Shown here: one piece after another, positions 1 to 64,000 of the stretch
How the letters are laid out: every line of letters begins with the position of its first letter
How positions within the stretch are numbered: position 1 is the first letter of the stretch
Notes under the pieces: model-generated
What the model was told of the DNA's origin: nothing
The model's input: only the letters and a program-made list of their open reading frames with translations
Databases searched by the model: none
Position numbers and translations under genes: made by a program
Assembly: GCA_038062455.1 (NCBI GenBank)
Contig: JBBTXE010000001.1
Location: 122,371 to 186,370, forward strand
Length of the DNA: 64,000 nt
Direction of reading: 5' to 3'
From: Patescibacteria group bacterium
GTDB taxonomy: Bacteria > Patescibacteriota > Microgenomatia > UBA12405

Positions 1-1200
1 TTCTAAAATATCCTTAATTTTCAACAATCTTTTTTCCACTCCTTTTTGGGCCATTTCGGCATCTTCGGTCGAAAAACCTTCTTCATCATGCTCATAGCTG
101 TTATAAAGATAAATTCCTTTTCCCGGAACAATTTTGGAAGACTTCTCTATTATCGTCTCTTCTTTTTCCGGATCATATAAGTTTTTTGAGCTTTCGCACA
201 AGATTTTATCCGCTAATACTATTACTGGTATATCGTATTTATTGGCCAAATTTATAGCCTTCCGACCTATTTCCAAACATTCTTCAGTGTTTCCCGGGGC
301 CATAACAATTTTGGCAAATTCTCCATGTCCGGCAAACACCGAATATAGCAGATCTCCTTGAGCTGTCCAAGTCGGCATTCCTGTTGCCGGCCCGGGTCTT
401 TGTCCCACAAAATAAACTACACCCGCCCCCACCATCCCGCCAAAACTAATCGCCTCGTTCATCAGGGCGAAACCGCCGCCCGATGTCGCCACCACCACTC
501 TGGCTCCGGCGATTGACGCTCCTGTTGCCTCGTTGGCCACCGCCAGTTCATCTTCGGGGTGAACCACTCTAATCCCAAATCTATCCTGATTTTTTGCCAA
601 AAAGTGCAGTACTCCACTTACCGGTGTCATTGGGTAGGCCGCCAAAAAATTACAGCCACCCTTGATAAGTCCCCAGCTAAAGGCTTCATTCCCATCTATA
701 ACTGTTTCTTTCCCTTCATTTGTTTTTGCTTTATTAATTTTTATTTCTTTAGAATTTTTTTGGGCCCAGGCAAATCCCGTCTCAAAAGCTTCCGGATTTT
801 TAAAATCTTTACCAAAATAATCAATTACTATTTTTTTGGCATTTTCCCGATTTAAACCCAAAACATAGGCAATCGCCCCGATACTGATTGTATTGGCGTA
901 TATTTGTCCTCCCAGTTGCGCCGTCATTGTCGCCAGAGGAATGTCCAAAAGATTGTGACCATCTTCTTCATGACCAGGGGTCAGAGCCACCAGCAAATCA
1001 GCCTTTCTATCGGCCATAAACACCTCTTCCGGACTGATGGTAATCTGATAGGTGTTATGTCCTCCGCGGATAAGCGATGGATATTCCGAATAATCGGCAG
1101 AATAATACCCCTCATTAGTGACAATTTTAGCCAGCAACAATCCGGCGCTTTTGATTCCCATCCCTGCCGGCCCGGCAATTTTGATGGTTATTCTTTTCAC
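1..1200 (-). CDS. 2-oxoacid:ferredoxin oxidoreductase, fused gamma-alpha subunit (5' part; gene runs off window start)
   Basis: Not in the ORF track. GTG start at 1200, open for exactly 400 codons to position 1. My translation reads VKRITIKIAGPAGMGIKSAGLLLAKI...YPSLIRGGHNTYQI (gamma-like), then DGNEAFSWGLIKGGCNFLAAYPMTPVS...SGGGFALMNEAISFGGM (alpha-like). Track ORFs 134-361, 559-855 and 904-1242 are antisense to it. Confidence 0.8.
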   Translation of the reverse strand, partial: MKRITIKIAGPAGMGIKSAGLLLAKIVTNEGYYSADYSEYPSLIRGGHNTYQITISPEEVFMADRKADLLVALTPGHEEDGHNLLDIPLATMTAQLGGQIYANTISIGAIAYVLGLNRENAKKIVIDYFGKDFKNPEAFETGFAWAQKNSKEIKINKAKTNEGKETVIDGNEAFSWGLIKGGCNFLAAYPMTPVSGVLHFLAKNQDRFGIRVVHPEDELAVANEATGASIAGARVVVATSGGGFALMNEAISFGGMVGAGVVYFVGQRPGPATGMPTWTAQGDLLYSVFAGHGEFAKIVMAPGNTEECLEIGRKAINLANKYDIPVIVLADKILCESSKNLYDPEKEETIIEKSSKIVPGKGIYLYNSYEHDEEGFSTEDAEMAQKGVEKRLLKIKDILE

Positions 1201-1477
1201 TTTATTATTTTACTATCAATTTGTTCTTTTTACCCGTTATAATCTTATTTAATGCTTCCCGATAGGCAATCTTTGGTAAGCTGTTTTTGTTTTTTTCTAA
1301 ATATTCTGCCAATTGTTCCACTCCTTGCTTATATTTAATACTGTGTTAGACTACAATCTGATTTTAGTTAAGGCTTGAAATCTAATATCTGCCCTCTTAA
1401 GCGCCAAGGTGCTTTGTTAAATTAAATTATGGGCACGTAATCCCTTCTGGGAAATTGCCTAAAAATTTAATTATCGT

Positions 1478-2713
1478 ATGTATTCCTCAAACTCGTCACG
1501 GGGTTTTCGACCCCGTTTTAATAATAATCGCGGTCCTTCTCGCGGATTTAATAATAACCCTCGTCGATTTACCCGCCGTATCCCTGGCGTAGGCGGGCCT
1601 CGTTTTTCGGCTCAAAAAATCAATCCGGCTCTCTTTGTCAAAGCCGGTTCTGATTTTAAGAAAATTGAAGAACTTACCACCCTTCACTTCTTCGAAGATT
1701 TCAAATTAAACCCGATTCTTTTGGCCAATATTCTAGCCAAAGGTTTTACCAAACCCACCCTAATTCAGGATCAGGCCATTCTGCCAATTTTAGAAAATCG
1801 TGACCTTTTAGGTATTGCCGACACCGGTACCGGCAAAACTGCCGCCTTTGCCATTCCTCTTATTAATCGAATTTTAAAAAACCCCAACGAGCGGATTTTA
1901 ATCATGGCTCCCACCCGTGAACTAGCCATGCAAATTCGACAGGACATCCGTTCTTTTACCCCCGGTCTCCGGGTATTTTTGGCTATAGCTATTGGCGGCG
2001 CCCATTTACGTGAGCAAATCATTGATATCCGCCGCGGTCCTCATTTTATTATCGGTACTCCCGGCCGGATCAAAGATCTTGGTTCTCGTCGGGTTATTGA
2101 TTTTTCCAAAATGACTGTTTTAGTTCTCGATGAAGTCGACCGGATGCTTGACATGGGATTTATCCACGACATCAAGTCTATCGTTGATCAAACACCTAAA
2201 ACCCGCCAAACCTTATTTTTTTCCGCCACTGTTGACCGCAAGATCGAAACACTAATTGGTACCTTTCTCCAAAATCCCGTCAAATTATCCATCAGAGCTC
2301 AATCCTCGGCCGCTCACATTGATCAAAATATTGTTCGTATCCCCCGGGCTTTTAAAGAACAAAAACTTCACGAAATTATGGCCAAACCCGAATTTAAAAA
2401 GGTATTAGTTTTTGGAGCCACCCAGCGAATGGTCGAAAAACTATCGGTATCATTAACTAACAAGGGTTTCAAGGCTCAAAGTCTTCATGGCGGTAAACCC
2501 CAAAATAAAAGAACCCAGGTGATTAAAATGTATCGGGAAAATATTTTCAATATTTTGGTGGCCACTGATGTTGCCGCCCGCGGTCTTGACATTGCCGATA
2601 TTACCCACGTAATCAACTACGATCAACCCAATAATTACGACGACTACATTCACCGTATCGGCCGCACCGGCCGCGGCAATGCCCGAGGTTCTGCCCTGAC
2701 TTTTGTCGAATAA
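1478..2713 (+). CDS. DEAD-box ATP-dependent RNA helicase with Arg/Gly/Asn-rich N-terminal extension
   Basis: Helicase motifs present: TKPTLIQ (Q), ADTGTGKTAAF (I), LDEVDRML (II, DEVD variant), SAT (III), HRIGRTGRG (VI). Confidence 0.92.
   Translation: MYSSNSSRGFRPRFNNNRGPSRGFNNNPRRFTRRIPGVGGPRFSAQKINPALFVKAGSDFKKIEELTTLHFFEDFKLNPILLANILAKGFTKPTLIQDQAILPILENRDLLGIADTGTGKTAAFAIPLINRILKNPNERILIMAPTRELAMQIRQDIRSFTPGLRVFLAIAIGGAHLREQIIDIRRGPHFIIGTPGRIKDLGSRRVIDFSKMTVLVLDEVDRMLDMGFIHDIKSIVDQTPKTRQTLFFSATVDRKIETLIGTFLQNPVKLSIRAQSSAAHIDQNIVRIPRAFKEQKLHEIMAKPEFKKVLVFGATQRMVEKLSVSLTNKGFKAQSLHGGKPQNKRTQVIKMYRENIFNILVATDVAARGLDIADITHVINYDQPNNYDDYIHRIGRTGRGNARGSALTFVE
1572..1597 (+). repeat. Hairpin repeat, GCGTAGGCGGG family, copy 1 (in frame inside the helicase N-terminus)
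   Basis: Sequence cccgccgtatccctggcgtaggcggg has a 6-bp stem cccgcc/ggcggg and encodes ..TRRIPGVGGPRF... It shares CGCCG...GCGTAGGCGGG with copies at 19483, 32513 and 61136. Confidence 0.7.
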
Positions 2714-2740
2714 AATCGTTTTTTATAAAAGATTTAAAAC

Positions 2741-3133
2741 CTACCGTCTTTTTTCTCGATATTCACCTTTTCGTTTTTTATAGAAATCATCATTGTGGTG
2801 TCCATTAAACATTTTTTCAGGATATTTTTCCTCATTGTGTTTGAGTTTATATGCGATAGCTTCGGTTATATCGATGTTTGTCTCATGACAAAAAGTAACA
2901 ATATACCAAATAACATCGGCGACTTCGGCCCTTATCTTGTCAATGTCCTTAGGTTTTAGGTTAGAACCGAGACTCTTGTTACTAGCGTCCCATTGAAAAA
3001 GCTCAAGTAATTCAGCGGCTTCAATAATAACCGATTTAGCAATGTCCTGGGCTACTGGGTTCCAACCTCTGGCTCGGTTGAAATCAATAATTCTTTTGGA
3101 TACTTCTTCGAACTTGGGTTGTTTTTTTGTCAT
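2741..3133 (-). CDS. MazG-like nucleotide pyrophosphohydrolase
   Basis: 130 aa. It has the paired acidic helices IIEAAELLELFQW and RAEVADVIWY typical of small all-alpha MazG/dCTPase-like NTP pyrophosphohydrolases. Confidence 0.7.
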   Translation of the reverse strand: MTKKQPKFEEVSKRIIDFNRARGWNPVAQDIAKSVIIEAAELLELFQWDASNKSLGSNLKPKDIDKIRAEVADVIWYIVTFCHETNIDITEAIAYKLKHNEEKYPEKMFNGHHNDDFYKKRKGEYREKRR

Positions 3134-3134
3134 C

Positions 3135-3539
3135 TCAGTAATTAATCTCTAAAACTTCTGGCGGGTTACTGTAGCGCAGCCACTTGGGAACAAACCTTAG
3201 AAATATTGATGTGGTTGATAAATAATCTTTTGTCTCCGGATGAATTGCCAATATTTGATTCTTCACCCCTTCGGCCATTGATCCCGAAGCAATTATGGTT
3301 TCACCATCAAGCTGCACCGAAGGACTATCCAATCCTCCAACTAAAATTGACGACAGGGGATTAATCGATAGGTTTTTCATTTTTCGGGTATTGGGTTCTG
3401 TCGACATTAATATTTCGTTACTGTCAGTAACAGCAATAGCCATCACTGCCGACTCCGGTTTGCCTTTTTTATCAGCGGTCGCCAATGTTGCCAACGACTG
3501 TTTTTTAACAAATTCCCAAACTCCTTTTTTATCTATCAT
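3135..3539 (-). CDS. Pyridoxamine 5'-phosphate oxidase-like FMN-binding family protein
   Basis: 134 aa. The N-terminus VWEFVKKQSLATLATADKKGKPESAVMAIAV resembles PNPOx/general stress protein 26-like split-barrel proteins. Confidence 0.55.
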   Translation of the reverse strand: MIDKKGVWEFVKKQSLATLATADKKGKPESAVMAIAVTDSNEILMSTEPNTRKMKNLSINPLSSILVGGLDSPSVQLDGETIIASGSMAEGVKNQILAIHPETKDYLSTTSIFLRFVPKWLRYSNPPEVLEINY

Positions 3540-4525
3540 ATTTTTATTAAATTTATAATTAATTTTACAATGGTATCTTTCTCACTTGGATCCGACACCG
3601 CCACCAACAAAGCCAGGGCAACCAGGGCTCGATCGTTTATTTTAGCTTCACCATTTTTTTTAAACAAAAAATTATTTTTACTTAGAAAGTATATAAACAA
3701 AGTTGATCCGATTCTTTTGTTTCCGTCAACAAAGGGATGGTCTTTAATTATAAAGTACAACAGATGAGCCGCCTTTTCCTCAATACTTGGATAGAGTTCT
3801 TTTCCATCAAAAGTTTGGGAGATGGCCCCGATTAAGCCTTCGAGTTTATGGCTATTTTCCATCCCGAAGTTTTCCGAAGCCAAACTTTGATTCAGTAATC
3901 TTGTTTTTAAGTCGTAAATATTTTGTATAGTCGTTTGATAATCAAGCGTAAATATTGATTTAGATTTTAATTTACCGATCGATAACTGTTGATCATCGTA
4001 AAGTTTTAGAAGTCGCAGTGAATCAATATATGTTTTGACGATTTCCAGTAATTCACTCTCTTGACCGACCAGCATCGGTGATTGAATTTTTGACTTTATC
4101 AGAGCCACACTGTCAGATAGTATCTTTAAACTTTTTTGTTGCTCCTTCAGTCGTTTTTGGTTTAAAACATAGCCTTTCACCAAATATAGTCTCAATGTTT
4201 TTGTTGCCCAAATTCTAAATTGAGTTGCTCGAACCGAATTTACTCGATATCCAACCGAGATAATGGCGTCAAGATTATAAAAATTTGTTTTATATGTTTT
4301 TCCATCTTTAGCAGTATGTTCCAAAATGGAACTAACTGTTTTTTTGCTAAGTTCTCCAGATTTAAATATGTTGTTCAAATGTTTTGTTATAGCTGGTCTT
4401 TGGGTGGAAAACAGAAGCGCAATTTGATCCTGAGTAATCCAAACTGAATCCTTTTTGAAATTAACTTCAAGTGAAATATTTCCGGTCTTAGACTTATATA
4501 TTGCAATCTGATTTTGTATTTTCAT
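3536..4525 (-). CDS. RhuM-like N-terminal domain fused to Fic/DOC (Doc-type) domain
   Basis: N-terminal region FYNLDAIISVGYRVNSVRATQFRIWATKTL matches the RhuM virulence-protein family. The C-terminus carries the Fido motif HPFVDGNKRIGS. ATGA overlap with the downstream ORF. Confidence 0.75.
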   Translation of the reverse strand: MKIQNQIAIYKSKTGNISLEVNFKKDSVWITQDQIALLFSTQRPAITKHLNNIFKSGELSKKTVSSILEHTAKDGKTYKTNFYNLDAIISVGYRVNSVRATQFRIWATKTLRLYLVKGYVLNQKRLKEQQKSLKILSDSVALIKSKIQSPMLVGQESELLEIVKTYIDSLRLLKLYDDQQLSIGKLKSKSIFTLDYQTTIQNIYDLKTRLLNQSLASENFGMENSHKLEGLIGAISQTFDGKELYPSIEEKAAHLLYFIIKDHPFVDGNKRIGSTLFIYFLSKNNFLFKKNGEAKINDRALVALALLVAVSDPSEKDTIVKLIINLIKI

Positions 4526-4563
4526 GATCTACTATAACCCGAAGAAAAGACGAAGTAAAGGAA

Positions 4564-5532
4564 TTAAATTCTGATAAGTTTTTCTAGCCAGGGAATACTC
4601 TCATTTTTTCTCCTCCACCACAAATCTTCCCAAATGTAATGAACAGCCAGTTGTTCGTAGGGATGGAATTGCTCAAACCATTTCAAGATTTTTTCCACAG
4701 GAACAGGAGTGTCCGGATCAACGTTGAAAAACAGTTTGGAATAAATTTTCTGTTCCCAGGGAGAAATGTAATCAAAGAAATCGAAATGATGAAAAACATC
4801 AAATAGTAAATACCAAACAGTCGCCGGACCAACCCCATACAGTTTGAGTAATTCTTCTTTTTGGGTTTTCAAATCTTTTTGTCGAAGATTATTTTCATCA
4901 ATAATATTTTGTGAGAAGGCATCATCTATCTTTTTAAGAGCCTTAGCCCGATAGCCAATTTTAAGGGATCGTAATTCTTCTTCCGAAATATTTAGAAGTC
5001 CGCCAGGTAACCAAAAACACCACAGTTTTTGGGTGTCATATTCAAGTTGGGTTCCGTATTTCTCAAACAACACCTGCATCATCTGAATTGATCTATTGAC
5101 GGTGCAGTTTTGCAGCATCAAACCGATAACTAAATATTCATAAAGCGAGTCTTGATGACCCGGTCTCAACCCTCGCCATTTAGTGATTATTGGACCCAAA
5201 ACCGGGTCATTTTTAAATTTATGATAAAAATTACCGAGATCAAGATTGAGATTGTAGCGGTAGCTAACTTCTTTAATAAACGACCCAACAAACTTGTCTG
5301 CTAATTTTTCTTGAGAATAAATCTCTACTATAATTTTTGGATTTTCTACTTCACCTTGATTAATAAATTTAACCCCCAACGATTCTTTTTGAAATAAAAA
5401 AGTTTGCCACCTGACCCCTGGTTGCCAGCGATTATCTCCACTCTCAAAATGAGCCGGTTTGTGAAACGTGGCATCAAAGTTAAACGGAGCCAAGGGAGTT
5501 ATTTCAATTATTTTTTTGTTAATAAGTTCCAT
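4564..5532 (-). CDS. HhH-GPD / AlkA-like DNA glycosylase family protein
   Basis: Helix-hairpin-helix LKLYGVGPATVWYLL in the C-terminal half. I start it at MELINKK (5532), 5 nt after the upstream stop, rather than the track start 5613, which overlaps the neighbour. Confidence 0.55.
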   Translation of the reverse strand: MELINKKIIEITPLAPFNFDATFHKPAHFESGDNRWQPGVRWQTFLFQKESLGVKFINQGEVENPKIIVEIYSQEKLADKFVGSFIKEVSYRYNLNLDLGNFYHKFKNDPVLGPIITKWRGLRPGHQDSLYEYLVIGLMLQNCTVNRSIQMMQVLFEKYGTQLEYDTQKLWCFWLPGGLLNISEEELRSLKIGYRAKALKKIDDAFSQNIIDENNLRQKDLKTQKEELLKLYGVGPATVWYLLFDVFHHFDFFDYISPWEQKIYSKLFFNVDPDTPVPVEKILKWFEQFHPYEQLAVHYIWEDLWWRRKNESIPWLEKLIRI

Positions 5533-5537
5533 TTTAT

Positions 5538-6410
5538 TTATTTTTTCTTTGGTAAATCGCGATGATAGATAACATGGCCGAGACCAAGCTTGAGTTTTCT
5601 TCCCCTTAGACATTCTTCAATGACCCGACTTAGTTGTTGGCGATATTCTTTCGAATCTGCTTTTTGAAATTCCGGAATAAGTTCCGGGGATTTTTTTTCT
5701 AAATATTCAAAAAGTCTGTCCTTTATTTTTGGAGACAAATTTATGTGTTCAAACCAAACCTCGGTAATTCCAGCCTCTTGGAGAGTATCCAGAAGTTTAT
5801 TTATTTCGTCTTTGTTATTAATAAAATGGGGTAATAGAGGACCAATAAAAGCATAAGTCGGTATTTTTTCCCGGCTTAATTTTTTGATCGCCTCAATTCG
5901 AGCCGATACCAACGGAGCCTCAACTTCCAAAAATCGGGAAACTTTGTCATCTAATGTAGTCACTGTAAACCCGATTGATACATCTTTAAATTTTTTAAAC
6001 AGATCAATGTCCCTGGTTATGAGGGGGGATTTGGTCTGCAGTGCCACCTGCCCTCGGTAGTCAAAATCCACCAACACCTGCAAGCATTTTTGGGTCAACT
6101 GATATTTTGCTTCCATGCCGGTATACGGATCCGTTACCGAAGAGAACCAAATAATCCCAAAGTTTTTTGACTTATGTTTTTTTTCCAGTTTTTCCAGATC
6201 CTTTTTTAATAATTCCGGCGCATTTATTTTTACATCTAAAAAACTGCCCCACACTTCTCCCGGATGTTTCCATCTGGCAATCTGGGCGGCATAGCAATAC
6301 ATACAGGCAAATTGACAACCGTTGTAGGGGTTGATGACATAATCACATCCCGGCAAACTCGTTTTCGTCAGTATCGTCTTGGCAGTAATTTCGTTAATTT
6401 TTTGAGTCAC
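5538..6410 (-). CDS. Radical SAM protein, SplB/DNA-repair-photolyase-like (COG1533-type)
   Basis: N-terminal INPYNGCQFACMYCYA carries the CxxxCxxC radical-SAM cluster motif in the context typical of the SplB-like family. Confidence 0.7.
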   Translation of the reverse strand: MTQKINEITAKTILTKTSLPGCDYVINPYNGCQFACMYCYAAQIARWKHPGEVWGSFLDVKINAPELLKKDLEKLEKKHKSKNFGIIWFSSVTDPYTGMEAKYQLTQKCLQVLVDFDYRGQVALQTKSPLITRDIDLFKKFKDVSIGFTVTTLDDKVSRFLEVEAPLVSARIEAIKKLSREKIPTYAFIGPLLPHFINNKDEINKLLDTLQEAGITEVWFEHINLSPKIKDRLFEYLEKKSPELIPEFQKADSKEYRQQLSRVIEECLRGRKLKLGLGHVIYHRDLPKKK

Positions 6411-8892
6411 TTTTAATTTCTCCAGTAATAAATCTTCTTTTGTTATTTAATGCACGGTTCAATTGATAGCCTGATTTCAAAACTTCTACTGTGAAAAACA
6501 TTAAGACTGATAGACCCATTGCTGTTAACCAATATGGTAGGGACAGATTACTTAAACCGAAAAATTGTCTTAGCGTGGAAGTTGTAAATGGTAACACCTG
6601 CAAAACAAAACCTGCCATAACAGCCACACTCAACCATTTATTTTCAAAAGGATTACTTTTCCAGAATGGAGTCATCAAGGTTCTCACCGAGAATACATAG
6701 ACCAGAGAGTCAAGGCCGAGTGTAATAAAAGCCATGGAGCGGGCCGTAGTTAAATCACCTGTCATCCTATATACCAGAATAAAGGAAAACAATACGGTTA
6801 GACTAGACACAATACTAATAATACCGATTAGGCTAATCATCCAGGTGGTAACCAAGCGTTCACTTGGTAAACGAGGCCCTTCCTTCATAATATCAGCTCT
6901 TTTGGGATCCACTGTCAAAGCCAAATTGGGGAACCCATCAGAAACTAAATTTATCCATAATATTTGCACAGCAATTATTGGCAAAGGCAAACCAAGCATA
7001 ATCCCTCCAGTTATTAAAATGATTTCAGCAAAGGCATCGCTCATAAGATATAAAATGATTTTTCTGATGTTCCCAAACATAGCCCTGCCTTCTTCTATTG
7101 CTCTCACTATTGTTGAAAAGTTAGAATCAAGAAGTACGAGGTCTGCCGATTCCTTGGCAACATCAGTAGCTTCTCCCACCACAATACCGATGTCTGCTTT
7201 GTGTAGAGCCGGGGCGTCATTGACTCCATCGCCCATCATCGCCACAATCTCTCCATTTTTCTTCAATGCTTCCACTATTATGAGTTTTTGGTCCGGCGTA
7301 GTTCTGGCAAATAGTCTTACAGACTTCACTTTTTGCGCTAACTGTTTAACTGTTAATTTTTCTAACTCTTCCCCCGTCATTACTTCTTCATTACTGATTG
7401 CTATTCCCAATTCCTGCAAGACAAATTCTGAAGTTTTTGAGTAATCACCAGTAATCACAATTGTCCTGATACCGGCGGATACGGTCTGTTCAAGTGCCTC
7501 TCTGACTCCCGGCCGAACTGGGTCAGAGAAAGCCAAAAGGCCAATCCAACCAAGACCATCCTTGGCATCGTCGGTGACTAATGATTTTTTGTCAAGAGAG
7601 ACTTCTTTTCGGGCAAATCCAATAATTCTTTTCCCTTGTTTAGTAAGACCATCAATAGTTGAAAGAACCTCATTTTTCTCTTTTTCAGATAATGTCGTCC
7701 ATTGAAGTAAAAGTTCGGGTGCCCCATTTACAAAAACCATATTACTGTTATCTGACCACTGATTGAGGCTAACAAAGAATCGTTCCTTAGAGGAGAATGG
7801 GATACTATCCTCTCTTTGGTGTTCGGAAACAAAATCCTTAATAATAGTTCGCCCCCACTCAAAGGCCGCAATGACAATCGGGTCATCCAGGTCATTGGCT
7901 AAAAGTACCTGTTCAGCCAACTTTTTTTCGTTTCCTATGCAATCAACCACTTTCATTTTTCCTTGAGTCAATGTACCTGTTTTATCCACACAAATGACGG
8001 TGACTCCACCAAGCGTTTCAGCTGCGGATAATTTTCTTACCAGACCCCGATGTTTCAATATCTTCTGCATTCCGATAGCCAATACTACGGTGAGAGAAAC
8101 AAGCAGTCCCTCAGGAATACTCGATACCGCTAATGCAACAGAAGTAACAAATATTTCTGTTAAATTGAATCCATATAAAATACCGAGGATGAATACGATT
8201 GTTATCAATACACCAATCACCACGACCAATTGGTTGCTGAAACCTTTAAGCTGTCTTTGAAGTGGAGTATCTTCCTCGACTTCCTGTATCTCCCCCGCAA
8301 TTGCCCCCATCTTCGTTGTCGCTCCTATTGCTTCAACCACCATAACTGCTTGCCCTGAGGAAACGGTCGTTCCCATAAAAACATCATTATCTTTAACTTT
8401 ATTTACAGGCATACTTTCACCAGTAAGTACAGCTTCATCAACATATAGGCGATTGGCAAACGTAAGTTTTCCATCAGCCGGCACTTTTACTCCTTGGCTT
8501 AAAATTATCACGTCCCCGGGAACAATCTGCGATGTATCAATGGATACCCTATTTCCTTCCCGAATAACTGTCGCTTTATCGGTTATGTAGTGTTTAAGAG
8601 CGTGCAAAGCATTAGACGCTCTGTTTTCCTGCACAAAACCCAAAATAGTATTTATGAAAACAGCCAGAGAGATGATAATCGCATCGGTATAATGACCAAT
8701 AGCCAAAGTAACCAGACCCGCCAACAGCAATACGTACACTAGAGGACTCTTTAACTGCTGGATAAAAATGGAAAGCTGGCTTGGTGAAGGTTTTTCGGGT
8801 AAAACATTCAAACCACACTGCTCTTGTCTTTTTATAACTTCTTCATTGGATAGCCCTTTTTCATTCGGAAACATATAACTATTTTCGCACAA
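6394..8892 (-). CDS. P-type cation-transporting ATPase (type II, Ca2+-ATPase-like)
   Basis: DKTGTLT phosphorylation site, TGES, ITGDYSKT, MMGDGVNDAPALHKADIG, about 10 TM segments. Possible alternative start MFPNEKG at 8874. Confidence 0.9.
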   Translation of the reverse strand: MCENSYMFPNEKGLSNEEVIKRQEQCGLNVLPEKPSPSQLSIFIQQLKSPLVYVLLLAGLVTLAIGHYTDAIIISLAVFINTILGFVQENRASNALHALKHYITDKATVIREGNRVSIDTSQIVPGDVIILSQGVKVPADGKLTFANRLYVDEAVLTGESMPVNKVKDNDVFMGTTVSSGQAVMVVEAIGATTKMGAIAGEIQEVEEDTPLQRQLKGFSNQLVVVIGVLITIVFILGILYGFNLTEIFVTSVALAVSSIPEGLLVSLTVVLAIGMQKILKHRGLVRKLSAAETLGGVTVICVDKTGTLTQGKMKVVDCIGNEKKLAEQVLLANDLDDPIVIAAFEWGRTIIKDFVSEHQREDSIPFSSKERFFVSLNQWSDNSNMVFVNGAPELLLQWTTLSEKEKNEVLSTIDGLTKQGKRIIGFARKEVSLDKKSLVTDDAKDGLGWIGLLAFSDPVRPGVREALEQTVSAGIRTIVITGDYSKTSEFVLQELGIAISNEEVMTGEELEKLTVKQLAQKVKSVRLFARTTPDQKLIIVEALKKNGEIVAMMGDGVNDAPALHKADIGIVVGEATDVAKESADLVLLDSNFSTIVRAIEEGRAMFGNIRKIILYLMSDAFAEIILITGGIMLGLPLPIIAVQILWINLVSDGFPNLALTVDPKRADIMKEGPRLPSERLVTTWMISLIGIISIVSSLTVLFSFILVYRMTGDLTTARSMAFITLGLDSLVYVFSVRTLMTPFWKSNPFENKWLSVAVMAGFVLQVLPFTTSTLRQFFGLSNLSLPYWLTAMGLSVLMFFTVEVLKSGYQLNRALNNKRRFITGEIKSDSKN

Positions 8893-8910
8893 ATACGATA
8901 AGATATTAGT

Positions 8911-9843
8911 ATGGTTATTTTGTTAGTTATCCTGTTAAGTTTGTTTCTTTTAGTTAAATCAGCAGATATGTTTGTTGGTCAAGCATCATCTCTGGCGAAA
9001 AAACTAAAGGTAGATAACTTTTTAATCGGTTTTACCGTAGTTGCTTTTGGTACTTCCCTGCCGGAACTAATATCCACCCTATTCTCGTCAATATCTGGAC
9101 ACAATCAGCTGGTGATGTCCAATATCATTGGCAGTAATATCGCTAACCTCTGTTTAGTTTTTGGCGTTGTTGCTTTGTTTAATAACTATCGAATCAAGAA
9201 AAGAGATGTGGATATAAACATTCCCTTAAATATCACCGCTTTAATGGCTTTTTGGGCATTATCAGTTTTTATGGGTTTTACCTTAAATTGGGCATCAGGA
9301 ATTTCATTAATCCTGCTATTTTTAGTCCTAATTCTTTTGTCGAAAGATTACAATCACTTTGAATCAGTCAAAAAAGAGTATGTGATTTTTAACCCTCTTT
9401 ATCTAATAATTTCGTTGGCATTATTAGTTCTATCGGGAAAAGTCTGCATCGACCAAATTATAAATCTGGCCAATCAACTAAAAATTTCCGAAACTATATT
9501 GGGGTATTTTCTGTTGGCAATCGGCACTTCTCTGCCTGAACTAGTGACTACCTGGGTAGCAGTCAAGAAAAATAACGGGGAATTGGGAATGGGGAATATA
9601 TTAGGCTCAAATCTATTTAATTTGTTGTTTATATTAGGCATCTCAACCTTTATTAGACCGATTCAATTAAACGGATTTGTTTATGATTTAATTTTTTTAA
9701 CCGGGGTGACCTTGATGACATATGTTTTTGCTATTACTGGAAAAAAGTATTCATTCAGCAAAAAGGAAGGAATAGGATTATTGATGGTTTATATTCTGTT
9801 TGCGGTTTTCCAAATTTCTAAAAGTTTCCTGAAACTGTATTAA
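8911..9843 (+). CDS. Na+/Ca2+ exchanger (CaCA/YrbG family) membrane protein
   Basis: Two alpha-repeats, GTSLPELISTL and GTSLPELVTTW, in a 10-TM-like protein. Divergent from the Ca-ATPase-like gene. Confidence 0.85.
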   Translation: MVILLVILLSLFLLVKSADMFVGQASSLAKKLKVDNFLIGFTVVAFGTSLPELISTLFSSISGHNQLVMSNIIGSNIANLCLVFGVVALFNNYRIKKRDVDINIPLNITALMAFWALSVFMGFTLNWASGISLILLFLVLILLSKDYNHFESVKKEYVIFNPLYLIISLALLVLSGKVCIDQIINLANQLKISETILGYFLLAIGTSLPELVTTWVAVKKNNGELGMGNILGSNLFNLLFILGISTFIRPIQLNGFVYDLIFLTGVTLMTYVFAITGKKYSFSKKEGIGLLMVYILFAVFQISKSFLKLY

Positions 9844-10987
9844 AATATTTTTTACCTTTTAATTTATCCGGCAGCAAATCCTCTTTCGTATACTTGTCAT
9901 AACCTTTGCCATAGCCAATTTCTTCCATTAACTTCGTTTCCGGATTTCGTAAATTTAGAGGAATTGGCAGATTACCAAAAGTTTCCACATCTTTTTTAGC
10001 CGCTTGTAATCCATCATAAGCTGATCGGTTTTTGGCGGATTTGGCCAGGTATACCACTCCGTGGGCCAAATTTATAGCGCATTCGGGATATCCAATTTGG
10101 ATTACCGCCTGAAACACCTGGTTAGCCAGCATCAGGGCCGAAGAGTTAGCCACCCCGATGTCCTCGCTGGCAAATATCACCATCCTTCTGGCAATAAACT
10201 TTGGATCTTCACCGGCCGCCACCATTCGGGCTAGATAATACAGCGCCGCATCGGAGTTACTCGCCCTCATCGATTTGATAAAAGCCGATATGGTGTTGTA
10301 GTGTTCCTCGCCTTTTTTATCAAAGCGCAAATATGAATTTTGCAGGGTATTTTTTAGCGACTCAATTGATAAATCGGAATACAATGTGGAAGCATTGTCA
10401 ATCATCGAAATTGCCTGCCGGGCATCACCATTGGCCATTCTAACTAACCACTCTTTGGCTTCTTTATCCATTTTCCCGCCGACTTTTTTTACCGCTCGAA
10501 CAATAATTTTCTCGATTTCTGTCTCACTTAATTCCTTTAGGACAAACACCCGACAGCGGGAGAGTAGGGGAGAAATCACCTCAAAACTGGGATTTTCAGT
10601 CGTGGCTCCGATTAAAATCAGCGCTCCCGTTTCCACATAAGGCAGTAAATAATCCTGTTGGGCTTTGTTAAAGCGGTGAATTTCGTCCAAGAATAATATT
10701 TTTTTAATTAGTCCCGGGACAGTCGAAGACACAATTTTTCGGATATCATCTTTTCCTGCCGACACTGCTGACAGCTGATACAATTCCGCCTCGGCCGCCT
10801 TGGCCAAAATTCGGGCCAAGGTGGTTTTCCCCACCCCTGGCGGCCCCCAAAAAATCATGGAAAAAATTTGTTTATTTTCAATTGCCAGTCTAAGTGGTTT
10901 GCCCGTTCCCACCAGATGTTCCTGTCCGACAAAATTTGTCAAACTTTCCGGGCGGATAAGGCTGGCTAGAGGTGAGGTGTCAATCAA
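9818..10987 (-). CDS. rarA: Replication-associated recombination protein A (AAA+ ATPase)
   Basis: Walker A GPPGVGKTTLA, Walker B LFLDEIHRFNK, conserved C-terminal YLARM..GEDP.FIARR motif. Confidence 0.9.
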   Translation of the reverse strand: MIDTSPLASLIRPESLTNFVGQEHLVGTGKPLRLAIENKQIFSMIFWGPPGVGKTTLARILAKAAEAELYQLSAVSAGKDDIRKIVSSTVPGLIKKILFLDEIHRFNKAQQDYLLPYVETGALILIGATTENPSFEVISPLLSRCRVFVLKELSETEIEKIIVRAVKKVGGKMDKEAKEWLVRMANGDARQAISMIDNASTLYSDLSIESLKNTLQNSYLRFDKKGEEHYNTISAFIKSMRASNSDAALYYLARMVAAGEDPKFIARRMVIFASEDIGVANSSALMLANQVFQAVIQIGYPECAINLAHGVVYLAKSAKNRSAYDGLQAAKKDVETFGNLPIPLNLRNPETKLMEEIGYGKGYDKYTKEDLLPDKLKGKKYFNTVSGNF

Positions 10988-11832
10988 GGTTTGACCTGGT
11001 AATATTTCTTTCTGATAAATCTAACCACAAATATTACCGGCACCCAGACAGGTACTAACACCACGGCGTAGATAAGAAGACTTCCCACTGCCCGAAGAAC
11101 CGATACCAGCGATCTGACTGCGTCCTTAAAGATTACTGCCGGCCGCCATTCATTGGTTGGGGCATAAGGCAGGGCCAATTCGTCGGTAGACAAATAAATG
11201 GTTACTATACTTAATTTCGCCGACTGTTCATAATATTTCTGTTGCCCCTTAACGTCGTCAATTTGTGACTGAAGGGATATTAACTCCCGCTGAACGTTTA
11301 GTAAATCGGCTACCGCTGTGGCTCTGTCCAAAATCTCTTCAAATTTTTGTTTAGTTTTGTTCAATACTGCCAATTGAGCTTCCAAATCCACATATTGGTC
11401 AGTCACATCAGTTCCTATCACCGATTCTGACACTACCTTCACCGCCATCTTTTTAAAAACTGCCATCGCCTCGGCCCTCTTTCCTTCTGGCACCCGAACC
11501 GAAATAGTTCCGCTGGCGGCTCCTTGGGGTTTTGACAAATTGGAGTTAACCAAAAACCCGCCCAAACTTTTAGTTGTCTCTTCAATTCCCTTAATTATCT
11601 CGGCCACGTCTTTCACCTGAAGTGACAAACTGCTGTCTTGAATTACCAGTCTCTCGCTGGTATCAGTCGGTGCTACCTGCCGCCCTGGATAAAATTCCGA
11701 TATATTCGCTAAACTTTTAGCACCCCCGACATAACTTTCACTGATAGCGGGCGCAAAACTGTTTTTTAAGTAAATTACACTAATAACGATTAAAATCAAA
11801 AGTGCCCAATTTCTTTTCAGCCAATTAATCAT
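10984..11832 (-). CDS. DUF4349-like membrane protein
   Basis: N-terminal TM, central coiled-coil region (LEAQLAVLNKTKQKFEEILDRA...LQSQIDDV) and C-terminal TM pair, as in DUF4349 proteins. Confidence 0.55.
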   Translation of the reverse strand: MINWLKRNWALLILIVISVIYLKNSFAPAISESYVGGAKSLANISEFYPGRQVAPTDTSERLVIQDSSLSLQVKDVAEIIKGIEETTKSLGGFLVNSNLSKPQGAASGTISVRVPEGKRAEAMAVFKKMAVKVVSESVIGTDVTDQYVDLEAQLAVLNKTKQKFEEILDRATAVADLLNVQRELISLQSQIDDVKGQQKYYEQSAKLSIVTIYLSTDELALPYAPTNEWRPAVIFKDAVRSLVSVLRAVGSLLIYAVVLVPVWVPVIFVVRFIRKKYYQVKP

Positions 11833-11861
11833 ATGCTAAATGTTAACATAGAGAAAATACA

Positions 11862-13118
11862 ATGTCCAAAAAATTGCTTTTAATAATTATTCTTTCCTTA
11901 ACCCTCCGTCTTCTTTCTCTCAACCAGTCGTTTTGGCTCGACGAAGCCATATCCGCCAACGTCGCCAAAAACTATTCGTATCAAAATATCATTGCCTCTT
12001 TTTCTTCCTCTGATTTTCACCCCCCGCTTTATTATTTAGTCCTCAAAGCTTGGTCCTCTGTTTTTGGCTATAGCGAATTTTCTCTCCGCCTGCCCTCGGT
12101 TATTTTTTCCCTGATAACTATTTTTCTAGTTTTTAAATATTTTGGTTTTTGGCCCTCACTTTTACTAGTTTCAAACCCTCTCTATTTATATTATTCCCAA
12201 GAAGCCAGAATGTACTCACTAGCAACCCTTTTAGTATTTTGCGCCTTTTTAGCTTTCCAAAAAAAGAAAGTTATTCTCTATTTCCTGTTTACTTTTTTAT
12301 CCCTTTCCACTTTTTACGGTACTATTTTTTTCTTCGCCGCCATCAGCCTCTATTGGATAATAAAAAAAGATTCAAAAAATTTTGCCATCTATTCCCTCGC
12401 ACCAGCTCTAAGTCTTCTGATATTACTTCCACTTTTAATGGTTCAGTACCAAAACTCCCGCTCTCTTCTCCAAAGTGTCCAAAACTGGTCTTCCGTTTTG
12501 GGTCCGGCCAATCTGAAAAATCTTTTTTTAATCCCCATTAAATTCACTCTGGGACGCGTTTCCTTTTATCCCAAAGTTCTTTATTATCTACTGGCCTTTG
12601 TCCTAACTGTTCCTCTATGGTTTTTAATATTTTTGAAATCATTTCAGAGGCGGCTGACAGCTTTTATTTTTTGGAGCACTCTGGTCATTGGTTTTGCCTT
12701 TTGCCTATTTACCCCCATGTTTCAATATTTCCGTTTTCTTTATTTATTACCATTCTTAGCCATAATCCTAAAGAAAAGTTTTTTATATTTTTTTGTCTTC
12801 TTGATTTTTTCTCTCGTCTATTTATTAAATCCAGCCTATCACCGCGAGGACTGGAAAACTCTAGCCAGCAATCTTTCCGGCTCGGTTTACATGATCCCTT
12901 CGGCCTCTGATCCCGTCAAATATTACCGACCCGATATTGAAATAAAAGATTTATCAGGAAACATTACCGGAGCTCAAATTACTGTTATTCCCTATGTTAC
13001 CGAAATTCACGGACTTGACTATAAAAACAAACTTAAATCTTTGGGTTTTACACTGAAAAAAATATCCGGATTTAGGCAATTAACCACCGAAACCTGGTCT
13101 AGAGAATTTCGTTTATAA
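11862..13118 (+). CDS. GT-C fold glycosyltransferase (family 39 / ArnT-like)
   Basis: Polytopic membrane protein with the early FWLDEA acidic loop typical of ArnT/PMT-like transferases. Track ORFs 12149-12541 and 12617-12910 are alternative frames inside it. Confidence 0.65.
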   Translation: MSKKLLLIIILSLTLRLLSLNQSFWLDEAISANVAKNYSYQNIIASFSSSDFHPPLYYLVLKAWSSVFGYSEFSLRLPSVIFSLITIFLVFKYFGFWPSLLLVSNPLYLYYSQEARMYSLATLLVFCAFLAFQKKKVILYFLFTFLSLSTFYGTIFFFAAISLYWIIKKDSKNFAIYSLAPALSLLILLPLLMVQYQNSRSLLQSVQNWSSVLGPANLKNLFLIPIKFTLGRVSFYPKVLYYLLAFVLTVPLWFLIFLKSFQRRLTAFIFWSTLVIGFAFCLFTPMFQYFRFLYLLPFLAIILKKSFLYFFVFLIFSLVYLLNPAYHREDWKTLASNLSGSVYMIPSASDPVKYYRPDIEIKDLSGNITGAQITVIPYVTEIHGLDYKNKLKSLGFTLKKISGFRQLTTETWSREFRL

Positions 13119-13125
13119 TCAACCC

Positions 13126-13998
13126 ATGGATAAATACACTGCCGTTTGGGTTTCCCATTCTTCCATTTCCTCTTTTTTAGACTGTCCGCGTTCTTATTAC
13201 CTCAAAAATGTTTATAAAGATCCTAAAAGCGGCCACAAAATTAAACTAATGTCGCCACCCTTAGCTCTGGGGCAGGCCGTTCACGACGTGGTCGAATCTC
13301 TCTCTGGGCTCAAAACTGATCTACGGTTTCGCCAACCCCTAATGGAAAAATTTGAAGATGCTTGGAAAAAAGTAAGCGGCAAACTAGGCGGTTTTGACAA
13401 TGCTGACACTGAATATAAATATAAAAGCCGGGGAGAAGAAATGATTCGCCGGGTGATAAAAAACCCCGGACCTTTAGGCGAACTGGCCGTCAAAATCAAC
13501 ATGGATCTGCCCCACTTTTGGCTCTCCGAGTCCGACAATATTATTCTTTGCGGCAAAATTGACTGGCTTCGCTACCATCCCGACACTGACACTGTTGAAA
13601 TTATTGATTTCAAAACCAGCAAAAATGACGAAGGCCCCGATTCTCTTCAATTACCTATTTATCATTTACTGGTCCACTATTGTCAAAACCGCTCCGTCAC
13701 CGCCGCCTCTTACTGGTATCTCGACCGCTCCAACACTCTGACTCCCCAAAAATTACCCGACTTAGTCAAGTCCCAAGATAAAATTTTAAAAATTGCTAAA
13801 AAGATTAAACTTCAACGATCTTTAAATAAATTCGATTGTCCGGAGGGAGACAAGAGCTGCCGTGCCTGTCGCCCTTACGAAGCGATCCTTAAAGGCGATG
13901 CCGAACTTGTCGGTCAGGATAATTTTAAGGCTGATGTTTACGTTCTTAAAACCAAATCCCTAGATCGTCACAGCTCTTCCTCGGGAACTGTTTTGTGA
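13126..13998 (+). CDS. PD-(D/E)XK nuclease with Cas4/AddB-like Cys cluster
   Basis: N-terminal Cys (FLDCPRSYYL), nuclease core GKIDW...IIDFKTSK, C-terminal CPEGDKSCRACRPYE (Cx6CxxC). Confidence 0.7.
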   Translation: MDKYTAVWVSHSSISSFLDCPRSYYLKNVYKDPKSGHKIKLMSPPLALGQAVHDVVESLSGLKTDLRFRQPLMEKFEDAWKKVSGKLGGFDNADTEYKYKSRGEEMIRRVIKNPGPLGELAVKINMDLPHFWLSESDNIILCGKIDWLRYHPDTDTVEIIDFKTSKNDEGPDSLQLPIYHLLVHYCQNRSVTAASYWYLDRSNTLTPQKLPDLVKSQDKILKIAKKIKLQRSLNKFDCPEGDKSCRACRPYEAILKGDAELVGQDNFKADVYVLKTKSLDRHSSSSGTVL

Positions 13999-14192
13999 GG
14001 TACATAGCCCTTATCTCCGGGTAACAAATATCCTCTGACTTTCGGAGCCGGTGGAATATCCCCAGAATTTATCAGCAAAAAAGGATCGGGGGCACTAAGT
14101 CCTGCAAGAGGAACAGCTCTTAAAACATCTTCTGATAACCCAAATTCACCTTGACGGAATGGATAAGGTTTTTCATCAGGTTTATTATTCAT
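13968..14192 (-). CDS. Hypothetical small protein (74 aa)
   Basis: ORF only. It lies 44 nt downstream of the exonuclease gene on the same strand. The 3' end overlaps the convergent nuclease gene by 31 nt. Confidence 0.3.
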   Translation of the reverse strand: MNNKPDEKPYPFRQGEFGLSEDVLRAVPLAGLSAPDPFLLINSGDIPPAPKVRGYLLPGDKGYVPHKTVPEEEL

Positions 14193-14235
14193 TACCGTTT
14201 CTTATACAGGAACTATTTACAAAAATCAAATTTAT

Positions 14236-14850
14236 CTAAAATAATCCCATTTGTGGTTTCACTTCGATCTTTGGATAACTAAAATCAACTTCAATCATCC
14301 GCGGTGTATTCCATTTATCCTTATATTTTAGTTGTCCGAATTTTTTGCCATAATCATAAACTTCTTTGGTCACCATCACATCCATTTCGCAATATTTTTT
14401 AAGTTTGGAAAGACTCTCTTTGGAGTGTTCCTGCCAGTAATAAACTGCATTTAAGCCGTTATCGATTTTGCCGTGCCCCAAAGTTTCGGAGGCAATGGCA
14501 TTGAGGCTTAGTCGAAACCCCAGCGCCCCCTTGACGTGCTCCATTAGGTCAAAATGTTTTAGTTTTTTAAAGTCATAAGGACAAAGCGGCACCAGCGCCG
14601 GCACGTCAAAATGAAGTGAGTTGAAACCGATAATCCGGTCAGCGTTGCTAAAAAACGGCCACATTTTAGCCAAATCTTCCTCCCAAAAACTACTCATCTC
14701 CCCCTCCGTTTCCGCTCCCTTTTCATCCACTTTTCGCTTATAAACCGAGACTATCGATATCCCCAAATCGGCCGGATTATCACCCTTGATATCATCAAAG
14801 ATTTTTTTGGTTTCAATATCAAAAATAACTTCTGTATAGATTACTGACAT
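14236..14850 (-). CDS. RNase H-like / DEDD 3'-5' exonuclease domain protein
   Basis: VIFDIETKK (ExoI-like), IIGFNSLHFDVPAL (ExoII-like), CEMDV (ExoIII-like). Confidence 0.6.
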   Translation of the reverse strand: MSVIYTEVIFDIETKKIFDDIKGDNPADLGISIVSVYKRKVDEKGAETEGEMSSFWEEDLAKMWPFFSNADRIIGFNSLHFDVPALVPLCPYDFKKLKHFDLMEHVKGALGFRLSLNAIASETLGHGKIDNGLNAVYYWQEHSKESLSKLKKYCEMDVMVTKEVYDYGKKFGQLKYKDKWNTPRMIEVDFSYPKIEVKPQMGLF

Positions 14851-14893
14851 AGTAATCGATAGTAGTAAATATAGGGAGAATGGTCAAGGAAGA

Positions 14894-15436
14894 GCTTTTG
14901 GTGGTTTGTGGGGGGTGTGGTGTTTTTTGGTTGTGGGTTTTGAATGATTGGTTTTGTTTTTTGGGTTGGGGGTGGGTTTTTGTTTTGGTTTCTCTGGCGG
15001 AACGGACGGAAGCTTCCAGCTCCCGTCCGTTAGGTTATGGATTGCTAACTAGCTATAATCTGATCGAAAGCTAGGTCGCAACCATGTTCGCCGCGGTAGT
15101 CGGATCGTTGGCCAATTCCACCACCAGGAAAGGAGCCGAAGTCACAGGGTTCGAGGCTGAAGTTGAACTTGAAAAGCTGGTAAAGCGGGTGCGGTCCATA
15201 AGGACCTCCTTTTTTGAACCTCGGACAAGAAACAACTTACACTTGGATACAAACATCTTGACCTCGATAGGGTCTTGTTGATCGTTGCACCTCCTTTTGG
15301 TGCAAAAACAATGAGTACGGCAGCACAATGCAGCCACCGTTTGATAATACTTCACGATTCCCAAATTTCTGGGTAATCGGCTGCAAGGCGGCTTGGCCGC
15401 CCTCCGGTCGACTACCCAGTTCAAACCACCAAAAGC
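14894..15436. other. ORF-free hairpin-dense domain bounded by a 15-nt inverted repeat; candidate structured RNA or MITE-like element, class unknown
   Basis: gcttttggtggtttg (14894-14908) is the reverse complement of caaaccaccaaaagc (15422-15436). Perfect internal hairpins at 15001-15031, 15049-15074, 15193-15206, 15286-15304 and 15369-15419. Confidence 0.35.
14896..14990. repeat. 95-nt G/T-only low-complexity tract (C/A-only on the minus strand)
   Basis: ttttggtggtttgtggggggtgtggtg...gggttgggggtgggtttttgttttggtt contains no C and only 3 A, with several G3-G6 runs. Confidence 0.9.
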
Positions 15437-15764
15437 CAAGAGATGGTTAAAGCGTGAAATGTTTACCTGCTTTTGGGTAACTTTCACGATTTAAGACTCC
15501 TGGTTTTTGATGTCAGATTGTTAAAGAACTTACATTATTGTAGCACTAACCTTCGCTATTCCACAACTTCTCTTTTTATCACCATTTCCGCTAAATCCGA
15601 CGACTCACGTATAACCTTAAGTTTAACTTCACCGCCAACTTCAAGTTCTTTCCAAAATCAACCCGCGTTCTTCCTGGAAATTTGGTATCTCCATATAAGT
15701 TTCCAACCTTTACTCCATCCCTAATTGATGCCGCCAAAATTACTCCCCGGCCACTAGGGATTAC

Positions 15765-18449
15765 TTAACTGTTCCTCAACACCAAATAACTTAGGATTAA
15801 AAGACCAATCCCGCTGCCCGTCCAATACATTATTCGCCACCACGGATATTGGTTTTCATTGTTGTTTTCTTCAGAAACGTTAACCGCTGTTTCTTCAACT
15901 CCTAAAACGTTTTCTTGGAAATCTTGGGGGGCAGTCTTCCCACTAGTTGTTTTCTGCCCACTCATATCTACCACAAGTTCATTGCTAAAACTACCCGGCA
16001 TGCACCCATTACCGGCCCTGATTTTAAAATAATATTTTTTGCCACCAACAAGACTTTTAACCGTATATTCGGTTGTATCACTATTTCCTATATTTGGATT
16101 GCCAAACATCATTTCTCCGCTTTTTAGCCCAAAAGCCAAAAGGTAATAGGAAACCGGGTTCTCTGCTTTTTCCCATTTTAAAATCACTTCATTGGAGCTA
16201 CTTTTTTCGGCACGAAACATTTTCGGTGCCGATCCCGGTTTTTCATCCTGGCAGAGATCTTTATTTACAGTTGGCGTCGGTGTCGCTGTGGCCTGCCCGC
16301 TTGACTGCGAAGCTGTCGGCGTGGGTGTTGGCGTTGGACCGGGGGTAGCCACATTAACTATTATTTTTCTCTGACCCGAAAAACCGTTATTTCCAGCCTC
16401 ATCCTGACATCTAACTTTATAGTTGTGGCCGCCATTAACTAAATTTTCCATTCTGCCATAAAAATTACCATCCGCCCCCTTTGTCATTGCTATACCTCCG
16501 CCTTCTTCGTTTATTAATAAATCATCAATCCATCCACTGTCAGGATCTTTCGTGACTGAATAATCCTTGGTGTAGTTCCATTTAATAATGTGATCACCGA
16601 CATTTACCGGATAAGAAACCTGTTGCCAATCTTTACTTCCCGAAATATTATTCTTTTCTACCTCATCAACATAAAATCTCAAATAATCAAAACTGTTTTC
16701 ACTTTCCACCTTCCACCAAAAGCCAAGATCCCCGTTGTTAGCAAGCGAAACACTCTGCTTTAACCACGTTTCCACGTTGTCCTTGTTTGCCACATTTCCT
16801 GATTTGGCCGAACAACTGCCGCCGTATTTGTTGGTGCAGTCAACTATCCAGGGAGCAAAACCACCGCTCTCCCAACCATCGATGTTTTGATTTTCAAAAT
16901 CCCCATTTAAAATCATTGATTTCTCAATCCGGCACTCCACGGCTTCATTCGCCTTCGCCCCGATATCGACATAATTAAAAACAACAATAGAGCTGTTATC
17001 TGGCGTTGGGTCAACCAATTCTACCTCCGGTGGCGTTGTATCGACATCACACTCATCGCCAATTCCGTTACCATCACTATCCGATTGGTTTGGATTGGCC
17101 ACATTGACACAGTTGTCGCAAACATCACCTTTTCCGTCTCCGTCTCTATCTATCTGATCAAGGTTGGCCACACTCGGACAATTATCATTCGAGTCGGGAA
17201 TTCCATCACTGTCGCCATCGGGTTCGAGGCAATTTATAGTGTGCGACCCCAAATAACCAAAAGTATTGATGGCATATCCGTCCCACTCCGTCGCCGGGTC
17301 AAAGATATTCGCCCCATTTGCATCTCCCTGGCTAATTCCGCATTTTCTCATCAAGCTATTATCAGCCGTACTGGCTAAGCCGCTACCCCATTCCGTTCCC
17401 GGATCGACCCCAATTTGTCCAATTACATCAACCGCACTCGCACCATAAAAGAGAGCCACCGCATCATCACCATTAAAATCAAGAGAACCTGTTAGCAAAT
17501 CGCACTGATCCAAAATCGATGCCTCGATTCTCGAATTGCATACGACATAGACGTCATTGGCGTTTATTGTTTGAGATAAATTAATGGTTGTGCCGGCACT
17601 ACCTGCCCCGTTGGTAAATATCTTGACTGAATATCCGCTTAAACCAATTGCTAAGTTTGTCGGGTTGTAAATCTCGATGGCTTTGTTATAACTGCTCCCT
17701 TCAATATATTCTGAGAAAAATAAATAATTAATTTCCGGTGAGTCAGTAAATTTTGCGTAACTTACTAAATTGCCCGACGTATCAAAAAGCTCGACTAAAT
17801 AATTTGGACGATACGTACCGTCAAGTTGATAACTATAAGTAAAAGTTCCAAACGCATCGCCAAAGATTGGATAGGAAACATTTAAATTATCAGCCGTAAT
17901 TTTTAAAGTATAAGTTGTGTTTGGTAGAAAACTTTTACCGGAAATAATGGCAATTTCCCTGGGAGTATAGTCAGCCTTATCGGTACTTATATTTGGATTT
18001 AACAAATCCGTCCGACTGCTGTTATTCTCCCGAATCACAGTTTCAATTATTCCAGAAACCACCGTTGTGGTTGGGGTCGCGGTTGGAATTACAACCGGTG
18101 TCGGCGAAATAATAGTTTCATCAGCTTTTTTTTCGATAATTTTTTCTGTTGGGATGATGGTAAATTCAGGTGTTAATATTGCCGTAGGAGTAGCGATTTC
18201 AGTTGGAGTTATCTCAATAATCGGCATTGCCGTGGGACTGGCTTCTTTTGTCGGAACAATTTCAATCGTCGGAACAATGGTTACTTCTATTTCTGTTAGT
18301 ACCGAACTCGGAATTTCCGTTGGGCTAATAATTTCTGCGCTCGATGAAGCTTCTTCATTAGCCAGTATTAGCAGGGGATTGACCAAAACACTTATCAAAA
18401 TGTTTATATAAACGAAAGTTCGAAAGAAACTCATCCATCTTCGATTCAT
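15765..18449 (-). CDS. Large secreted surface protein: PT/I-rich linker, lamin-tail domain, thrombospondin type-3 Ca-binding repeats, Fn3-like module, C-terminal TM anchor
   Basis: Signal/TM N-terminus. LTD pattern LFFSEYIEGSSYNKAIEIYNPTNLAIGLSGYSV. TSP3 repeats DSDGIPDSNDNCPSVANLDQIDRDGDGKGDVCDNCVNVANPNQSDSDGNGIGDECD. C-terminal WWRIMYWTGSGIGLLILSYLVL. Confidence 0.8.
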   Translation of the reverse strand: MNRRWMSFFRTFVYINILISVLVNPLLILANEEASSSAEIISPTEIPSSVLTEIEVTIVPTIEIVPTKEASPTAMPIIEITPTEIATPTAILTPEFTIIPTEKIIEKKADETIISPTPVVIPTATPTTTVVSGIIETVIRENNSSRTDLLNPNISTDKADYTPREIAIISGKSFLPNTTYTLKITADNLNVSYPIFGDAFGTFTYSYQLDGTYRPNYLVELFDTSGNLVSYAKFTDSPEINYLFFSEYIEGSSYNKAIEIYNPTNLAIGLSGYSVKIFTNGAGSAGTTINLSQTINANDVYVVCNSRIEASILDQCDLLTGSLDFNGDDAVALFYGASAVDVIGQIGVDPGTEWGSGLASTADNSLMRKCGISQGDANGANIFDPATEWDGYAINTFGYLGSHTINCLEPDGDSDGIPDSNDNCPSVANLDQIDRDGDGKGDVCDNCVNVANPNQSDSDGNGIGDECDVDTTPPEVELVDPTPDNSSIVVFNYVDIGAKANEAVECRIEKSMILNGDFENQNIDGWESGGFAPWIVDCTNKYGGSCSAKSGNVANKDNVETWLKQSVSLANNGDLGFWWKVESENSFDYLRFYVDEVEKNNISGSKDWQQVSYPVNVGDHIIKWNYTKDYSVTKDPDSGWIDDLLINEEGGGIAMTKGADGNFYGRMENLVNGGHNYKVRCQDEAGNNGFSGQRKIIVNVATPGPTPTPTPTASQSSGQATATPTPTVNKDLCQDEKPGSAPKMFRAEKSSSNEVILKWEKAENPVSYYLLAFGLKSGEMMFGNPNIGNSDTTEYTVKSLVGGKKYYFKIRAGNGCMPGSFSNELVVDMSGQKTTSGKTAPQDFQENVLGVEETAVNVSEENNNENQYPWWRIMYWTGSGIGLLILSYLVLRNS

Positions 18450-18492
18450 CTAAAAAGTGTAACAGTCCTTACTTATACTGACAATTAATTCA

Positions 18493-19449
18493 TTGAGTTA
18501 TACTATAAATGTGTTTGATTTAATAAAAAAACTTACTCAAATCTCTCCTCGCTATGGTCATCGGGAAGCGGAAGCGGCCAAAGTAATTACCAATGAATTA
18601 AAATCACTTCAAATAAATTTTGTCGAAGAACCCTTCAGAACTGCGGTTCCCAAAATAATCAAAGCAGAGCTGTTTGCCGACGGAAAATCCATTCCTTGTC
18701 TTGGTAGCAGTTTAATTAGCGGTGAAATTAATAATGGTAATTATTTAATCAGTGCTTTTGGTCATTCTGGTAAGAATCGACCATACAACATCAGTTACAG
18801 TCCGATTACCGATGAAATTAGTGTTGTTGATATATATCAGGAACCGTCAGTAACTATTTCCAGAACTTCTATTGTCCAAATTACAATGGCTAAGGAAGTA
18901 AAAGGAATAATCGAAGTGGAAAAAGAAAAATATACTACCGAAAACATTTTGGTTGGAAATATTAGCAATCCAGAAAATATTATCATTGCCCACTTTGACT
19001 CGATTGTTGGTGATGGAGCTCTCGATAACGCAGCTGCGATTGCAGTAATGATTGAAACGATAAAACAAAAAGCAGTGGTGTTACAAAACACCCTTTTTAT
19101 TTTTGCCGGAAATGAGGAAATTTCCTACGATGACTACAAAATCAAAAGTGGCTATGGTTTTAGAATGTTTGAGTCAAAACATAGTAATGTTTTGGAAAAC
19201 GCCAAACAAATAATTGTTATCGATGGCATCGGGGTCAGTAGCCCGTCTTTTGTTCAAAATGGTCTTGATTGGGTATTACAAGTAAAGATGTTAGACAAAA
19301 TCAGAAGCAAAGTATTTTGGTTACAAAATGACCAAAGTGAAGTTTTGAAATATTTTCACACTAAAGCCGATATTATTGAAAATTTGTCAGAGAAATATTT
19401 AAAAGAAGCCCAAGCTACTTTGATAAATAAGCTTTCTAATCGGTTATAA
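18493..19449 (+). CDS. M28-like metallopeptidase family protein (non-ATG start)
   Basis: IIIAHFDSIVGDGALDNAAAIAVMIE resembles the M28 H.D...G..DN.sG metal-binding segment. Confidence 0.45.
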   Translation: MSYTINVFDLIKKLTQISPRYGHREAEAAKVITNELKSLQINFVEEPFRTAVPKIIKAELFADGKSIPCLGSSLISGEINNGNYLISAFGHSGKNRPYNISYSPITDEISVVDIYQEPSVTISRTSIVQITMAKEVKGIIEVEKEKYTTENILVGNISNPENIIIAHFDSIVGDGALDNAAAIAVMIETIKQKAVVLQNTLFIFAGNEEISYDDYKIKSGYGFRMFESKHSNVLENAKQIIVIDGIGVSSPSFVQNGLDWVLQVKMLDKIRSKVFWLQNDQSEVLKYFHTKADIIENLSEKYLKEAQATLINKLSNRL

Positions 19450-19482
19450 TACATTCACTCTCTAAAGTAAAAGCGGGCTTGT

Positions 19483-19508
19483 CTCGCCGAAGCTTTAGCG
19501 TAGGCGGG
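19483..19508 (+). repeat. Hairpin repeat, GCGTAGGCGGG family, copy 2 (abuts and overlaps the 5' end of tRNA-Pro)
   Basis: ctcgccgaagctttagcgtaggcggg. Its last 4 nt are the first 4 nt of the tRNA. Confidence 0.7.
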
Positions 19509-19578
19509 GATTGGCGCAATTGGCTAGCGCGCACGGATGGGGTCCGTGAGGTTGCAGGTTCAAATCCTGTATCCCCGA
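19505..19578 (+). tRNA. tRNA-Pro (anticodon GGG)
   Basis: Hand-folded cloverleaf: acceptor cggggat/atccccg, D arm gcgc-aattggcta-gcgc, anticodon arm cacgg-atGGGgt-ccgtg, T arm gcagg-ttcaaat-cctgt. 74 nt, CCA not encoded. Confidence 0.9.
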
Positions 19579-19648
19579 CAACGTAATGCCGATAAAATCG
19601 GCAAACGTTGTCAGGAACGTTATCTGATTAACATCAGATTTACGTTCC
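19577..19648. terminator. Two consecutive long perfect hairpins between tRNA-Pro and the convergent gene
   Basis: gacaacgt-[tgccgat aaa atcggca]-acgttgtc (19577-19612) and ggaacgt-t-atctgat-taac-atcagat-tt-acgttcc (19614-19648), followed by cctttt. Confidence 0.5.
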
Positions 19649-19733
19649 GACCTTTTCCAAAAACGACTCAAAGAACATAACCATGGTAAAACCGATTCAA
19701 CTAGAAACAGGAGTTGGCGGGAAGGTTGCAGGT

Positions 19734-20312
19734 TTATATACTAATCACGTACCCTGCGTTTTTAATCTCTTCCACCTTAATGGCGTTATCAGTTGCCCCC
19801 GGTTTCGGATTATATCCGCCTACTTTCGTTTTCGATCCGTCAATTATTATTTCTCCACTTCCGGTTAATTTGGCTAAAAACTTAATCGTAGCCAACGGCA
19901 CCGTTCCTGTCACCAAATCTTCCGGTTTTTTGTCCAAATTAGCAATCGCCACCAATCTCAAACATTTATTGTCCTCACCTACAATTGACACATCAACCAA
20001 CAATCCTAAGGCTTCCGTGTTCAATTCAACTTGAGACGAAGGATCAGCTTCATCTACCGAAAGCTCATTTCCATAACAAATTTGAGTATCAATCGAACTG
20101 ATTTTAGCTCCGTTTCCGGTTTCTGCAATCAGCTGGACACCAATCTGACCATCTATTTTTCCTTTTCCTAATTCAGGCGCAATCGATAACTTAGTTTCGG
20201 CAAAATAAACTGTTTTTTGAGTATTTTGGTTTTTTCTTATCAATAAATAAATTCCCAACGACACCACCGCTACCAACAAAACAATCACAACGTAGTTTTT
20301 ATTATTTTTCAT
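19734..20312 (-). CDS. Membrane-anchored protein with cohesin-like beta-sandwich region
   Basis: N-terminal TM (YVVIVLLVAVVSLGIYLLI). Pattern ..ISSIDTQICYGNE...VPLATIKFLAKLTGSGEIII resembles cohesin domains. Weak call. Confidence 0.35.
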   Translation of the reverse strand: MKNNKNYVVIVLLVAVVSLGIYLLIRKNQNTQKTVYFAETKLSIAPELGKGKIDGQIGVQLIAETGNGAKISSIDTQICYGNELSVDEADPSSQVELNTEALGLLVDVSIVGEDNKCLRLVAIANLDKKPEDLVTGTVPLATIKFLAKLTGSGEIIIDGSKTKVGGYNPKPGATDNAIKVEEIKNAGYVISI

Positions 20313-20467
20313 AAGGCAGTAAAACTAGTATATCAATAGTGACCTATCTAGCCAACATGATAAAATAAATTATTTCCACCAAAACACTTACGCTAAATTC
20401 AACTAATTGGCAAAAATTTCACCGATTCCAAGAAAAACCCGGGTGGTGCGGACCGGCCGTTATCCAA

Positions 20468-20896
20468 ATGGTTCTGGCTTATAGCGGGATAAATAAAAGT
20501 CAAATCGAAATTAAAAAATATGTCTACAAAAAATGGTGGGGAACGCCACCGCCAATGATTCTTGCCTACTTAAGTAAATTTTTCAAAATCGTCAACTATA
20601 AACAAAACGCCACGATCACCGACCTTTCCTTTCATTTAAAAAAAGGTAATTTAATTATTGTCAATTGGTGGGATGATCTTGATAAAGATAATCAGGGAGG
20701 CCATTTCAGTATTGTTGAAGATTGTGACAGTAAACTCAAAACAATAACTTTAGTTGACCCTGATAATAGCCGACAGGGAATTTGGACAATTGACGCTTCA
20801 GAATTTAATAAAAGATGGTATGACACCCTTGACATTCATGACCGCACTTGGATCGAAGGCTGGATGCTCTGGGTCGATCCCAAAAGCAAAATTTAA
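20468..20896 (+). CDS. C39-like / papain-fold cysteine peptidase domain protein (true start probably upstream, see findings)
   Basis: The in-frame upstream sequence encodes ..QEKPGWCGPAVIQMVLAYSG, the catalytic-Cys context of C39-like peptidases. A later GGHFSIV supplies the His. Confidence 0.55.
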   Translation: MVLAYSGINKSQIEIKKYVYKKWWGTPPPMILAYLSKFFKIVNYKQNATITDLSFHLKKGNLIIVNWWDDLDKDNQGGHFSIVEDCDSKLKTITLVDPDNSRQGIWTIDASEFNKRWYDTLDIHDRTWIEGWMLWVDPKSKI

Positions 20897-20959
20897 ATAG
20901 AAAAAAATAACTCTTCGTCTTTTGTTCGGGTTTTGATACCTTGACGGAGGTACTCATTC

Positions 20960-22033
20960 ATGTTTGACTGTCATATGAAGAAAATAAAAATCAAGTCCGT
21001 CGATTCTCTTAAAAATAATAAACTCGAAGCTGTCCGTTTGGCTATGGAGCAAATCACCAAAGCCTATGGTGATGGTGCCATTATGAAGATGGGAGACCAG
21101 CGGGTTAATATGAAAGTAGATGTAGTTCCCACCGGCTGTCTTCCCCTGGATATTGCCTTAGGTGTCGGCGGTTTACCCCGCAGCCGGGTCACCGAAATTT
21201 TTGGTCCCGAAGCTTCCGGTAAAACTACCCTCTGTCTCCATGTGATTAAGGAAGCCCAAAAACTTGGCGGCACCGCCGCCTTTATTGATGCCGAACATGC
21301 CCTTGATCCCTCCCGCACCGCCGCCATCGGGGTGGATCTTGACAACCTCTTAATTTCCCAACCCGACAACGGCGAGCAGGCTCTGGAAATTGTCGAAACT
21401 TTGGTTAGGAGCAATGCCGTCGATGTCATCGTGGTTGATTCAGTCGCCGCTTTGGTGCCCAAAGCCGAAATTGAAGGTGAAATGGGGGATTCCATGATGG
21501 GGCTTCAGGCCCGGCTGATGTCTCAAGCCCTGCGAAAACTAACCGGCGCCATCAGTAAATCTAAAGCGGTGGTAATTTTTACCAATCAAATGCGCCAAAA
21601 GATCGGCATAATGTTTGGCAATCCCGAAACCACCACCGGCGGACTAGCTCTCAAATTTTATTCATCGATCCGTATCGATGTCCGCAAAATTGCCAACATC
21701 AAAACTGCCGGTGGCGACCCAATTGGTTCCCAACATCGGGCCCGGATTGTCAAAAATAAAATTGCCCCGCCCTTTAAAGAAGCCGAATTTGACATTATGA
21801 ATACCGAGGGAATTTCCGTCATTGGCTCTTTGGTTGACGCTGGCGTTAAATACGGTTCGATTGCCAAGTCGGGAGCTTTCTTTAAAATCGGGGAGGAAAA
21901 TCTTCAGGGTCGTGAAGGCGCTAAAAGATATCTTAAGGAAAACCCGAAGGTGGCGGAAAATTTAACTACCGGTATTTGGGACAAAATAAACCAAGGGATT
22001 GTCAATGATTCTGCAAAAGATCAAGAGGAGTAA
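20960..22033 (+). CDS. recA: Recombinase RecA
   Basis: [10 protein letters not shown] Walker A, VVDSVAAL, typical [14 protein letters not shown] segment, GGAGG RBS upstream. Confidence 0.95.
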
Positions 22034-22637
22034 AAGCCCCGAGAAAATCTATCTTCTGTTTGATGGCGGTAACTTGTTGCCTCTCAAGCTCGATGATTTT
22101 GTTCTGACGAAAGTTAAAATCGGCACCGAAATCGACCACTCTCTTTATTCCCGTTTATCCGCCTTATCTCTTTACTATCTTCTCTTAAACTATGCTCTCC
22201 GTCAAGTAGCCATTTCTCCAAAAATCGAATCGATTCTGCATCCCAAACTTCTTCGTCAGATAAATTTTTATTTTCATAAATTTAGTTACTCCCCAATCGA
22301 CACTTCAAAAATTATTAATGATGTTCTTGCCTTTTTAAACCAAAAAAATCTTCTTGACCCCACCACCTACGCCAATTATTTAATTCGCCGCCATCAAAGC
22401 AAATCTCAAAATTATCTTCGTCAACTTTTTTTCCATCACCATCTTGACCCCCTTCTTTTGCCTTCCGCCACCGACGACTTATCTAAAATCAAAAAACTAA
22501 TTGCCAAAAAATTAAAGACTTCTCCAAAGGCTATGGATTTTAAGACCAAAAACCGTCTAATTGGATTTTTATCGAGAAAGAGTTTTGCCTATAATGACAT
22601 AAAAACTGTCATTGACGAATTACTTTCTATCGGTTAG
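22005..22637 (+). CDS. recX: RecX-like regulatory protein
   Basis: Immediately downstream of and overlapping recA. All-helical repeat-like protein with an [19 protein letters not shown] segment like RecX. Start taken at the second in-frame ATG. Confidence 0.5.
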
Positions 22638-22781
22638 AATAAGACTGTTCTATATTAGATAAAACTTATTTTTTTAAAAATCTTTTTACCTATCCTACCC
22701 CTAATGACACTTTGTACTTGTTTTTTTTTGTCACGGACGTCCATCTAGGGTCTCAGTGGGTGAAATTTAAGGAGCTTTTGT

Positions 22782-24425
22782 ATGTTTAACTCGTTTCTTT
22801 CCAAATTTAAAACTCTCTTCGGTAGTCCAGCCGCCACGCCTCCCGAACCGAATACACCTGTCATTCCCGTTTCACCCGCCGAAGCTCCCGCGGCGGTGGG
22901 CGCTGATAAAAGCAATCGGGTAGTCTTTGTCGCCAAAAAAACAGCTAAAAAAAGCAAGGCGGTATCCGCCGCAGTTCCCGCAACAGCGGGAACCCAACCC
23001 ACCTCACCTGTTTACACCCCACCGGCAATCGATGTCCAAGTCAAGACCGCCGCGGCGGCCCAAGTTATTATCGACAACGCCCGCCGACTCGAAGCCGCCG
23101 CGGCGGCTAAAGAAGCCGAAGTCTTTCAAAGGTTGAAGTCTCTTGATGACAAAGAAAGATATCTAATTCAAAAAGAGCAAAGTCTCGATAGTAAAGATCA
23201 ACAAGTCAGTAAAAAACTTGAAGCCATCGATGAACTTTATCGAAAACAGTTGGACAAACTCGAGGCCATCTCCGGTCTGGATGTCGAAAAAGCCAAGCAA
23301 CTTTTAATGAGCTCGACGGAAAAGAAAATGAGTAGCTGGCTTGCCAAAAAAATCGATGAAACTAAAGATGGGCTTAAAACTCGCCAAGAAGAATTAGCCA
23401 AGGAAATAATTTTAGACGGTATCACCCACGGGGTGACTGATTATGTGGCCGAATATACCGTTTCCACTATGACTCTCCCCGATGACAAGATCAAGGGAAA
23501 AATTATCGGCCGCGAAGGCCGCAATATCCGTTCTTTTGAAAAAGCTACCGGAGTTGAATTGGAATTGGATGAATCCAATGATATTCGGATTTCCTCCTTT
23601 GATTCCACCCGTCGGGAAATTGCCCGTCTCTCTTTAGAGAAATTAATCCGCGATGGCCGGATTCAGCCGGTCAGAATCGAACAAATTGTGGCTCAAACCA
23701 AAGCTGATATGGACAAAATTTTGGTTAATGAAGGTAAACGGATTTGCCAAGAAGTCGGGGTTTTCAACATCCCCATTGACCTGATTAAAGAAGTCGGTAA
23801 ATTTAAATTTCGTTTTTCCTATGGTCAGAATTTAGCCAAACACACGGTCGAAGCAGTTAAAATTGCCGTCGCCATTGCTTTTGAATTAAAAGCCGATGTT
23901 AATACGGTTCGCCTCGGCGCCCTCTTCCATGACATTGGCAAAGTCATCACCGATTCCGAAGGGACCCATGTTGATCTTGGCATTGATCTTTTACGTCGCT
24001 ATAAAATTTCCGAAGCAGTAATCAATACCGTCGCCGAACACCACGAAGACAAACCCTTTTCCTCACTTGAGTCCACTATTGTCTATCTTGGCGATGCCGC
24101 TTCCGGTGCCCGCCCCGGTGCCCGCTACGAAGTCCACGAGGAATATTTAAAACGGATGAAAAACATCGAGGAAGTGGCCAAATCCTTTGCCGGAGTCTTA
24201 AGTGTCGCCGCTTATCAGGCCGGCCGGGAAGTAATGGTTATTGTGGAGCCCAGTCAGATTTCCGATGACGAGGCCACAGTTCTGGCTCAAAATATTGCCG
24301 ATAAACTGGACGAAGAAGCTAAGTGGGCCGGTCAAATTAAGGTCAATGTTATTCGTGAATTTAGAAGTTCTGCCACCGTCGTTGGTAGCAAGATCAGTAA
24401 TAATGCGGTGAAAAATGGCGAATAG
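22782..24425 (+). CDS. rny: Ribonuclease Y with Pro/Ala-rich N-terminal extension
   Basis: KH domain (IIGREGRNIRSFEKATGVELELD) plus HD domain (LFHDIGK...AEHHED). Confidence 0.9.
   Translation: MFNSFLSKFKTLFGSPAATPPEPNTPVIPVSPAEAPAAVGADKSNRVVFVAKKTAKKSKAVSAAVPATAGTQPTSPVYTPPAIDVQVKTAAAAQVIIDNARRLEAAAAAKEAEVFQRLKSLDDKERYLIQKEQSLDSKDQQVSKKLEAIDELYRKQLDKLEAISGLDVEKAKQLLMSSTEKKMSSWLAKKIDETKDGLKTRQEELAKEIILDGITHGVTDYVAEYTVSTMTLPDDKIKGKIIGREGRNIRSFEKATGVELELDESNDIRISSFDSTRREIARLSLEKLIRDGRIQPVRIEQIVAQTKADMDKILVNEGKRICQEVGVFNIPIDLIKEVGKFKFRFSYGQNLAKHTVEAVKIAVAIAFELKADVNTVRLGALFHDIGKVITDSEGTHVDLGIDLLRRYKISEAVINTVAEHHEDKPFSSLESTIVYLGDAASGARPGARYEVHEEYLKRMKNIEEVAKSFAGVLSVAAYQAGREVMVIVEPSQISDDEATVLAQNIADKLDEEAKWAGQIKVNVIREFRSSATVVGSKISNNAVKNGE
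22974..22993 (+). repeat. Hairpin repeat, TTCCCGC/GCGGGAA family, copy 1 (in frame in rny)
   Basis: gttcccgc-aaca-gcgggaac, a perfect 8-bp stem, encoding ..AVPATAGT.. Confidence 0.75.
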
Positions 24426-24483
24426 TACTTGCATTTTTATAATCAATGTTTACAATGGATGGTGAATTATAAATTAAAAGAAT

Positions 24484-24756
24484 ATGACCAAAAAAGATCT
24501 CATTGAAGTCGTGGCTCAAAAAGCCAAACTTAGTAAGAAAGCTGCCAAAGTCTCTGTCGAGACTTTTTTAAATGAAATAATGAAAGCTCTCGCCTCCGGC
24601 GAAGTTGTCAAGCTTTCCGGTTTTGGAACTTTCAAAACCAAAATGTTCAAGGCTAAAACCATCAAAGCCATTGGATCTAAAGAATCCAAAAAAATTATGG
24701 CCCGTCGCATGCCCCGATATATTCCTGGTACCAAAATCAAGAAAATGGTGAAGTAA
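24484..24756 (+). CDS. hup: DNA-binding protein HU/IHF family
   Basis: 90 aa. MTKKDLIEVVAQKAKLSKKAAKVSVETFLNEI...GFGTFKTK...PGTKIKK is a typical HU fold sequence. Confidence 0.9.
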   Translation: MTKKDLIEVVAQKAKLSKKAAKVSVETFLNEIMKALASGEVVKLSGFGTFKTKMFKAKTIKAIGSKESKKIMARRMPRYIPGTKIKKMVK

Positions 24757-24787
24757 CACTCGTCATTGCGAGTGAAACGAAGCAATC
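24757..24787 (+). repeat. Short palindromic element cactcgtcattgcgagtgaaacgaagcaatc
   Basis: cactcg-tcattg-cgagtg hairpin overlapping attgc...gcaat. The cattgcgag...gaagcaat type of motif is one I recall as a widespread short intergenic repeat. Confidence 0.5.
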
Positions 24788-24790
24788 TAA

Positions 24791-24820
24791 ATCCCTCCCG
24801 ATTTACCGGGGGGGATTTTT
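24791..24820 (+). terminator. Rho-independent terminator after hup
   Basis: atccctcccg-attta-ccgggggggat followed by ttttt. Confidence 0.75.
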
Positions 24821-24835
24821 GGTTTAAAATACAGT

Positions 24836-25468
24836 ATGAAAAACGTTGGTATTATTCTTGGCTACGGTGTTTTTATTCCGCCAAATCCTGAATATCAATC
24901 TTATCTTGATCAAGCTAAAAATCTTATTTTAGAAAAAGGTTTTGATACTACTATCATCACCGGCAGTTTTACCAATCCCAAGTATCCCCATCTCTCTGAA
25001 GCCTCGTCAATCTTTGACTATTTTCTTTCCCAGTCAAACAAATTAAATATTATCCTTGAAGATCAATCTCTTACCACCTATCAAAATCTTCTCTTTTCCA
25101 AAGATATTATTAGTACTCGTCTTAAAACACTTGATTCTGTTTTCATTATTGCCGATAGTATTCGGGTTCCTAAAGTATTTTTTCATTCACTTGAGATTTT
25201 TTCTCCCCTGTTTTTAAAGGCAATGACCACCGAAGACAGACTTAGGCTTTTAGCCACCGAATCTCGACTTCACGACCCAGATACTTTGCCAAATCCGATT
25301 GCTTTTTCTTTCGAAAAATTGACTGTTCAGGGAATTTCCTTAAGTAATGATTCCAAATCAATTGCTCATCAAATAATCAGTTCCTTAATCGAATCTCATT
25401 ATCTAGAATACCCCTCTCTTCATCGGGAATTTATTGCCTGGCGCCAGAAAAAATGGGGGATTAAATAA
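24836..25468 (+). CDS. DUF218/YdcF-like protein
   Basis: GIILGYG...IITGSFTNPKYPHLSEASSIFDYF...QSLTTYQNLLFS matches the general YdcF/SanA pattern (G..., sEA, s.nT.eN). Confidence 0.45.
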   Translation: MKNVGIILGYGVFIPPNPEYQSYLDQAKNLILEKGFDTTIITGSFTNPKYPHLSEASSIFDYFLSQSNKLNIILEDQSLTTYQNLLFSKDIISTRLKTLDSVFIIADSIRVPKVFFHSLEIFSPLFLKAMTTEDRLRLLATESRLHDPDTLPNPIAFSFEKLTVQGISLSNDSKSIAHQIISSLIESHYLEYPSLHREFIAWRQKKWGIK

Positions 25469-26486
25469 TCTCCATCAACTCCACGACATTGGATCTAGTT
25501 TTTTCTACCAGGTATTTAGCTATTGGAACTTTTGGATCCAAACTTAAGGCATCTAAATTTAAACCGGCCACGGCTCTTTCCAGTAAAGCCAGTTTCAACA
25601 GGCGGTTATCTTTTCCAAATAATTCAAAGATCTTATCCAGCCATAGTTTTCTTTGTTCTTCTATCTTTTCCAAAGATATATCTTTAATATCAGCTAAATG
25701 ATATATATGCCAATGATAAGCAAAAACCGCGTCATAAAACGGCGCTCTCCAGGACCAGTATAAATTAGACAGAACCACAATTTGTCCGTCCGGTACTTCA
25801 TAAAAATCACTGTCAGACAAATGACCATGCTGAAATTCCCACTCAACACCCTGATATTTATCTGTCAAAATTTTTATCACCCTATCTATCAATTTAACAT
25901 CACCTTTTTTTCTCAAGGGGTGATTGGGATATATTTCCCACGAACTTTTTCTCCATTTTTCGAATCTTATTTTTATCATTTTCCCAATCGATACATCCGG
26001 TTTTAGTAACCACGCTTTATTTCGGCATTTTTCCCGATACTCCCGAAATATCTCAAAGTATCTTTTTACTTCATCGCTATTTGTCGGCACATTTACAATT
26101 TTTTTATCTCCGACATCCTCCATAATCAAAGCTTCATATTTTCTTTTATCGCTCCAAGGAATTGTTGTGTACAATTTTGGCGGTCTAATCAGTCGGCTTT
26201 TATTTTGGGCCTCAAAAGATTCAATCATTTCGATTTCGCTGGTATTCGGTTTTACTCCTTGAACCTTTAAAACCGCCGGTTTTCCTTGATATTTTCCTTG
26301 TCGATGAAAGGCACCGATTATTTTTGATCCCCACCAGCTACTAGTTCTAGTTATCCCATTCGAGACGAATCCTGTCTCTTTTGACACCTCTTCAACTATC
26401 TGTTCAATCCTTTTATCCAAATCCGAACCTTGAAAATAACTTTCGGCGATAAAATTTTGCTTTTTGTTAATCGTATTTTTACCCAT
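25461..26486 (-). CDS. Kinase-like (aminoglycoside phosphotransferase/choline kinase fold) family protein
   Basis: EFQHGHLSDSDFY resembles the catalytic loop H.D.....N region of APH-like kinases. Weak call. Confidence 0.4.
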   Translation of the reverse strand: MGKNTINKKQNFIAESYFQGSDLDKRIEQIVEEVSKETGFVSNGITRTSSWWGSKIIGAFHRQGKYQGKPAVLKVQGVKPNTSEIEMIESFEAQNKSRLIRPPKLYTTIPWSDKRKYEALIMEDVGDKKIVNVPTNSDEVKRYFEIFREYREKCRNKAWLLKPDVSIGKMIKIRFEKWRKSSWEIYPNHPLRKKGDVKLIDRVIKILTDKYQGVEWEFQHGHLSDSDFYEVPDGQIVVLSNLYWSWRAPFYDAVFAYHWHIYHLADIKDISLEKIEEQRKLWLDKIFELFGKDNRLLKLALLERAVAGLNLDALSLDPKVPIAKYLVEKTRSNVVELMEII

Positions 26487-26502
26487 AACTAATTATATCT
26501 TT

Positions 26503-26838
26503 TTATGATGGAGTAGGAATTGGCGTATTAATTGGTGTCGGTGTGTTTGATGGTGTTGGTGTTTGGGTTGGGGTTAAAGTAGGGGTCAGCGTCAAAGTCG
26601 GGGTAATTTTAGGCGTCGGGGTATCAATTGGCCAGGGAGTAGCTGTCGGTTCGGGTGTCTCTGTCGGTCCCATGGTGCTTGTTGGTAAAAGAGTAATCGT
26701 CGGCTCTGCCCAAAACACGTCACTGCCAAATTTATCCCGATTATTCCATTGTATCAGCGCAATGATATTTATAAAAATGATTGCCGCTACCCCCGCAATG
26801 ATAAATTTATTTTTAACTACTATTACCTTCCAATCCAT
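26503..26838 (-). CDS. Membrane-anchored Pro/Thr-rich protein
   Basis: Start moved to MDWKVIVV (signal anchor FIIAGVAAIIFINIIALI). C-terminal PTxTPT repeats. Confidence 0.5.
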   Translation of the reverse strand: MDWKVIVVKNKFIIAGVAAIIFINIIALIQWNNRDKFGSDVFWAEPTITLLPTSTMGPTETPEPTATPWPIDTPTPKITPTLTLTPTLTPTQTPTPSNTPTPINTPIPTPS

Positions 26839-26875
26839 GTGCTGAATTATATCAGGCTGATGATAAAATACATCT

Positions 26876-27580
26876 GTGCCGAAAGAATATGCAGGCAGGA
26901 TACACGGTGATGGTCGGTTAATGATGAACTCATTTGATCGTCCCAATACCGAGTCAGAAGGGATTCTTTACCAAGGAATACTCAAAAATATTTTAAAAAA
27001 GGCGGGTATTAAACTAAAAATTGATAAGGAAAATCCAGATCTGTCCAAAACCCTTTTAACTCTAAGACAACGATTCGAAATCGGTTTTTCTAATGGCTGT
27101 CCTTGGCCAAATAAACTTATAACCAAATTCTTATCAACCGCTGAAAAACCACCCCAAACATTAAAGGAGCTAACCGAATTAATCAGGCTAAGCAGTCTTG
27201 AAGACGGTAAACACAGTGCCCTGTTTCAGGTGCTTTTGGACAATGCTTCAGATTCCCTGCGGGATGAGCTTACAAATTTTCATTCTTGGAGTCCAATTAC
27301 GGGTCAAGAAAATCAAAATTTACCCGCCGATATCACCCATTGGGGAGGCAAGGGTGCCTATGGTTTGGCCTACGATCCGCCCTATTTTAAGGTAATAAAA
27401 CCACTACGTGCTTTTATCGACGGGAAAGAATCGGATACCGATGAAGTTCGTCAAGAACGTACTTGGAAAGTAGTCAAGTTTTTCGAAAAAACCGCCGATA
27501 GAACCTTAACTATCGATCGTTTTGTTGCCAAAACCGATAGATTTCTTCAGAAAATGCATCCAACCACTCGAAACCCTTGA
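26876..27580 (+). CDS. Hypothetical protein
   Basis: ORF only, no motif recognised. The 3' end overlaps the convergent FGE-like gene by 34 nt. Alternative start at 26921. Confidence 0.4.
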   Translation: MPKEYAGRIHGDGRLMMNSFDRPNTESEGILYQGILKNILKKAGIKLKIDKENPDLSKTLLTLRQRFEIGFSNGCPWPNKLITKFLSTAEKPPQTLKELTELIRLSSLEDGKHSALFQVLLDNASDSLRDELTNFHSWSPITGQENQNLPADITHWGGKGAYGLAYDPPYFKVIKPLRAFIDGKESDTDEVRQERTWKVVKFFEKTADRTLTIDRFVAKTDRFLQKMHPTTRNP

Positions 27581-28386
27581 GCTGAATAGCGGTCACTGGG
27601 CATATCGGCAAACCTAAAAGTATTTCGACAATATACCCAATCACGGGAATACGATCCGCCCCGACTAACCCGTCTTGTTTCTGACTCCTGATTCTCTCTA
27701 CCGCCGTTCGGATTATACGGATATGTATATTTTGCCGGCCACGGTTCGGTATTACCAATTGTAGTTGAGGTCCACTCAAACACATTACCACTCATGTCCA
27801 CACATCCATATGGGCTGACGTTATTTTTCTCAAAATAATCAACCGGAGTAGTTCCTCCAAATCGACAATCAGAGTTACAAAAAGTCGGTTCCCAAATATT
27901 TCCCCAAGGAAATTTTCTTTTGTCAGTTCCCCGTGCTGCCTTTTCCCATTCCGCTTCGGTTGGTAACCGGTATTCCTGGCCGATTTTATTGGTCAACCAC
28001 CGGCAATATTCCAGGGCGTCATACCATGACACTTGCACCACCGGGTGTTTTTCTTTGTTTTTCAAATTTGATTCCGGTCCCAAAGGTTGCTTCCAAAATG
28101 CTTTCTCAACTACTCTGTATTTTGGATCAAACACAAAACCCGTTCCTTCTTTTTCAGCTGTGGTTACATATTTTGTATCCTCAATAAATTTTTCAAAATC
28201 AGAGTTAGTAATCGGATATTTGGATATTGAAAATGTATCCAAAAATACCTTATGTTGGGGTAATTCCCGTTCCAGAAGTTTCGATTCCAAATCAGAGAAT
28301 TCATTTTTGATCTGTTGAATTTCCTCTTCCGTCGATCCCATCGTAAAATCTCCAGCCTTCACCAATACCATTTTAGGTTCTCTCAT
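27547..28386 (-). CDS. Formylglycine-generating enzyme (SUMF1/FGE-sulfatase) family protein
   Basis: MVLVKAGDFTMGS, HPVVQVSWYDALEYCRWL, YRLPTEAEWEKAARG, RVSRGGSY....GFRVV. Confidence 0.85.
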   Translation of the reverse strand: MREPKMVLVKAGDFTMGSTEEEIQQIKNEFSDLESKLLERELPQHKVFLDTFSISKYPITNSDFEKFIEDTKYVTTAEKEGTGFVFDPKYRVVEKAFWKQPLGPESNLKNKEKHPVVQVSWYDALEYCRWLTNKIGQEYRLPTEAEWEKAARGTDKRKFPWGNIWEPTFCNSDCRFGGTTPVDYFEKNNVSPYGCVDMSGNVFEWTSTTIGNTEPWPAKYTYPYNPNGGRENQESETRRVSRGGSYSRDWVYCRNTFRFADMPSDRYSAQGFRVVGCIF

Positions 28387-28438
28387 GGCTATATAGTATC
28401 ATCGGGGTATCATTCCAACACAGTGCTTGTCAAATCGA

Positions 28439-28681
28439 TTAGCCACCTCTCGGGCACATCACCACTTCCGTGGTTCCAACTACCTTAATATCAGTTCTAC
28501 CCTCAATACCCGTGGTTGTTGCGACCAACATAGCAAATCTCCCCGTGGTACAGTAAACGTCTAATACCGGTTTTCTAGCGCGTGGACGAATCTCTTCCAA
28601 ACAATGTTCACACTCCAAAGGTAGCGACCGTCCATCGGTTAGTAATATATCAACCACCACTTTAAATTTATCACACCCCAC
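28439..28681 (-). CDS. Hypothetical Cys-containing small protein (80 aa)
   Basis: ORF only. Five Cys including CEHC. Directly upstream of the FGE-like gene on the same strand. Confidence 0.35.
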   Translation of the reverse strand: MGCDKFKVVVDILLTDGRSLPLECEHCLEEIRPRARKPVLDVYCTTGRFAMLVATTTGIEGRTDIKVVGTTEVVMCPRGG

Positions 28682-28736
28682 TCAACATCTTTGGGCCAAT
28701 GACAAGAAAATAGAGTTTGTTGAGGTAAAATAGGCC

Positions 28737-29807
28737 ATGAATCTATCAATCGGAATTGTTGGGCTTCCTAATGTTGGCAAATCGACTTTATTTAACGCGC
28801 TTCTTGGTAAAAAAGTGGCCGATGCCAGCAACTATCCTTTTTGCACCATCGATCCCAATGTCGGTGTCGTCGAGGTTCCCGATGACAAATTACCGGTTTT
28901 AGCCAAAATTGTCAACACTCCCAAAATCGTCCCTGCCGCCGTTGAGTTTGTCGATATCGCCGGACTCGTCAAGGGCGCTTCCGAAGGCGAAGGTTTGGGC
29001 AATAAATTTCTAACCAACATTCGTGATTGTGACGCCATCTGTCATGTAGTCCGTTCTTTTTCCGACCCCAATGTTATCCGTGAGGGTAGTACTAATCCTC
29101 AAAGTGATTTCGAAATCGTCTGTGCCGAATTAATTATCAAAGATTTAGAAACTATTGATAAATTTATCAGTGGAATTAAAAATAACCCCATTAAATCCAA
29201 GACCAAAAAGTTTGCCTTCTCTCTCAAATTAAAAGCCGAACTGGAGAAGGGGATTTTACCTATTAATTTAACTCTAACCGACGAAGAAAAACTTTTCTTA
29301 AAAGAATTTTTTCTTCTGACTGCCAAGCCCTATTTTATTGTCGCCAACGTCGACGAATCAACATATCAAAATATTGATAATTGTAAATTGAAAATTGATA
29401 ATTGCGAAGCTATTGTTCCGGTTTGTGCCAAAGTTGAATTTGAACTGTCCGAACTTTCTTCCGAAGATCGTCAGGCCTATTTAAAAGAATTAGGAATGGC
29501 CAAATCTGGCCTTGAACGGGTCATCCAAAAAGCCTATGAAACTCTTGGCCTCCAATCTTTCTACACCGCCGGTGTCAAAGAAGCCCGGGCCTGGACTATT
29601 CCCGCCGGCTCCAAGGCCCCTCAAGCCGCCGGAGCTATTCATACTGACTTTGAGAGGGGATTTATTATGGCCGAAGTGATTTCCTATGCCGATTTCGTGG
29701 CTAACAGTGGTTGGGAAGGCGCCAAGACCAAGGGACTTTTACGCCACGAAGGCAAAGACTACCTCATGCACCCCGATGACATTGTTGAATTTCGATTTAA
29801 TGTCTAA
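28737..29807 (+). CDS. ychF: Ribosome-binding ATPase YchF
   Basis: [39 protein letters not shown]-terminal TGS-like [10 protein letters not shown]... Confidence 0.92.
29373..29406 (+). repeat. attgataattg tandem element in frame in ychF
   Basis: attgataattgtaaattgaaaattgataattgcg encodes [11 protein letters not shown]. The 17-mer gaaaattgataattgcg (29390-29406) recurs exactly at 62527-62543. Confidence 0.8.
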
Positions 29808-29808
29808 G

Positions 29809-30354
29809 ATGATCAATGATAATGAAAAAAATGGAAGTAACCTTGAAACACAAGAACTTTTTTCCAGGTTAACCAGATGGGTTAAAGAAAGATCCAAAAA
29901 TTTTGTTCCGGAACGATTAAATCCCGAACAAAATGCCAGAAAACAAATATTTAAGGCTATTCAAACGAACCTATCAGGTAATTCAGAAAAGCAACAAAAA
30001 TCTATATCAAAATCCAGAAACGCAATTTTAAAAAATCTCAAAAGTTTTCCCGGCGGTAATTTTAAAAAACCCGATAGTAAAACTGGAGAAAACATCACTG
30101 CTTCAATTACTTACGATTCAGTTGAACAAAGGTGGATAGGTTCAGAACATGGCGAAGATGGTAGACAGATTTCCCAAACGATTATCCCGGTCGATGCTTC
30201 CAAGGCGACTGAACTTAGCCTAACTTTTACCAGCCAGTCATATCTAGACAATAATGCTAACCCCAACATTCTTCATCGGACTGACCTGCCTTGCGCCGCT
30301 TATACGACCTTTAATTTACTGCTAATGCATGTAAAAAGCGGAAATGAAAAATAA
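29809..30354 (+). CDS. Hypothetical protein (181 aa)
   Basis: Start moved to the ATG 2 nt after the ychF stop. The track start 29686 would overlap ychF by 120 nt. Confidence 0.45.
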   Translation: MINDNEKNGSNLETQELFSRLTRWVKERSKNFVPERLNPEQNARKQIFKAIQTNLSGNSEKQQKSISKSRNAILKNLKSFPGGNFKKPDSKTGENITASITYDSVEQRWIGSEHGEDGRQISQTIIPVDASKATELSLTFTSQSYLDNNANPNILHRTDLPCAAYTTFNLLLMHVKSGNEK

Positions 30355-31255
30355 ACTTCTTATCATTTCCGGTCCGACTGCAAGCGGAAAAACTGCCCTG
30401 GCGGTGAAACTGGCTAAAAAATATAATGGTGAAATAATTTCGGCAGATTCCCGACAAATTTATAAACATCTCGATATTGGCACCGGCAAAGATCACCCCA
30501 AAGATGTCAAAATCCATTTAATTGATCTAATTGATCCCGGCCAATCTTTTTCTGTGGCTCAATATCGTAAATTAGCTTTAGCAAAAATTTCCGAGATTCA
30601 GGCCAAAAACAAATTACCTATTTTAGTCGGTTGTAGTGGTTTTTATATTGATGCCGTTGTTAGTCCTAAATATGACACATTTACCATTAAACCAAATTAT
30701 TTATTAAGGACAATCCTTTTTAAATTTCCGGTAAAATTTTTACAATTTTTATTAAAAACCGTTGATAAAAAAACTTTTATTAAACTAAACAATTCCGATC
30801 TCCACAATCCTCTTCGCTTGGTTAGAAAAATTGAAATTAAATTAAGTCGTAGAGACGTACGATCGCGCGTCTCTACGAATACCACATTTGATTATTTACA
30901 TCTCTCTCTCACCGCTCCCAAATCCTATCTCTACGACCGTATCGATGCCCGTGTCGAATCTCGCCTAAAGTTAGGCTTTCTTGATGAAATAAAAAGTGTA
31001 TTAAAGAAATACAATTGGTCCGATCCGGGTCTTAAAATTTCCGCCTATGTTTGCCTGAAACCGTACATTAATAATCAAAACAATTCCGTATTATTGGTCT
31101 GTCTTCAAAAATGGAAATTTAGAGAACACCGCGACGCCCGCCGTCAATTAACCTGGTTCAAAAAATACACCCACGGTATTTTTATTGACATTACTAAGCC
31201 AAATTATCAAAAATCTGTATATAAATCAATTCAAAAATGGTACAATGATACTTGA
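30344..31255 (+). CDS. miaA: tRNA dimethylallyltransferase
   Basis: ISGPTASGKTALAVKLA...IISADSRQIYKHLDIGTGK. Confidence 0.87.
   Translation: MKNKLLIISGPTASGKTALAVKLAKKYNGEIISADSRQIYKHLDIGTGKDHPKDVKIHLIDLIDPGQSFSVAQYRKLALAKISEIQAKNKLPILVGCSGFYIDAVVSPKYDTFTIKPNYLLRTILFKFPVKFLQFLLKTVDKKTFIKLNNSDLHNPLRLVRKIEIKLSRRDVRSRVSTNTTFDYLHLSLTAPKSYLYDRIDARVESRLKLGFLDEIKSVLKKYNWSDPGLKISAYVCLKPYINNQNNSVLLVCLQKWKFREHRDARRQLTWFKKYTHGIFIDITKPNYQKSVYKSIQKWYNDT
30848..30877 (+). repeat. GTAGAGACG palindromic element, copy 1 (in frame in miaA)
   Basis: cgtagagacg-tacgatcgcg-cgtctctacg, 30 nt, encodes SRRDVRSRVST. Confidence 0.85.
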
Positions 31256-31281
31256 TACCTGATACTTAATACTTAATACTT
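31247..31281 (+). repeat. Heptamer tandem array (G/A)ATAC(T/C)T x5
   Basis: gatactt gatacct gatactt aatactt aatactt. Spans the miaA stop and ends 5 nt before the ATG at 31287. Confidence 0.9.
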
Positions 31282-31286
31282 AATCA

Positions 31287-32261
31287 ATGAAACCTCAAAA
31301 AATCGAAATCTCTTATAAAACCATCATTTTTACCGTTCTTTTTTTAATCTCCTTAGTTCTTCTCTGGCAGCTTCGGGGTATCTTTCTTCTCCTTTTTCTC
31401 TGTTTTATTTTCATGCAGGCCTTAAATCCCGCCGTCACCCGGCTGGAAAAGCTCAAAATTCCCCGTTTTATCGGCATTTTTCTTCTCTATCTTCTCATTT
31501 TGGCTGGCATTTCTTTTGCCGCCGCCGGCATAATTCCGGCTCTGGTCGAACAAACTACCAGTTTAATCCAAACCCTCCCCGGTGCCATCAGCAGCATTAA
31601 CCTTTGGGGAATCAAGCCAGTCGACATCTCTTCCCAATTTAAACTCTTAGAAAATCTCCCCGGCAACATTGCCTCAACTGTTTTTTCCATTTTTTCCAAC
31701 CTAATCTCTGTTTTTATCTTTTTTGTCCTGACTTTTTACCTTCTGATGGAACGGAAAAATTTTGACAATTATGCCGGTAAAATCTTTGGTCAAAAAAATC
31801 AAGGCAAGGCTATTTTAACCATGAACGAATTAGAAAAACGTCTGGGTCATTGGGTAAACGCCCAGCTTTTTTTAATGCTCACCATCGGCGTTCTTTCCTA
31901 TCTTGGCTATCTGGTCATCGGACTTAACTATGTCATACCTTTGGCCATTATTGCCGGCCTTTTGGAAATTGTTCCCAATATCGGACCTACCATTACCACC
32001 ATTATTGCCGCTTTTGTCGGACTCACGGTTTCCCCATTGACCGCCTTGTTGGCGATTATCTGGGGGGTTATCGTCCAACAGCTTGAAAATAACTTTATCG
32101 TTCCCAAAGTCATGAAAGCCACTGTCGGTCTAAACCCCTTAATGACCATTCTTCTAATTGCCTCCGGAGCTCGACTTGGCGGAGTAGCCGGCGCGGTTCT
32201 GGTCATACCCGCCTATCTCACTGTCAGCACCATCGTCGGGGTACTAACCAAAAAAGAATAA
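31287..32261 (+). CDS. AI-2E family transporter (PerM/UPF0118)
   Basis: About 8-TM protein with the conserved LLEIVPNIGP and VIVQQLENNFIVPKVM segments. Confidence 0.8.
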   Translation: MKPQKIEISYKTIIFTVLFLISLVLLWQLRGIFLLLFLCFIFMQALNPAVTRLEKLKIPRFIGIFLLYLLILAGISFAAAGIIPALVEQTTSLIQTLPGAISSINLWGIKPVDISSQFKLLENLPGNIASTVFSIFSNLISVFIFFVLTFYLLMERKNFDNYAGKIFGQKNQGKAILTMNELEKRLGHWVNAQLFLMLTIGVLSYLGYLVIGLNYVIPLAIIAGLLEIVPNIGPTITTIIAAFVGLTVSPLTALLAIIWGVIVQQLENNFIVPKVMKATVGLNPLMTILLIASGARLGGVAGAVLVIPAYLTVSTIVGVLTKKE

Positions 32262-32567
32262 CTTCGTGGAAATCGATAAGCCGGATTCTGTTTATGGGCC
32301 ATCTATCTAATCTCTCCACCTGGTGCTCTTAAAGTCAAAAGCATAACGCACCGATTTGAGATTTCCACGGAAAGGTTGCCCGTTTCATATCATCCTCGGT
32401 CCGGCTAAAGCCGAGACCGGGACTACTCGTCTCTGTTGCAGAGCCGTCCGATTGCTCGGACCCCTACCTATTCGGGTTTCCTGACTTTGGTGGTCCGGAC
32501 TTTCCTTTTCACCTCGCCGAAGCCGTTAGGCGTAGGCGGGCTATTAGCCCTTCAATTTCTCCGAAGT
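32262..32567 (-). ncRNA. rnpB: RNase P RNA, bacterial type A, short (~305 nt)
   Basis: The minus-strand reading contains AAAAGGAAAGUCCGGACC (CR-I), GCAACAGAGA, UUAAGAGCACC and ACAGAAUCCGGCUUAUCG (CR-V). P1 pairs acuucggagaaau (5') with auuuccacgaagu (3'). Ends are +/-10 nt. Confidence 0.92.
32513..32540 (+). repeat. Hairpin repeat, GCGTAGGCGGG family, copy 3 (inside rnpB, P3-region hairpin)
   Basis: ctcgccgaagccgttaggcgtaggcggg. In the RNA sense this is cccgccuacgccuaacggcuucggcgag, immediately 5' of CR-I. Confidence 0.7.
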
Positions 32568-32655
32568 TGCTTTATTTTAACATTTTTCCGCCGTGGTGGA
32601 CCAAAAATCCCCTCGGCATAGCCGGGGGAACTTTTGAATCTTGCTAAAAGACAAG

Positions 32656-32832
32656 TTAACTTAACGTGGCTGCATCAGCAGCGGATAAAATCTTGAACAT
32701 TTTAACTCCGGTGGCTGGATCAATCGCTTGAGCGGCCGGTCGGCCGTTTTTAAGCATCACTTTCGTAACTTTAGATACATCTACTTCAACTGTCTTTCTT
32801 GATTTAACTGAATAAAACTTGATGGTTGGCAT
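32656..32832 (-). CDS. Small protein (58 aa), Cys-less DUF5679-like
   Basis: Below the track cutoff. Strong RBS aaaaaggaggtgagcatttataATG. MPTIKFYSVKSRKTVEVDVSKVTKVMLKNGRPAAQAIDPATGVKMFKILSAADAATLS. Confidence 0.55.
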   Translation of the reverse strand: MPTIKFYSVKSRKTVEVDVSKVTKVMLKNGRPAAQAIDPATGVKMFKILSAADAATLS

Positions 32833-32864
32833 TATAAATGCTCACCTCCTTTTTAAATCTATAT

Positions 32865-32981
32865 TCACTTCCAAACATAATACATTGTAACTACGATTGC
32901 AATAGCGGCTACACTTAACAGGAAACTTTTGAGCAAATCTCGGCCAAGATTCGAGTTGCTTTTTTCCTCTACTGGCTTCAT
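32865..32981 (-). CDS. Possible 38-aa membrane peptide
   Basis: GGAG 5 nt upstream of the ATG. MKPVEEKSNSNLGRDLLKSFLLSVAAIAIVVTMYYVWK has one TM helix. Speculative. Confidence 0.25.
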   Translation of the reverse strand: MKPVEEKSNSNLGRDLLKSFLLSVAAIAIVVTMYYVWK

Positions 32982-33022
32982 CAGCTCCAGTATAGCATCC
33001 ATTCTGTTAGAATTAATAACCA

Positions 33023-33376
33023 GTGTTTGTTATTTTATACTTACTTACCACTCTTAATTTCTTTGCTCTTCTCTATCTTGCTTATTTAATTTTAATTAAA
33101 TATCGGTCAAAATCTGCTGATATCAATACAAAATTACCCGTTGGTACCATTGAAAAGGTCGGTCTGCTTCGTTTCAATCCCTTTGAAGATCTCGGCTCCG
33201 ATCAGAGCTTTATTTTAAGTCTACTTGACCATTCCCATTCAGGTGTTATTATAACTTCACTTCACCACCGCAATTTCACCCGAATTTATGCCAAGCCAAT
33301 CAAAAATGGTGAAGGTGACAAAATAACTTTGTCAAAAGAGGAAAAATCGGCTATATTAAATACTATTAACCGTTAA
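33023..33376 (+). CDS. DUF4446-like protein
   Basis: N-terminal TM, then VGLLRFNPFEDLGSDQSFILSLLDHSHSGVIITSLHHRNFTRIYAKPI..G....LSKEEKSAI, matching the DUF4446 pattern as I recall it. Confidence 0.6.
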   Translation: MFVILYLLTTLNFFALLYLAYLILIKYRSKSADINTKLPVGTIEKVGLLRFNPFEDLGSDQSFILSLLDHSHSGVIITSLHHRNFTRIYAKPIKNGEGDKITLSKEEKSAILNTINR

Positions 33377-33382
33377 CATTTT

Positions 33383-34630
33383 ATGAATTTCAAAAGTAAT
33401 AAAACCATTATTTATCTTAGTCTCTTTATTGCTATCACCGGAGTGAGCTATTTTATCTCTTTAAAAATTTTTCCCGTCAATTTCCATTCCGGCTCATCTT
33501 CAGCCCCGACCCCTTCTGATTCCGCCGTCAAAAAAACCGGTGTCCTCGTTTTCGAAGGACCTAAAACCGAAATCTGTCCTTTAAATGGGCAGCTATTTAC
33601 CAAAGAGGAAAAGACTGTTTGGGAAAATCGCCGGCCGCTCCTGATAATGATTGAAAACCACGCTGATTCCCGTCCTCAATCGGGCTTAAGCAACGCTGAT
33701 GTTGTCTATGAAGCCAATTCTGAAGGTGGTATTACCCGACTTATGGGCATTTTCTATTGTAATGCCGTTGGGGGTGTCGGTAGTAACTACGATGTTGGTC
33801 CGGTTCGCTCTGCCCGGACCTATTTTCTTGACCTGGCCTCGGAATATGCCGATTATCCCCTCTATGCCCATGTCGGCGGTAGCAACTGCAGCGCTCCGAT
33901 TGATCCGGTCACCGGCCGGGCCGCCGGTCCCTGCACTACCAGTAAAAAAGCCCAAGCTTTAGAGCAAATAGCTGAATATGGTTGGCAAAATAAAGGTACC
34001 TGGAGCGATCTTTCTCAATTCTCCCTTTCCTACAAAGCCTGTCGGCGCGAAGAGGACCGTACCGGTAAAACTGTAGCTACCGAACATTCGATGTACTGTT
34101 CAAGTTCTGAACTATGGAATGTGGCTGCCTCCCGTGGTCTTTCAAACTTAACCGAAATCAAAAAAAGCTCTTGGAATAAATCTTTCCGTCTCTGGAATTT
34201 CAAACAAGCAGACCTTCCCTCATCAGACCTTTCATCAAGCAAGGCTACTTTTGATTGGTGGGGGGACAAAGCCTATTCAGTCACTTGGGCCTATGATCAA
34301 TCCAAAAAGACTTATCTCCGTTTAAATGGTGGTGTTCCCTATGTTGATTTCAATACCCAAGAGCAATTAAGTGCCAAAAACATAATTGTCCAATTTACCA
34401 AAGAAACCCGATCTATCGACTCCCATGTCCACAACCTTTACGCCGTTGTCGGCGGCGGGGAGGGGGTTCTTCTTCAAAATGGCGCTAAAACTGACATCAC
34501 CTGGTCCAAACCCAACCGTACTGCCCGAACTATTTACAAGGATAAATCGGGTAAAGAAGTCAACTTTGTTCCCGGAACCATTTGGATAGAAATTCTGCCT
34601 CTGGGAAATAAAATCAACTATGAAGGTTGA
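33383..34630 (+). CDS. DUF3048 domain-containing secreted protein
   Basis: RRPLLIMIENHADSRPQSGLSNADVVYEANSEGGITRLMGIFY is the hallmark DUF3048 N-terminal motif. Confidence 0.7.
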   Translation: MNFKSNKTIIYLSLFIAITGVSYFISLKIFPVNFHSGSSSAPTPSDSAVKKTGVLVFEGPKTEICPLNGQLFTKEEKTVWENRRPLLIMIENHADSRPQSGLSNADVVYEANSEGGITRLMGIFYCNAVGGVGSNYDVGPVRSARTYFLDLASEYADYPLYAHVGGSNCSAPIDPVTGRAAGPCTTSKKAQALEQIAEYGWQNKGTWSDLSQFSLSYKACRREEDRTGKTVATEHSMYCSSSELWNVAASRGLSNLTEIKKSSWNKSFRLWNFKQADLPSSDLSSSKATFDWWGDKAYSVTWAYDQSKKTYLRLNGGVPYVDFNTQEQLSAKNIIVQFTKETRSIDSHVHNLYAVVGGGEGVLLQNGAKTDITWSKPNRTARTIYKDKSGKEVNFVPGTIWIEILPLGNKINYEG

Positions 34631-35192
34631 AACCAGTCTTAAGACTATCCTTAGTTCCAAGACCCGCTGTAAATTATTAAACATTTTCTTTACCCGCCCC
34701 CGTGAATTATTTTTCGTCCGTCAGCTGGTCCGTCTTAGCGGTGAAGAAATTAACTCTGTCCGTCGGGAACTCTTTAATTTAAAAAAAATTAATCTTCTTC
34801 TTTCCGAAGTCAGGGGTAATCGTCTTTTCTATACTCCGAATCTTCGCCACCCCCTCTTTCTCAATTTAGTCAGTCTAGCTTACAAAAGTCTGCCTTTTTG
34901 TGAAGAATTATCCAAGGCCGATGCCCTTATTGCCGCTTACCCTTTTTTACTCTGGGATAAAGGCAACCCTGATAAAATCGATGTCATTGTTGTTGGCGAT
35001 CTTCCTCTCCGGACCATTGAATCAGCCATGAAATCCGAAGAAAGACGCCGCGAATCGGAATTTAATTACATGGTCATGGGACGTGACGAGTTAAAACTTC
35101 GCCAAAGCAAACGTGATCCTTTTTTGGTCGATTTTTTTCTTTCCTCCCCTGTTGTTATAATTGGCCAACCCGGATTTTTTTCAGGATTTTAA
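34620..35192 (+). CDS. Putative winged-helix transcriptional regulator
   Basis: N-terminal KTRCKLLNIFFTRPRELFFVRQLVRLSGEEINSVRRELFNLKKINLL looks wHTH-like. Weak call. Confidence 0.4.
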   Translation: MKVETSLKTILSSKTRCKLLNIFFTRPRELFFVRQLVRLSGEEINSVRRELFNLKKINLLLSEVRGNRLFYTPNLRHPLFLNLVSLAYKSLPFCEELSKADALIAAYPFLLWDKGNPDKIDVIVVGDLPLRTIESAMKSEERRRESEFNYMVMGRDELKLRQSKRDPFLVDFFLSSPVVIIGQPGFFSGF

Positions 35193-35392
35193 TGGCCGCC
35201 ACTAGAAAAGTCATCAAAACAGGTAACAGTCTCTGTGTTACCCTACCCACCAAAATCATTAAATCCCTCGATATTAAAGAGGGTGATTGGGCGAGATTCA
35301 GGGTCAAATATTCAAAAGCCTCAATTACCTATACTTTTACCGGTCATCCCCGTCAATTGACATTTGATATCAAAAAAAATGATTCCCGTTAG
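35192..35392 (+). CDS. AbrB/MazE/SpoVT-family DNA-binding protein (antitoxin-like)
   Basis: KVIKTGNSLCVTLPTKIIKSLDIKEGD is the swapped-hairpin barrel motif. Confidence 0.65.
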   Translation: MAATRKVIKTGNSLCVTLPTKIIKSLDIKEGDWARFRVKYSKASITYTFTGHPRQLTFDIKKNDSR

Positions 35393-36722
35393 CAAAAAAA
35401 CTCTTAATCTTTTTTATACCATTCTTGGTCTGACTTTAGTTTGTTTAGTTGTCAACCTTCCCCTTAAATTTTCTCTTTTTGGAAAAACTTTTTATCGTCC
35501 CGCTTTTAACTTTAAATTGGGGACCGCTGAGATAAAACCCAATCTTGACCTCCGTTTTGGCCTCGATTTGGCCGGAGGTGCTTCCCTGGTTTTTGACATC
35601 GATAACACCAACACTACCACCGCCAATTTACCCAATGCTCTTGAATCGCTCAAAACCAACATTGAACGCCGGATAAATCTATTCGGAGTTTCCGAGTCCA
35701 ATGTCCAGATAAGCCGGATAACTGACTCCTACCGTCTAATTGTCGATTTGCCGGGCGTTAGTAACGTCAACGAAGCCATTAAACTGATTGGCCAAACAGC
35801 CAGTCTTAAATTTATGGGCATTATTGAACCTCCTCCCGAAGCTACCGCTACTGCTACCCTCAAAGATATTCTTCGGGATACTGGTCTCAACGGTTCCCAT
35901 CTTGTTCGGGCCAGCCCCCAGCCCAACCCCAACACCGGCGCCATGGAAGTATCTTTGGAATTTAATCCCGAAGGTACCAAACTTTTTGAAAAGGCCACTA
36001 AAGAATATCTAAATAAACGCATCGCCATCCTTCTTGACCAGGAAATTGTCACCAGTCCGGTCGTCCAGACCGTTATTCCCGATGGTCTGGCAGTTATCAA
36101 TGGTGACTTTGATATCAAATCTGCCAAAGCCCTCTCGGCCCAACTTAACGCCGGCGCTCTCCCTTTGGGTATCAATCTTATCGAGCAATTTCAGGTCGGA
36201 GCCACCTTGGGCCAGGAATCAATTAACAAAGGTATTCGGGCCGCTTTAGTCGGCTTGGGTCTGGTAGCCATGTTTATGATCGGTAACTACGGTTATTTAG
36301 GTTTTGTATCCGTAATCAGTCTATTTATTTATGGCCTTTTAACTCTGACTCTTTACCGCCTCATTCCGGTTACCCTCACTTTTCCGGGCATTGTCGGTTT
36401 TATTTTGTCTGTCGGTATGGCTGTCGATAGTAATATTTTAATTTTTGAACGAATGAAAGAGGAAATTCGAGCCGGCCGACCATGGAACACTGCCATGGAA
36501 TTAGGTTTTGGTCGGGCCTGGGATTCGATTAAAGATGCCAACACCTGCACCATTATCACCGGTCTTATTCTTTTTAACCCTTTTAATTGGAACTTTTTAA
36601 ACTCCTCCGGCATGGTCCGCGGTTTTGCTGTTACTCTGCTTTTGGGTATCATCATCGGCATCTTTACCGGAGTTATTGTCACCCGAAATTTATTACGGGT
36701 TCTCGCCAGAAAAAGAAATTAA
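35364..36722 (+). CDS. secD: Protein translocase subunit SecD
   Basis: LGLDLAGGASLVF, GQTASLKF, LNAGALP, C-terminal SSD-like TM bundle VGMAVDSNILIFERMKEE. Confidence 0.9.
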   Translation: MISKKMIPVSKKTLNLFYTILGLTLVCLVVNLPLKFSLFGKTFYRPAFNFKLGTAEIKPNLDLRFGLDLAGGASLVFDIDNTNTTTANLPNALESLKTNIERRINLFGVSESNVQISRITDSYRLIVDLPGVSNVNEAIKLIGQTASLKFMGIIEPPPEATATATLKDILRDTGLNGSHLVRASPQPNPNTGAMEVSLEFNPEGTKLFEKATKEYLNKRIAILLDQEIVTSPVVQTVIPDGLAVINGDFDIKSAKALSAQLNAGALPLGINLIEQFQVGATLGQESINKGIRAALVGLGLVAMFMIGNYGYLGFVSVISLFIYGLLTLTLYRLIPVTLTFPGIVGFILSVGMAVDSNILIFERMKEEIRAGRPWNTAMELGFGRAWDSIKDANTCTIITGLILFNPFNWNFLNSSGMVRGFAVTLLLGIIIGIFTGVIVTRNLLRVLARKRN

Positions 36723-36761
36723 TATTTATACTTAATACTTAATACTTAATACTTAATACTT
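36720..36761 (+). repeat. Heptamer tandem array AATACTT x6 (4 perfect)
   Basis: taatatt tatactt aatactt aatactt aatactt aatactt. Starts at the secD stop and ends 5 nt before the secF ATG. Confidence 0.9.
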
Positions 36762-36766
36762 CCCCA

Positions 36767-37621
36767 ATGAATATCATGAAATTTCGTCCCCTATTTTTTC
36801 TTATCTCGGCCTCTCTTATAGGTCTTTCCTTGTTTTCTATCACCAAATGGGGTTATAGACATTCCGAAGATTTTAAAGGCGGTGCCACCTTCGAAATAAA
36901 AATGCCCAATATAAAGGATAAATCAAAAATAGAGAAAATATTTAATGATCAAAATGTCGGCCTAAGATCTCTTTCCGGGTTATCCGGCACCTATACCATC
37001 AAATTTTTAGATATTCCCCAGGATAAAAAACTAAAATTGGAAGAAAGTCTTAGGGCCCTGGATAAGGATATGGAAGTTTTGCAATTTAGTACCCGCGGCC
37101 CAAGTTTAGGAAAAGAGCTTATCAAAAAGACTATTTTTGCCATTATTCTTTCCTCTCTGGCCCTGCTTCTATTTATTGGTTCCCGTTTTTCTGATTTTTC
37201 CTTTGGTGCCGGCGCTGTTTTGGCCATGTTTCACGATTCCTTTATCCTTATTGGCATGTTTTCCCTTTTAGGACACTTTTTTGAGGCTGAATTGGACACT
37301 CTCTTTGTTACTGCCCTTTTAACCACTCTCTCGGCTTCAGTTCATGATACCGTGGTTACCTTTGACCGGATCCGGGAACTTAAGCGTTTAAGTTACACCA
37401 ATTCCTGGACCGAGCTGGCCAATCGGGCAGTTACCGAAGTAATTGTCCGTTCAGTCAACAACTCCATGACCATTATCTTTATGTTATTGTCACTTGTTGT
37501 TCTTGGCGGCCCGACCACCCGTTGGTTTGCCGCCGCTCTGCTTATTGGTGTCGTTTGCGGCACCTATTCCAGTACCGCCGTCGCCATTCCCTTAGTTTTG
37601 TTGTTCAAAAGAAAAAAATGA
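36767..37621 (+). CDS. secF: Protein translocase subunit SecF
   Basis: DFKGGATFEI, FHDSFILIGMFSL, HDTVVTFDRIRE. Confidence 0.9.
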   Translation: MNIMKFRPLFFLISASLIGLSLFSITKWGYRHSEDFKGGATFEIKMPNIKDKSKIEKIFNDQNVGLRSLSGLSGTYTIKFLDIPQDKKLKLEESLRALDKDMEVLQFSTRGPSLGKELIKKTIFAIILSSLALLLFIGSRFSDFSFGAGAVLAMFHDSFILIGMFSLLGHFFEAELDTLFVTALLTTLSASVHDTVVTFDRIRELKRLSYTNSWTELANRAVTEVIVRSVNNSMTIIFMLLSLVVLGGPTTRWFAAALLIGVVCGTYSSTAVAIPLVLLFKRKK

Positions 37622-37833
37622 AAACTGTTATCGAACAAAATTTTGAAATTGAAAATGGGTTTGTAATTTTTAAGGACCGGATTTTATTGGGTCCCAATAA
37701 CGCCTGGTTGCCAGACGTACCTCAGTCCAGAAAAAATCCAAGTATTAGACAACCAAGATTTTTACGAGGTTCTTACCTGAGTACTCAACAGGCTATTGAT
37801 GAACATTATCAAACAGACATGCACGTTGCCTAA
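37618..37833 (+). CDS. Hypothetical small protein (71 aa)
   Basis: ATGA overlap with the secF stop. ORF only. Confidence 0.35.
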   Translation: MKTVIEQNFEIENGFVIFKDRILLGPNNAWLPDVPQSRKNPSIRQPRFLRGSYLSTQQAIDEHYQTDMHVA

Positions 37834-39185
37834 GCCAGCTTTTTTATTTTCTCCAACAATATTTCTCTTTCATTTAATTTCGGATTCTCCTCAACTTCAG
37901 CAAAAAGTTTAGTTAAAACTTCCCCCACTTTTCGCCCCGGTCTGATTTTTAAAATCTCCATCACATCCTCGCCGTTTACTTTTAAGTCTTTTATCGAAAA
38001 CGGTTGTTTTTGAACTTCAATCAATCTTTTTTTGAACAGTTCCCAGCGCCAGGAACTCTCGCGGGCGCCGCTGCCAATCCGGTCTCCGCGGCGAAGCGCT
38101 ATCATATCTCCCAAATATGGAACTGTCACATTACGAATAAAGCGTCTCACTGCCTTATCTGTCTGCATTTCACTGGCCGTGAACATATGCCAGCGGACCA
38201 AAATAAACAACTTTTGTAGTTCCTCGTTTGATAATTTCAATCTCTTGCCGATAGCCACCGCCATCCGGCTGCCAATCACCTCATGATTGTAAAATGTGTT
38301 TTCCCCATTAATTTCTTTTATCGTTTTGGCCTTGCCGATATCATGTAAAAAAGCCGCCAGCCGGGTTAGGGGATCCGTCGATTCGCAGTTATTGAGAGTT
38401 TCCAGGCCATGTTTCCAGACATCATAAACATGATGTCCTTTTTGGGCCATACCTACTCCCAGAAGCATATCCGGCATAATCTGCTCCAAAATACCGCTAT
38501 TTTTAAGTATTATCATTCCGTCTCCGGGGTGATCCGATTTTAAAATTAAAAATAGTTCCTCCCGAATTCTTTCTCCGGCAATTTTCTGAAGCAACTTAGC
38601 ATTTTTTTGGATACTGGCAAAAGTTTTTTCTTCAATTTTAAATTTTAATTGAGCCGACAGTCGTACCGCCCGCATCATTCGCAAGGCGTCCTCCGTCAAT
38701 CTTTCGTCCGGATTCCCCACCGCCCGAATAATTTTATTTTTCAAATCCTCTTGACCATTAAATAAATCAATAATTCGTAATTCGTAATTTTGAGTCTTAC
38801 GAAATCCTGTGGACGTAATTCGTAATTGAATGGCCATCGCATTTATTGTAAAATCGCGCCTTTGTAAATCTTCCTCAATTGTCTTCCCCCACTCCACTAC
38901 ATCCGGATGGCGGGAATCGCTATAGTTCTTCTCGGTTCTATAGGTGGTAATTTCATATATATCTTTTCCTGATACCACTGAAAAAGTGCCGAAAGCATTA
39001 TTGCAAAAACTGTTTTTAGGAAAAATCTTTTTCATTTCCTCCGGAGTCAGGTTAGTGGCAAAGTCCCAGTCATAAATCTCCCGACCCATCATCATATCTC
39101 TCACCGCCCCACCAACTATATAGATCTCTGCGTTCGCAGAGATAAACTTCTTCATCAAATCAATTACCTTCTTTGGCAATTCCAC
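37830..39185 (-). CDS. cca: CCA-adding enzyme (tRNA nucleotidyltransferase with HD domain)
   Basis: YIVGGAVRDMMMGREIYDWDFAT, RRDFTINAMA, HD domain FLHDIGK. Confidence 0.88.
   Translation of the reverse strand: MELPKKVIDLMKKFISANAEIYIVGGAVRDMMMGREIYDWDFATNLTPEEMKKIFPKNSFCNNAFGTFSVVSGKDIYEITTYRTEKNYSDSRHPDVVEWGKTIEEDLQRRDFTINAMAIQLRITSTGFRKTQNYELRIIDLFNGQEDLKNKIIRAVGNPDERLTEDALRMMRAVRLSAQLKFKIEEKTFASIQKNAKLLQKIAGERIREELFLILKSDHPGDGMIILKNSGILEQIMPDMLLGVGMAQKGHHVYDVWKHGLETLNNCESTDPLTRLAAFLHDIGKAKTIKEINGENTFYNHEVIGSRMAVAIGKRLKLSNEELQKLFILVRWHMFTASEMQTDKAVRRFIRNVTVPYLGDMIALRRGDRIGSGARESSWRWELFKKRLIEVQKQPFSIKDLKVNGEDVMEILKIRPGRKVGEVLTKLFAEVEENPKLNEREILLEKIKKLA
38771..38828. repeat. Composite repeat insertion in cca (taattcg heptamers flanking a ttgagtcttacgaaatcc core)
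   Basis: taattcgtaattcgtaattTTGAGTCTTACGAAATCCtgtggacgtaattcgtaattg, encoding QLRITSTGFRKTQNYELR in frame. The core recurs at 60993-61012. Confidence 0.7.
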
Positions 39186-39241
39186 ACCCTATTTTACATG
39201 ATTAATTCCGTCTGCCTAATTACTTTTCATCAACTTAAGTC

Positions 39242-39613
39242 TTATCTATTATTTTCCTTACCACTCCTCGGACTCCACTCAATCTCAACCTGGCCAAGAT
39301 CTTTGACACGAGCCATAATCGGAAACCCGTCTCTAATCGGTTGTCCGGGCTGGGGTGTCCATGCTTCTCCCCGTCTTGTAAGTTTAATTTGATTCTTTTC
39401 CGGACCATTAGGTGCCAAAAATACTCCTCTCTCGTCGGTGTTATAGACTTCTAAAAACGCTCTCAACCCATTTAGATACACCGATCGGATTGTGTCGGAG
39501 CCATTAGCTCTTTGTGAATCACCCTCGATTGTTTCAAGATAATTTCTTGGATTTCTTTTCTCACCTCTAAATCTAGATGAAAAATATATAACCCCCTTAA
39601 TTATGGTTGTCAT
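39242..39613 (-). CDS. Hypothetical protein (123 aa)
   Basis: ORF only. Start moved to MTTIIKG. Arg/Gly/Pro-rich, no signal peptide. Confidence 0.35.
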   Translation of the reverse strand: MTTIIKGVIYFSSRFRGEKRNPRNYLETIEGDSQRANGSDTIRSVYLNGLRAFLEVYNTDERGVFLAPNGPEKNQIKLTRRGEAWTPQPGQPIRDGFPIMARVKDLGQVEIEWSPRSGKENNR

Positions 39614-39734
39614 TAAGGGTAATTTAACAAATATAAGATATAAAGTCAAAGAAAAGGAGTTGGTATGGGTTTGTTTTATCCCAAAACCCCCCAACATAAC
39701 GTCGGAGGGTTTTAAAATTTACCGAAAAGATAAC

Positions 39735-39998
39735 TTACAGAGTTTTTTCCGGACGGGGTAATGCTTCCTTAACGACCATTTTTCGGCCGTCATGGTCACT
39801 ACCATCAAGTTGCGCGACTGCTTTAGCCGCGTCTTCATCAGTTTCAAATTCCACGAAACCGAATCCGCGACTGCGCTGATTCATCTTGTCTATAACTACG
39901 TTAGCGTCTACCACTTTCCCGATAGCCGAGAAGAGCTCGCGGAGTTGGTCGCTAGTCATGGTATAGGGTAAATTCCCTACAAAAAGCTTTTTTGCCAT
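39735..39998 (-). CDS. RRM-type RNA-binding protein
   Basis: RNP2 KLFVGNL and RNP1 RGFGFVEF. Start moved to MAKKLFVGNL. Confidence 0.87.
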   Translation of the reverse strand: MAKKLFVGNLPYTMTSDQLRELFSAIGKVVDANVVIDKMNQRSRGFGFVEFETDEDAAKAVAQLDGSDHDGRKMVVKEALPRPEKTL

Positions 39999-40048
39999 TC
40001 TTTCCGCCTGATTTGTTAAATAAAAATAAAAATTGTTGACTCCAGGCT

Positions 40049-41662
40049 TTGTCAACGCCCAATTATAGCATAAAATGGGGCATGTTCCTCCTTGATCAAG
40101 ACTCCGACCCCAAGACCATACTAAGGCTTCTTTTAAAAAACCGCGGTATTGATGCCGTCAACTTTCACGAGTTTTTAAAGCCTTCTTTTCCTAAAAATTA
40201 TTTAAAGTTAGCCAAAGCCATCAAATTAATCAAAAATTCTTTAACCAAAAACATTCTTATCTATGGTGATTATGACGTTGACGGTATTATCAGTTCTACT
40301 ATTTTGTATCAGTCTCTCAAAAGCCATAATCCTCACACTTTCGCTTATCTTCCTCACCGGGAAAGAGATGGTTATGGAATAAAGGCTACCTCTTTTTTAA
40401 AATTTCAAGAATCTAATAAAATCACTTTTGATTTATTGATCACTGTTGACAATGGTATTGTCGCCGGAGAAGAGTTTAAAAAAATATTAAAAGAACAACC
40501 GGAGTTAAAAATTTTGATTGTTGACCATCATTTGCCTGATAAAAGTAGAGACGTAGCGCGCTACGTCTCTACTGGTATTGAAATTGTTCATTCCACCGAT
40601 ACTTCCGCCTCCGCTTTGGCCTATTTTCTATCCAAAGAACTAACAGCCGACACCGATTTAGGCCTAGCCGCCCTCGGGGTGGTCGCCGATTGTTTGCCCC
40701 TAACCGGCATCAACCGCCAAATTGTGGTCCACGGTCTAAAGTCACTTCGATTTAACCCACCCTTACCCCTAAAACTATTATTAGACACTGTCGGGGTAAA
40801 ACCGGATTCCCTGTCAGTTTATGATTTGAGTTTTATCGTCGCTCCCCGCCTCAATGCTGCCGGCCGCCTCGACGATCCCACCTTAGCCTTTTCTTTTCTT
40901 AATTCCGAAACCGGAGAAGATGCCGGAAACTTTCTATCACTTTTAAATCGTCACAATCAAAACCGTCAGGATTTGGAAAAAAAATCATTAGAAATTGCTG
41001 AAAAAAATGTAGTCATAAAAGATAATTTTATTTTTATTAGTGATAATACTTTTCATCCGGGTGTTATTGGATTAATTGCTGGCCGTCTGACTGAAAAATA
41101 TCATTTACCGTCAATTATCATTTCCGAAGGAGGGGATTTTGCCCGTGGTTCCTGTCGCTCGATTAAAGGCTACCATATCACCAACATTTTGCGACAGTTT
41201 GATGAACTGTTTATTGACCTTGGCGGCCATGCCGCCGCTGCTGGTTTTAGTATTTCTCTTTCAAATATTCCCAAATTAAAAAAGAAATTAGAAAAATATT
41301 TTGCCTCTTCACCGCTAACTACTTTTGACCCTCTGGCTGCTGTCGATGCCCAAATGACGCTGGAAGCGGTTACTTCAAAAAATATTAAATATATTAATTT
41401 ATTGGCTCCCTTTGGAATTGGTAACCCCACCCCAACCTTTTATTTTAAAGACATTGTCGTTACTTCTTTACGCCAAATCGGCAGTACTGGTGATCATCTG
41501 AAATTTAAATTTGGCACCCTCGATGCCGTCGCCTTCCGCCAAGGCAAATTATTCTCCAGTTTAAAAGTTGGCCAGCCTCTCTCCTTCATCGCCTCTCTCG
41601 ACCTCAACACCTGGAACGGCACCACCTCCCCCCAGTTGATAATTAAGGAAATTCTTATATAA
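40049..41662 (+). CDS. recJ: Single-stranded-DNA-specific exonuclease RecJ
   Basis: DHH motifs IYGDYDVDGI, TVDNG, VDHH. DHHA1 GGHAAAAGF. Alternative ATG start at 40082. Confidence 0.88.
   Translation: MSTPNYSIKWGMFLLDQDSDPKTILRLLLKNRGIDAVNFHEFLKPSFPKNYLKLAKAIKLIKNSLTKNILIYGDYDVDGIISSTILYQSLKSHNPHTFAYLPHRERDGYGIKATSFLKFQESNKITFDLLITVDNGIVAGEEFKKILKEQPELKILIVDHHLPDKSRDVARYVSTGIEIVHSTDTSASALAYFLSKELTADTDLGLAALGVVADCLPLTGINRQIVVHGLKSLRFNPPLPLKLLLDTVGVKPDSLSVYDLSFIVAPRLNAAGRLDDPTLAFSFLNSETGEDAGNFLSLLNRHNQNRQDLEKKSLEIAEKNVVIKDNFIFISDNTFHPGVIGLIAGRLTEKYHLPSIIISEGGDFARGSCRSIKGYHITNILRQFDELFIDLGGHAAAAGFSISLSNIPKLKKKLEKYFASSPLTTFDPLAAVDAQMTLEAVTSKNIKYINLLAPFGIGNPTPTFYFKDIVVTSLRQIGSTGDHLKFKFGTLDAVAFRQGKLFSSLKVGQPLSFIASLDLNTWNGTTSPQLIIKEILI
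40544..40573 (+). repeat. GTAGAGACG palindromic element, copy 2 (in frame in recJ)
   Basis: agtagagacgtagcg|cgctacgtctctact is a perfect 30-nt palindrome encoding KSRDVARYVST, just after the DHH motif. Confidence 0.9.
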
Positions 41663-41674
41663 TATGGGTCAAGT
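41605..41674 (+). repeat. Duplication unit boundary R0 (recJ 3' end + TATAAT box)
   Basis: caacacctggaacggcaccacctccccccagttgataattaaggaaattcttatataatatgggtcaagt. Near-identical copies at 42027 and 42435. Confidence 0.9.
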
Positions 41675-42013
41675 ATGGCAAAAAATTATGATAAAGCCGC
41701 AGTTGTTATTGCCCAAGGCCCAAAAGGATGGTTGGAAACTTTTAATTTACACTATGGCTCGGAATTAACTGGCATAGGCGTACGTGCTGACCTTACTACT
41801 AATCGGGTAACTTTTGATCGACGAATTAACAAAGTCACTGTTGTTGATGCTGGTGGGATCGAAATAGTTAGGCGAAAATTACCCTTTATCGGTCAACCAA
41901 TTAAAGTTGGTGTCCCTCCTGCGACTCCTGAACCTGAAAGCGCAATTCGAATTTTGTTTGAGGATGTTATTGGGCAAAAGGCCGCTATTTTGGGTCTAAA
42001 AGTCGAAACATAA
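41675..42013 (+). CDS. Novel small protein, paralog 1 of 3 (112 aa)
   Basis: Shares YD.AAV, TNR(V/I)TF, KVT..D.G....V(R/K)R.LPF..PI.VG(V/I)P.A.P.P...IRI.F.D with the next two ORFs. Confidence 0.6.
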   Translation: MAKNYDKAAVVIAQGPKGWLETFNLHYGSELTGIGVRADLTTNRVTFDRRINKVTVVDAGGIEIVRRKLPFIGQPIKVGVPPATPEPESAIRILFEDVIGQKAAILGLKVET

Positions 42014-42026
42014 TCAGCCTAAATTT

Positions 42027-42095
42027 CAACACCTGGAACAACACCACCTCCCCCCAGTTGATTATTAAGGAAATTATTATATAATATAGGTTAAT
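42027..42095 (+). repeat. Duplication unit boundary R1 (copy of recJ 3' end + TATAAT)
   Basis: caacacctggaacaacaccacctccccccagttgattattaaggaaattattatataatataggttaat. Confidence 0.9.
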
Positions 42096-42431
42096 ATGAC
42101 AAAACGATATGATAGAGCTGCTGTTTTATATGCACACGATTATCTGTCGGGAAATGCAAAAAAATTTGAATTACATTATAATCACGGGATACCTAGCGTG
42201 GGTATAACAAATGTCAACCCCGATACTAATCGAATAACTTTTGCCCCCGATATTAAAAAAGTCACAATAGCTGACACCGGTAATACCACAATGGTTAAAA
42301 GAAGATTACCCTTTTGTCCGCCAATCGAAGTTGGTATTCCCGCCGCGTCCCCCGACCCCTATCAGGGAATCCGAATTTACTTTAAAGACCCAGATGGAAA
42401 ACCAGCGTCCATTCATGGCCTGGAATCATAA
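42096..42431 (+). CDS. Novel small protein, paralog 2 of 3 (111 aa)
   Basis: See paralog 1. Confidence 0.6.
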   Translation: MTKRYDRAAVLYAHDYLSGNAKKFELHYNHGIPSVGITNVNPDTNRITFAPDIKKVTIADTGNTTMVKRRLPFCPPIEVGIPAASPDPYQGIRIYFKDPDGKPASIHGLES

Positions 42432-42434
42432 TAT

Positions 42435-42486
42435 CCTCCCCCCAGTTGCTAATCAAGGAAATTTTTGTATAATATAGGTTAAATAT
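42435..42486 (+). repeat. Duplication unit boundary R2 (shorter, more diverged copy)
   Basis: cctccccccagttgctaatcaaggaaatttttgtataatataggttaaatat. Confidence 0.85.
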
Positions 42487-42825
42487 ATGACAGAAGATAA
42501 AGCCGCCTCTATTTTCATCATAGATCCGAGAGGAATACAAATCGGATCAGATTTGAGATTTAATACGGCATATCCCGATTTTGATATCATCAAAATCCAT
42601 CTCGGCTCCAAACGAATAACTTTCTCTGAGAGAGTTACCAGGGTTGATGTTTTCGACGCCGGCGGTATTCAAACGGTTAAACGTAGATTTTCCGGTATCT
42701 GTAAACCATTCGAAATTGGTATCCCACCTCCAACCCCTAAACCCGTAGAGGGAGTCAGAATTCGCTATAAAGATAGAAAAAATGAACCGGTAGTAATTTT
42801 AGGTATGCTTTCATCTTCTATCTAA
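42487..42825 (+). CDS. Novel small protein, paralog 3 of 3 (112 aa)
   Basis: Most diverged copy. Retains KRITFSERVTRVDVFDAGGIQTVKRRF...FEIGIPPPTPKP..G(V)RIRYKD. Confidence 0.6.
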   Translation: MTEDKAASIFIIDPRGIQIGSDLRFNTAYPDFDIIKIHLGSKRITFSERVTRVDVFDAGGIQTVKRRFSGICKPFEIGIPPPTPKPVEGVRIRYKDRKNEPVVILGMLSSSI

Positions 42826-42849
42826 TTGTCAAAGAAATATTAATGGTGT

Positions 42850-43054
42850 AAAATGATCTAAAGCGTTTGATCCCGGCCAACACCGGGAGAGCTAAGGGAA
42901 GAACGGCGGCAGCCCATTAGAACCCTTCAGAAATCCAACTGCAAACCGGATAACGTGTGTCGAGGGTAATCCCGAGATCCGCCTGTGGTGGATCGCAATC
43001 GGAGCACGAAAAGTTATTTCGTAAACTCTACCTCCGATACTCGGAGGTTTTTTT
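42850..43054 (+). promoter_or_regulatory. Structured 5' leader of aspS with terminator/antiterminator alternative (possible T-box-like riboswitch)
   Basis: About 200 nt, GC-rich, no ORF. Contains gggagagc, a long-range ggcgg/ccgcc pairing, guGGUGGaucgc (T-box-like), ccgGAUAacg (possible Asp specifier), and aucggag (43008-43014) that can pair with cuccgau (43033-43039) inside the terminator. Confidence 0.5.
43031..43054 (+). terminator. Intrinsic terminator 15 nt upstream of the aspS start
   Basis: cctccga-tac-tcggagg followed by ttttttt. Confidence 0.8.
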
Positions 43055-43069
43055 ATTTATAATTAAACT

Positions 43070-44398
43070 ATGCCAAGAACACTCATCAAAGACACTCCAG
43101 CCAAAATCGGTCAAACAATAACCATTAAAGGCTGGGTCAATAGTATCCGAAATTACGGCAAATTAGCCTTTGCCGACATCCGTGACCGCTCCGGCCTCCT
43201 CCAGGTAGTCGGCGGTAAAGATCTTGGTGCTCTCAAGGTCGAATCGGTTGTCGAAATCACCGGGACTGTCCGTTCCCGCGATGCCAAATATTTTAATGAC
43301 AAATTGCTCACCGGCAAAATCGAGATGGAGGTCAAAGAGTTAAAACTTCTGTCTCCCGCCGCCGAATTACCCTTTGATATTCATCAGCCCGATCTCAATG
43401 TTTCCCTTCCGGTTCTACTTGATTATCGGACCCTTAGTTTTCGCCATCCCAAAATTCAGGCCATTTTTAAAATCCAGGAAGTAGTCATCGACTCTTTTCG
43501 CCAAGCCTTAAAAGCCCGGGATTTTTTTGAATTTCAATCTCCATCAATGATTTCTTCCGTTCCCGAAGGCGGGGCTGACGTTTTTAAAGTCAAATATTTT
43601 GATTACGAAGTTTATCTCTCTCAAAGCCCCCAACTGTACAAATCCCTTCTCGTTTCCGCTTTTGAAAGGGTATTTTCGGTTAACAAAATATTTAGAGCCG
43701 AACCCAGTGTCACTACCCGGCATTTAACCGAAGTAGTTAGCCTTGATGCCGAATTTGGTTTTATCGATTCCTGGATTGAGGTCAAGGATATGGCCGAATA
43801 TACAATTAAATTCGTTTTAAACGAGGTCGTCAAAAAATGTCCGGCTGAACTAACTCTTTTTGGTGCCACTGTTCCGGCGGTACCAAAAAAAATTCCCTTT
43901 ATTAAATTGCGGGATGCGCAACAGATTATTTTTGAACGCACCGGTCGCGATTGCCGCCAGGAAAAAGATCCTTCTCCTGATGATGAGCGGGAAATATGTA
44001 AATGGGCCAAAGAAACCCACCAGTCCGATTTGGTATTTATTACTCACTATCCCACTAAAACCCGGCCATTTTATACTTATCCTGATGATGACAATCCCGA
44101 ATTTAATCAGGGCTTTGATTTAATTGGTCGGGGGGTTGAATGGCTCACCGGGGGCCGGCGAATTCATGATTACGCCGCCATCATGGAACACGTCAAAGAG
44201 TGGGGGATTGACCCAAAAAATATCGACCTCTATCTTCAAGCCCTCAAATTCGGCCTGCCCCCTCTTGGCGGTTTTGCCTTTGGTGCCGAAAGAATTACTA
44301 TGCAAATATTAAATCTGGCCAATGTTCGCGAAGCCTCGCTTTTTCCCCGGGACATGGAAAGAGTTGATTCCCGATTATCAAATGCTAAAAAAGATTAA
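43070..44398 (+). CDS. aspS: Aspartate--tRNA ligase (archaeal/type-2-like, 442 aa)
   Basis: OB-fold N-terminus (GWVNSIRNYGKLAFADIRDRSG). Class II motifs FRAEPS..TRHLTE and GFAFGAERITM. Confidence 0.92.
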   Translation: MPRTLIKDTPAKIGQTITIKGWVNSIRNYGKLAFADIRDRSGLLQVVGGKDLGALKVESVVEITGTVRSRDAKYFNDKLLTGKIEMEVKELKLLSPAAELPFDIHQPDLNVSLPVLLDYRTLSFRHPKIQAIFKIQEVVIDSFRQALKARDFFEFQSPSMISSVPEGGADVFKVKYFDYEVYLSQSPQLYKSLLVSAFERVFSVNKIFRAEPSVTTRHLTEVVSLDAEFGFIDSWIEVKDMAEYTIKFVLNEVVKKCPAELTLFGATVPAVPKKIPFIKLRDAQQIIFERTGRDCRQEKDPSPDDEREICKWAKETHQSDLVFITHYPTKTRPFYTYPDDDNPEFNQGFDLIGRGVEWLTGGRRIHDYAAIMEHVKEWGIDPKNIDLYLQALKFGLPPLGGFAFGAERITMQILNLANVREASLFPRDMERVDSRLSNAKKD

Positions 44399-45269
44399 TT
44401 GGTTTTGGGGTTTTTTATTTGTTAATTCAGTTTTCTTAACCTGGAATTTTTTTACACTCAAACCCAATCTTTTAGCCTCCCCGGCCTTTTTTGAATCGCC
44501 GTCACACGCAGTTGTCAAAAATGAAAATATACCCTCCCTTTCCACCCAATATTATTTAGTTATCGATCCGGTTGATAATCAAATAGTGGCCGGAAATCTC
44601 TATTCCGACCGCATTTATCCGGCCTCGGTCACCAAACTGGTCACCGCCCTCACTGCCCTGAACTTATATCCGCTTGATGAGGTGATTACCACCAGAACCT
44701 ATTCCGTCGGCAAAACCATGAATCTTCTCGAAGGTGAAAAAGTAACTGTTAACACCTTGGTATCCAGTCTCCTAATCTACTCTGCCAACGATGCTGCTTT
44801 TAATCTGGCAGAACACATCAACGGCGGCCCGGCTGCTTTTGTTGATCAAATGAATCTCTTGGTAAAAAAATATGGTCTTTCGGAAACCCACTTTACTAAT
44901 TACGACGGCCTTCATGACCCCAATCATTACTCAACTCTCTATGATCTGTCTCAAATCGCCCGCCTGTCTCTAAAACTCCCCTCGATTGTCTCTGCCGTCA
45001 AAATAAAAGAGGTGGAGCTCACCGATTTAAGCGGCCAAATCAAACACCGCCTTGTCTCCACCAACGAGCTTTTAGGAATAGTTCCTGAAGTCGAAGGACT
45101 TAAGACCGGCTGGACTCCCGAAGCTAGCGGTTGCTTCATTGGATTGGTAAATTTAAAAGGTCATTATCTCCTGACTCTGGTGGCTCAAAGTGAAGATCGT
45201 TTTGCCGATACCGCCAAACTTATCAATTGGGCCAAATCTAATCTTTCCTGGGAATTAAAAACCTATTGA
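44382..45269 (+). CDS. D-alanyl-D-alanine carboxypeptidase (peptidase S11)
   Basis: SxxK (PASVTKLVTA), SxN (YSANDAA), KTG (LKTGWT). Start moved to MLKKINW. Confidence 0.8.
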   Translation: MLKKINWFWGFLFVNSVFLTWNFFTLKPNLLASPAFFESPSHAVVKNENIPSLSTQYYLVIDPVDNQIVAGNLYSDRIYPASVTKLVTALTALNLYPLDEVITTRTYSVGKTMNLLEGEKVTVNTLVSSLLIYSANDAAFNLAEHINGGPAAFVDQMNLLVKKYGLSETHFTNYDGLHDPNHYSTLYDLSQIARLSLKLPSIVSAVKIKEVELTDLSGQIKHRLVSTNELLGIVPEVEGLKTGWTPEASGCFIGLVNLKGHYLLTLVAQSEDRFADTAKLINWAKSNLSWELKTY

Positions 45270-46303
45270 ACATACTTATCAACAATAGCCGGTACATAAG
45301 CCGCAAATCCCCTATCACCTTCAAAGACATATACCGGTTGGAGAAATTGCGCCGGAGTCACCGGCTCAAAATAAGCTAAACTGACCTTTCTAATCACCGT
45401 ACTTTTAACCTCGTTATCTTTAACCGGCCAATAATAACCCATCTTCAGATCCCCATAAGCTGTTTCCGGAGTTTTAATGGGGTAGGTTGACGGAGCCGAG
45501 ACATCAACATTGATATATTTATAATTTACTTCGACTACTTTTTTAGCCGCCACACTTGAACCGGAGACCAGCACCGACACCGATGATCTGCTCAAATCAT
45601 TCGACACCATTTCCTGATCTCCATCCAGCCTCTTTCGATAGAGGTCAACTCTCACCAAATTTGCCTCGTTTAATCCTGCCGTTTCTTTTAACCCCCCAAA
45701 GCCAATTTTCCAGAAACTCACCTTTGCCTCGCCCTCTTCCAAATCTATATACATCTTTCCCGCCTGCTGTAAAAAAGCTTTGGCCGATGATATAGCTTCA
45801 GCCTTATCCGGCATTTCCTCGGGGTTTAGTAGCATTTGGTCGCTAAGATAGGGGTAGTTAAGGTCAAAATTACCCGATAGAATATTCATGGTTAAAGTTC
45901 GATTGGCGACACTGTCGTTAAATTCATAAACCCCTGTTTTTATCTCACTTGGTTCATTTTTGAAACCCATCAAAGCTGCCGTTTTTTTAGCCTCCTCCAA
46001 AGCTCCGATAACGCTTTTAGAGCGGTAAATTACGTATACTTTAGCTTGATCTTTGAATTTTGGAAAGGCGTCATTGGCGAGTTCCAGACTAAATTCTTTT
46101 CTCTCAAATTTTTTCTCCGGGAAAACAATCTTGGGCATTATCCCAAAGCGAATTGTTGGCGGTACATAGGGCGGATAAGCCGCCAGATAAATTTTTAAGG
46201 CAATTCCGCCAATCCACCAAACAATTACCAAGGCCAAAATTCCCACCCCGCCGTATTTTATTAGTCGGCGGCTGACATAGGCTACGTAAGTTAGAGAAGT
46301 CAT
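45263..46303 (-). CDS. Hypothetical membrane-anchored protein
   Basis: One N-terminal TM (GGVGILALVIVWWIGGIALKIYL), rest unrecognised. Start moved to MTSLTYV. Confidence 0.5.
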   Translation of the reverse strand: MTSLTYVAYVSRRLIKYGGVGILALVIVWWIGGIALKIYLAAYPPYVPPTIRFGIMPKIVFPEKKFERKEFSLELANDAFPKFKDQAKVYVIYRSKSVIGALEEAKKTAALMGFKNEPSEIKTGVYEFNDSVANRTLTMNILSGNFDLNYPYLSDQMLLNPEEMPDKAEAISSAKAFLQQAGKMYIDLEEGEAKVSFWKIGFGGLKETAGLNEANLVRVDLYRKRLDGDQEMVSNDLSRSSVSVLVSGSSVAAKKVVEVNYKYINVDVSAPSTYPIKTPETAYGDLKMGYYWPVKDNEVKSTVIRKVSLAYFEPVTPAQFLQPVYVFEGDRGFAAYVPAIVDKYVQ

Positions 46304-46343
46304 CACTTTATTATAAATGATAAAATTTGGTATTATAAAACAT

Positions 46344-46709
46344 ATGACCAGCAATTTATATAATACTAAAAAAAGAGGAGTTTTAAGATTTTTCTTCTAT
46401 CAGGATGCCAAACATTATGTTGCTGTTTGTTTAGATCTAGATCTCGTTGAATTCGGAAAAGATTCCCAAGAACTACAAAAAAGTATTCATGAGGCGGCCA
46501 GAGCCCATGTTGATGCGGTAATAAAAAACAATCTTTCGGATGATTTATTAAACAAACCGGCTCCGGCCAAATATTGGAAGAAGCTCAATGAATATAATCA
46601 AAGAATACGTAAAATATCAAAATTAACCCGGGTTGAACCAAAAAAATTTATATTTACCCAGTTAACTGATGGTTACGAGAGGGGCAAATTTATTGGTACC
46701 TCTTGTTAA
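46344..46709 (+). CDS. HicB-like antitoxin
   Basis: RFFFYQDAKHYVAVCLDLDLVEFGKDSQELQKSIHEAARAHVDAV resembles the HicB/UPF0150 N-terminal domain. Overlaps the next ORF by 7 nt. Confidence 0.5.
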   Translation: MTSNLYNTKKRGVLRFFFYQDAKHYVAVCLDLDLVEFGKDSQELQKSIHEAARAHVDAVIKNNLSDDLLNKPAPAKYWKKLNEYNQRIRKISKLTRVEPKKFIFTQLTDGYERGKFIGTSC

Positions 46710-46963
46710 TGGACTCCAGGCTCAAAAATATCAGGCCGGAAGAAGCCAAACGTTTTCTCGAAAAGCGGGGTTTCATACTGTCAAATGTCTATGGACACCA
46801 TTGGGTTTATTACAAAAAAATTGGTAATCAGGAATTCATGCCCCAGGTTATCGACAACAATAAGCAACTTTATGAACCAAACATTAATGAAATGATCAGA
46901 AAGTCGGGGATACCCAAGGCCGAATGGGCCGATTTCCGCCAGTATTTAAAAAAGTCAAAATGA
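46703..46963 (+). CDS. HicA-like mRNA interferase toxin
   Basis: EAKRFLEKRGFILSNVYGHHWVYYKK....NINEMIRKSGIPKAEW fits the HicA pattern (L.k.GF....G.H....., il.q.Gi). Confidence 0.55.
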   Translation: MLMDSRLKNIRPEEAKRFLEKRGFILSNVYGHHWVYYKKIGNQEFMPQVIDNNKQLYEPNINEMIRKSGIPKAEWADFRQYLKKSK

Positions 46964-46966
46964 TAA

Positions 46967-48406
46967 ATGGCAAATGAAGAAATGATAAATAAATCAACTG
47001 TCCGGACCCGCATGGCCCCGAGTCCCACCGGTGATTTACACATCGGCTCTTTGCGAACTTTTCTTTACAGTTACGCTTTTGCCAAAAAAAATCACGGCGA
47101 ATTTCTGCTTCGAATCGAAGACACCGATCAAAAACGACTTGTAGCCGGTGCTGCCGACCGTCTCCAGAAAGTCATGAAAGACTTCGGACTCTCTTGGGAT
47201 GGGGAGCCTTTTATCCAATCGCAACGTTTAGATATCTATCAAAAATATATCAAGGAATTATTAGATAAAGGACATACTTATTACTGTTTTTGTACCCAAA
47301 AAAGATTAGATGAAATTCGGGAAGTTCAAAAAGGCGCCAAAAAAATTCCCAAATATGATCGTCATTGTTTAAATTTATCTAAAGCAGAAATTGAGAAAAA
47401 GCTAAAAGACGGTCTTCCCTATGTCATTCGGATGAAAATTCCCGACAATGAAACTATTATTTTCAACGATTTAATTCGCGGTCAGATCAAGTTCAACACC
47501 AATGATTTAGATGACCAGGTGTTGATGAAAAGCAATGGTATTCCTACCTATCATTTCGCTGTGGTTGTCGATGACTATCTCATGAAAATTTCTCATATAA
47601 TTCGGTCCGATGAATGGATCTCGTCTACTCCAAAACATATTTTGCTATATCGATATTTTAACTGGACAATACCCCAGTTTGCCCATCTTACAGTGTTGTT
47701 AGATCCCACCCACCCCGGGAAAATGAGTAAGCGTTATGGTTCAGTTTTGGCCCGACAGTTTTTAGATGAAGGTTATCTGCCGGAGGCGATGTTAAATTTC
47801 TTAATGCTACTTGGGTGGAATCCGGGGACTCCCCAAGAAATCTTCACTCTTGAAGAATTTATTTCTGCTTTTAGTATCGAACATCTTCATAAAAAAGCCG
47901 CTATTTTTGATCGTAAAAAACTGGATTACTTTAATGGCCTATACGTCCGTCAATTAAATAACAAACAATTATTTTCTTACTTCAAAAAGTTTTTACCCCA
48001 AGCCACCGATGAAGAAATCAAAATCTTACTGCCAATTATGAAAGACAGAATTGTCAAATTTTCCGATCTTCCTCTTCAATTGAAATTTATTTTTGAGGAT
48101 GTTGACTATGATCCTTCCCTTTTACTTCAACGCGGTGCCACTAAAGAACTGGTGGTCGACATGCTCACTCAAAGCAAAGAGATACTGGGTGACCTGTCCG
48201 CCGTGGTGGATTTTTCCGATATTCAAAATAAACTAACTAATTTAATTCAAAAAAATGGTTGGAACCTTGGTCAATTTTTTATGGTTTTCCGGGTAGCAAT
48301 TTGTGGTGCCGCTCAAACTCCGCCCATTGTTGAGTGTCTCCCGGCTTTGGGTAAAGAAAAAACTCTTCACAAAATCGACCTGGCTTTAGCTAAACTGGAT
48401 AATTAG
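46967..48406 (+). CDS. gltX: Glutamate--tRNA ligase
   Basis: RMAPSPTGDLHIGSLRT (HIGH) and KMSKR. Confidence 0.93.
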   Translation: MANEEMINKSTVRTRMAPSPTGDLHIGSLRTFLYSYAFAKKNHGEFLLRIEDTDQKRLVAGAADRLQKVMKDFGLSWDGEPFIQSQRLDIYQKYIKELLDKGHTYYCFCTQKRLDEIREVQKGAKKIPKYDRHCLNLSKAEIEKKLKDGLPYVIRMKIPDNETIIFNDLIRGQIKFNTNDLDDQVLMKSNGIPTYHFAVVVDDYLMKISHIIRSDEWISSTPKHILLYRYFNWTIPQFAHLTVLLDPTHPGKMSKRYGSVLARQFLDEGYLPEAMLNFLMLLGWNPGTPQEIFTLEEFISAFSIEHLHKKAAIFDRKKLDYFNGLYVRQLNNKQLFSYFKKFLPQATDEEIKILLPIMKDRIVKFSDLPLQLKFIFEDVDYDPSLLLQRGATKELVVDMLTQSKEILGDLSAVVDFSDIQNKLTNLIQKNGWNLGQFFMVFRVAICGAAQTPPIVECLPALGKEKTLHKIDLALAKLDN

Positions 48407-49359
48407 TGCTGCCCTACATCAACGAAGTTTTACCCGATCCGCCGTCAGGAGAAATTGAATGGGTGGAAATTTATAATCCCTCAACTGAATCAGCAGTTCT
48501 AAACAACTGGCGTATTCGCGATTGTACCGAAAACAACAATACTCTTTTCTCCGCCACTCTACCAGCTAACTCATTTCTCCAAATAGGTAATTCCCATCCA
48601 TTTTTTAACAATTCCTCTTCAGACTGTGCCCGCCTCTTTGATAATCAGGATAAGCTCATAGATCAGCAACCTCTCAAGTCGGTACCCGATCATCAGTCAT
48701 TTTCCCGGCAAAGCGATAGCAACTGGTGTTTAACTGAAATTTCCCCCAACAAAGACAATAATAAGTGTATCGTTCCCACCACCACGGAGGCTGTTATTCC
48801 CGCGACAGCGGGAACCTATACCAATTTAGAAATTATCGAAGTTTTAGCCGATCCTGACGACGGTGACGAATGGATTAAAATTTACAACCCCAATAATTTC
48901 CCCGTTGATCTCACCGACTGGCGGGTTAGAGACCAGAGTCAAAACTCCCGAAAAATTACCTGTCCCACAGTCGATGCCCTTTCTGCCTGCCAGGCTTTTT
49001 TCTCTTCCGGATTTTTAAACAATGATGGCGATTCGATTTATTTAATTGATCCCCAAAAAAGAACTATCAGTTCTTATTCATATTCAAATCCACCCAAACT
49101 TACCTCGACCAAAAAACCGACCGCCACCAAAAAACCCACTTCCATCCCCAAACCCACTACTATCAAATGTTCAACCAATATTAACTGTCCGCTGATTCTT
49201 GGTGCCACTTCGCCCCCTATCGCTTCCCGCTCTCCCCGTCTTACAATAAATGAGTCAGGATCGCCAATCAAAATTTTTTCCACTATTCTAATGTTTGGCG
49301 GTACCGTCTTTATTTTGTCACCCCTTCTTTTCCGTGGCCCAAAAAATAAAAATAAATAA
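48406..49359 (+). CDS. Double lamin-tail-domain (LTD) protein with PT/K-rich linker and C-terminal TM
   Basis: Two LTD signatures: INEVLPDPPSGEIEWVEIYNPSTESAVLNNWRIRD and IIEVLADPDDGDEWIKIYNPNNFPVDLTDWRVRD. GTG start overlaps the gltX stop. Confidence 0.7.
   Translation: MLPYINEVLPDPPSGEIEWVEIYNPSTESAVLNNWRIRDCTENNNTLFSATLPANSFLQIGNSHPFFNNSSSDCARLFDNQDKLIDQQPLKSVPDHQSFSRQSDSNWCLTEISPNKDNNKCIVPTTTEAVIPATAGTYTNLEIIEVLADPDDGDEWIKIYNPNNFPVDLTDWRVRDQSQNSRKITCPTVDALSACQAFFSSGFLNNDGDSIYLIDPQKRTISSYSYSNPPKLTSTKKPTATKKPTSIPKPTTIKCSTNINCPLILGATSPPIASRSPRLTINESGSPIKIFSTILMFGGTVFILSPLLFRGPKNKNK
48797..48814 (+). repeat. Hairpin repeat, TTCCCGC/GCGGGAA family, copy 2 (in frame in the LTD protein)
   Basis: ttcccgc-gaca-gcgggaa encoding ..VIPATAGT.. 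Confidence 0.75.
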
Positions 49360-49750
49360 AATTGTTGCTTGGATTCCCGCCATTCTTTGGATGGTATTTA
49401 TCTTTTATCTTTCCTCCGGGCCGACCACGGTCATAAGGGGTACTCCAATTGAGCGTTTCTTTGTTCTCAAAACCTTTCACCTGATTGAATATGCCGTTTT
49501 ATCGGTATTAATTGTCTTCGCCATCCTTTCTCCCAACAAAACGATTTTTCTTTCCTATCTCTACTCACTTACTGACGAATTTCATCAGTCTTTTGTATCA
49601 GGACGAGATGGCCGCTTCCGTGATACTCTCATTGACCTATTAGGAATTTTTATCGGTCTAATAGTTCTCCAATTTTTCAAAAAAACTTTTCCCAAACTTT
49701 GGCAAAAATTATTACCCTGCGGTAAATCTAAAAAAAATATTAAAGGTTAG
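49295..49750 (+). CDS. VanZ family membrane protein
   Basis: LTDEFHQSFVSGRDGRFRDTLIDLLGIFIG is the VanZ signature (DE.HQ...pgR....D...d..G). Start uncertain; the track start overlaps the upstream gene by 65 nt. Confidence 0.75.
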   Translation: MAVPSLFCHPFFSVAQKIKINKIVAWIPAILWMVFIFYLSSGPTTVIRGTPIERFFVLKTFHLIEYAVLSVLIVFAILSPNKTIFLSYLYSLTDEFHQSFVSGRDGRFRDTLIDLLGIFIGLIVLQFFKKTFPKLWQKLLPCGKSKKNIKG

Positions 49751-49817
49751 GGCTATTTATATTTCCTAAATTAGTTTATAAGTTAATTATATTAATTCAA
49801 AAAGGAGGTGAAAACTA

Positions 49818-50384
49818 ATGAATAAAAATATTTTAGTTAAACTGGCAGGCATCGCGGCAGCCGTCTCGCTTTTGGTCGGTGGCGCCTACGCTGCTTTTAC
49901 CAGTAATTCGGTCACCATCACTGGTGTTGTTCTAAGTTCGGCTACACCTACACTTGAGGTATATAACGGTAGCGCTTGGGGTAACACTACCGCCGACGGA
50001 GACACTTTGGGAATTAAAGAATCAAACATGATTCCGGGTTTTGTTGGTGCTGAACATACATTCTATTTGCGTAACACTTCCGACGCATCTGTTCCTTTTG
50101 GGCAGATTGTGGCTAATTTGCCATCAGCTCAAAGTGGAAGTTGGGACGCGCTTAAGGATGTGGTTCAGATGCGGTTTGGTGAAACTGGAACAGGTTGGTC
50201 TCCTTCTGGCTGGTATACATTAAACCAGTGGAATAGTGGACAGGCCAACATCTTGTTGTCAAACTTGCTTGGTGGAACGCAACGACAATTCAGTGTGCAG
50301 TTTCAAATGATTCCTGGTGCCGGTGATGACGCTAAGGGGAAGACTTTACAGTTCACACTTGGGTTCGTCGGAATGACACCATAG
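49818..50384 (+). CDS. TasA/camelysin-like secreted protein with SipW-cognate-type signal peptide
   Basis: aaaaaggaggtgaaaactaATG RBS. N-terminus KLAGIAAAVSLLVGGAYAAFTSNSVTITG (compare Bacillus TasA LVGGGTWAAFND). Also MIPGF...FYLRNTSD and C-terminal GKTLQFTLGFVGMT. Confidence 0.72.
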   Translation: MNKNILVKLAGIAAAVSLLVGGAYAAFTSNSVTITGVVLSSATPTLEVYNGSAWGNTTADGDTLGIKESNMIPGFVGAEHTFYLRNTSDASVPFGQIVANLPSAQSGSWDALKDVVQMRFGETGTGWSPSGWYTLNQWNSGQANILLSNLLGGTQRQFSVQFQMIPGAGDDAKGKTLQFTLGFVGMTP

Positions 50385-50400
50385 TGTGTTTTTTGCTTGT

Positions 50401-50427
50401 CAGGCGGGGAGAATTACTTCCCGCCTG
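50401..50427 (+). promoter_or_regulatory. Intercistronic hairpin between the tasA-like gene and the peptidase gene
   Basis: caggcgggga-gaattac-ttcccgcctg (10 bp with one G-T). No clear U tract, so possibly an attenuator or processing/stability element. Confidence 0.5.
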
Positions 50428-50435
50428 GCGAGTAG

Positions 50436-52763
50436 GTGGGTTTTATGAAAAAAGCTTTGTTAAAAAAGTTATTTTTATCGGGAGAAATCATTTTTGGAAC
50501 AATTTTAGTTCTGGTGATTGTGGTGTCCGTTTTTCCTCTTATACCCCCATTCAAAAATTACTACCACTCCCGAACAGTTTTAACCGGGTCAATGGAACCA
50601 AAAATCCCCAAAGGCTCGGTGGTGATTAACCAATGGGTGGATCAGAAAAATCTTAAAGTTGACGACGTTATCACCTATCAGCACCCTGCCGATAAAAAAA
50701 TTATCTATGTCACCCATCGCGTTGTTAAAATTGATAAAACCGGCCTCCTCTGGCGGCTTGAAACCAAGGGAGATGCTAACCCTGCTTCGGATTTTGGTTT
50801 AGTTACTCAAGCCGGCATTGAAGGCAAGGTGATATTGATTATTCCTCTCATTGGTTATCTGATTGAGTTCTTTAAAACCTTAGTAGGCTTCATATTATTG
50901 ATTGTCTTGCCTTTGCTGATATTTATAGTGCGGCAGGTCAAGGATGTTATAAAATTGTGGCCAAAACGGGTTATCCCGAGAAAGAGCCGCAAGACATTGG
51001 CGGCAATACTTCTTGTTTTTTCTTTTCTCGCGGCCAGAGTTAGTTTTGTGACATACGCCTCTTTTACTTCGGGGCTAGCAACCATTACCGGTGTTACCTT
51101 AAGCACAGCTGCCTCTTTTCCCGGTGATGATGTCGAAACCCCGATATCAAATCTTTTCTCCCTCCCTCCGGCCACTAATCAAAACCCCCTAAGTATCGGC
51201 TATTCTGCTTCAGATGGCAGCGGCTCGGGGGTTGACTACACCGACCTCTGTTATTCATACAGTCTCAACCCTTGGACTTGTGGCAACTATTTTAACTTTA
51301 CCTTCCCCTTAGGTGAGGGAACTTATTATTTTGACACTATCGCCCATGATCTAGCCGGTAACTCCGAAAAATCAGTTAACAACGGTCCTGTTTATATTGC
51401 CACCCGGCCGGCAGTTATATTTGATATTACTCCGCCTACTACCAACCAAATCACCCCGGCCAATTCTTATACCGGTCAAAATTTACTCACTAGTTCCTGG
51501 ACTCATGATTCCCCGGTAGGTGATTATCATCAGGTTGATGAACCCGGTCGTGGTCAGGTAACCCTTCTGGGTAATCAATCCGACACCTTTTCCGGCACCG
51601 ATTCCATTTCCCAAAATCTATATTTACCCCAAAATTATTCCGGCACTTTTCAATTTTCTTACCGCTATGTCAGCAACGACACTGCCGACTATGATCAGTT
51701 TTCAGTCGGAATTTTTCATCAAGATGGCGTTCAATTACTCGAAAATATTCTAACTGATGGTAATAATACCGGCACTCTTAGTTACGACACCGGCTGGAAA
51801 ACTTTGTTTCACTCTTTACAAAATCTGGCCGACCGTTTAATCAAATTAGTCTTTTCGGTTTCCGATACTGGAGACGTTGGGGCCGGTTTCAACTCTTATG
51901 CTCTTATTGACGATCTAAAAATTTCCACTCTCGATCTTCGACTCGGTGAAACAACTGTCGCTACCTTTGACTCGGTCGACACCGGTTCCGGTATCGCTAC
52001 CACTACTCCCCCTATTACTGTCAATGTTGGCGAAACTAAAGTAAACTTTTCCGCTACCGATCTGGCCGGCAACATTGAATCAACTCATTCATCGGCAATA
52101 CTAACTCTTCCCCATCTTGTCTTAAATAAAATCATTTTTGACCAAACCTCTCAACAAATTGAAATCTATAACAATAGTGACTTGGCCGTCAATCTTAGCA
52201 CTTGGAAATTAGCCAATGACTCAACCGAAATCGATATTGGTTCCACCTCAATTCTGCCTCATAATTCCCTTTTTATTGGCTTTACCCTAAATACCAATAC
52301 TGACACTGTCAGCCTAAAAGTTGGTTCCAGCATCGTTGATGCTACTACCTATCAGGGTACAATAGCCCCCAACGAATCTTGGGTCAGAACTGTCAATGGA
52401 GTTGGCCCTTGGTCTCTTCTATCTCCCCAAATTACTGCCGTTCTTACATCCCGTCTTTCGGTTAACAAAATTGTTTTAACCGTTTCCAATATTTCTCCCA
52501 TTTTTGGCAATAACCCCTCTGATACATTAGATTATGAAGTTAAATACACCAATTCAGCTGGACTTCAGGGTTTTTCCGGCCGCATTGATCCTCAATCAGT
52601 GGAGAACTTTACTTCGGCCCGGGATTTTTACTTGGGTACTTGTAGTAGCGGTTACGTCTGTACCCCTGAAACCGGTATCGGCTCCACCTTTACCGTTGAC
52701 CTAACCGGTAACATTAATAGTTCTCCCCTTATTTTTACCACCCAAACATTTACCCTAAATTAA
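50436..52763 (+). CDS. Archaeal/SipW-type signal peptidase I fused to a ~590-aa extracellular region containing an LTD
   Basis: VLTGSMEPKIPKGSVV, YVTHRVVKI, LETKGDANPASD (peptidase, residues ~30-140). TM. Then TYASFTSGLATITGV. LTD at LVLNKIIFDQTSQQIEIYNNSDLAVNLSTWKLAND. Confidence 0.8.
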   Translation: MGFMKKALLKKLFLSGEIIFGTILVLVIVVSVFPLIPPFKNYYHSRTVLTGSMEPKIPKGSVVINQWVDQKNLKVDDVITYQHPADKKIIYVTHRVVKIDKTGLLWRLETKGDANPASDFGLVTQAGIEGKVILIIPLIGYLIEFFKTLVGFILLIVLPLLIFIVRQVKDVIKLWPKRVIPRKSRKTLAAILLVFSFLAARVSFVTYASFTSGLATITGVTLSTAASFPGDDVETPISNLFSLPPATNQNPLSIGYSASDGSGSGVDYTDLCYSYSLNPWTCGNYFNFTFPLGEGTYYFDTIAHDLAGNSEKSVNNGPVYIATRPAVIFDITPPTTNQITPANSYTGQNLLTSSWTHDSPVGDYHQVDEPGRGQVTLLGNQSDTFSGTDSISQNLYLPQNYSGTFQFSYRYVSNDTADYDQFSVGIFHQDGVQLLENILTDGNNTGTLSYDTGWKTLFHSLQNLADRLIKLVFSVSDTGDVGAGFNSYALIDDLKISTLDLRLGETTVATFDSVDTGSGIATTTPPITVNVGETKVNFSATDLAGNIESTHSSAILTLPHLVLNKIIFDQTSQQIEIYNNSDLAVNLSTWKLANDSTEIDIGSTSILPHNSLFIGFTLNTNTDTVSLKVGSSIVDATTYQGTIAPNESWVRTVNGVGPWSLLSPQITAVLTSRLSVNKIVLTVSNISPIFGNNPSDTLDYEVKYTNSAGLQGFSGRIDPQSVENFTSARDFYLGTCSSGYVCTPETGIGSTFTVDLTGNINSSPLIFTTQTFTLN

Positions 52764-53809
52764 TGAAAAAAATATTACTTCTCCTTTTGTTTTTTCCTTT
52801 TGTTTTATCTTTTCCCACTTTAGCACTGGCGGCGGATTTGAATATCAATTGTCCGGCGTCACCGACAGCGTGCAGCAAAAGCGGCTTGGACCCGCTGTTT
52901 AGCAATAGCCTTGATGGGTTTTGGTATCCGGGAAAGTCCATAACTAAAACACTTAATCTGAAAAATTCCGGTCCGGAAACGCGGGAAATGGCGATTAGAG
53001 GAACCAGAACATCAACAATAAATATTTTGGAAAATGTAATGCATATCAGCATTGTTGGGGGAACGACAGTAATTTGGGCTGGTAGCGTCACCGATTTTTA
53101 TGGTCAAGATAAGATCGGAATGGGAACTTTTGCTCCCGGAGCGGATCTTGATTACGATTTTACGGTTCTTATGTCTTCTGGAGCTGGCGATGAGTATCAA
53201 AATAAGGAAACGGTTTTTGATTTGACCTTGGGTTTTTGGGGGGAACCAACACCAACACCTACCCCAACGACTACACCTGTACCCACTCCAACGTCAGCGC
53301 CAGGAGCAGTTTTGGGAGCCGGTGTTTTGGCGCCGGTTTGCAATGATACCAAGCCGGTAGGCACGCCAATACTTTTATCCGCGACTGCTGGTGTTAATAG
53401 TGTAAGACTTGTCTGGTCAGAAGGAACAGGACCGCTAAGTTATTATCTGGTGGCATTTGGTTTAACTTCCGGCTCGGTTACCTATGGCAATCCTAATATC
53501 GGCAGCGCCGGAACCACAAGTTATACTGTAAGTAATTTATCGGGCGGAACTACCTATTATTTCAGGGTACGAGCCGGCAACGGATGTGCTCCGGGTGATT
53601 ATTCAAATGAAATTCCCGCTACTCCAACCGGTATTTTTATTGCCGGGCCGGCAGCCGGTTTTGGAGAAGGGGTTTTAGGTACCGAAACCACTAATTCCAT
53701 CATTCCACCCTCTAATCAACCTTCTCAGCCTCTCTTTCTTTTTATTTTTATTCCTGCCTTTTTATTCGCTCTTTTTATAATACGGCGGTTCTTTCTTCCT
53801 AAAAAGTAA
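52763..53809 (+). CDS. Secreted TasA-like core + PT linker + Fn3-like module + C-terminal TM anchor
   Basis: Sec signal ..PTLALA|[21 protein letters not shown] and [21 protein letters not shown] resemble the TasA/camelysin core. C-terminal [29 protein letters not shown] module. Hydrophobic tail. Confidence 0.55.
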
Positions 53810-54604
53810 CCATACTGCTCCCGCTCCTAGTCCCAACAATACCATTGATGTAATCAATAATATTTTGATGAAAGAAAACGGTTTTTTAACATTTTTTTCG
53901 CCTTTTGGAACACTTTCACCTAATATTTGGTTCTCAACCGATTCACCTTGTGTTTCCCCCGTTGGCTTAGCCTCTGGATTAACGGTTAAAAATGGGGTGG
54001 ATATATTTCCCTCCGCTCGACTGTCAAGAGGATGGGGATCTTGGCCATCTTTTTTACCGTCCTTATCCGAATCGGGATTAAAAGGATCAGTGCCCAGGTT
54101 CTTTTCTTCTGTGTCCGGCAACCCATCATTATCATCGTCCGAATCGACACTGTCGCCAATCCCGTCCCCATCATTATCCTTATCAATAAAAATATTTTTT
54201 GAAAAAGTTAGTAATTTATTATTTTCGGCTTGATCTTCGTATAGAGTCACCAAAAAATATACATTACCGCTAATTTTTAACGTATCGTTAAAATATATCC
54301 CGTCCTGCATATTTCTGACATTCATCATTTTCAACAAACTGCCAAATTGATAGGGTGAACCTTCTGGGGTTTGGGAATAGGCCACCTTTACATAAAGTTC
54401 ATAATCATTTGAACTGTTGGTGTTGTTAAAAACCACATAAAGTTTATTTTTTCGATTTATTATCGGTGGATTGTTCTGAAACCTAAAATCGGTCAAAGTT
54501 ATCCCGTTAAACGCGATTACTTCCTTATAAACACCTCCCAAAAACAACAGACCCACCACTAATAAGCACCCAATTTTTGTAGTGATATTAATTAATAGTA
54601 TCAA
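53762..54604 (-). CDS. Membrane-anchored protein with thrombospondin type-3-like Ca-binding repeats
   Basis: [51 protein letters not shown] at both ends. Confidence 0.7.
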
Positions 54605-54633
54605 AAAGTAAAAATACTGCCTATAATTTAATT

Positions 54634-55473
54634 GTGAAACGTTTCTTGTCCCGGCTCTTTATCCCCCAGGAAAGCAATAATCATCGGGCCCTAATCCTTC
54701 AACCCTCTTTTTTGGGAATCTTTATTGCCGTTTATCTTTTAAACCAATCCCTCCTCCAGTCCCTGACTATCGCCCGTCCCGGCATCTTGGGCTATTCTTC
54801 GGAAATTACCCCTGATAAAGTCTGGGTTTTAACCAACAAAGAGCGTCAAAAACAAGACCTTCCCGCCCTCCAGTACAATTCCATTTTATCCGAATCAGCC
54901 GCCGCCAAAGCCAAAGATATGTTTGCCAAAAACTATTGGGCCCATTCTTCCCCAAACGGTGAAAGTCCTTGGGATTTTTTCCGTGACGCCGGTTATCAAT
55001 ATTCAATTGCCGGTGAGAATTTAGCTAAGGATTTTTATGACACCGAATCACTATTAAAAGCCTGGATGAATTCGCCAACCCATCGGGCAAATATAGTTAA
55101 CAGTAAATATCAGGAAATCGGCATCGGTGTCGTTAACGGTGTTTTAAATGGTATGAAGACCACCCTGGTGGTGGAGCATTTCGGCTCTCCTCTTAATGGC
55201 CGGGTTCTGGCTTCTGCTCCGGTAACTCCTGCATCCGCTACCGCCGAAAATTTCGGTCCGGCCACCTCACTTCATCCGATCAATCCGGCTCTGGTTGGCA
55301 AGATCCTCGGCTCGGTTATGTTTGCCATTATCATCGGTGTCTTAATTATCGATTCCTACATTACTCTAAAAAATCGCACTAGCCGCTTAACCGGATCCTC
55401 TGCTAGTCATGTTGCCTTTTTGGCCATTATTTTAGCTCTGCTTATTTTTTCCCGCCAGGGAACTATTTTTTAA
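54634..55473 (+). CDS. CAP/SCP/PR-1 domain protein (YkwD-like) with C-terminal TM region
   Basis: [55 protein letters not shown] start. Confidence 0.8.
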
Positions 55474-55476
55474 TCT

Positions 55477-55740
55477 ATGATGACTGTCTTTCGGGAAATC
55501 CGCAAACACCCCCTCAACTATTTAATTTTATTTTTACTCTTCCTCTTTATTGGCATTCTTCTTTTCACTTTCCGCTTTGACTCCCACAATCAAAGACGGA
55601 TTATTTATTTAGCTGCCGCTCTCTATCTTGGTTGGAGTTTATATCATCACTACCGCCGCGGTGACTTAAGTTTGTCTATCTTTATTGAGTATCTTCTTTT
55701 GGCCCTCTTTGCCCTGATTGTTGTTGCTGCCACTCTTTGA
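55477..55740 (+). CDS. Small membrane protein (87 aa, 3 TM)
   Basis: ORF plus hydrophobic profile only. Confidence 0.4.
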   Translation: MMTVFREIRKHPLNYLILFLLFLFIGILLFTFRFDSHNQRRIIYLAAALYLGWSLYHHYRRGDLSLSIFIEYLLLALFALIVVAATL

Positions 55741-56377
55741 TTTTTTTTGGATTTCCCGACAACAATATTTCCGGTACTTTTTCTCCGTTATATTCCGCCG
55801 GCCGGGTATATTGGGGATATTCAATAAAATTATTTTTTGAAAAACTATCAGTCTGGCTCGATTCATCTTTGCCCAACACTCCCGGCAATAATCGGGCGAT
55901 ACTATCGACCATCACCATCGCCGGTAATTCACCGCCGGTCAGGACATAATCCCCAATCGATATTTCCTCATCCACCAATTTACTTATCCTTTCATCAAAA
56001 CCCTCATAATGGCCGCAAATTATTATTATATTTTTTTCCTTTGACAACCTCACTGCATCAGCTTGGGTAAATCTCTTTCCTCTGGCTGAAGTTAAAATAA
56101 TTCTTGGTCTGTCATTCCCGCGCCGTGCCTGCCGGCAGGCAGGAAAGCGGGAATCCAATTTCTTTATTGCTTTGTCAATCACATCCACCCGGATCAACAT
56201 TCCCACTCCGCCGCCGTAGGGTTTATCATCCACCGCCCCATAACTATTCCAGGCCCACTGACGCATTTGATGAAGCTTTATCTTCACCTTTTTATTTTTT
56301 ATCGCTCTATCAATTATGCTGCTTGAGAAAGGGGATTCAAACATTTCCGGAAATAAGGTTAAAATATCAAATTGCAT
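55682..56377 (-). CDS. trmD: tRNA (guanine37-N1)-methyltransferase
   Basis: MQFDILTLFPEMFE, DDKPYGGGVGM, CGHYEGFDERI, SIGDYVLTGGELPAMV. Confidence 0.9.
   Translation of the reverse strand: MQFDILTLFPEMFESPFSSSIIDRAIKNKKVKIKLHQMRQWAWNSYGAVDDKPYGGGVGMLIRVDVIDKAIKKLDSRFPACRQARRGNDRPRIILTSARGKRFTQADAVRLSKEKNIIIICGHYEGFDERISKLVDEEISIGDYVLTGGELPAMVMVDSIARLLPGVLGKDESSQTDSFSKNNFIEYPQYTRPAEYNGEKVPEILLSGNPKKIKEWQQQQSGQRGPKEDTQ
56114..56154. repeat. Hairpin repeat, TTCCCGC/GCGGGAA family, copy 3 (nested palindrome, in frame in trmD)
   Basis: attcccgc-gccg-tgcctgccggcaggca-ggaaa-gcgggaat. Encodes SRFPACRQARRGND on the minus strand. Confidence 0.8.
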
Positions 56378-56380
56378 AAC

Positions 56381-56728
56381 TTATTTTACTTTATTTCTGG
56401 CATAAACCAATAAGTTGTCAACACTCCTCTCTTCAGGGGGTAAAAAAGCCAATGCTTCGTTGGCAACCACGTCCGGTGCCAAACCACCGCTTTTTCGGGG
56501 GACAATCTCTCCCGATTTAACCTGATATGTTGTCTGGTCATATCTTAGTAAAATCACTTCCCGCGGCCATCTCCTTGGCTTTCGCCCGTGGCCATTTGAC
56601 CGGCTCAAAAAATCGACTATTTTCAAACCTTCAAGGCTTCGATGACCATTTCGTGCCATTTCAGCTCTAATTTCAGCCAATGTTTTTCTTCTATACTCTT
56701 CTTCATTAAATTTCTCAAAGTCACTCAT
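56381..56728 (-). CDS. Hypothetical protein (115 aa)
   Basis: ORF ending 3 nt before the trmD start. No rimM or rpsP features recognised. Confidence 0.4.
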   Translation of the reverse strand: MSDFEKFNEEEYRRKTLAEIRAEMARNGHRSLEGLKIVDFLSRSNGHGRKPRRWPREVILLRYDQTTYQVKSGEIVPRKSGGLAPDVVANEALAFLPPEERSVDNLLVYARNKVK

Positions 56729-56836
56729 ATTACGGTCTAAACACCAGATTATTTTTCCGGCACTAATTTATAGATAAAAAATAAGCGGGGGCAACCGAGT
56801 TTATCATAGGATGTTTTGATGTGTTAATATAAATCT

Positions 56837-58000
56837 ATGTCTCAAAGGGACACAAGCAAACAAATCGCCGCCATTGTCATTCCCACCTACAACGAAGCCG
56901 ACAACATCGGCAAAATGATTGAATATTTCAATACCAAAACCTTCCCCCCATTAAAAACTAAGTGGGATCTTAAGATTCTGGTAGTCGACGACACTTCTCC
57001 CGATAAAACCTACGAAATTGTTCAAAAACTCCAAGAAAAATATTCTAATCTTCATCTGGTCATCAACCCGGTCAAATTAGGCATGGGCAACGCTATTGCC
57101 AAAGGTTTTCACTATGCCATTGAAAAATTAAAAGCCGATATAGTTATCGAATTTGATTGTGACTTCCAACATTCCCCCGATGATATCCCCAAGCTTTTGG
57201 CGGAAATTGATAATGGCTACGATTTCGTAATTGGATCCCGAAAAATTAAAGGTGGTTCTATCCCTGATTCCTGGGGTTTTGTTCGGAAATTCTTTACTTA
57301 TGTTGGCGGTTTTACTTCCCGTTTTATAATGTTTTTTCCTTTTAAGCCATTTTTTCAGGTTACTGACCCCACCACCGGTTTTCGCGCGTCTCGAGTCAAG
57401 GGTTATGTCGATAAAATTGATTTGGATCATCTTTATTCACTTAAGTTTGGGTACAAAATCGAATTGTTGTATCGGATGATTCAGTTGAAGGCCAAGTTTA
57501 AAGAAATTCCTCTGCGTTTTGGTCTTCGCGAAACAGGCGAATCAAAAATAGCCAAAGATACCGCTAAAGATATTCTTACGGTTTCAATTTTATGTCGTTG
57601 GTACGATGATTTCACCCAAAAATTCCTTAAATTTGGCACCGTCGGTTTTATCGGTTACTTAATTAACGCCTTAACTTTGGCACTTTTTTCTCAACTTTGG
57701 GGGATCGAATGGCTCTCTTGGTTTCTATCAACCGAGCTGGCCATAATTAGTAATTTTAGTCTCAACAATCTTTGGACTTTTAAATCCGACAAAATATCCG
57801 GTTCAAAACTTATTGGTAAATTCCTCACTTTTAACTTGTCTTCAGCTGGAGCTCTTCTGATCCAAACTGTTTTGGGTACACTTGGAGTTATGGTTTTCGG
57901 ATCGGGTTCTCGTCAAATCCTTTTACCCTTCATTATCCTTTTCTGTGTCCTGCCATACAATTGGCTAATGTACAACAAATTTATTTGGAGGAAGAAATAA
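56837..58000 (+). CDS. GT2 polyprenol-phosphate glycosyltransferase (Dpm1/Ppm1-like) fused to a GtrA-like membrane domain
   Basis: AAIVIPTYNEADNI, LVVDDTSPDKT, EFDCDFQH. C-terminal KFLKFGTVGFIGYLINAL...4-TM GtrA-like domain. Confidence 0.85.
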   Translation: MSQRDTSKQIAAIVIPTYNEADNIGKMIEYFNTKTFPPLKTKWDLKILVVDDTSPDKTYEIVQKLQEKYSNLHLVINPVKLGMGNAIAKGFHYAIEKLKADIVIEFDCDFQHSPDDIPKLLAEIDNGYDFVIGSRKIKGGSIPDSWGFVRKFFTYVGGFTSRFIMFFPFKPFFQVTDPTTGFRASRVKGYVDKIDLDHLYSLKFGYKIELLYRMIQLKAKFKEIPLRFGLRETGESKIAKDTAKDILTVSILCRWYDDFTQKFLKFGTVGFIGYLINALTLALFSQLWGIEWLSWFLSTELAIISNFSLNNLWTFKSDKISGSKLIGKFLTFNLSSAGALLIQTVLGTLGVMVFGSGSRQILLPFIILFCVLPYNWLMYNKFIWRKK

Positions 58001-58022
58001 AAATCAATATTTTTTAAAAAAA

Positions 58023-58763
58023 ATGAAAGGCATTATACTAGCCGGTGGCCAAGCCACCCGACTCCGGCCCCTTACCAAAATTACCAGCAAACAACTGCTT
58101 CCGGTCTACAACCAACCGATGATTTACTATCCTCTCAATACTCTCTTAAAGGCGGGAATAAAAGAAATTTTAATCATCGTCGCCCCCGATTATGCCGGCC
58201 AGTTTTTAAACTTGTTAGGTTCCGGTAAAGAGTTTGGTGCCGATTTTTCCTATGAAATTCAGGATCAGCCCCGGGGTTTGGCTGAAGCCTTTATCATTGG
58301 TGAAAAATTTATTGACAATGATAGTGTCACCATGATTTTAGGAGACAACATCTTTATTGGCCAGGACTTTTCTCAACATATCAGGGATTTTCAAAAAGGC
58401 GGTATGATTTTTGCCAAAAAAGTCCCCGATCCACAACGTTACGGAGTAGTCGAGTTTGGAAAAAATATGGAAGTAATTAGTATTGAGGAAAAACCGGTTA
58501 CCCCCAAAAGCAATTATGCCATTGTCGGTCTTTACACCTTCGATAAAAGAATTCCCCAAATTGCCAAAAACTTAAAACCTTCCGCTAGGGGTGAGTTAGA
58601 AATTACCGATCTTCACCAATACTATCTCCAAAAAGGGGAACTTAAGGTTAATATTTTTGACGGGATTTGGGAAGATGCCGGCACTTTTGAATCCTTACTT
58701 CGGGTTAGCAACATCGTCGCCGAACAAGAAAAGTCTATCCGATTGACCACACCCCAAAAGTAG
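58023..58763 (+). CDS. Sugar-1-phosphate nucleotidylyltransferase (RmlA/RfbA-like, short form)
   Basis: MKGIILAGGQATRLRPLTKITSKQLLPVYNQPMIYYPL, QDQPRGLAEAF, ILGDNIF, EITD. Confidence 0.85.
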   Translation: MKGIILAGGQATRLRPLTKITSKQLLPVYNQPMIYYPLNTLLKAGIKEILIIVAPDYAGQFLNLLGSGKEFGADFSYEIQDQPRGLAEAFIIGEKFIDNDSVTMILGDNIFIGQDFSQHIRDFQKGGMIFAKKVPDPQRYGVVEFGKNMEVISIEEKPVTPKSNYAIVGLYTFDKRIPQIAKNLKPSARGELEITDLHQYYLQKGELKVNIFDGIWEDAGTFESLLRVSNIVAEQEKSIRLTTPQK

Positions 58764-58776
58764 TATTAAATAAAGT

Positions 58777-59235
58777 ATGGGAAAAAATAATAACTGGAAA
58801 TCCTACTGTGTTAAGCTGGAAGATTTTTTAAATCTTTATTTTGGTCAAAAAGCCCCCGCTCTTCCCGATAACGTCAAGGAAACCATCGTCAAATACGGCC
58901 CCTATATATCTTTAGTCTTAATTGTTTTGTCCCTACCGGTAATTTTAATGGCTTTTGGTTTTGCCGGTGTTCTTTTGCCTTTTTCTTATTTTGGTGGAAT
59001 TCGTAGCGGCCTCTCGCTATCTATCGGCACTTTGCTGTCACTGGCGGCAATTATTTTAATGGTCATGGCTCTACCCGGTCTTTTCAAACGCCGGCTCTCT
59101 GCCTGGCGTCTGATGTATTATTCGAGTCTTGTTAGTGCTCTGCAGGCTCTGTTGGCGGTGAATCTGGGGAACCTGATTATCGGAGCTGTTCTTTCCTTTT
59201 ATTTCCTCTTCCAAATCAAGTCGCTTTACAAATAA
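58777..59235 (+). CDS. Hypothetical membrane protein (152 aa, ~4 TM)
   Basis: ORF plus hydrophobic profile. Confidence 0.45.
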   Translation: MGKNNNWKSYCVKLEDFLNLYFGQKAPALPDNVKETIVKYGPYISLVLIVLSLPVILMAFGFAGVLLPFSYFGGIRSGLSLSIGTLLSLAAIILMVMALPGLFKRRLSAWRLMYYSSLVSALQALLAVNLGNLIIGAVLSFYFLFQIKSLYK

Positions 59236-59244
59236 TTAAGACTT

Positions 59245-59655
59245 TTAGTAGCGGACCCGGTATCTTTTCACCAGATCTTGACCGTTTTTCAGTTTAAAAG
59301 TTATGGTTAGCCTTAAGTTGTTGATATTCCGGTAAGCAGTGCAGGCGCCATGTGAACAAGTTCCTAAAAACAATGAGCGTGTCGAATTACCCTCACTTGC
59401 TTTTACACTTCCATAAACTCCCTGTTCATTGCCATTACCATTGTAAATCAACTCGTAGTTTATCCCGCTAGTGCCGGATACTCCCCGAAAACTTAAGTTT
59501 AGATACTGTTTCCAGCCGCTTAATCTTGCCGAAACTCCCGGAGCCCCGCCATCACTTGTTGACACCGATTTCCAAACTCTTGGTTTGGCCGCTACTGCCG
59601 GGGAAACCAGAACGAAAAACATTACTGTTAAAACTAATCCGATTCTTTTTATCAT
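59245..59655 (-). CDS. Hypothetical secreted protein (136 aa)
   Basis: Signal peptide MIKRIGLVLTVMFFVLVSPAVAA. Confidence 0.45.
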   Translation of the reverse strand: MIKRIGLVLTVMFFVLVSPAVAAKPRVWKSVSTSDGGAPGVSARLSGWKQYLNLSFRGVSGTSGINYELIYNGNGNEQGVYGSVKASEGNSTRSLFLGTCSHGACTAYRNINNLRLTITFKLKNGQDLVKRYRVRY

Positions 59656-59679
59656 TTCTAGTATTATACTAACTTAACT

Positions 59680-60201
59680 ATGTCTAAAATCAAAATTGTT
59701 TTTACTATTGCAGTTGCTTTTATTTTAAGCGGTTGTACTATCAGAAATACCCCTAATCCCGCTATTATCCCTAGCTCTACTCCGGCTACTAAATTACTCA
59801 CCTGGGCCGATCCGGCCGGTTTTACTTTTGAGTATCCCGAAGAGGTTACTATCAACAATCATCCTGAAGATACCAAAAATTACGCCAATCTTACCCTGAC
59901 TTTTCCCAATAATACTCTAGTAGATATTATTATGGCCGATAAAGCCTCAACTTCCCCTCTCAAAAATAAAAATATTATTAATACCACCCTTGGCGGTAAA
60001 ACTGCCCAAAAATACATTGAAAACGGTCAAACTACTCTGGCCTGTATTGATAATGAAGTGCTGGTCACCATTAGTGGTCGGGACATTTCTCAAATTACTA
60101 ATTCCTGGGTCTTTGTCTATCCTACTCCCACTGTTGGCACTGCCAAAAAACCCGCCCCCGCCGTCTCCAACGATTCCGGTGATATTCTCGAAGAATTTTA
60201 G
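59680..60201 (+). CDS. Putative lipoprotein (173 aa)
   Basis: Lipobox AFILSGC at residues 12-18. Confidence 0.55.
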   Translation: MSKIKIVFTIAVAFILSGCTIRNTPNPAIIPSSTPATKLLTWADPAGFTFEYPEEVTINNHPEDTKNYANLTLTFPNNTLVDIIMADKASTSPLKNKNIINTTLGGKTAQKYIENGQTTLACIDNEVLVTISGRDISQITNSWVFVYPTPTVGTAKKPAPAVSNDSGDILEEF

Positions 60202-60267
60202 TGTTGAACGGACTAATCTAGATCACCACAATCCCATAAGTTCTTCGTTAGTGAATAACTTTTTCTC

Positions 60268-60540
60268 TTAATCTTGATCTATTAATCCAATAATTTTGTC
60301 CCTGTTGCCTTTTGGTCCTCGTTCCACTCTTACATATCTTCTAAAATCACTCACGTCTGGACCATGCAATCTCCTCACACTTACTCCTTTTACTGGAATT
60401 GTAACTTCTCCCTCAACCGTTCTGTTATAAGTTACGTGGCCATCGGCGACTCTTCTCATTTTAAATTTGGAATCGGGATGATGTTTTAGGTCACCGTCAA
60501 AACGTCCATGAATTCCCTGTAAATCTTCTACTTTAGTCAT
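60268..60540 (-). CDS. Hypothetical small protein (90 aa)
   Basis: ORF only. Arg/Gly/Asp/His-rich. Confidence 0.35.
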   Translation of the reverse strand: MTKVEDLQGIHGRFDGDLKHHPDSKFKMRRVADGHVTYNRTVEGEVTIPVKGVSVRRLHGPDVSDFRRYVRVERGPKGNRDKIIGLIDQD

Positions 60541-60628
60541 GGCCGGATTATATTATAAGTTCAAATTACATGCAATAACATAACTTCGATTATGAACTTT
60601 TTAATGGATTCCTGTGATTATGAAAAAC

Positions 60629-60691
60629 TGTTGCTCCGCATGTTGAACGTAGCGAAATCCCCCGAAGGAGAAGACTCGAACAATGCTACAA
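60629..60691. repeat. tRNA-Gln-3'-end-related repeat, distal diverged copy
   Basis: gttgctccgcatgttgaacgtagcgaaatcccccgaaggagaagactcgaacaatgctacaac aligns with 60981-61040 (shared ccgc.tgttga, cgaaatccc-hairpin-gga, gactcgaac). Confidence 0.55.
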
Positions 60692-60736
60692 CCTATTGAA
60701 CGGGACGGTCTAGAACAGTTTAGTCCTTATAACGAT

Positions 60737-60949
60737 TTAAGAATTCAAAAGAAGTTGGTAGGTTATTACCATTTGAATCACTACCATTAATATGGTTAAA
60801 CCCATTAATATTAATCCCCATTTTTTCCATGCCTTTTTATTTTTAATTATTTTAGGATCACCAACTAACCCTAAGATAAACACGACAATTCCAGTTAACC
60901 CAATAATTAGCATCGCTCTTACAACCAATCTCCAAATATCGAATATCAT
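60737..60949 (-). CDS. Possible small membrane protein (70 aa, 2 TM)
   Basis: ORF plus hydrophobic profile only. Confidence 0.3.
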   Translation of the reverse strand: MIFDIWRLVVRAMLIIGLTGIVVFILGLVGDPKIIKNKKAWKKWGLILMGLTILMVVIQMVITYQLLLNS

Positions 60950-60980
60950 AAATTTAGTTTATCACTTTTTAAAATATCTT

Positions 60981-61030
60981 GTTACCCCGCCTGTTGAGTT
61001 TTACGAAATCCCTTTAGGGAGACTCGAACT
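60981..61030. repeat. tRNA-Gln-3'-end-related repeat, proximal copy
   Basis: gttaccccgc|ctgttgagttttacgaaatccctttagggagactcgaact, followed directly by a second gttaccccgc, which is the real tRNA-Gln 3' end (61031-61040). Confidence 0.65.
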
Positions 61031-61031
61031 G

Positions 61032-61102
61032 TTACCCCGCATGGATTCGAACCACGATTCCTACGTTCAGAGCGTAGTGGCTTACCATTGGCCGACGGGG
61101 TA
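61032..61102 (-). tRNA. tRNA-Gln (anticodon CUG)
   Basis: Hand-folded: acceptor uaccccg/cggggua (U1-A72), D arm ggc-caaugguaa-gcc, anticodon arm cuacg-cuCUGaa-cguag, T arm cgugg-uucgaau-ccaug. 71 nt, CCA not encoded. Confidence 0.85.
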
Positions 61103-61135
61103 TTGTAAAAACTTATTGTTAAAAAACCGACCTAC

Positions 61136-61161
61136 CTCGCCGTAACTTCAGCGTAGGCGGG
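61136..61161 (+). repeat. Hairpin repeat, GCGTAGGCGGG family, copy 4 (33 nt upstream of tRNA-Gln)
   Basis: ctcgccgtaacttcagcgtaggcggg. Confidence 0.7.
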
Positions 61162-61207
61162 CGGGATATAAATTGTCTTATTTTACCCCAACCCATTATA
61201 ATAGGCC

Positions 61208-61372
61208 ATGCAAACCTTTGAAGAACTAGCGCTCGAATTAAAACTTGACCCAAAACAGTCTCAAGCCATCAAAACCTATTTTGAAAATCTGATCGTCGAA
61301 CTTTTAGAAAGCCTTAAAGTCGACAATCTTGAAAATTTTGACGACACCATTAACTCGGTACGATCAGGGTAG
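61208..61372 (+). CDS. Possible small acidic protein (54 aa)
   Basis: Below the track cutoff. MQTFEELALELKLDPKQSQAIKTYFENLIVELLESLKVDNLENFDDTINSVRSG. Overlaps the convergent MBL gene by 9 nt. Confidence 0.25.
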   Translation: MQTFEELALELKLDPKQSQAIKTYFENLIVELLESLKVDNLENFDDTINSVRSG

Positions 61373-62011
61373 TTCGCAATAGTTGCAATTAAACATTCTT
61401 TTAGCTTCGGCCAGATTTGTTTCCTCTCCATGTCCCGGCAACACCACCGTCTCATCAGGTAATTTTAGTAAACTACAAATACTTCGATAAAGCAGTTTTT
61501 TTGAAGAGTATTTATGTCCGGTTTCCCCCCGCAAACCTCCGGCAAAAACTGTGTCTCCGGTAAATAACAATTTTGATTTCGGGGCGTAAAAGCTAACCCC
61601 GCCCGGAGTATGTCCGGGACACTTTATTACCTCAATGGTGTCGTCATCCATCTTTATAGTCCGGATTTCCTTCAGGCTGTTATCAATCTTTTTAATTTTA
61701 GGGATCTTTATATCTCTTTTTAAAAAATATTTAGCTGTCTCTCCGGCCCTATCGACTAAAAAGGCGTCCTCTTTTCCCATGGCAATCGGAATATTATAAA
61801 TTAACTTTAGGTCAATTACTCCTAAAATATGGTCAAAATGACCATGGGTCAGCAATATCATCATTGGTTTTAGTTGTAATTCGTTTATTACTTGGGCTAT
61901 CTCTGTTCCCTCATCACCCGGATCAATAATGACAGCACTTTTATCAGTCGACCACAGCAGATAACAATTAGTTGCCAGTTCCCCCACCACCAATCTTCGG
62001 TAATTTAGCAT
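61364..62011 (-). CDS. MBL-fold metallo-hydrolase (glyoxalase II-like)
   Basis: LLTHGHFDHILG, PGHTPG, GDTVF, PGHG. Confidence 0.85.
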   Translation of the reverse strand: MLNYRRLVVGELATNCYLLWSTDKSAVIIDPGDEGTEIAQVINELQLKPMMILLTHGHFDHILGVIDLKLIYNIPIAMGKEDAFLVDRAGETAKYFLKRDIKIPKIKKIDNSLKEIRTIKMDDDTIEVIKCPGHTPGGVSFYAPKSKLLFTGDTVFAGGLRGETGHKYSSKKLLYRSICSLLKLPDETVVLPGHGEETNLAEAKRMFNCNYCELP

Positions 62012-62040
62012 GAGTTATTCTATAATATAGAATCAAGTTT

Positions 62041-62517
62041 ATGGCAAATCAACCCAATAAGCGTCTTTTCGTCGGCTCTCTCCCCTTCAAATATACCGAA
62101 GGTGAGCTCTTATCGTTATTCGTTCCTTTTGGCCGGATAACAGCGTTGCGGATTATTCACAACCAATGGGGTAAAAGCCGGGGTATGGGCTATGTGGAAT
62201 ATGATTCCCCTGAATCGGCTGTCGCCGCCAAAGGGAAAATGCACAATTTTATGCTTCAAGATCGGACTATTATCGTTGATTATGCTCAGCCTGACCCCTA
62301 TTTAACTCCCGAAGGCTTGGCTCGACATCAGGAAGCCCTGACCCGTAAAGGCCGCCATTCTTCCGTTCCCGCCGCCTCTCCGGTACCCGCCAAACGTCCC
62401 GAAGACACTTTTAAACCCAAAAGTTACTGGCAGCATCAGCGTCAATCAGTTTTTGACTCCCGTTTTCACCATGCCAAAGTTGGCGCCAAATTCGCCGCTA
62501 GAAATAAAAAGAAGTAA
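62041..62517 (+). CDS. RRM-type RNA-binding protein with basic C-terminal tail
   Basis: RNP2 RLFVGSL and RNP1 RGMGYVEY. Confidence 0.8.
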   Translation: MANQPNKRLFVGSLPFKYTEGELLSLFVPFGRITALRIIHNQWGKSRGMGYVEYDSPESAVAAKGKMHNFMLQDRTIIVDYAQPDPYLTPEGLARHQEALTRKGRHSSVPAASPVPAKRPEDTFKPKSYWQHQRQSVFDSRFHHAKVGAKFAARNKKK

Positions 62518-62526
62518 TTATTTTTT

Positions 62527-62543
62527 GAAAATTGATAATTGCG
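62527..62543 (+). repeat. gaaaattgataattgcg 17-mer (identical to 29390-29406) at the dus start
   Basis: Exact 17/17 match. A degenerate second copy, ggaaaatttgataattttgtaatc, lies at 62569-62592, flanking the hairpin ccgcc-tct-ggcgg. Confidence 0.8.
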
Positions 62544-63615
62544 TAACAAAGTGAAGTCCGCCTCTGGCGGAAAATTTGATAATTTTGTAATCGGTCTCTC
62601 GCCCATGGATGGCATCACCGATGAGGCCTTTCGGCTGACCCAATGCGAAATTGCAAAACCGGATCTAATTTTCACCGAATTTGTCAGCGCCGAAGGGTTG
62701 GCTCACTCTGCCGTCAAACTTTTTGATCACCTTCTATTTAAATCAATAGAACGGCCAATTACCGCCCAATTATTCGGTAAAGATCCGGCCTCTTTTTATT
62801 TTGCCGCTTTGGTTCTCTGCCGTCTCGGTTTTGACGGTATCGATATCAACCTTGGCTGTTCCGCCAAAACAGTGACGAAGCACGGTGGGGGAGCGGCCCT
62901 GATTGATAACCCGGTTCTGGTTTCCAAAATTGTGTTTTCGGTCAAAAAGGCCATCGCCGACTATCGGGAAAATCCCCAGATATTATCTAAGTTTAAATTA
63001 AAGAAAAAATTTCTTGAGATCATTGATCGTAACCTCAAATATTCATACCCCCCTCTTGTCAAAGAGGGGTCGGGGGAGATTGTTATTCCCACTCTTTCCC
63101 TCAAAACCCGCTTGGGAATTGACCGCAGTGTCGTTTCCACTTGGATTCCTCATCTTTGTTCCCTCAAGCCTGATTTTATTACTCTTCACGGCCGAACTCT
63201 CAAACAGGGCTTTTCCGGTACTGCCGATTGGGATCAAATCGCCGCCGCTGCCAAGATTTGCCACCATTGGGGGATAAAAATTCTAGGTAACGGCGACCTT
63301 TCTTCCCGTCAGATGGCTCTCGACTACTGCCAAAAATATCACACCGACGGTGCCCTCATCGGTCGAGCCGCTATGGGTAACCCCTGGCTTTTCGCCGATA
63401 AAGAGGTCGATTTTCAAGAAAAATTTAAAGCCATGCAAATTCACGCCCGCCACTTTTTAGAGATTTTTCCTACCCGACGCTTTGACCCCCTCCGTCGTCA
63501 CTTTCTTCTCTATGTTTCCGGCCATCCCCATGCTTCCGCTCTTCGCCAAAAAATCGTCTCCCTCTCCGGATTTGACCAACTTTGTTCCCTTGAAGCCGAA
63601 ATCACCAACTGCTAA
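62539..63615 (+). CDS. dus: tRNA-dihydrouridine synthase
   Basis: LSPMDGITD, GFDGIDINLGCSAK, LHGRT, GNGD, IGRAAMGNPWLF. Non-ATG start (TTG 62539 or GTG 62551). Confidence 0.88.
   Translation: MRNKVKSASGGKFDNFVIGLSPMDGITDEAFRLTQCEIAKPDLIFTEFVSAEGLAHSAVKLFDHLLFKSIERPITAQLFGKDPASFYFAALVLCRLGFDGIDINLGCSAKTVTKHGGGAALIDNPVLVSKIVFSVKKAIADYRENPQILSKFKLKKKFLEIIDRNLKYSYPPLVKEGSGEIVIPTLSLKTRLGIDRSVVSTWIPHLCSLKPDFITLHGRTLKQGFSGTADWDQIAAAAKICHHWGIKILGNGDLSSRQMALDYCQKYHTDGALIGRAAMGNPWLFADKEVDFQEKFKAMQIHARHFLEIFPTRRFDPLRRHFLLYVSGHPHASALRQKIVSLSGFDQLCSLEAEITNC
63050..63069 (+). repeat. Hairpin cccctctt-gtca-aagagggg in frame in dus
   Basis: Perfect 8-bp stem encoding ..PPLVKEGSGE.. within an apparent loop insertion (LKYSYPPLVKEGSGEIVIPT). 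Confidence 0.7.
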
Positions 63616-63626
63616 AGTAGTTGATC

Positions 63627-64000
63627 ATGGCCAATTCTTCTTCCACTCTAACTAGTGTCGAATCCCTCATCCACAATCACCAAACACGTTTCGAATCGTT
63701 AAATAAAGAACTCAAAACCCATAGGCTTATGCTCGAAGCCATTATGGAAGCCGACCAGGAATATCAGGCCGCCGCCGATGCCGCCGCCAAAGCCGTCAAA
63801 ATCAAATCTCAAGCCAAGCAAAAAGTTTTAGTCAACCCTGAAGCCAAATCCCAAATGGAAAAAATTAAAGATCAACAAATCGAAGCCAAAGAACTAAAAA
63901 TCGCCCTCTCCGACTATCTTTCCCAATATGTTACTCTTTCTGGCAGTAACCAAATCGAGTCTCCCGACGGCGCCGTTTACGAAATCATTTATAATGCTCA
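63627..64000 (+). CDS. Hypothetical coiled-coil protein (5' part; runs off window end)
   Basis: Not in the track (no stop). MANSSSTLTSVESLIHNHQTRFESLNKELKTHRLMLEAIMEADQEYQAAADAAAKAVKIKSQAKQK... open to 64000. Confidence 0.5.
   Translation, partial: MANSSSTLTSVESLIHNHQTRFESLNKELKTHRLMLEAIMEADQEYQAAADAAAKAVKIKSQAKQKVLVNPEAKSQMEKIKDQQIEAKELKIALSDYLSQYVTLSGSNQIESPDGAVYEIIYNA

Follow-up and report, generated by a model that had tools for sequence, protein, structure and literature searches.

A candidate closed-loop RNA of about 640 nt upstream of a PolB-exonuclease-like gene in groundwater CPR bacteria

What is encoded in the 914 nt (positions 14851 to 15764) that lie directly upstream of an exonuclease gene in a 64,000-nt stretch of a Patescibacteria group genome (referred to here as the window)? 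A first-pass annotation had described this region as an ORF-free, hairpin-dense gap closed by a 15-nt inverted repeat and had proposed either a large structured RNA or a mobile element. All of the features that it listed were present, with the same coordinates and sequences, and exceeded chance expectation. The six hairpins were recovered (6/6), and the GC content, judged by eye to be elevated, was 45.3%, compared with 41.1% for the window. The whole region folded better than its dinucleotide shuffles on both strands (z = -3.7 for the plus strand and z = -4.5 for the minus strand). The perfect 15-nt inverted repeat was confirmed; no repeat of this length occurred in shuffles of the 914 nt (0/500), where the maximum was 13 nt. 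The G/T tract (T52 G40 A3 C0 at 14896-14990) belongs to a C-free run of 96 nt (14896-14991) that is the longest in the window and for which base composition predicts ~1e-7 occurrences, but the G-quadruplex potential attributed to it was not conserved.

Other parts of the description needed revision. The region is structured and unmatched, as proposed, but it is a composite of an RNA unit of ~640 nt, a pseudogene remnant, and promoter DNA (Table 1), and the inverted repeat closes a 543-nt domain rather than the entire 914 nt. Nor is the region ORF free. A 138-aa ORF had been dismissed for its implausible composition, which was correct for its upstream part; its last 42 codons form a small ORF that is preceded by an SD sequence and conserved in the nearest relative. 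The 138-aa "gene" of public assemblies is spurious except for these codons. Three further ORFs of at least 50 aa overlap the region, which ranks as the largest noncoding gap only when one disregards the 138-aa ORF and excludes the gaps located at the window start and 32262-33022. The gap at 32262-33022 contains RNase P RNA.

Judging from translated similarity, the ~200 nt farthest from the exonuclease gene are a separate pseudogene remnant. A tblastn search with the 120-aa ORF that precedes the homologous element of locus L091 matched 46 aa at 61% identity (15764-15627; E value, 2.8e-16) and, in a second frame, 28 aa at 54% identity (15645-15562). The family of 116- to 120-aa ORFs had no Pfam match. 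A supposed relic of the dinB 3' end beside the L091 element was withdrawn, the sequence being the end of the 120-aa ORF. A recoded or frameshifted gene spanning the gap was also rejected, as six-frame translation yielded no long frame.

Table 1. Features of the region and its neighboring gene (window coordinates; all on the minus strand)
Feature	Position	Strand	Remarks
Pseudogene remnant	15562..15764	-	Frameshifted, N-terminally truncated; 116- to 120-aa ORF family; outside the RNA
Extended -10 promoter of the RNA unit, TGCTACAAT	15537..15545	-	Transcription start predicted near 15530 from the sequence
P1, long irregular hairpin of ~70 nt	15436..15503	-	Block with the highest sequence conservation
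5' arm of the long-range closing helix, GCUUUUGGUGGUUUG	15422..15436	-	Complementary to 14894-14908 at all 15 nt
P3 hairpin, CUGGGUA...UACCCAG with inner GGCGGC/GCCGCC	15369..15419	-	In 10/10 members, with differing sequences
Small hairpin displaying the SD-like AAAAGGAGG	15286..15304	-	No start codon follows; sequence reading
Small ORF, 42 codons plus stop, MDRTRFTSFSSSTSASNPVTSAPFLVVELANDPTTAANMVAT	15071..15199	-	SD AAGGAGG at 15205-15211
Hairpin CUAGCU-N14-AGCUAG	15049..15074	-	Contains the UAG stop codon of the small ORF; stem kept in L091, loop differs
P4, strong GC hairpin	15001..15031	-	Directly before the G-free tract; no U-run follows
G-free, C-rich tract	14909..14991	-	rut-like composition; A45 C35 U3 G0 over 83 nt
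3' arm of the closing helix, CAAACCACCAAAAGC	14894..14908	-	Pairs with the 5' arm
Exonuclease promoter	14851..14887	-	TTGACC, 17 nt, TACTAT, 8 nt, SD-less ATG; promoter scan
Exonuclease gene, 204 aa	14236..14850	-	RNase_H_2/PolB-exonuclease-like 3'-5' exonuclease; context gene

Nine further Shapirobacteria-like contigs (L091, L042, L045, L018, L015, L095, L100, L103, and L105) carry full-length homologs at the corresponding position, and the family divides into two subfamilies. L096 and L092 are second assemblies of two full-length loci, and partial copies were found at L090, L101, and L104. A frameshift in P0121 was uninformative because that assembly is error-prone. As far as known, the element is carried by a minority of Shapirobacteria-like Patescibacteria, a few groundwater CPR bacteria (4 of 79 species representatives). 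A metagenome scan by DNA pattern returned one incomplete match, and two patterns had no match in viral contigs. At L026, the G-free run is merely an AT-rich promoter ahead of a small gene. In every case found, the element stands immediately upstream of the PolB-exo-like exonuclease gene on the same strand, its 3' arm 38 to 61 nt from the ATG. The exonuclease (PF13482 at 1.4e-12; PF10108 at 3.5e-6) has 1,285 homologs in Microgenomates, and its neighborhood includes genes for a surface protein, an M28 peptidase, a PD-(D/E)XK nuclease, PMT_2, and DUF4349. The element is missing from most relatives, in which the exonuclease gene directly follows another gene (dinB in several), and is therefore an accessory cassette rather than a universal leader. 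Since all element loci were reached via the exonuclease gene, the tight linkage could instead mean a cis-regulatory role.

Compared across these loci, the minus strand from ~15530 to 14894 is a conserved, highly structured RNA unit of ~640 nt with a conserved extended -10 promoter. Its parts follow one another in the order extended -10 box, P1, 5' arm, P3, an A-rich linker with an SD-like motif, the SD-preceded small ORF, P4, the G-free tract (about 40 to 83 nt), and 3' arm, downstream of which lies the exonuclease's own, apparently leaderless, promoter. The promoter motif TGYTACAAT stands at an equal distance from P1 in 7 of the 10 members; L091 has TACAAT without TG, and L042 and L045 have TATAAT farther upstream. 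P1 consists of a base (CCAGGAG/CUCUUGG), a core (CGUGAAA/UUUCACG), and a covarying inner stem. Between the window and L091, identity is 91% over the block running from the -10 box through to the 5' arm and 80% over the exonuclease gene. Read as its reverse complement, P1 would resemble a terminator. As read from the sequences, all eight ORF-bearing members have the A-rich AGGAGG motif midway along the element. A P4 equivalent (a hairpin of ~7 to 16 bp with differing sequence) occupies the same place in 9 of 10 members; the L042 counterpart, read by eye, lies slightly farther upstream.

The comparison of homologs suggested by the first-pass annotation found compensatory base changes in P1, P3, P4 (counted in subfamily 2), and the long-range helix, so that pairing in these four helices is, on the aligned sequences, kept through substitution. 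In P1, 95 to 100% of cells were paired and 10 of the 24 consensus pairs showed compensatory changes (10 sequences); in P3, the count was 16 of 20. For P1 and P3 together, 93.5% of cells were paired, with compensatory changes in 26 of 44 pairs; no shuffle matched the observed pairing, covariation score, or number of compensatory pairs (0/500), and sliding the partners reduced pairing to 40 to 57%. The closing helix (12 to 15 bp, enclosing a domain of 380 to 540 nt) was present in the MFE fold of all 10 members. Its 12 core pairs were retained in 9 to 10 of 10 homologs, four positions were changed on both sides between subfamilies, and sliding reduced pairing to 28 to 46%.

Several observations point to the minus strand as the transcribed one. 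Cells in P1 and P3 contained 25 G-U but only 8 A-C combinations. A forward extended -10 box is conserved and an antisense one is not, SD-preceded AUG ORFs occur on this strand, and the tract is G free there whether it is C/A or C/U. Together with folding and covariation, this evidence supports the proposal of a large structured RNA on the minus strand. The closing helix shows only 1 G-U cell and 6 A-C cells, and inverted repeats kept matched as DNA would display covariation of this kind too. The region could also be read as a DNA-level device, either an inverton bounded by the repeats or a G-quadruplex or R-loop tract, given that perfectly matched inverted repeats can also be maintained by recombination and that the plus strand carries five G3+ runs. 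Yet the internal orientation is identical in nine assemblies of this organism's locus and in ten independent homologs, and no recombinase was present among the scanned neighboring genes. In one member, the helix core includes a G-U pair that would be a mismatch on the opposite strand, and the tracts of L105 and L015 have a single G3+ run (C3+ on the RNA strand). We regard a DNA-level function as scarcely credible.

A decayed gene or functionless neutral spacer is similarly hard to credit. Such a reading fits the remnant at 15562-15764, which is truly pseudogenic, but for 14894-15545 it is contradicted by the sequence comparison, with compensatory substitutions in four helices, one block conserved above the adjacent protein-coding gene, and a conserved promoter. 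The mobile-element proposal, in which the 15-nt repeats would be the terminal inverted repeats of a nonautonomous MITE-like element, drew on more. The repeats are perfect, presence or absence varies between close relatives, and the right end of the subfamily-2 element is similar to the sequence that comprises the dinB 3' end and the exonuclease promoter in genomes without the element, which may represent a duplicated target. It nevertheless fails on several counts. The repeats are not terminal, given that the conserved promoter and P1 reach ~110 nt past the 5' arm; the window holds one copy, with none elsewhere in 728 kb of related loci; viral contigs gave no match and the metagenome scan only one; no direct repeats or target-site duplication flank the arms; and the internal hairpins covary in an RNA-like manner. 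A MITE is thus very improbable.

The RNA unit is not purely noncoding, since 8 of 10 members have an SD-preceded AUG ORF of 17 to 46 codons in this position. The small-ORF region of the window is 67% identical to that of L091, compared with 37 to 47% in neighboring noncoding parts; the indels (12 and 3 nt) preserve the reading frame, and a hand count gave about 7 synonymous and 8 nonsynonymous codon changes. Across a seven-sequence alignment, the peptides share 19 to 26% identity with the reference peptide. By inspection, the peptides (17 to 46 aa) are polar or mixed and have no hydrophobic run of transmembrane length. Pfam and NCBIfam searches with them gave no match, and protein searches with the peptide and the 138-aa ORF matched only the same organism. 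L042 and L045 keep the RNA architecture without the small ORF, which rules out the peptide as the core function. For the SD, predicted unpaired probabilities ranged from 0.34 to 0.92 across members, without consistent predicted sequestration. A hydrophobic plus-strand ORF (14880-15074) considered as a toxin was rejected: its ATG is ATT in the nearest relative, and the complement of the tract is G/A rich in L042 and L045.

In each of the 10 members, the 3' arm is preceded by a G-free run of 39 to 83 nt, which is C/A in eight and C/U in L042 and L045. Tract and arm together span 52 to 98 nt with 28 to 48% C and 1 to 3% G, and the maximum %C-%G over 78 nt ranges from 23 to 47 among members. The predicted unpaired probability of the tract is 0.57 to 0.88, compared with 0.39 to 0.45 for the whole RNA. 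Described rut sites are single-stranded, C-rich, G-poor stretches of 60 to 80 nt; in the study concerned, all tested C>G bubbles of >78 bp terminated, and %CA, %CT, %AAC, %ACA, and %CAC are among the most discriminating descriptors (PMC6144790). The composition of the tract agrees with the requirement for ~60 to 80 unstructured nt with C much above G (PMC6144790). Counted against a rut assignment are the subfamily-2 tracts, in which A is richer than C (28 to 38% C), and the absence of a (YC-N9-13)x4 motif from 5 of 10 members. No Rho was identified among the scanned ORFs of the 64-kb window, and a literature search found nothing about Rho in CPR bacteria. Folding predicts that a G-rich motif after P3 pairs with C-runs in the tract, and the outer nucleotides of the 5' arm have alternative partners, namely, the P1 base and the 3' arm.

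Downstream of the 3' arm, the exonuclease mRNA is, from its promoter sequence, probably leaderless. Sequence between the 3' arm and the ATG is shared with L091 at 90% identity. In the subfamily-2 clade, an extended -10 box (TGATATTCT) stands 8 to 9 nt before the SD-less ATG whether the element is present or not. Two candidate connections with neighboring genes were discarded: an operator shared with the dinB-operon promoter (TTCGGG-N-TTCGG) is missing from the element's promoter, and pairing of the RNA 5' region with the exonuclease start codon, by inspection, involves 5 to 7 nt only and is inconsistent between subfamilies.

These features bear on the suggestion that the region is the long leader of the exonuclease gene. 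A cis-regulatory leader would combine a leader peptide with a rut site, as in the Rho-dependent attenuation of tnaC-tnaA or mgtL-mgtA, and whether Rho stops transcription ahead of the exonuclease gene would depend on small-ORF translation or on alternative pairing (P1 base versus closing helix; G-rich motif versus C-runs). The invariable position and strand of the element, the short spacing between 3' arm and ATG, an SD-preceded AUG ORF of variable sequence at a fixed position, the rut-like tract between this ORF and the exonuclease gene, and both of the predicted alternative pairings are consistent with such a switch. Against it, most relatives lack the element, including some with 85 to 89% identical exonucleases, and the exonuclease appears from sequence to have its own promoter with or without the element. 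Because this promoter adjoins an SD-less ATG, a read-through transcript would carry an internal SD-less start. Between the ORF stop and the tract lie 66 to 80 nt and two hairpins, a separation at which a terminating ribosome could not protect the tract, and L042 and L045 have no ORF at all. A leader role is not general, and we consider it unlikely, though the strongest of the alternatives.

Also weighed was a type I toxin-antitoxin-like or other selfish addiction cassette, in which a fold-back mRNA would silence a toxic peptide until 3' processing and an antisense RNA over P1 would be the antitoxin. Type I toxin mRNAs are defined in part by 5'-3' long-distance interactions (PMC8594479), and, among their descriptors, the element has a long-distance helix between its 5' and 3' parts, a 5' UTR that is long and structured, and a small ORF (PMC8594479). 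Its patchiness among close relatives, with insertion polymorphism at the dinB-exonuclease junction, would suit such a cassette, as would P1, which is conserved above neighboring coding DNA as expected where two RNAs overlap. Additionally, the element tree may disagree with the exonuclease tree: the window exonuclease is 78% identical to that of L018 and 65% identical to that of L042, and the window element nonetheless groups with L042. However, the nonhydrophobic, weakly similar peptides, the missing ORF in L042 and L045, the inconsistent predicted sequestration of the SD, and the position of the 5' arm ~100 nt from the RNA 5' end all speak against a toxin mRNA, and no conserved antisense promoter was found (no antisense extended -10 box was conserved, and the promoter scan gave no plus-strand match inside the element). 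This explanation is improbable.

The reading that we favor, at a little short of an even chance, is that of an independently transcribed closed-loop RNA. The folded RNA would double as the message for a short peptide that evolves quickly. Its G-free, C-rich tract would act as a Rho-loading (rut-type) site and stop transcription just before the leaderless promoter of the exonuclease, which would thereby be insulated. The long-range helix would lock the 3' end onto the 5' region, blocking 3'-to-5' trimming and yielding a stable closed-loop RNA with a topology resembling that of the fold-back mRNAs of type I toxins. The highly conserved P1 would be the likeliest recognition module for a partner. 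A more far-reaching version, which we hold to be unlikely, makes the element the first example of a new class of closed-loop regulatory RNAs (~0.6 kb) in CPR bacteria, with P1 and the enclosed G-free strand acting in trans and the peptide being secondary. Such an RNA might serve Rho or another single-strand RNA-binding factor as a decoy or loading platform, or else be a regulator or substrate of the neighboring DinB-associated proofreading-type exonuclease. A protein-less cassette specifically colonizing the dinB-exonuclease junction would be an equally novel alternative.

Very few regulatory RNAs have been characterized in CPR/Patescibacteria, and the present element is a covariation-supported family of ~600 nt that is not in Rfam. 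Its topology is unusual: hairpins, a putatively translated mini-ORF, and a long single strand free of G are all enclosed by a long-range helix. Should the tract be a Rho site, it would provide a handle on how units without intrinsic terminators are terminated and insulated in reduced genomes. If the RNA works with the exonuclease, whose gene follows the Y-family polymerase gene dinB in several relatives, RNA regulation would be tied to DNA damage tolerance in uncultivated bacteria.

In line with the first-pass annotation, which could not match the region to tmRNA, SRP, 6S, RNase P, or group I/II intron signatures, no Rfam 15 family matched the region at gathering thresholds; the families covered include these classes as well as OLE, ROOL, GOLLD, HEARO, raiA, and T-box. 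At an E value of ≤10, only chance-level matches of ≤18 bits appeared, giving no family assignment, and Rfam searches of the homologous loci returned no relevant match. A tmRNA or permuted tmRNA was rejected (ARAGORN and Rfam were negative, the T-arm and CCA end are absent, and the ORF has an SD and AUG). T-box, K-turn, and retron were likewise rejected for lack of Rfam support and of a reverse transcriptase; a retron msr-msd would have the inverted repeat, but no reverse transcriptase occurs among the flanking genes. In being large, supported by covariation, restricted to a lineage, and without a known function, the element resembles OLE, ROOL, GOLLD, raiA, and HEARO. It differs in that their models were unmatched even at an E value of ≤10, in its translatable ORF, and in its much narrower known distribution. 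Staphylococcus aureus RNAIII is a dual-function RNA of ~0.5 kb with many hairpins, long-range helices, an ORF for a short peptide, and unpaired C-rich sequence toward the 3' end. The element is similar in size, hairpins, long-range helices, peptide ORF, and C-rich 3' part; there is no sequence or Rfam similarity, and the C-rich motifs of RNAIII lie in hairpin loops, whereas the C-rich stretch of the element is one long linear G-free tract. With hok/Sok and aapA/IsoA it shares a structured transcript of a few hundred nucleotides, a small ORF, and a 5'-3' long-distance helix (PMC8594479), here of 12 to 15 bp spanning 380 to 540 nt, as well as an accessory locus with patchy distribution. In contrast to hok and aapA mRNAs, its peptide is nonhydrophobic (no small hydrophobic membrane toxin in the 8 of 10 ORF-bearing members), highly variable, and missing in two members; its 5' arm follows a 5' region of ~100 nt (a short leader plus P1) rather than standing at the 5' end; and its SD is not clearly sequestered, with no antisense RNA gene detected. 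We know of no counterpart in type I toxin mRNAs to a G-free tract of 40 to 83 nt inside the loop. Finally, a single-stranded, C-rich, G-poor tract of suitable length (PMC6144790) between a short ORF and the next gene recalls Rho-dependent terminators and the tnaC-tnaA and mgtL-mgtA systems, from which the element differs in that the downstream gene has, judging from sequence, its own conserved promoter and the tract lies inside a long-range helix.

The 914-nt region (14851-15764) is flanked by an exonuclease gene and a surface-protein gene, and each string quoted in the first-pass annotation was present where that annotation had placed it; its description of the region was accurate. None of 500 shuffles of the region matched the perfect 15-nt inverted repeat (14894-14908 and 15422-15436), the longest inverted repeat among them being 13 nt. 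The longest C-free run of the window (14896-14991) had an expectation of ~1e-7 from base composition, and the region folded better than dinucleotide shuffles on both strands (z = -3.7 and -4.5). A search of the region against Rfam returned no match at the gathering thresholds and none when relaxed to E<=10, and ARAGORN detected no tmRNA there. The parts of the element (i.e., minus strand, ~15530-14894) were mapped in window coordinates, and their order was common to all 10 full-length members.

Features of the region and its flanks, listed in the direction of the minus strand
Feature	Coordinates	Strand	Details
Surface-protein gene	15765-18449	minus	894 aa
Pseudogene remnant	15562-15764	minus	tblastn match to the 120-aa ORF preceding the L091 element
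Extended -10 box	15545-15537	minus	TGCTACAAT; TGYTACAAT in 7/10 members
P1, long irregular hairpin	15503-15436	minus	block of highest conservation
5' arm	15436-15422	minus	
P3 hairpin	15419-15369	minus	
A-rich stretch with SD-like AGGAGG	~15298-15288	minus	no start codon after it
SD AAGGAGG and 42-codon ORF	15199-15071 (ORF)	minus	
Hairpin spanning the ORF stop codon	15074-15049	minus	
P4, GC hairpin	15031-15001	minus	
G-free tract	14991-14909	minus	A45 C35 U3
3' arm	14908-14894	minus	
Exonuclease promoter	14887-14859	minus	TTGACC, 17 nt, TACTAT, 8 nt to SD-less ATG
Exonuclease gene	14236-14850	minus	204 aa; Pfam RNase_H_2 and PolB-exo-like

Judged from its protein matches, the upstream ~200 nt is a truncated, frameshifted pseudogene that is separate from the element. 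With E 2.8e-16, the 120-aa ORF preceding the element of the nearest relative (L091) matched 15764-15627 (61% over 46 aa) and, in a different frame, 15645-15562 (54% over 28 aa). No Pfam domain was found in this ORF family; in relatives its members (116 to 120 aa) come shortly before either the exonuclease gene or the RNA element (L091 1489-2259, L093 2617-2967, and L102 51-413), and the window holds only the frameshifted remnant. A PD-(D/E)XK (Cas4-like) nuclease gene (13126-13998, plus strand) is convergent with the exonuclease gene, and the two are separated by a 74-aa ORF (13968-14192, minus strand) that belongs to no known family. This neighborhood is kept in relatives, some of which have a PIN/MazE pair inserted there. 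Elsewhere in the window, the best-scoring model for the RNase P RNA gene (32268-32560, minus strand) was the archaeal one, RF00373 (95.5 bits), despite the Patescibacteria host; this gene adjoins 401 nt (32622-33022) without an ORF of at least 60 aa.

Identical copies of the exonuclease protein occurred on Hainich groundwater contigs, and its 1285 homologs carried the source names Shapirobacteria, Woesebacteria, or Patescibacteria. We compared 79 species-representative loci around these homologs. At most of these loci, the exonuclease gene lay directly behind another gene (in several relatives where checked, the Y-family polymerase gene IMS/dinB), and the 914-nt spacer is thus no general feature of the exonuclease gene. 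Element homologs, sought by nhmmer and then with a covariance model, were on the same strand and directly upstream of the exonuclease gene in each locus found. The known distribution is narrow (4 of the 79 species representatives, i.e., L042, L045, L018, and L015) and covers exonuclease-linked sites alone, every locus having been reached via that gene. Further exonuclease proteins led to L091/L092, L095/L096, L100, L103, and L105, and partial copies were present in L090, L101, and L104. The full-length members fell into two subfamilies, the first comprising the window, L091, L042, and L045 and the second the other six. Another locus (L106, ERZ1286166 contig_6136) comes from a further assembly of the window's organism, in which the surface-protein and exonuclease genes are fragmented, apparently through errors in sequencing; the "proteins" P0121 and P0123 that overlie the element there are artefacts. 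The covariance model matched once in the window (15507-15366, minus strand), with no extra copy in 728 kb of related loci; with this single copy, the MITE label offered in the first-pass annotation was not upheld, and we consider such an origin improbable.

The element is a real structured RNA family, previously undescribed, with an embedded small ORF. In the ten-sequence alignment, 93.5% of P1 and P3 cells were paired and 26 of 44 pairs had changes on both sides; pairing, covariation score, and compensatory-pair count were each unreached in 500 column shuffles. Sliding the partners by 1 to 3 columns lowered pairing to 40 to 57%. Twelve core pairs of the closing helix were retained in 9 or 10 of the 10 sequences (28 to 46% pairing in slid controls), and at four positions both partners differed from one subfamily to the other (G-C/A-U, U-A/C-G, U-A/C-G, and U-A/G-C); this helix was part of the minimum free energy (MFE) fold of all members. 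P4 differed in sequence in each lineage and was nonetheless a strong hairpin. Between the window and L091, the block that runs from the -10 box to the 5' arm was 91% identical and the stretch between the 3' arm and the ATG 90%, against 80% for the exonuclease gene. Identity was lower in the SD and ORF (67%), the tract (56%), P3 (47%, with its structure retained), and the middle (37%). A neutral spacer is a highly improbable account of such a pattern.

The exonuclease strand is favored for the RNA because of the excess of G-U over A-C cells in P1 and P3 (25 versus 8), the promoter conserved on that strand, its SD-preceded AUG ORFs, and the G-free tract. No conserved antisense promoter was found among the members. 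The closing helix taken alone (1 G-U versus 6 A-C cells) does not discriminate between strands. The conserved property of the tract was the lack of G on the exonuclease strand (C/A in eight members, C/U in L042 and L045). We give very little credence to an inverton or a G-quadruplex. The large structured minus-strand RNA of the first-pass annotation was right in substance.

That annotation had also called the region ORF-free, which does not hold: an SD-preceded ATG ORF of 17 to 46 codons occupied the same place in 8 of 10 members. Its two indels between the window and L091 (12 and 3 nt) were in frame, and about 7 of 15 codon changes were synonymous (hand count from the alignment), which suggests that it is probably translated. 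Public assemblies have a 138-aa ORF here, which is spurious except for its last 42 codons. When seven of the peptides were aligned, they were only 19 to 26% identical to the reference peptide, and the peptides had no match in Pfam or NCBIfam. A type I toxin-antitoxin-like cassette is an unlikely reading of the element. L042 and L045 had no ORF in the element, and from this comparison we concluded that the ORF is not its core.

Presence and absence of the element bear on its relation to the exonuclease gene. In L095, dinB is followed by 668 nt including the element and then by the exonuclease gene; in L098, whose exonuclease is closely related, 21 nt separate the dinB stop from that gene. Relatives of the window with 85 to 88% identical exonucleases also lacked the element. 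An extended -10 box (TGATATTCT) preceded the SD-less exonuclease ATG by 8 to 9 nt in subfamily 2 clade genomes with and without the element, and the exonuclease gene is thus probably independent of the element's promoter. The proposal of an exonuclease leader is not borne out by this box. With no SD and a -10 box 8 to 9 nt ahead of its ATG (window 14851-14887; L098 2460-2503), the exonuclease gene probably has a leaderless mRNA. The strongest rival, a leader-peptide attenuator of the exonuclease gene, draws on the strict adjacency of the element to that gene and on alternative pairings possible within it; we regard it as a tenable minority reading. The element is an accessory cassette between the upstream gene and the exonuclease promoter.

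The exonuclease gene was the next gene after IMS/dinB in several relatives, namely L095 (1121-3606), L098 (1268-3106), L100 (645-3106), L105 (201-2731), and L097 (1310-3124), which suggests that DinB and the exonuclease form a pair. Their junction is a hot spot for cassettes (the RNA element, 120-aa ORFs, and a methyltransferase in L103). The right end of subfamily 2 elements (GTTGAACAAATTAGTACAAAGGTGATATTCT; L018 3950-3985, L095 2955-2990, and L105 2080-2115) resembled the dinB 3' end and exonuclease promoter of element-free genomes (dinB ends of L098, L016, and L014), and L103 and L015 carried relics like the dinB 3' end at the left side with no dinB adjoining. Such stretches may be duplicated insertion targets. 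The dinB-operon promoters also appeared leaderless. A candidate operator, the direct repeat TTCGGG-N5-6-TTCGG, covered their -35/-10 region (L100 350-400, L095 840-880, L091 1-30, and L098 985-1025) and was absent from the promoter of the RNA element.

Published Rho-loading (rut) sites are single-stranded, C-rich, G-poor, and 60 to 80 nt long; CA, CT, AAC, ACA, and CAC contents are among their most discriminating descriptors, and termination in vitro was seen with every C>G bubble tested that exceeded 78 bp (PMC6144790). The tract and arm of the ten members had 28 to 48% C and 1 to 3% G (%C-%G up to 47), and the tract was unpaired in predicted folds; its composition and length fit a rut site. 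A G-rich motif (UAGGGGGAAA..GGG) occurs just 3' of P3 in subfamily 2 elements (e.g., L018 3573-3595; UUUGGG at 15352-15364 in the window), and MFE folds pair it with C-runs of the tract. These pairs, all G-C so that covariation is uninformative there, could represent a tertiary contact or rut-site masking.

From the rut-like tract and the lack of an intrinsic terminator downstream of P4, we propose three steps. Rho loaded on the tract would halt transcription just before the exonuclease promoter, the two arms would anneal, and the closing helix would shield the otherwise hairpin-less 3' end, yielding a stable closed RNA. Long-distance 5'-3' interactions are a defining descriptor of type I toxin mRNAs (PMC8594479). 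Although the toxin criterion places the element outside that class, its predicted closed topology, formed through a 5'-3' long-distance helix, would be analogous to theirs.

Follow-up and report, generated by a model that had tools for sequence, protein, structure and literature searches.

The window, by which we mean the whole stretch of 64 kb that was analysed, carries four copies of a short GC-rich hairpin, three of them in or beside genes for stable RNAs (Table 1). The source organism is a Patescibacteria bacterium that, judged by its proteins, is Microgenomates/Shapirobacteria-like: the closest protein relatives are named Patescibacteria, Microgenomates group and Shapirobacteria, by which the earlier assignment to the CPR is correct. 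The reduced RNase P RNA gene rnpB obtains its top Rfam score with the archaeal model RF00373. An archaeal origin of the window was rejected, the tRNA identity pairs as well as the proteins being bacterial.

Table 1. Hairpin copies, host and neighbouring genes, and associated elements in the 64-kb window.
Feature	Position	Strand	Basis or remark
Copy 1 unit, TTTA-CCCGCC-GTATC-CCTG-GCGTA-GGCGGG, 30 bp	1568..1597	+	empty site in relatives; covariance model 40.1 bits
Copy 1, hairpin proper	1572-1597	+	within helicase ORF
DEAD-box RNA helicase gene, host of copy 1	1478..2713	+	translation; Pfam DEAD/Helicase_C on homologues
Upstream GCGGG, direct repeat of GCGGG 19504-19508	19473..19477	+	sequence; fold
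Copy 2, CTTGT-CTCGCC-GAAGC-TTTA-GCGTA-GGCGGG, 31 nt	19478..19508	+	covariance model 45.2 bits; hairpin 19483-19508
tRNA-Pro(GGG), bacterial type, C1-G72 from acceptor-stem sequences	19505..19579	+	Rfam, ARAGORN
Decayed fifth copy, RNase Y N-terminal linker, encodes SPAEAPAAVG	22869..22903	+	covariance model 13 bits
Copy 3, TTTCAC-CTCGCC-GAAGC-CGTTAG-GCGTA-GGCGGG-CTA, 37 nt	32507..32543	+	relatives' alignment; covariance model 38.3 bits; hairpin 32513-32540
rnpB, reduced RNase P RNA gene	32268..32560	-	RF00373, 95.5 bits vs gathering threshold 84
Copy 4, CCTAC-CTCGCC-GTAAC-TTCA-GCGTA-GGCGGG, 31 nt	61131..61161	+	covariance model 36.4 bits; hairpin 61136-61161
tRNA-Gln(CTG), bacterial type, U1-A72 from sequence	61031..61102	-	Rfam, ARAGORN

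An exact search of the window for the 11-mer GCGTAGGCGGG returned four occurrences (1587, 19498, 32530 and 61151), all on the plus strand. When up to one mismatch is allowed 0.31 matches are expected, and four or more were reached in none of 100 dinucleotide-preserving shuffles. The left arms, C(C/T)CGCC-G(A/T)A-NC, are conserved as well and lie 14-16 nt upstream of each GCGTAGGCGGG, which results in hairpins of 26-28 nt with the consensus C(C/T)CGCC-GNANC-loop-GCGTAGGCGGG. The arms of the tRNA-Pro and rnpB copies are identical over 11 + 11 nt (22/22 bases). GTAG is invariant in the window copies and lies inside the hairpin, 5' of the 3' arm, and the sequences 5' of the units vary (CGTCGA, GCGGG, TTTCCT and ACCGA). 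A covariance model search of the window gave exactly four strong matches (36-45 bits, E <= 7e-7), all on the plus strand, with a runner-up of 13 bits in the RNase Y gene; the model was built on 40 family sequences that include the four window copies, so that their match is partly by construction. Exact search, Rfam, ARAGORN and covariance model thus confirm the four plus-strand copies, with the positions and contexts reported by the first-pass annotation. Two details refine that annotation. The RNase P RNA bears the reverse complement of the motif and has a C-A mismatch or a bulged A in place of the G-U pair, and in the helicase and tRNA-Gln copies the apical stem is degenerate.

It is scarcely credible that GC-rich helices resemble one another here by chance or that the repeat stems from faulty assembly. 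The words CCCGCC and GGCGGG are common in this genome through Pro-Ala codon pairs, and a high GC content is usual in the P12 and P3 stems of RNase P RNA, which would favour fortuitous similarity, but the shuffles, the 22 identical arm bases and the insertion and replacement events documented below argue against it. The hairpins are identical across many independent assemblies from several samples (L001-L004, L214-L235), hence they are not assembly artefacts. The GC skew of the window is uniformly negative, and every copy, in the window as in L129, the sister genome, is found on the same strand. A polarity with respect to the replication strand was rejected across genomes, since strand orientation compared with GC skew (28 vs 18) is not significant (p = 0.18).

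Within rnpB, cmscan leaves the hairpin as an unaligned insert of 36 nt at helix P3, directly 5' of AGGAAAGUCC. The gene order miaA, AI-2E transporter, rnpB, small ORFs and DUF4446 is kept in four relatives, whose AI-2E proteins are 97, 86, 71 and 67% identical to that of the window. In the closest of these, L129, rnpB is near-identical outside P3, which reads AUCCGGUGUUUACACCGAGAU (21 nt) vs UAGCCCGCCUACGCCUAACGGCUUCGGCGAGGUGAAA (37 nt) in the window, and each of the other three syntenic relatives has a short P3 of its own, 4-6 bp long. Neither the 42 kb of sequence compared from the closest relative nor the 59 kb from the other three contains a canonical copy. Since the four syntenic relatives have an unrelated short P3 while the rest of rnpB is conserved, the hairpin is not ancestral: the alignment shows a recent replacement of the native P3 helix by a dispersed hairpin, and P3 was not inherited vertically with the remainder of the gene. 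This supports the proposal, made earlier from the window alone, that a mobile hairpin landed in P3, given that all four CPR relatives lack it. The competing proposal of a structural motif shared by RNase P RNA and pre-tRNA leaders is unsupported as it was put forward, because the rnpB copy is recent and antisense to the tRNA-Pro copy.

RNase P RNAs of CPR bacteria have been reported to have missing or extended helices and to be hard to detect and fold (PMC8172020). A P3 that is extended by a dispersed hairpin fits this description, and accounts concretely for how at least one extended helix of CPR RNase P RNAs arose. In the rnpB of Geobacter, P3 corresponds to the antisense form and the tip of P12 to a variant of the sense form. 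As the RNase P RNA bears the reverse complement, no single RNA-level sequence function fits all copies, and an RNA-level function common to all of them is unlikely, with P3 antisense here and in Geobacter and the tRNA-fused copies sense.

The helicase copy is in frame. The hairpin is read as RRIPGVGG and the complete 30-bp insert encodes FTRRIPGVGG, a unique insert of ten residues in the Arg/Gly-rich N-terminal tail of the DEAD-box helicase that is absent from all 11 orthologues compared, with identities down to 68%. DNA of the 90%-identical orthologue (L126, L128) has the empty site CGTCGA|CCTAGG where the window has CGTCGA|TTTACCCGCCGTATCCCTGGCGTAGGCGGG|CCTCGT, that is, a clean in-frame insertion of 30 bp, and comparison with this empty site reveals no target-site duplication. 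The comparison shows a recent gain, and bears out the earlier argument that the helicase copy speaks for a mobile element.

The decayed fifth copy lies in the disordered N-terminal linker of RNase Y (rny) and has the 5' flank TTTCAC in common with the rnpB copy. The orthologous rny site of L129 scores 27.6 bits and a second L129 copy, 135 nt downstream, scores 21.7 bits; they encode SPAGASAAAG and SPAGALAAVG, and one of the copies is specific to L129. In the rny frame the canonical GCG-TAG-GCG contains a stop codon; in its place the copies have GCG-GCG-GCG or GCG-GCG-GTG. Decayed copies in both lineages imply that the family is older than the lineage split and has been active in both since.

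Outside this lineage the shared unit can be described as (C/T)TTG(Y)C-(N)-CGCC-GNAGC-stem-loop-GCGNA-GGCGG-(R), in which the 5' flank CTTGYC is conserved. The apical stem has 2-5 bp with a covarying pair (CG 22, UA 10, AU 1), and the base that precedes CGCC changes in concert with the one that follows GGCGG, the pair being either C-G or T-A (cttgCc..GGCGGg vs cttgTc..GGCGGa). A compensatory arm variant CGCT/AGCG occurs in L165, a single unrelated metagenomic locus. The arms are separated by 14 to more than 20 nt across the family and enclose an internal loop GNA/GNA. This loop is symmetric (3x3), which rules out a K-turn, a bulge-helix-bulge and a bulged-G (sarcin-ricin) loop, and the register does not fit the mini-hairpin GCGNAGC. 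Of 16S, 23S and 5S rRNA and tRNA 3' ends, all considered as possible origins and rejected, only partial word matches were obtained. The searches required identical arms, by which the apparent conservation of the family is inflated.

Besides the older, decayed copies that the sister lineage has in common with the window, the searches show that the family extends to many phyla and to viral contigs and that its units are in places arranged in tandem. Patescibacterial hosts include Moraniibacteria, Magasanikbacteria and Liptonbacteria; among the others are Rhizomicrobium, Bradyrhizobium, Pseudomonadales, Desulfobacterales, Geobacter, Vicinamibacterales and Verrucomicrobia, so that Alpha-, Gamma- and Delta-proteobacteria, Acidobacteria and Verrucomicrobia are represented. 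The pattern used for representative genomes was loose and yielded mostly chance matches in high-GC genomes, a subset of which shares features beyond the pattern. With a stricter pattern, viral contigs yielded more than 120 matches, tandem arrays included, and among these the same well-formed subset. A Rhizomicrobium copy is identical to the tRNA-Pro copy of the window at 24/24 nt, and Moraniibacteria L098 has seven model matches in 8 kb, on one strand only. As background, one strong match was found in 828 kb of contigs from 80 unrelated bacteria, gathered by RecA similarity, vs four in the 64-kb window.

Intragenic units occur elsewhere too: a membrane protein (L213) contains PARRSSGEGG in the same frame as the helicase insert, purL of L010 has a unit in antisense, and L011 has an inverted doublet inside its 23S rRNA. 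The viral contig L327, which encodes a T7-type head-tail connector protein, has six copies in 13 kb and L273 has a dense intergenic array next to a capsid gene. In both, the units are on the strand opposite the one annotated structural gene, hence the phage-contig transcripts probably carry the reverse complement too. BLAST of a phage array against reference phages found nothing. Rfam gave no match at the hairpins of the window, at 14 further loci, at an alphaproteobacterial composite element or at the arrays, relaxed thresholds included, and the sequence does not occur in the searched literature, the Pseudomonas REP tables discussed below being all that was returned.

These dense viral arrays beside structural genes, the conserved GNA/GNA loop with its covarying apical stem and the spread across phyla would agree with a generic RNA hairpin signal for a universal enzyme, such as a processing, stability or terminator signal, which is re-created or transferred in phages and cells because it functions in any host. 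We consider this unlikely, since the units occur in both orientations relative to transcription, match no Rfam family and lack a 3' U-tract. The terminator scan was negative at the tRNA loci, and its sole match, GGGCTATTAGCCC (32538-32550), overlaps the last three bases of the rnpB copy inside rnpB. Furthermore, some units lie within essential RNAs and coding regions, which would suffer from a cleavage or termination site.

The dyad CGCC-N16-GGCG could instead be a double-stranded DNA site for a dimeric protein, either a regulator or a recombinase, for which the symmetry of the motif and the position of the tRNA-Gln copy between divergent promoter-like sites can be cited. This is highly improbable: the spacer varies in length, T-G wobbles and compensatory changes point to intrastrand pairing, and copies lie inside coding regions and rnpB and form tandem arrays.

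The last 4 nt of copy 2 are nt 1-4 of tRNA-Pro, such that GCGGG at 19504-19508 consists of leader base -1 and tRNA nt 1-4, and copy 4, on the strand opposite to tRNA-Gln, is 33 nt away on the upstream side of that gene. A tRNA is found within 100 nt of six of the 46 well-formed units, vs one of 115 other pattern matches, and that one is itself a real unit; by our own rough estimates this would be expected for about 0.4% of random positions and 3-4% of random intergenic positions. The suspected enrichment next to tRNA genes is thus real and recurs in other phyla, although most units (40/46) are away from tRNAs. The tRNA-Gln copy is identical in all seven strain-level contigs in which the region was found, and neither tRNA hairpin is polymorphic or has an empty site among the sequences compared, both being fixed in all same-species strain-level contigs. 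The M28 peptidase gene beside tRNA-Pro has no orthologue in the close relative, and the contigs of its two nearest homologues have no tRNA. The RecA of the window organism differs from the copy of the relative.

Three units are fused to the 5' end of a same-strand tRNA: tRNA-Pro in the window, tRNA-Gly in a gammaproteobacterium (L071) and tRNA-Trp in a Moraniibacterium (L101). They share one register and the arrangement GCGGG | C(A)TTG...GCGTAG | GCGGG-tRNA, which reads as an insertion of a unit of about 31 nt after tRNA nt 4-5. The terminal GCGGG of the inserted unit itself would then restore the tRNA, and the displaced GCGGG would be left upstream as a decoy arm. For tRNA-Pro, an insertion after nt 4 would imply a former leader ending in ...AAAAG, directly followed by CGGGGATTGG. 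The upstream GCGGG can pair with the left arm of the unit to form a hairpin with a CUUGU loop. Indeed, the minimum-free-energy fold predicted for pre-tRNA-Pro (-46.6 kcal/mol) has this pairing together with a complete cloverleaf, whereas forcing the hairpin drawn in the first-pass annotation yields -42.2 kcal/mol, a cost of 4.4, and disrupts the acceptor stem. The predicted fold supports insertion after nt 4-5. A preference for GCGGG targets, template switching at microhomology with tandem-array donors, and survival of harmless insertions only remain as explanations of GCGGG at the fusions. The helicase and rnpB sites have no GCGGG flank of the fusion type.

The same observations could be read as a functional RNA module of tRNA 5'-end maturation, kept by selection rather than spread by mobility, in which a leader hairpin sequesters the first 4-5 nt of the tRNA, switches to the decoy hairpin and may communicate with a complementary P3. 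The enrichment beside tRNAs in several phyla, the same register at three 5' ends, an upstream decoy arm in 3/3 fused cases and the energy difference between the two predicted folds are in line with this, as are the perfect complementarity between the arms of the tRNA-Pro leader copy and P3 in the RNase P RNA of the same genome, and a minus-strand promoter-like site that would place the tRNA-Gln copy in the leader of that tRNA. We nevertheless regard such a module as rather unlikely. The P3 copy is recent and missing from four relatives, 40 of the 46 units are not near a tRNA, and copies are found in the coding sequences of helicase, rny, purL and a membrane protein as well as in phage intergenic arrays. 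In addition, the orientation to transcription is inconsistent, being antisense in rnpB here, in P3 of Geobacter and apparently in L327 and L273, and no complementarity exists between the P3 loop and that of the leader copy. Its most elaborate version is very unlikely, namely a cross-phylum module of tRNA 5' biogenesis where a three-arm switch, formed with the 3' arm (tRNA nt 1-4/5) and the GCGGG decoy, would gate the acceptor stem and RNase P cleavage and the leader would pair with P3. If true, the complementarity between the leader copy and the newly acquired P3 would allow direct pairing of leader and ribozyme. It is possible that the hairpin has a function in tRNA leaders only, or that it serves generically in processing or stability.

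The most economical reading is that of a REP-like miniature palindromic repeat. We estimate the probability at about 0.6 that these GC-rich imperfect palindromes of about 30 nt form a non-coding REP-like repeat, propagated at the DNA level and retained where a hairpin can be accommodated. New copies would arise at the DNA level and last only where an extra hairpin is harmless, for instance in a structured RNA at the end of a variable helix such as P3, in a tRNA leader or spacer, or in a disordered protein linker with a stop-free frame. Spread may proceed via a single-strand hairpin intermediate that is mobilised in trans by an HUH/Y1 enzyme, either RAYT- or IS200/IS605-like, or alternatively by copying through microhomology template switching at GCGGG. 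The link with tRNA 5' ends may stem from the fact that the unit ends in GCGGG, the bases with which many tRNAs start. Pfam scans of the 64-kb window and of ORFs beside the sampled arrays identified neither a transposase nor a RAYT or reverse transcriptase, and no target rule fits all copies, since the flanks differ. That the unit is nearly identical across phyla is unexpected of a selfish repeat and may point to a shared function instead.

REP and REPIN sequences are likewise short (20-40 nt) GC-rich imperfect palindromes with many dispersed copies, and here we find 4-5 copies in 64 kb of the window, seven in 8 kb of L098 and six in 13 kb of L327. Both have GTAG beside a GCGGG...CCCGC stem, CTTG loops and inverted doublets (here in L011, L068 and L245). 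REPs are extragenic by definition, whereas copies of the present family also lie in the coding sequences of helicase, rny, purL and the L213 protein, in rnpB and in 23S rRNA. The tandem junction GTAG-GCGGG-CTTG-CCCGC-CGAAG almost reproduces the Pseudomonas REP classes GTRGGAGCGGGCTTGCCCGCGAW (PMC3686654). However, it is the other hairpin that is repeated here, with arms that pair across GNAGC-loop-GCGNA and GTAG within the internal loop; GT(A/G)G takes its canonical place immediately 5' of a palindrome only at tandem junctions or before a tRNA acceptor stem. Among the tabulated REP classes of Pseudomonas and Stenotrophomonas (PMC3686654) there is variation between RAYT orthogroups and strains, whereas here one unit is shared by several phyla. 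REPs go with a cognate RAYT (Y1 HUH transposase) gene that they flank; for the present unit the scans mentioned above showed none in the window or beside the sampled arrays.

Elements of the IS200/IS605 type resemble the family in their subterminal or terminal DNA hairpins, in strand-specific insertion and in insertion without target-site duplication, as seen in the helicase. Elements derived from them exceed 100 bp, differ between their left and right ends and target the 3' side of a fixed tetra- or pentanucleotide, whereas the present unit is a single hairpin with no fixed target, and no tnpA was found here.

Rickettsia palindromic elements (RPEs) are selfish elements of 100-150 bp, from Rickettsia and relatives within Rickettsiales, which are found between genes and in frame within protein genes and have proliferated in a lineage-specific manner (PMC1779305). 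The inserts of about ten residues in the helicase, RNase Y and L213 proteins resemble such in-frame gains; nevertheless, the unit is 30-31 nt long, crosses phyla and has no sequence similarity to RPE-1 to RPE-8. In heterocyst-forming cyanobacteria the RNase P RNA gene is reported to contain STRR repeats (Vioque 1997, cited in PMC2858038), which are, like the present hairpin, genome-wide short repeats within that gene, yet they are tandemly repeated and non-palindromic, whereas the window hairpin replaces P3 and appears in the RNA as its reverse complement. The family is set apart from REP/REPIN, RPE and STRR by its size of about 30 nt, the GNA/GNA loop, its cross-phylum spread, the P3 replacement and the GCGGG-flanked tRNA fusions.

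Small CPR genomes host an active miniature repeat as well, one that remodels protein linkers, pre-tRNA leaders and, at helix P3, the RNase P RNA, an essential ribozyme. A unit of 30 nt that recurs from Patescibacteria to Proteobacteria to phage contigs, with repeated GCGGG-flanked tRNA fusion, suggests either a very portable mobilisation or a shared function. Because the family is not in Rfam, a repeat or hairpin model could curb misannotation of helices in structured RNAs and of small protein inserts. In the rnpB of the relative L131 it is P12 that has a weak antisense hairpin resembling the family.

The RNase P RNA of this bacterium is a reduced form of about 290 nt, and the archaeal Rfam model scored highest on it (95.5 bits), with weaker matches to RNase P families from the same clan filtered out. 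This fits the pattern described for CPR RNase P RNAs, in which helices are missing and sequences have diverged (PMC8172020). Use of the family hairpin as P3, in the antisense form, was also found in the class A RNase P RNA of Geobacter, where a sense-type variant, CCGCCGAAGCUUAUGCGAAGGCGGG, forms the tip of P12 and an additional palindrome, CCCUCCGGCGGGUAACCGGCGGAGGG, lies close to the 3' end. Upstream of the window rnpB lie two small ORFs, neither of which had a match in Pfam. All four of the syntenic relatives that were compared carry the longer one (57-58 aa) at an unchanged position, whereas the shorter one (41-45 aa) is confined to L129 and L131 among them.

Features of the window and of the compared contigs (L-numbers)
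Feature	Location	Strand	Remark
rnpB (RNase P RNA)	window 32268-32560	-	Rfam
Small ORFs of 58 aa and 45 aa	window 32656-33002	-	upstream of rnpB, same strand
Promoter-like sites	window 61173-61222	+ and -	share a palindromic TATAAT at 61196-61201
M28 peptidase gene	window 18493-19449	+	immediately upstream of tRNA-Pro
Multi-hairpin composite, ~90 nt, containing family hairpin	L012 220-310; L087 4440-4560	same as tRNA	Alphaproteobacteria
Family unit	L213 2398-2432		within 469-aa membrane-protein ORF, CPR contig
Three family hairpins	L011 650-935		inside 23S rRNA match span, Magasanikbacteria
Geobacter rnpB	L115 2586-2977		class A, scoring 307 bits

At the tRNA-Gln locus, the promoter-like site on the minus strand would drive transcription through the hairpin into the tRNA, and the plus-strand site precedes a conserved 54-aa ORF (61208-61372) with almost no leader. 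The first base of a short assembly contig, L231 (1-30), falls exactly at this hairpin, as expected of an assembly at a repeat. Next to tRNA-Pro, the M28 peptidase lacks a close orthologue in the sister genome of 795 kb; its best matches are at most 76% identical, and a named one, at 62% identity, comes from a Moranbacteria genome. This suggests that the segment adjoining the tRNA is variable or horizontally acquired. The alphaproteobacterial composite, which had no match in Rfam, is found downstream of tRNA-Tyr and tRNA-Val, at a distance of 33-80 nt, and consists in order of GCCTTCGC...GAAGGC, the family unit and ...GGCAAGCC.

The unit within the membrane-protein gene of L213 is translated as PARRSSGEGG, its reading frame being the one that gives FTRRIPGVGG in the helicase insert of the window. 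The Magasanikbacteria 23S rRNA hairpins include an inverted doublet forming a long palindrome; they may make up an expansion segment, or else they may be an intervening sequence.

Across the entire window (1-64000) the GC skew stays between -0.09 and -0.155, a strong and uniform negative bias; the plus strand is C-rich, and the window therefore lies within one replichore.

Follow-up and report, generated by a model that had tools for sequence, protein, structure and literature searches.

In vitro, REP-associated tyrosine transposases (RAYTs, also TnpA_REP) have been shown to cut REP DNA and join it again, and we know of no demonstration of REP transposition in vivo. The E. coli REP/RayT system (TnpA_REP, PDB 4ER8) resembles the one described here in its HUH-Y1 enzyme and in a GTAG read beside a hairpin, but it belongs to subclass 2.2 and its REPs are imperfect, bulged, single-foot and nearly all extragenic. 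REPs at 3' ends are known to modulate mRNA translation or decay. Among other small repeats, Rickettsia palindromic elements (RPEs; for example, RPE-1) are ~100–150 bp long, known only from Rickettsia and unrelated in sequence to the element below, and the small dispersed repeats of Nostoc are reportedly 21–27 nt long, with conserved secondary structure and compensatory changes. As far as their available description goes, the latter come from the same cyanobacterial hosts in which the motif reported here is common.

The closest described relatives are the 'double-foot' REPs of subclass 2.4 (Bertels group 4). According to the available part of Quentin 2018 (PMC6006769), TnpA_REP proteins of this subclass carry the HuH motif NH[IFV]H together with WQ and YIxNNP, their REPs start with 5' GT[AG]G, and their hosts are Cyanobacteria, Bacteroidetes and various other phyla. 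The same part of that paper proposes that a double foot could derive from a REP dimer via central deletion, states that REP sequences also occur in some genomes that lack a tnpA_REP gene and makes no mention of Patescibacteria, a term also absent from the RepRanger paper (PMC12306157). Literature linking RAYT or REPIN with Patescibacteria came down to a single unrelated mention. GTAG-tagged REPs have been found within DNA-repair and tRNA-modification genes, occasionally in frame (Di Nocera 2013, PMC3733652), and share with the present element the GTAG tag, a short stem-loop, a covarying stem and RAYT genes flanked by repeats ('REPtrons'); their tag, however, is unpaired at one end, whereas here the opposite end carries its complement, with which it pairs. 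REPINs are likewise non-autonomous hairpin units, presumed to move through a single-copy RAYT acting in trans, but each consists of two inverted REPs plus a spacer and is several-fold longer than the single 28–29 nt palindrome considered here (Bertels and Rainey 2011, PMC3116915).

Here, we describe a known kind of REP in a new host, a groundwater bacterium of the Patescibacteria (CPR) with a tiny genome, where two copies lie in frame within recJ and miaA.

Results

Two palindromes within recJ and miaA

The window, by which we mean the whole 64-kb stretch of DNA analyzed, contains recJ (40082–41662, + strand; 526 aa per public assemblies, with a mechanical ORF start at 40049; Pfam DHH, DHHA1 and RecJ_OB) and miaA (30344–31255, + strand; 303 aa; Pfam IPPT). 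At 40544–40573 (no strand assigned), recJ carries a perfect 30-nt palindrome with the halves AGTAGAGACGTAGCG and CGCTACGTCTCTACT, and at 30848–30877 (again no strand assigned) miaA carries C-GTAGAGACG-TACGATCGCG-CGTCTCTAC-G. Both were present exactly as the original prediction had described them, and none would be expected by chance: the pattern GTAGAGACG-N(0-30)-CGTCTCTAC matched the window only at these two copies and was found 0 times in 100 dinucleotide-preserving shuffles of it. No further copies appeared in the window when up to two substitutions per arm were allowed.

The general layout of the element is 5'-GTAG-AGACG, a self-complementary centre of 10–11 nt and CGTCT-CTAC-3'. Each of the two copies starts with GTAG, ends with CTAC and has a stem of 13–14 bp. 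In recJ, the 28-nt core (40545–40572) is GTAGAGACG-TAGCGCGCTA-CGTCTCTAC, which a flanking A and T extend to the perfect 30-nt palindrome. The miaA core (30849–30876) is GTAGAGACG-TACGATCGCG-CGTCTCTAC; both of its 10-nt arms are perfect, and its centre is partly decayed, with three Watson–Crick pairs and one G–T pair among five.

Both copies are read in frame, as K-SRDVARYVST in RecJ and S-RRDVRSRVST in MiaA, and both reside in loops. The recJ copy begins four residues past the DHH motif, between the DHH strand (aa 143–148) and the next strand (aa 167–170), and the block containing it has the lowest pLDDT of the protein (61) in an AlphaFold2 model that averages 89.8. The miaA copy lies past the conserved RKIEIKLS motif in a hypervariable loop, which ranges from ~9 to 22 residues in an alignment of 21 orthologs.

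A family spread across phyla

The same arms are not confined to this lineage. We found GTAGAGACG-N10/11-CGTCTCTAC in >120 genome stretches spanning many phyla and also in >120 viral contigs, with identical arms in Bacteroidota, Cyanobacteria, Chloroflexota, Geobacter, Acidobacteriota and others as well as in the viral contigs. Complete isolate genomes, such as that of Calothrix PCC 7716, are among the carriers, and the 28-mer of the recJ copy recurs unchanged in Parabacteroides distasonis (L086).

All 130 copies share invariant 9-bp arms, and 123 of them have a centre of 10 or 11 nt. The five centre pairs are 86–98% complementary and each is represented by two to four pair types, which is covariation, and this includes the innermost pairs. 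In either orientation, two of the three reading frames are open (giving xRDx...VST or VET...SL) and one contains a stop (TAG). Around one-third of the 130 copies fall in ORFs of at least 150 aa, where both open frames are used, and about half or more lie outside ORFs. No target-site duplication above chance was detected around the copies, and beyond a slight tendency for T to precede the element and A to follow it, there was no conserved target. The text 'GTAGAGAC' is absent from Di Nocera 2013 (PMC3733652) and its supplements, and a search of literature text, a medium that leaves out published figures, returned only unrelated primer matches for the literal palindrome.

Association with RAYT-like transposase genes

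The family is associated with genes for RAYT-like proteins. Unbiased clustering of the ORFs around 120 motif-bearing genome loci (forward test) yielded one ORF family at 6 of the 120, in each case overlapping or abutting the palindrome. One locus (L028) has REP doublets on both sides of the gene, another (L111) has one copy upstream and seven tandem copies downstream, and in three (L026, L088 and L119) the palindrome lies in frame within the gene itself. The best matches of these proteins were NCBIfam NF047646 (REP-associated tyrosine transposase; E 1e-15) and, weakly, Pfam Y1_Tnp, in both cases below the curated cut-offs (57.6 versus 80 bits and ~21 versus 23 bits, respectively). The sole solved structure matched by their profile was PDB 4ER8, E. 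coli TnpA_REP, and these HUH/Y1 proteins carry the NHxH, WQ and YIxNNP motifs. Despite the sub-threshold scores, the motif pattern and the 4ER8 match place them in subclass 2.4.

In the reciprocal test, 80 RAYT-like genes were picked from metagenomes by protein similarity alone. Within 600 bp of the gene, the exact palindrome was present at 33 of the 80 and a version with up to two substitutions per arm at 71, and the variant arms covary (for example, GTAGAGACA..TGTCTCTAC). We conclude that both palindromes in the window are very probably copies of a GTAG-type double-foot REP, the cognate repeat of subclass 2.4 (Bertels group 4) RAYT/TnpA_REP. The 5' GTAG and 3' CTAC feet, the long hairpin, the motifs of the cognate transposase, the copies in frame within the transposase gene and the host range given for that subclass in the available part of PMC6006769 are all reproduced here; the differences are that the host belongs to the Patescibacteria, that both copies sit within housekeeping genes and that no transposase gene was found near them.

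Specifically, an HMM built from the six proteins found no RAYT-like gene in the window, in the ~13 kb that adjoin its ends or in related CPR contigs amounting to ~60 kb, and together with an HUH...Y regular expression it gave no match in the window or in the related loci L127–L133 and L334–L337. None of the 80 metagenomic RAYT loci was CPR-like by BLAST against CPR proteins, and a search of 1.06 Mb of viral contigs carrying the REP likewise came back without a RAYT. Classical REPs occur in large numbers, most of them outside genes, whereas here we counted two copies, both intragenic, in ~77 kb (the window and the ~13 kb beyond its ends, from a genome of roughly 1 Mb). This low intragenic count weakens the picture of a typical REP population but leaves the assignment to the sequence family untouched.

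Occupancy of the same loops in CPR orthologs

In related CPR genomes, the element is patchily present. REP-type peptides were found in 15 of 120 RecJ and 19 of 120 MiaA cluster representatives (about 13–16% of related CPR orthologs); the centres differ, and a small number of loops recur as sites. The original prediction held that exactly 30 nt had been inserted with the frame kept; against the closest syntenic relative (L128), however, recJ is longer by a net 18 nt and miaA by a net 6 nt. Its expectation of a lineage-specific insertion in a surface loop, which alignment with orthologs should reveal, was partly borne out in that the loops are variable and the recJ site is empty in the closest orthologs (79% identical), but no clean 30-nt insertion emerged. 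We also looked for a clean 'empty site' and rejected it, the loops being too variable and the net changes (+18, +21 and +6 nt) not the 28–30 nt of the element. Elsewhere among the RecJ orthologs, the element occupies a different loop, one that is empty in the RecJ of this genome.

These orthologs also bear on whether the copies are immobile relics, that is, the product of an ancient entry into the loops in a CPR ancestor, with no transposase acting in the lineage today and the copies inherited, slowly decaying, or tolerated or useful as a loop peptide or hairpin. Several observations fit such a history: no RAYT was found across about 125 kb of CPR sequence, the miaA centre is partly decayed, a strain with 97–99% identical proteins (P0008 and P0127) retains both copies, and possible decayed remnants occur at orthologous positions ('DARSDVFT' in P0130 and GTAGGGGCGTCGCTT in L132). 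Against it, the MiaA proteins of L131, L132 and L133 carry an element of the same family in the same loop as the window copy, and the arms of the window and L131/L132 miaA copies are identical at 18 of 18 positions despite a gene DNA identity of just 65–67%. The same loop elsewhere holds other, individually perfect centres (TGATTAATCA, and a third type deduced from peptides), and in L133 the copy lies 5 nt out of register and has an 11-nt centre, which looks like turnover or re-insertion and not like passive decay; the patchy presence among orthologs also speaks against relics. We therefore regard purely inherited relics as possible but unlikely.

A variant that we consider a good deal more speculative is that a CPR clade without its own RAYT nevertheless keeps and swaps hairpins at the same loops, which might be due to mobilisation in trans (for example, by a phage or host-cell enzyme), to transposase-independent copy correction of the hairpin or to exaptation of the REP loop or hairpin.

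Other readings of the palindromes

Some features suggest a role in RNA, with a stable mRNA hairpin modulating how recJ and miaA transcripts are translated or degraded. The predicted RNA folds, −21 kcal/mol for recJ (−12.6 when folded as DNA; z scores roughly −5.5 to −5.9) and −19.5 kcal/mol for miaA, are far below those of shuffled controls, and many REPs have been argued to act as RNA (Di Nocera 2013, PMC3733652). However, no Rfam 15 family at gathering score covered either window copy or the copies in eight other loci, the innermost pairs are complementary too, which a hairpin loop in RNA does not need, and the position within the ORF varies between orthologs. Such a role would be a side effect layered onto a REP element and is very unlikely to be its separate identity.

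A double-stranded target of a dimeric protein, either a type IIS restriction–modification system recognizing CGTCTC or the operator of a regulator, would account for a palindrome that is perfect to its very centre and for the inverted GAGACG/CGTCTC hexamers in the arms. These hexamers had been pointed out in the original prediction and are indeed present as part of the conserved arm, but reading them as restriction sites is unsupported because CGTCTC is not avoided in the window (24 sites versus 14.5 expected). The sole constraint on the centre is self-complementarity, which argues for strand folding and not for sequence read-out, and the copies lie in coding loops and in a transposase gene and not in promoters, making this reading highly improbable.

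Selection on a functional peptide, SRDVxxxVST, with the palindrome as a by-product, would explain why the same type of peptide recurs in RecJ and MiaA orthologs. Many proteins, however, use the other frame of the same DNA (VET...SL), and roughly half of the copies are outside ORFs; conservation acts at the nucleotide level, third codon positions included, and the centre is free to vary while it remains self-complementary. We find the peptide reading scarcely credible.

The same is true of a new lineage-specific family of in-frame palindromes analogous to the RPEs, as had first been proposed. The part of that proposal that holds is a mobile-type hairpin in frame in protein genes, here two housekeeping genes, with an empty recJ site in close orthologs; restriction to this lineage is refuted by the spread of identical arms across phyla and viruses, and the tie to a described transposase subclass identifies the elements as cross-phylum GTAG double-foot REPs. 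RPEs are likewise palindromic and lie in frame within protein genes, in surface loops, and they remain a behavioural analogue with no sequence relationship. Membership among them was rejected for an element of 28–30 nt that occurs across many phyla. RPE-4 and RPE-6 have themselves been classed as CGTC-type REPs without a known transposase (Di Nocera 2013, PMC3733652).

Finally, an assembly or sequencing artefact has practically no probability because 12 contigs that come from independent assemblies encode the identical RecJ protein (ENA Hainich H52, Logan and NCBI GCA_964362845.1), and the motif is present in complete isolate genomes (Calothrix PCC 7716).

Discussion

By analogy with E. coli TnpA_REP and its REPs and with their IS200/IS605 relatives, the element would be dispersed by cleavage and rejoining of single-stranded DNA. 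In single-stranded form, a REP would fold into a hairpin, the stem of which would be bound by the HUH-Y1 transposase while it reads the GTAG foot, here offered on both strands; cutting and rejoining by the enzyme would then disperse and exchange copies. We infer that a transposase may likewise have acted on, or mobilised, copies within this genome. Intragenic copies would be expected to last only where the frame is kept and a tolerant surface loop is hit, and the element appears suited to intragenic survival because it can be read through in two of the three frames in either orientation. The two survivors here would thus amount to ~10 extra or replaced residues in loops of RecJ and MiaA, along with a strong mRNA hairpin.

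In this way, two odd in-frame palindromes are explained by a mobile-repeat family that has already been described, which keeps them from being wrongly announced as a new element. For annotation, the peptide signatures xRDx...VST and VET...SL offer a handy flag for such insertions in proteins. The 9-bp arm of the family is conserved over phyla and viruses, and divergent CPR lineages repeatedly carry the element in the same small set of RecJ and MiaA loops. REPs extend even to Patescibacteria with their ultra-small genomes, surviving there almost exclusively within genes because intergenic space is so scarce. If this genome is truly without a RAYT, it would provide a test case for how REPs persist in a host that lacks a transposase of its own.

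Palindromic elements in recJ and miaA

Two genes of the window, identified by domain as recJ (DHH, DHHA1 and RecJ_OB) and miaA (IPPT), each carry one copy of a ~28–30-nt GTAG...CTAC hairpin. The recJ copy (40544–40573; AGTAGAGACGTAGCGCGCTACGTCTCTACT) is a perfect 30-nt palindrome encoding SRDVARYVST, and the miaA copy (30848–30877; C-GTAGAGACG-TACGATCGCG-CGTCTCTAC-G; peptide RRDVRSRVST) has two perfect 10-nt arms around a centre that is self-complementary only in part; both sequences are as the original prediction described. The pattern GTAGAGACG-N(0-30)-CGTCTCTAC matched only these two copies in the window and nothing in shuffled versions of it, and a scan of the window with up to two substitutions per arm found no further copy. 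The nearest named homologues belong to Candidatus Shapirobacteria/Patescibacteria, so the window derives from a CPR bacterium with a small genome. Predicted mRNA hairpins (−21 kcal/mol for recJ, −19.5 kcal/mol for miaA) may, speculatively, affect translation of the host genes. The miaA centre (TACGATCGCG, 30858–30867) shares the 7-base string CGATCGC with the 8-base HIP1 palindrome of cyanobacteria, GCGATCGC; Elhai is cited for an SDR5 (small dispersed repeat) insertion inside HIP1 in Nostoc.

Two other features of the window were recorded. An RNase P RNA (32268–32560, minus strand) gave a full-length match to the archaeal Rfam model RF00373 (95.5 bits; gathering score 84); as only the best of overlapping clan matches was kept, it follows that no bacterial RNase P model scored higher. 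Directly downstream of recJ lie three consecutive ORFs of 111–112 aa (41675–42825, plus strand) with no Pfam family in public gene tables; the syntenic relative L128 has only two ORFs there, of 121 and 84 aa.

Host proteins and their orthologues

In an 18-protein alignment, the window RecJ carried six residues at the site that were missing from orthologues with as much as 79% identity (DHHLPDKSRDVARYVSTGIEIVHS versus DHHLKNDHKLPVD------VIIHS). An AlphaFold2 model (mean pLDDT 89.8) placed the segment between the DHH strand (143–148) and the next strand (167–170), in the block of lowest confidence in the protein (61). Two RecJ orthologues, P0003 (SRDVACNVST; GTAGAGACG-TTGCATGCAA-CGTCTCTAC) and P0007 (SRDVINHVST; GTAGAGACG-TGATTAATCA-CGTCTCTAC), carry the element at another loop, which is empty in the window RecJ. 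In MiaA the element lies in the loop after RKIEIKLS, which spans ~9 to 22 residues among orthologues. Net length changes relative to L128 were +18 nt in recJ and +6 nt in miaA; at the second recJ loop the change was +21 nt. None of these is the clean, exactly 30-nt insertion first proposed, and the difference would reflect a loss of host residues, loops that were unlike beforehand, or decayed remnants in the relatives.

REP-type peptides were present in 15 of 120 RecJ and 19 of 120 MiaA cluster representatives of this clade, at a few recurrent positions. The same MiaA loop is occupied in the window and in genome stretches L131 and L132 (both with centre TGATTAATCA), and that of L133 holds an element with an 11-nt centre and a register shifted by 5 nt. 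Between the window and L131/L132, the miaA arms are identical at 18 of 18 positions and the genes at 65–67% of the DNA, which favours constraint or repeated (re)insertion over neutral inheritance.

Faint resemblances to the element were also seen in element-free relatives at the same place (L128 miaA loop, 1075–1110; GGAAAAACA...CGTCTTAAT) and in the second miaA loop of L132 (GTAGGGGCGTCGCTT); these short stretches may be remnants of the element, decayed or shortened by internal deletion. A second recurrent MiaA insert (PLSKGGLRG, PLSKGDLEG or PLFQGGVSEG), absent from the window, occupies the same hypervariable loop (window aa ~169) in 10 of 120 orthologues (P0123–P0126, P0128, P0172, P0201, P0202, P0215 and P0230) and recurs at the C-terminus of P0125; it may derive from another palindromic repeat family.

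Distribution and anatomy of the family

We scanned a 596-Gb collection, in which each species is represented by a single genome, for the pattern GTAGAGACG-N(4-16)-CGTCTCTAC. At least 120 genome stretches matched, and 130 copies were listed among the matches. Hosts among the matches listed included Bacteroidota, Cyanobacteria, Chloroflexota, Geobacter/Desulfuromonas, Acidobacteriota, Ignavibacteria, Rhodothermales, Zixibacteria, Omnitrophota and Planctomycetota, as well as single MAGs of a 'Patescibacteria group' bacterium and of Gracilibacteria. By our own arithmetic, chance would give about nine matches per spacer length over 596 Gb, spread evenly across lengths, whereas the spacer was 10 or 11 nt in 123 of the 130 copies listed.

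The nine outer base pairs are invariant by construction, since the pattern searched for fixes them. Between them, ten positions are variable yet self-complementary: the five centre pairs are 86–98% complementary, with two to four pair types each, and this covariation shows that conservation acts on single-strand folding. Several identical copies occur in some genomes (four in L072; repeats also in L009, L028 and L057). Target-site duplications around the listed copies were no more frequent than chance predicts, and the sole flanking signal was a weak T/A preference at the bases bordering the element. Rfam holds no family for the element.

A 28-nt stretch in Parabacteroides distasonis An897 (L086, 6371–6398) equals the core of the recJ copy, centre TAGCGCGCTA included, within a 401-codon open frame and in the same reading frame (SRDVARYVST); given the limited diversity of centres, this identity may have arisen by chance and not by transfer. 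The element is also present on more than 120 viral contigs. In at least five from IMG/VR (L138, L139, L141, L156 and L164), a pair of palindromes exactly 1857 nt apart surrounds the gene for a phage major capsid protein (E = 5e-43 to Pfam Phage_capsid).

An associated RAYT-like transposase

Clustering all ORFs around the 120 listed genomic loci, with no prior assumption, revealed one family recurrent at six loci that overlapped or abutted the palindrome every time. Its members share NHLH/NHFH, WQ and YIxNNP motifs, match the NCBIfam 'REP-associated tyrosine transposase' (RAYT) with a score that falls short of the curated cut-off (E = 1e-15), match Pfam Y1_Tnp weakly and, among solved structures, hit only 4ER8 (E. 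coli TnpA_REP). The palindrome lies in frame within the RAYT-like gene in L026, L088 and L119, and palindrome doublets stand on both sides of it in L028. In L111, from a Paludibacteraceae MAG, one copy precedes the gene and seven tandem, slightly degenerate copies follow it with a 57-bp period. This array (5214–5584; GTTGAGACG...CGTCTTTAC), immediately downstream, is CRISPR-like in geometry, its 28-nt repeats being separated by 29-nt spacers, but the spacers look repetitive.

Reciprocally, among 80 RAYT-like genes chosen from metagenomes by protein similarity alone, 33 had an exact palindrome within 600 bp and 71 had one with up to two substitutions in each arm, in most cases located in the gene itself; in arm variants, both sides were altered together. 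No RAYT-like gene was found in the window, in ~13 kb of flanking sequence or in related CPR contigs totalling ~60 kb; none of the 80 loci looks CPR-derived, and the viral contigs with the element likewise lack a RAYT gene. The window copies may be relics, old copies in a genome without a RAYT, or may be active or mobilized in trans; the first of these is the serious alternative, and it concerns activity, not identity.

Alternative explanations

The cross-phylum distribution refutes a family confined to this lineage and analogous to Rickettsia palindromic elements, as originally suggested. A protein-level motif would fit the recurrent peptides, but is contradicted by nucleotide-level conservation, by intergenic copies and by the use of both open frames. 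The element has three frames (xRD[VA]...VST, VET...SL and one with TAG), the same in either orientation because the arms are palindromic. Open frames of 150 aa or more hold 42 of the 130 listed copies and frames below 80 aa hold 58, so the element resides both inside and between genes. A restriction or operator site is unsupported: the centre is constrained solely to pair, and CGTCTC is not depleted in the window (24 sites versus 14.5 expected). An assembly artefact is excluded, since the identical RecJ is encoded on 12 independently assembled contigs, including some from Hainich groundwater well H52, Logan and MAG GCA_964362845.1.

Proposed mechanism and identity

E. coli TnpA_REP and its IS200/IS605 relatives are the established model for the mechanism. 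By analogy, the element would fold as a hairpin in single-stranded DNA, and a Y1 transposase would bind the stem, read GTAG, and cleave and rejoin the DNA; the double foot would enable the enzyme to act on either strand. Selection would filter intragenic copies, leaving frame-preserving positions in tolerant loops.

The palindrome and the features of its associated transposase agree with TnpA_REP subclass 2.4 (Bertels group 4) as characterized by Quentin et al. 2018 (PMC6006769), with NH[IFV]H, WQ and YIxNNP motifs and 'double foot' REPs (5' GT[AG]G and 3' C[TC]AC). According to Bertels et al. 2017, group 4 occurs in 17 classes of bacteria and is common in Cyanobacteria, Chlorobia and Caldilineae. 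Intragenic GTAG REPs, many of them in genes for DNA repair and tRNA modification, were listed earlier by Di Nocera et al. 2013 (PMC3733652); the string GTAGAGACG is absent from the text and supplements of that paper. The original idea of a selfish hairpin in frame was right in kind, though not new: the element is a new member, from a new host group, of a cross-phylum REP type that earlier work had described.
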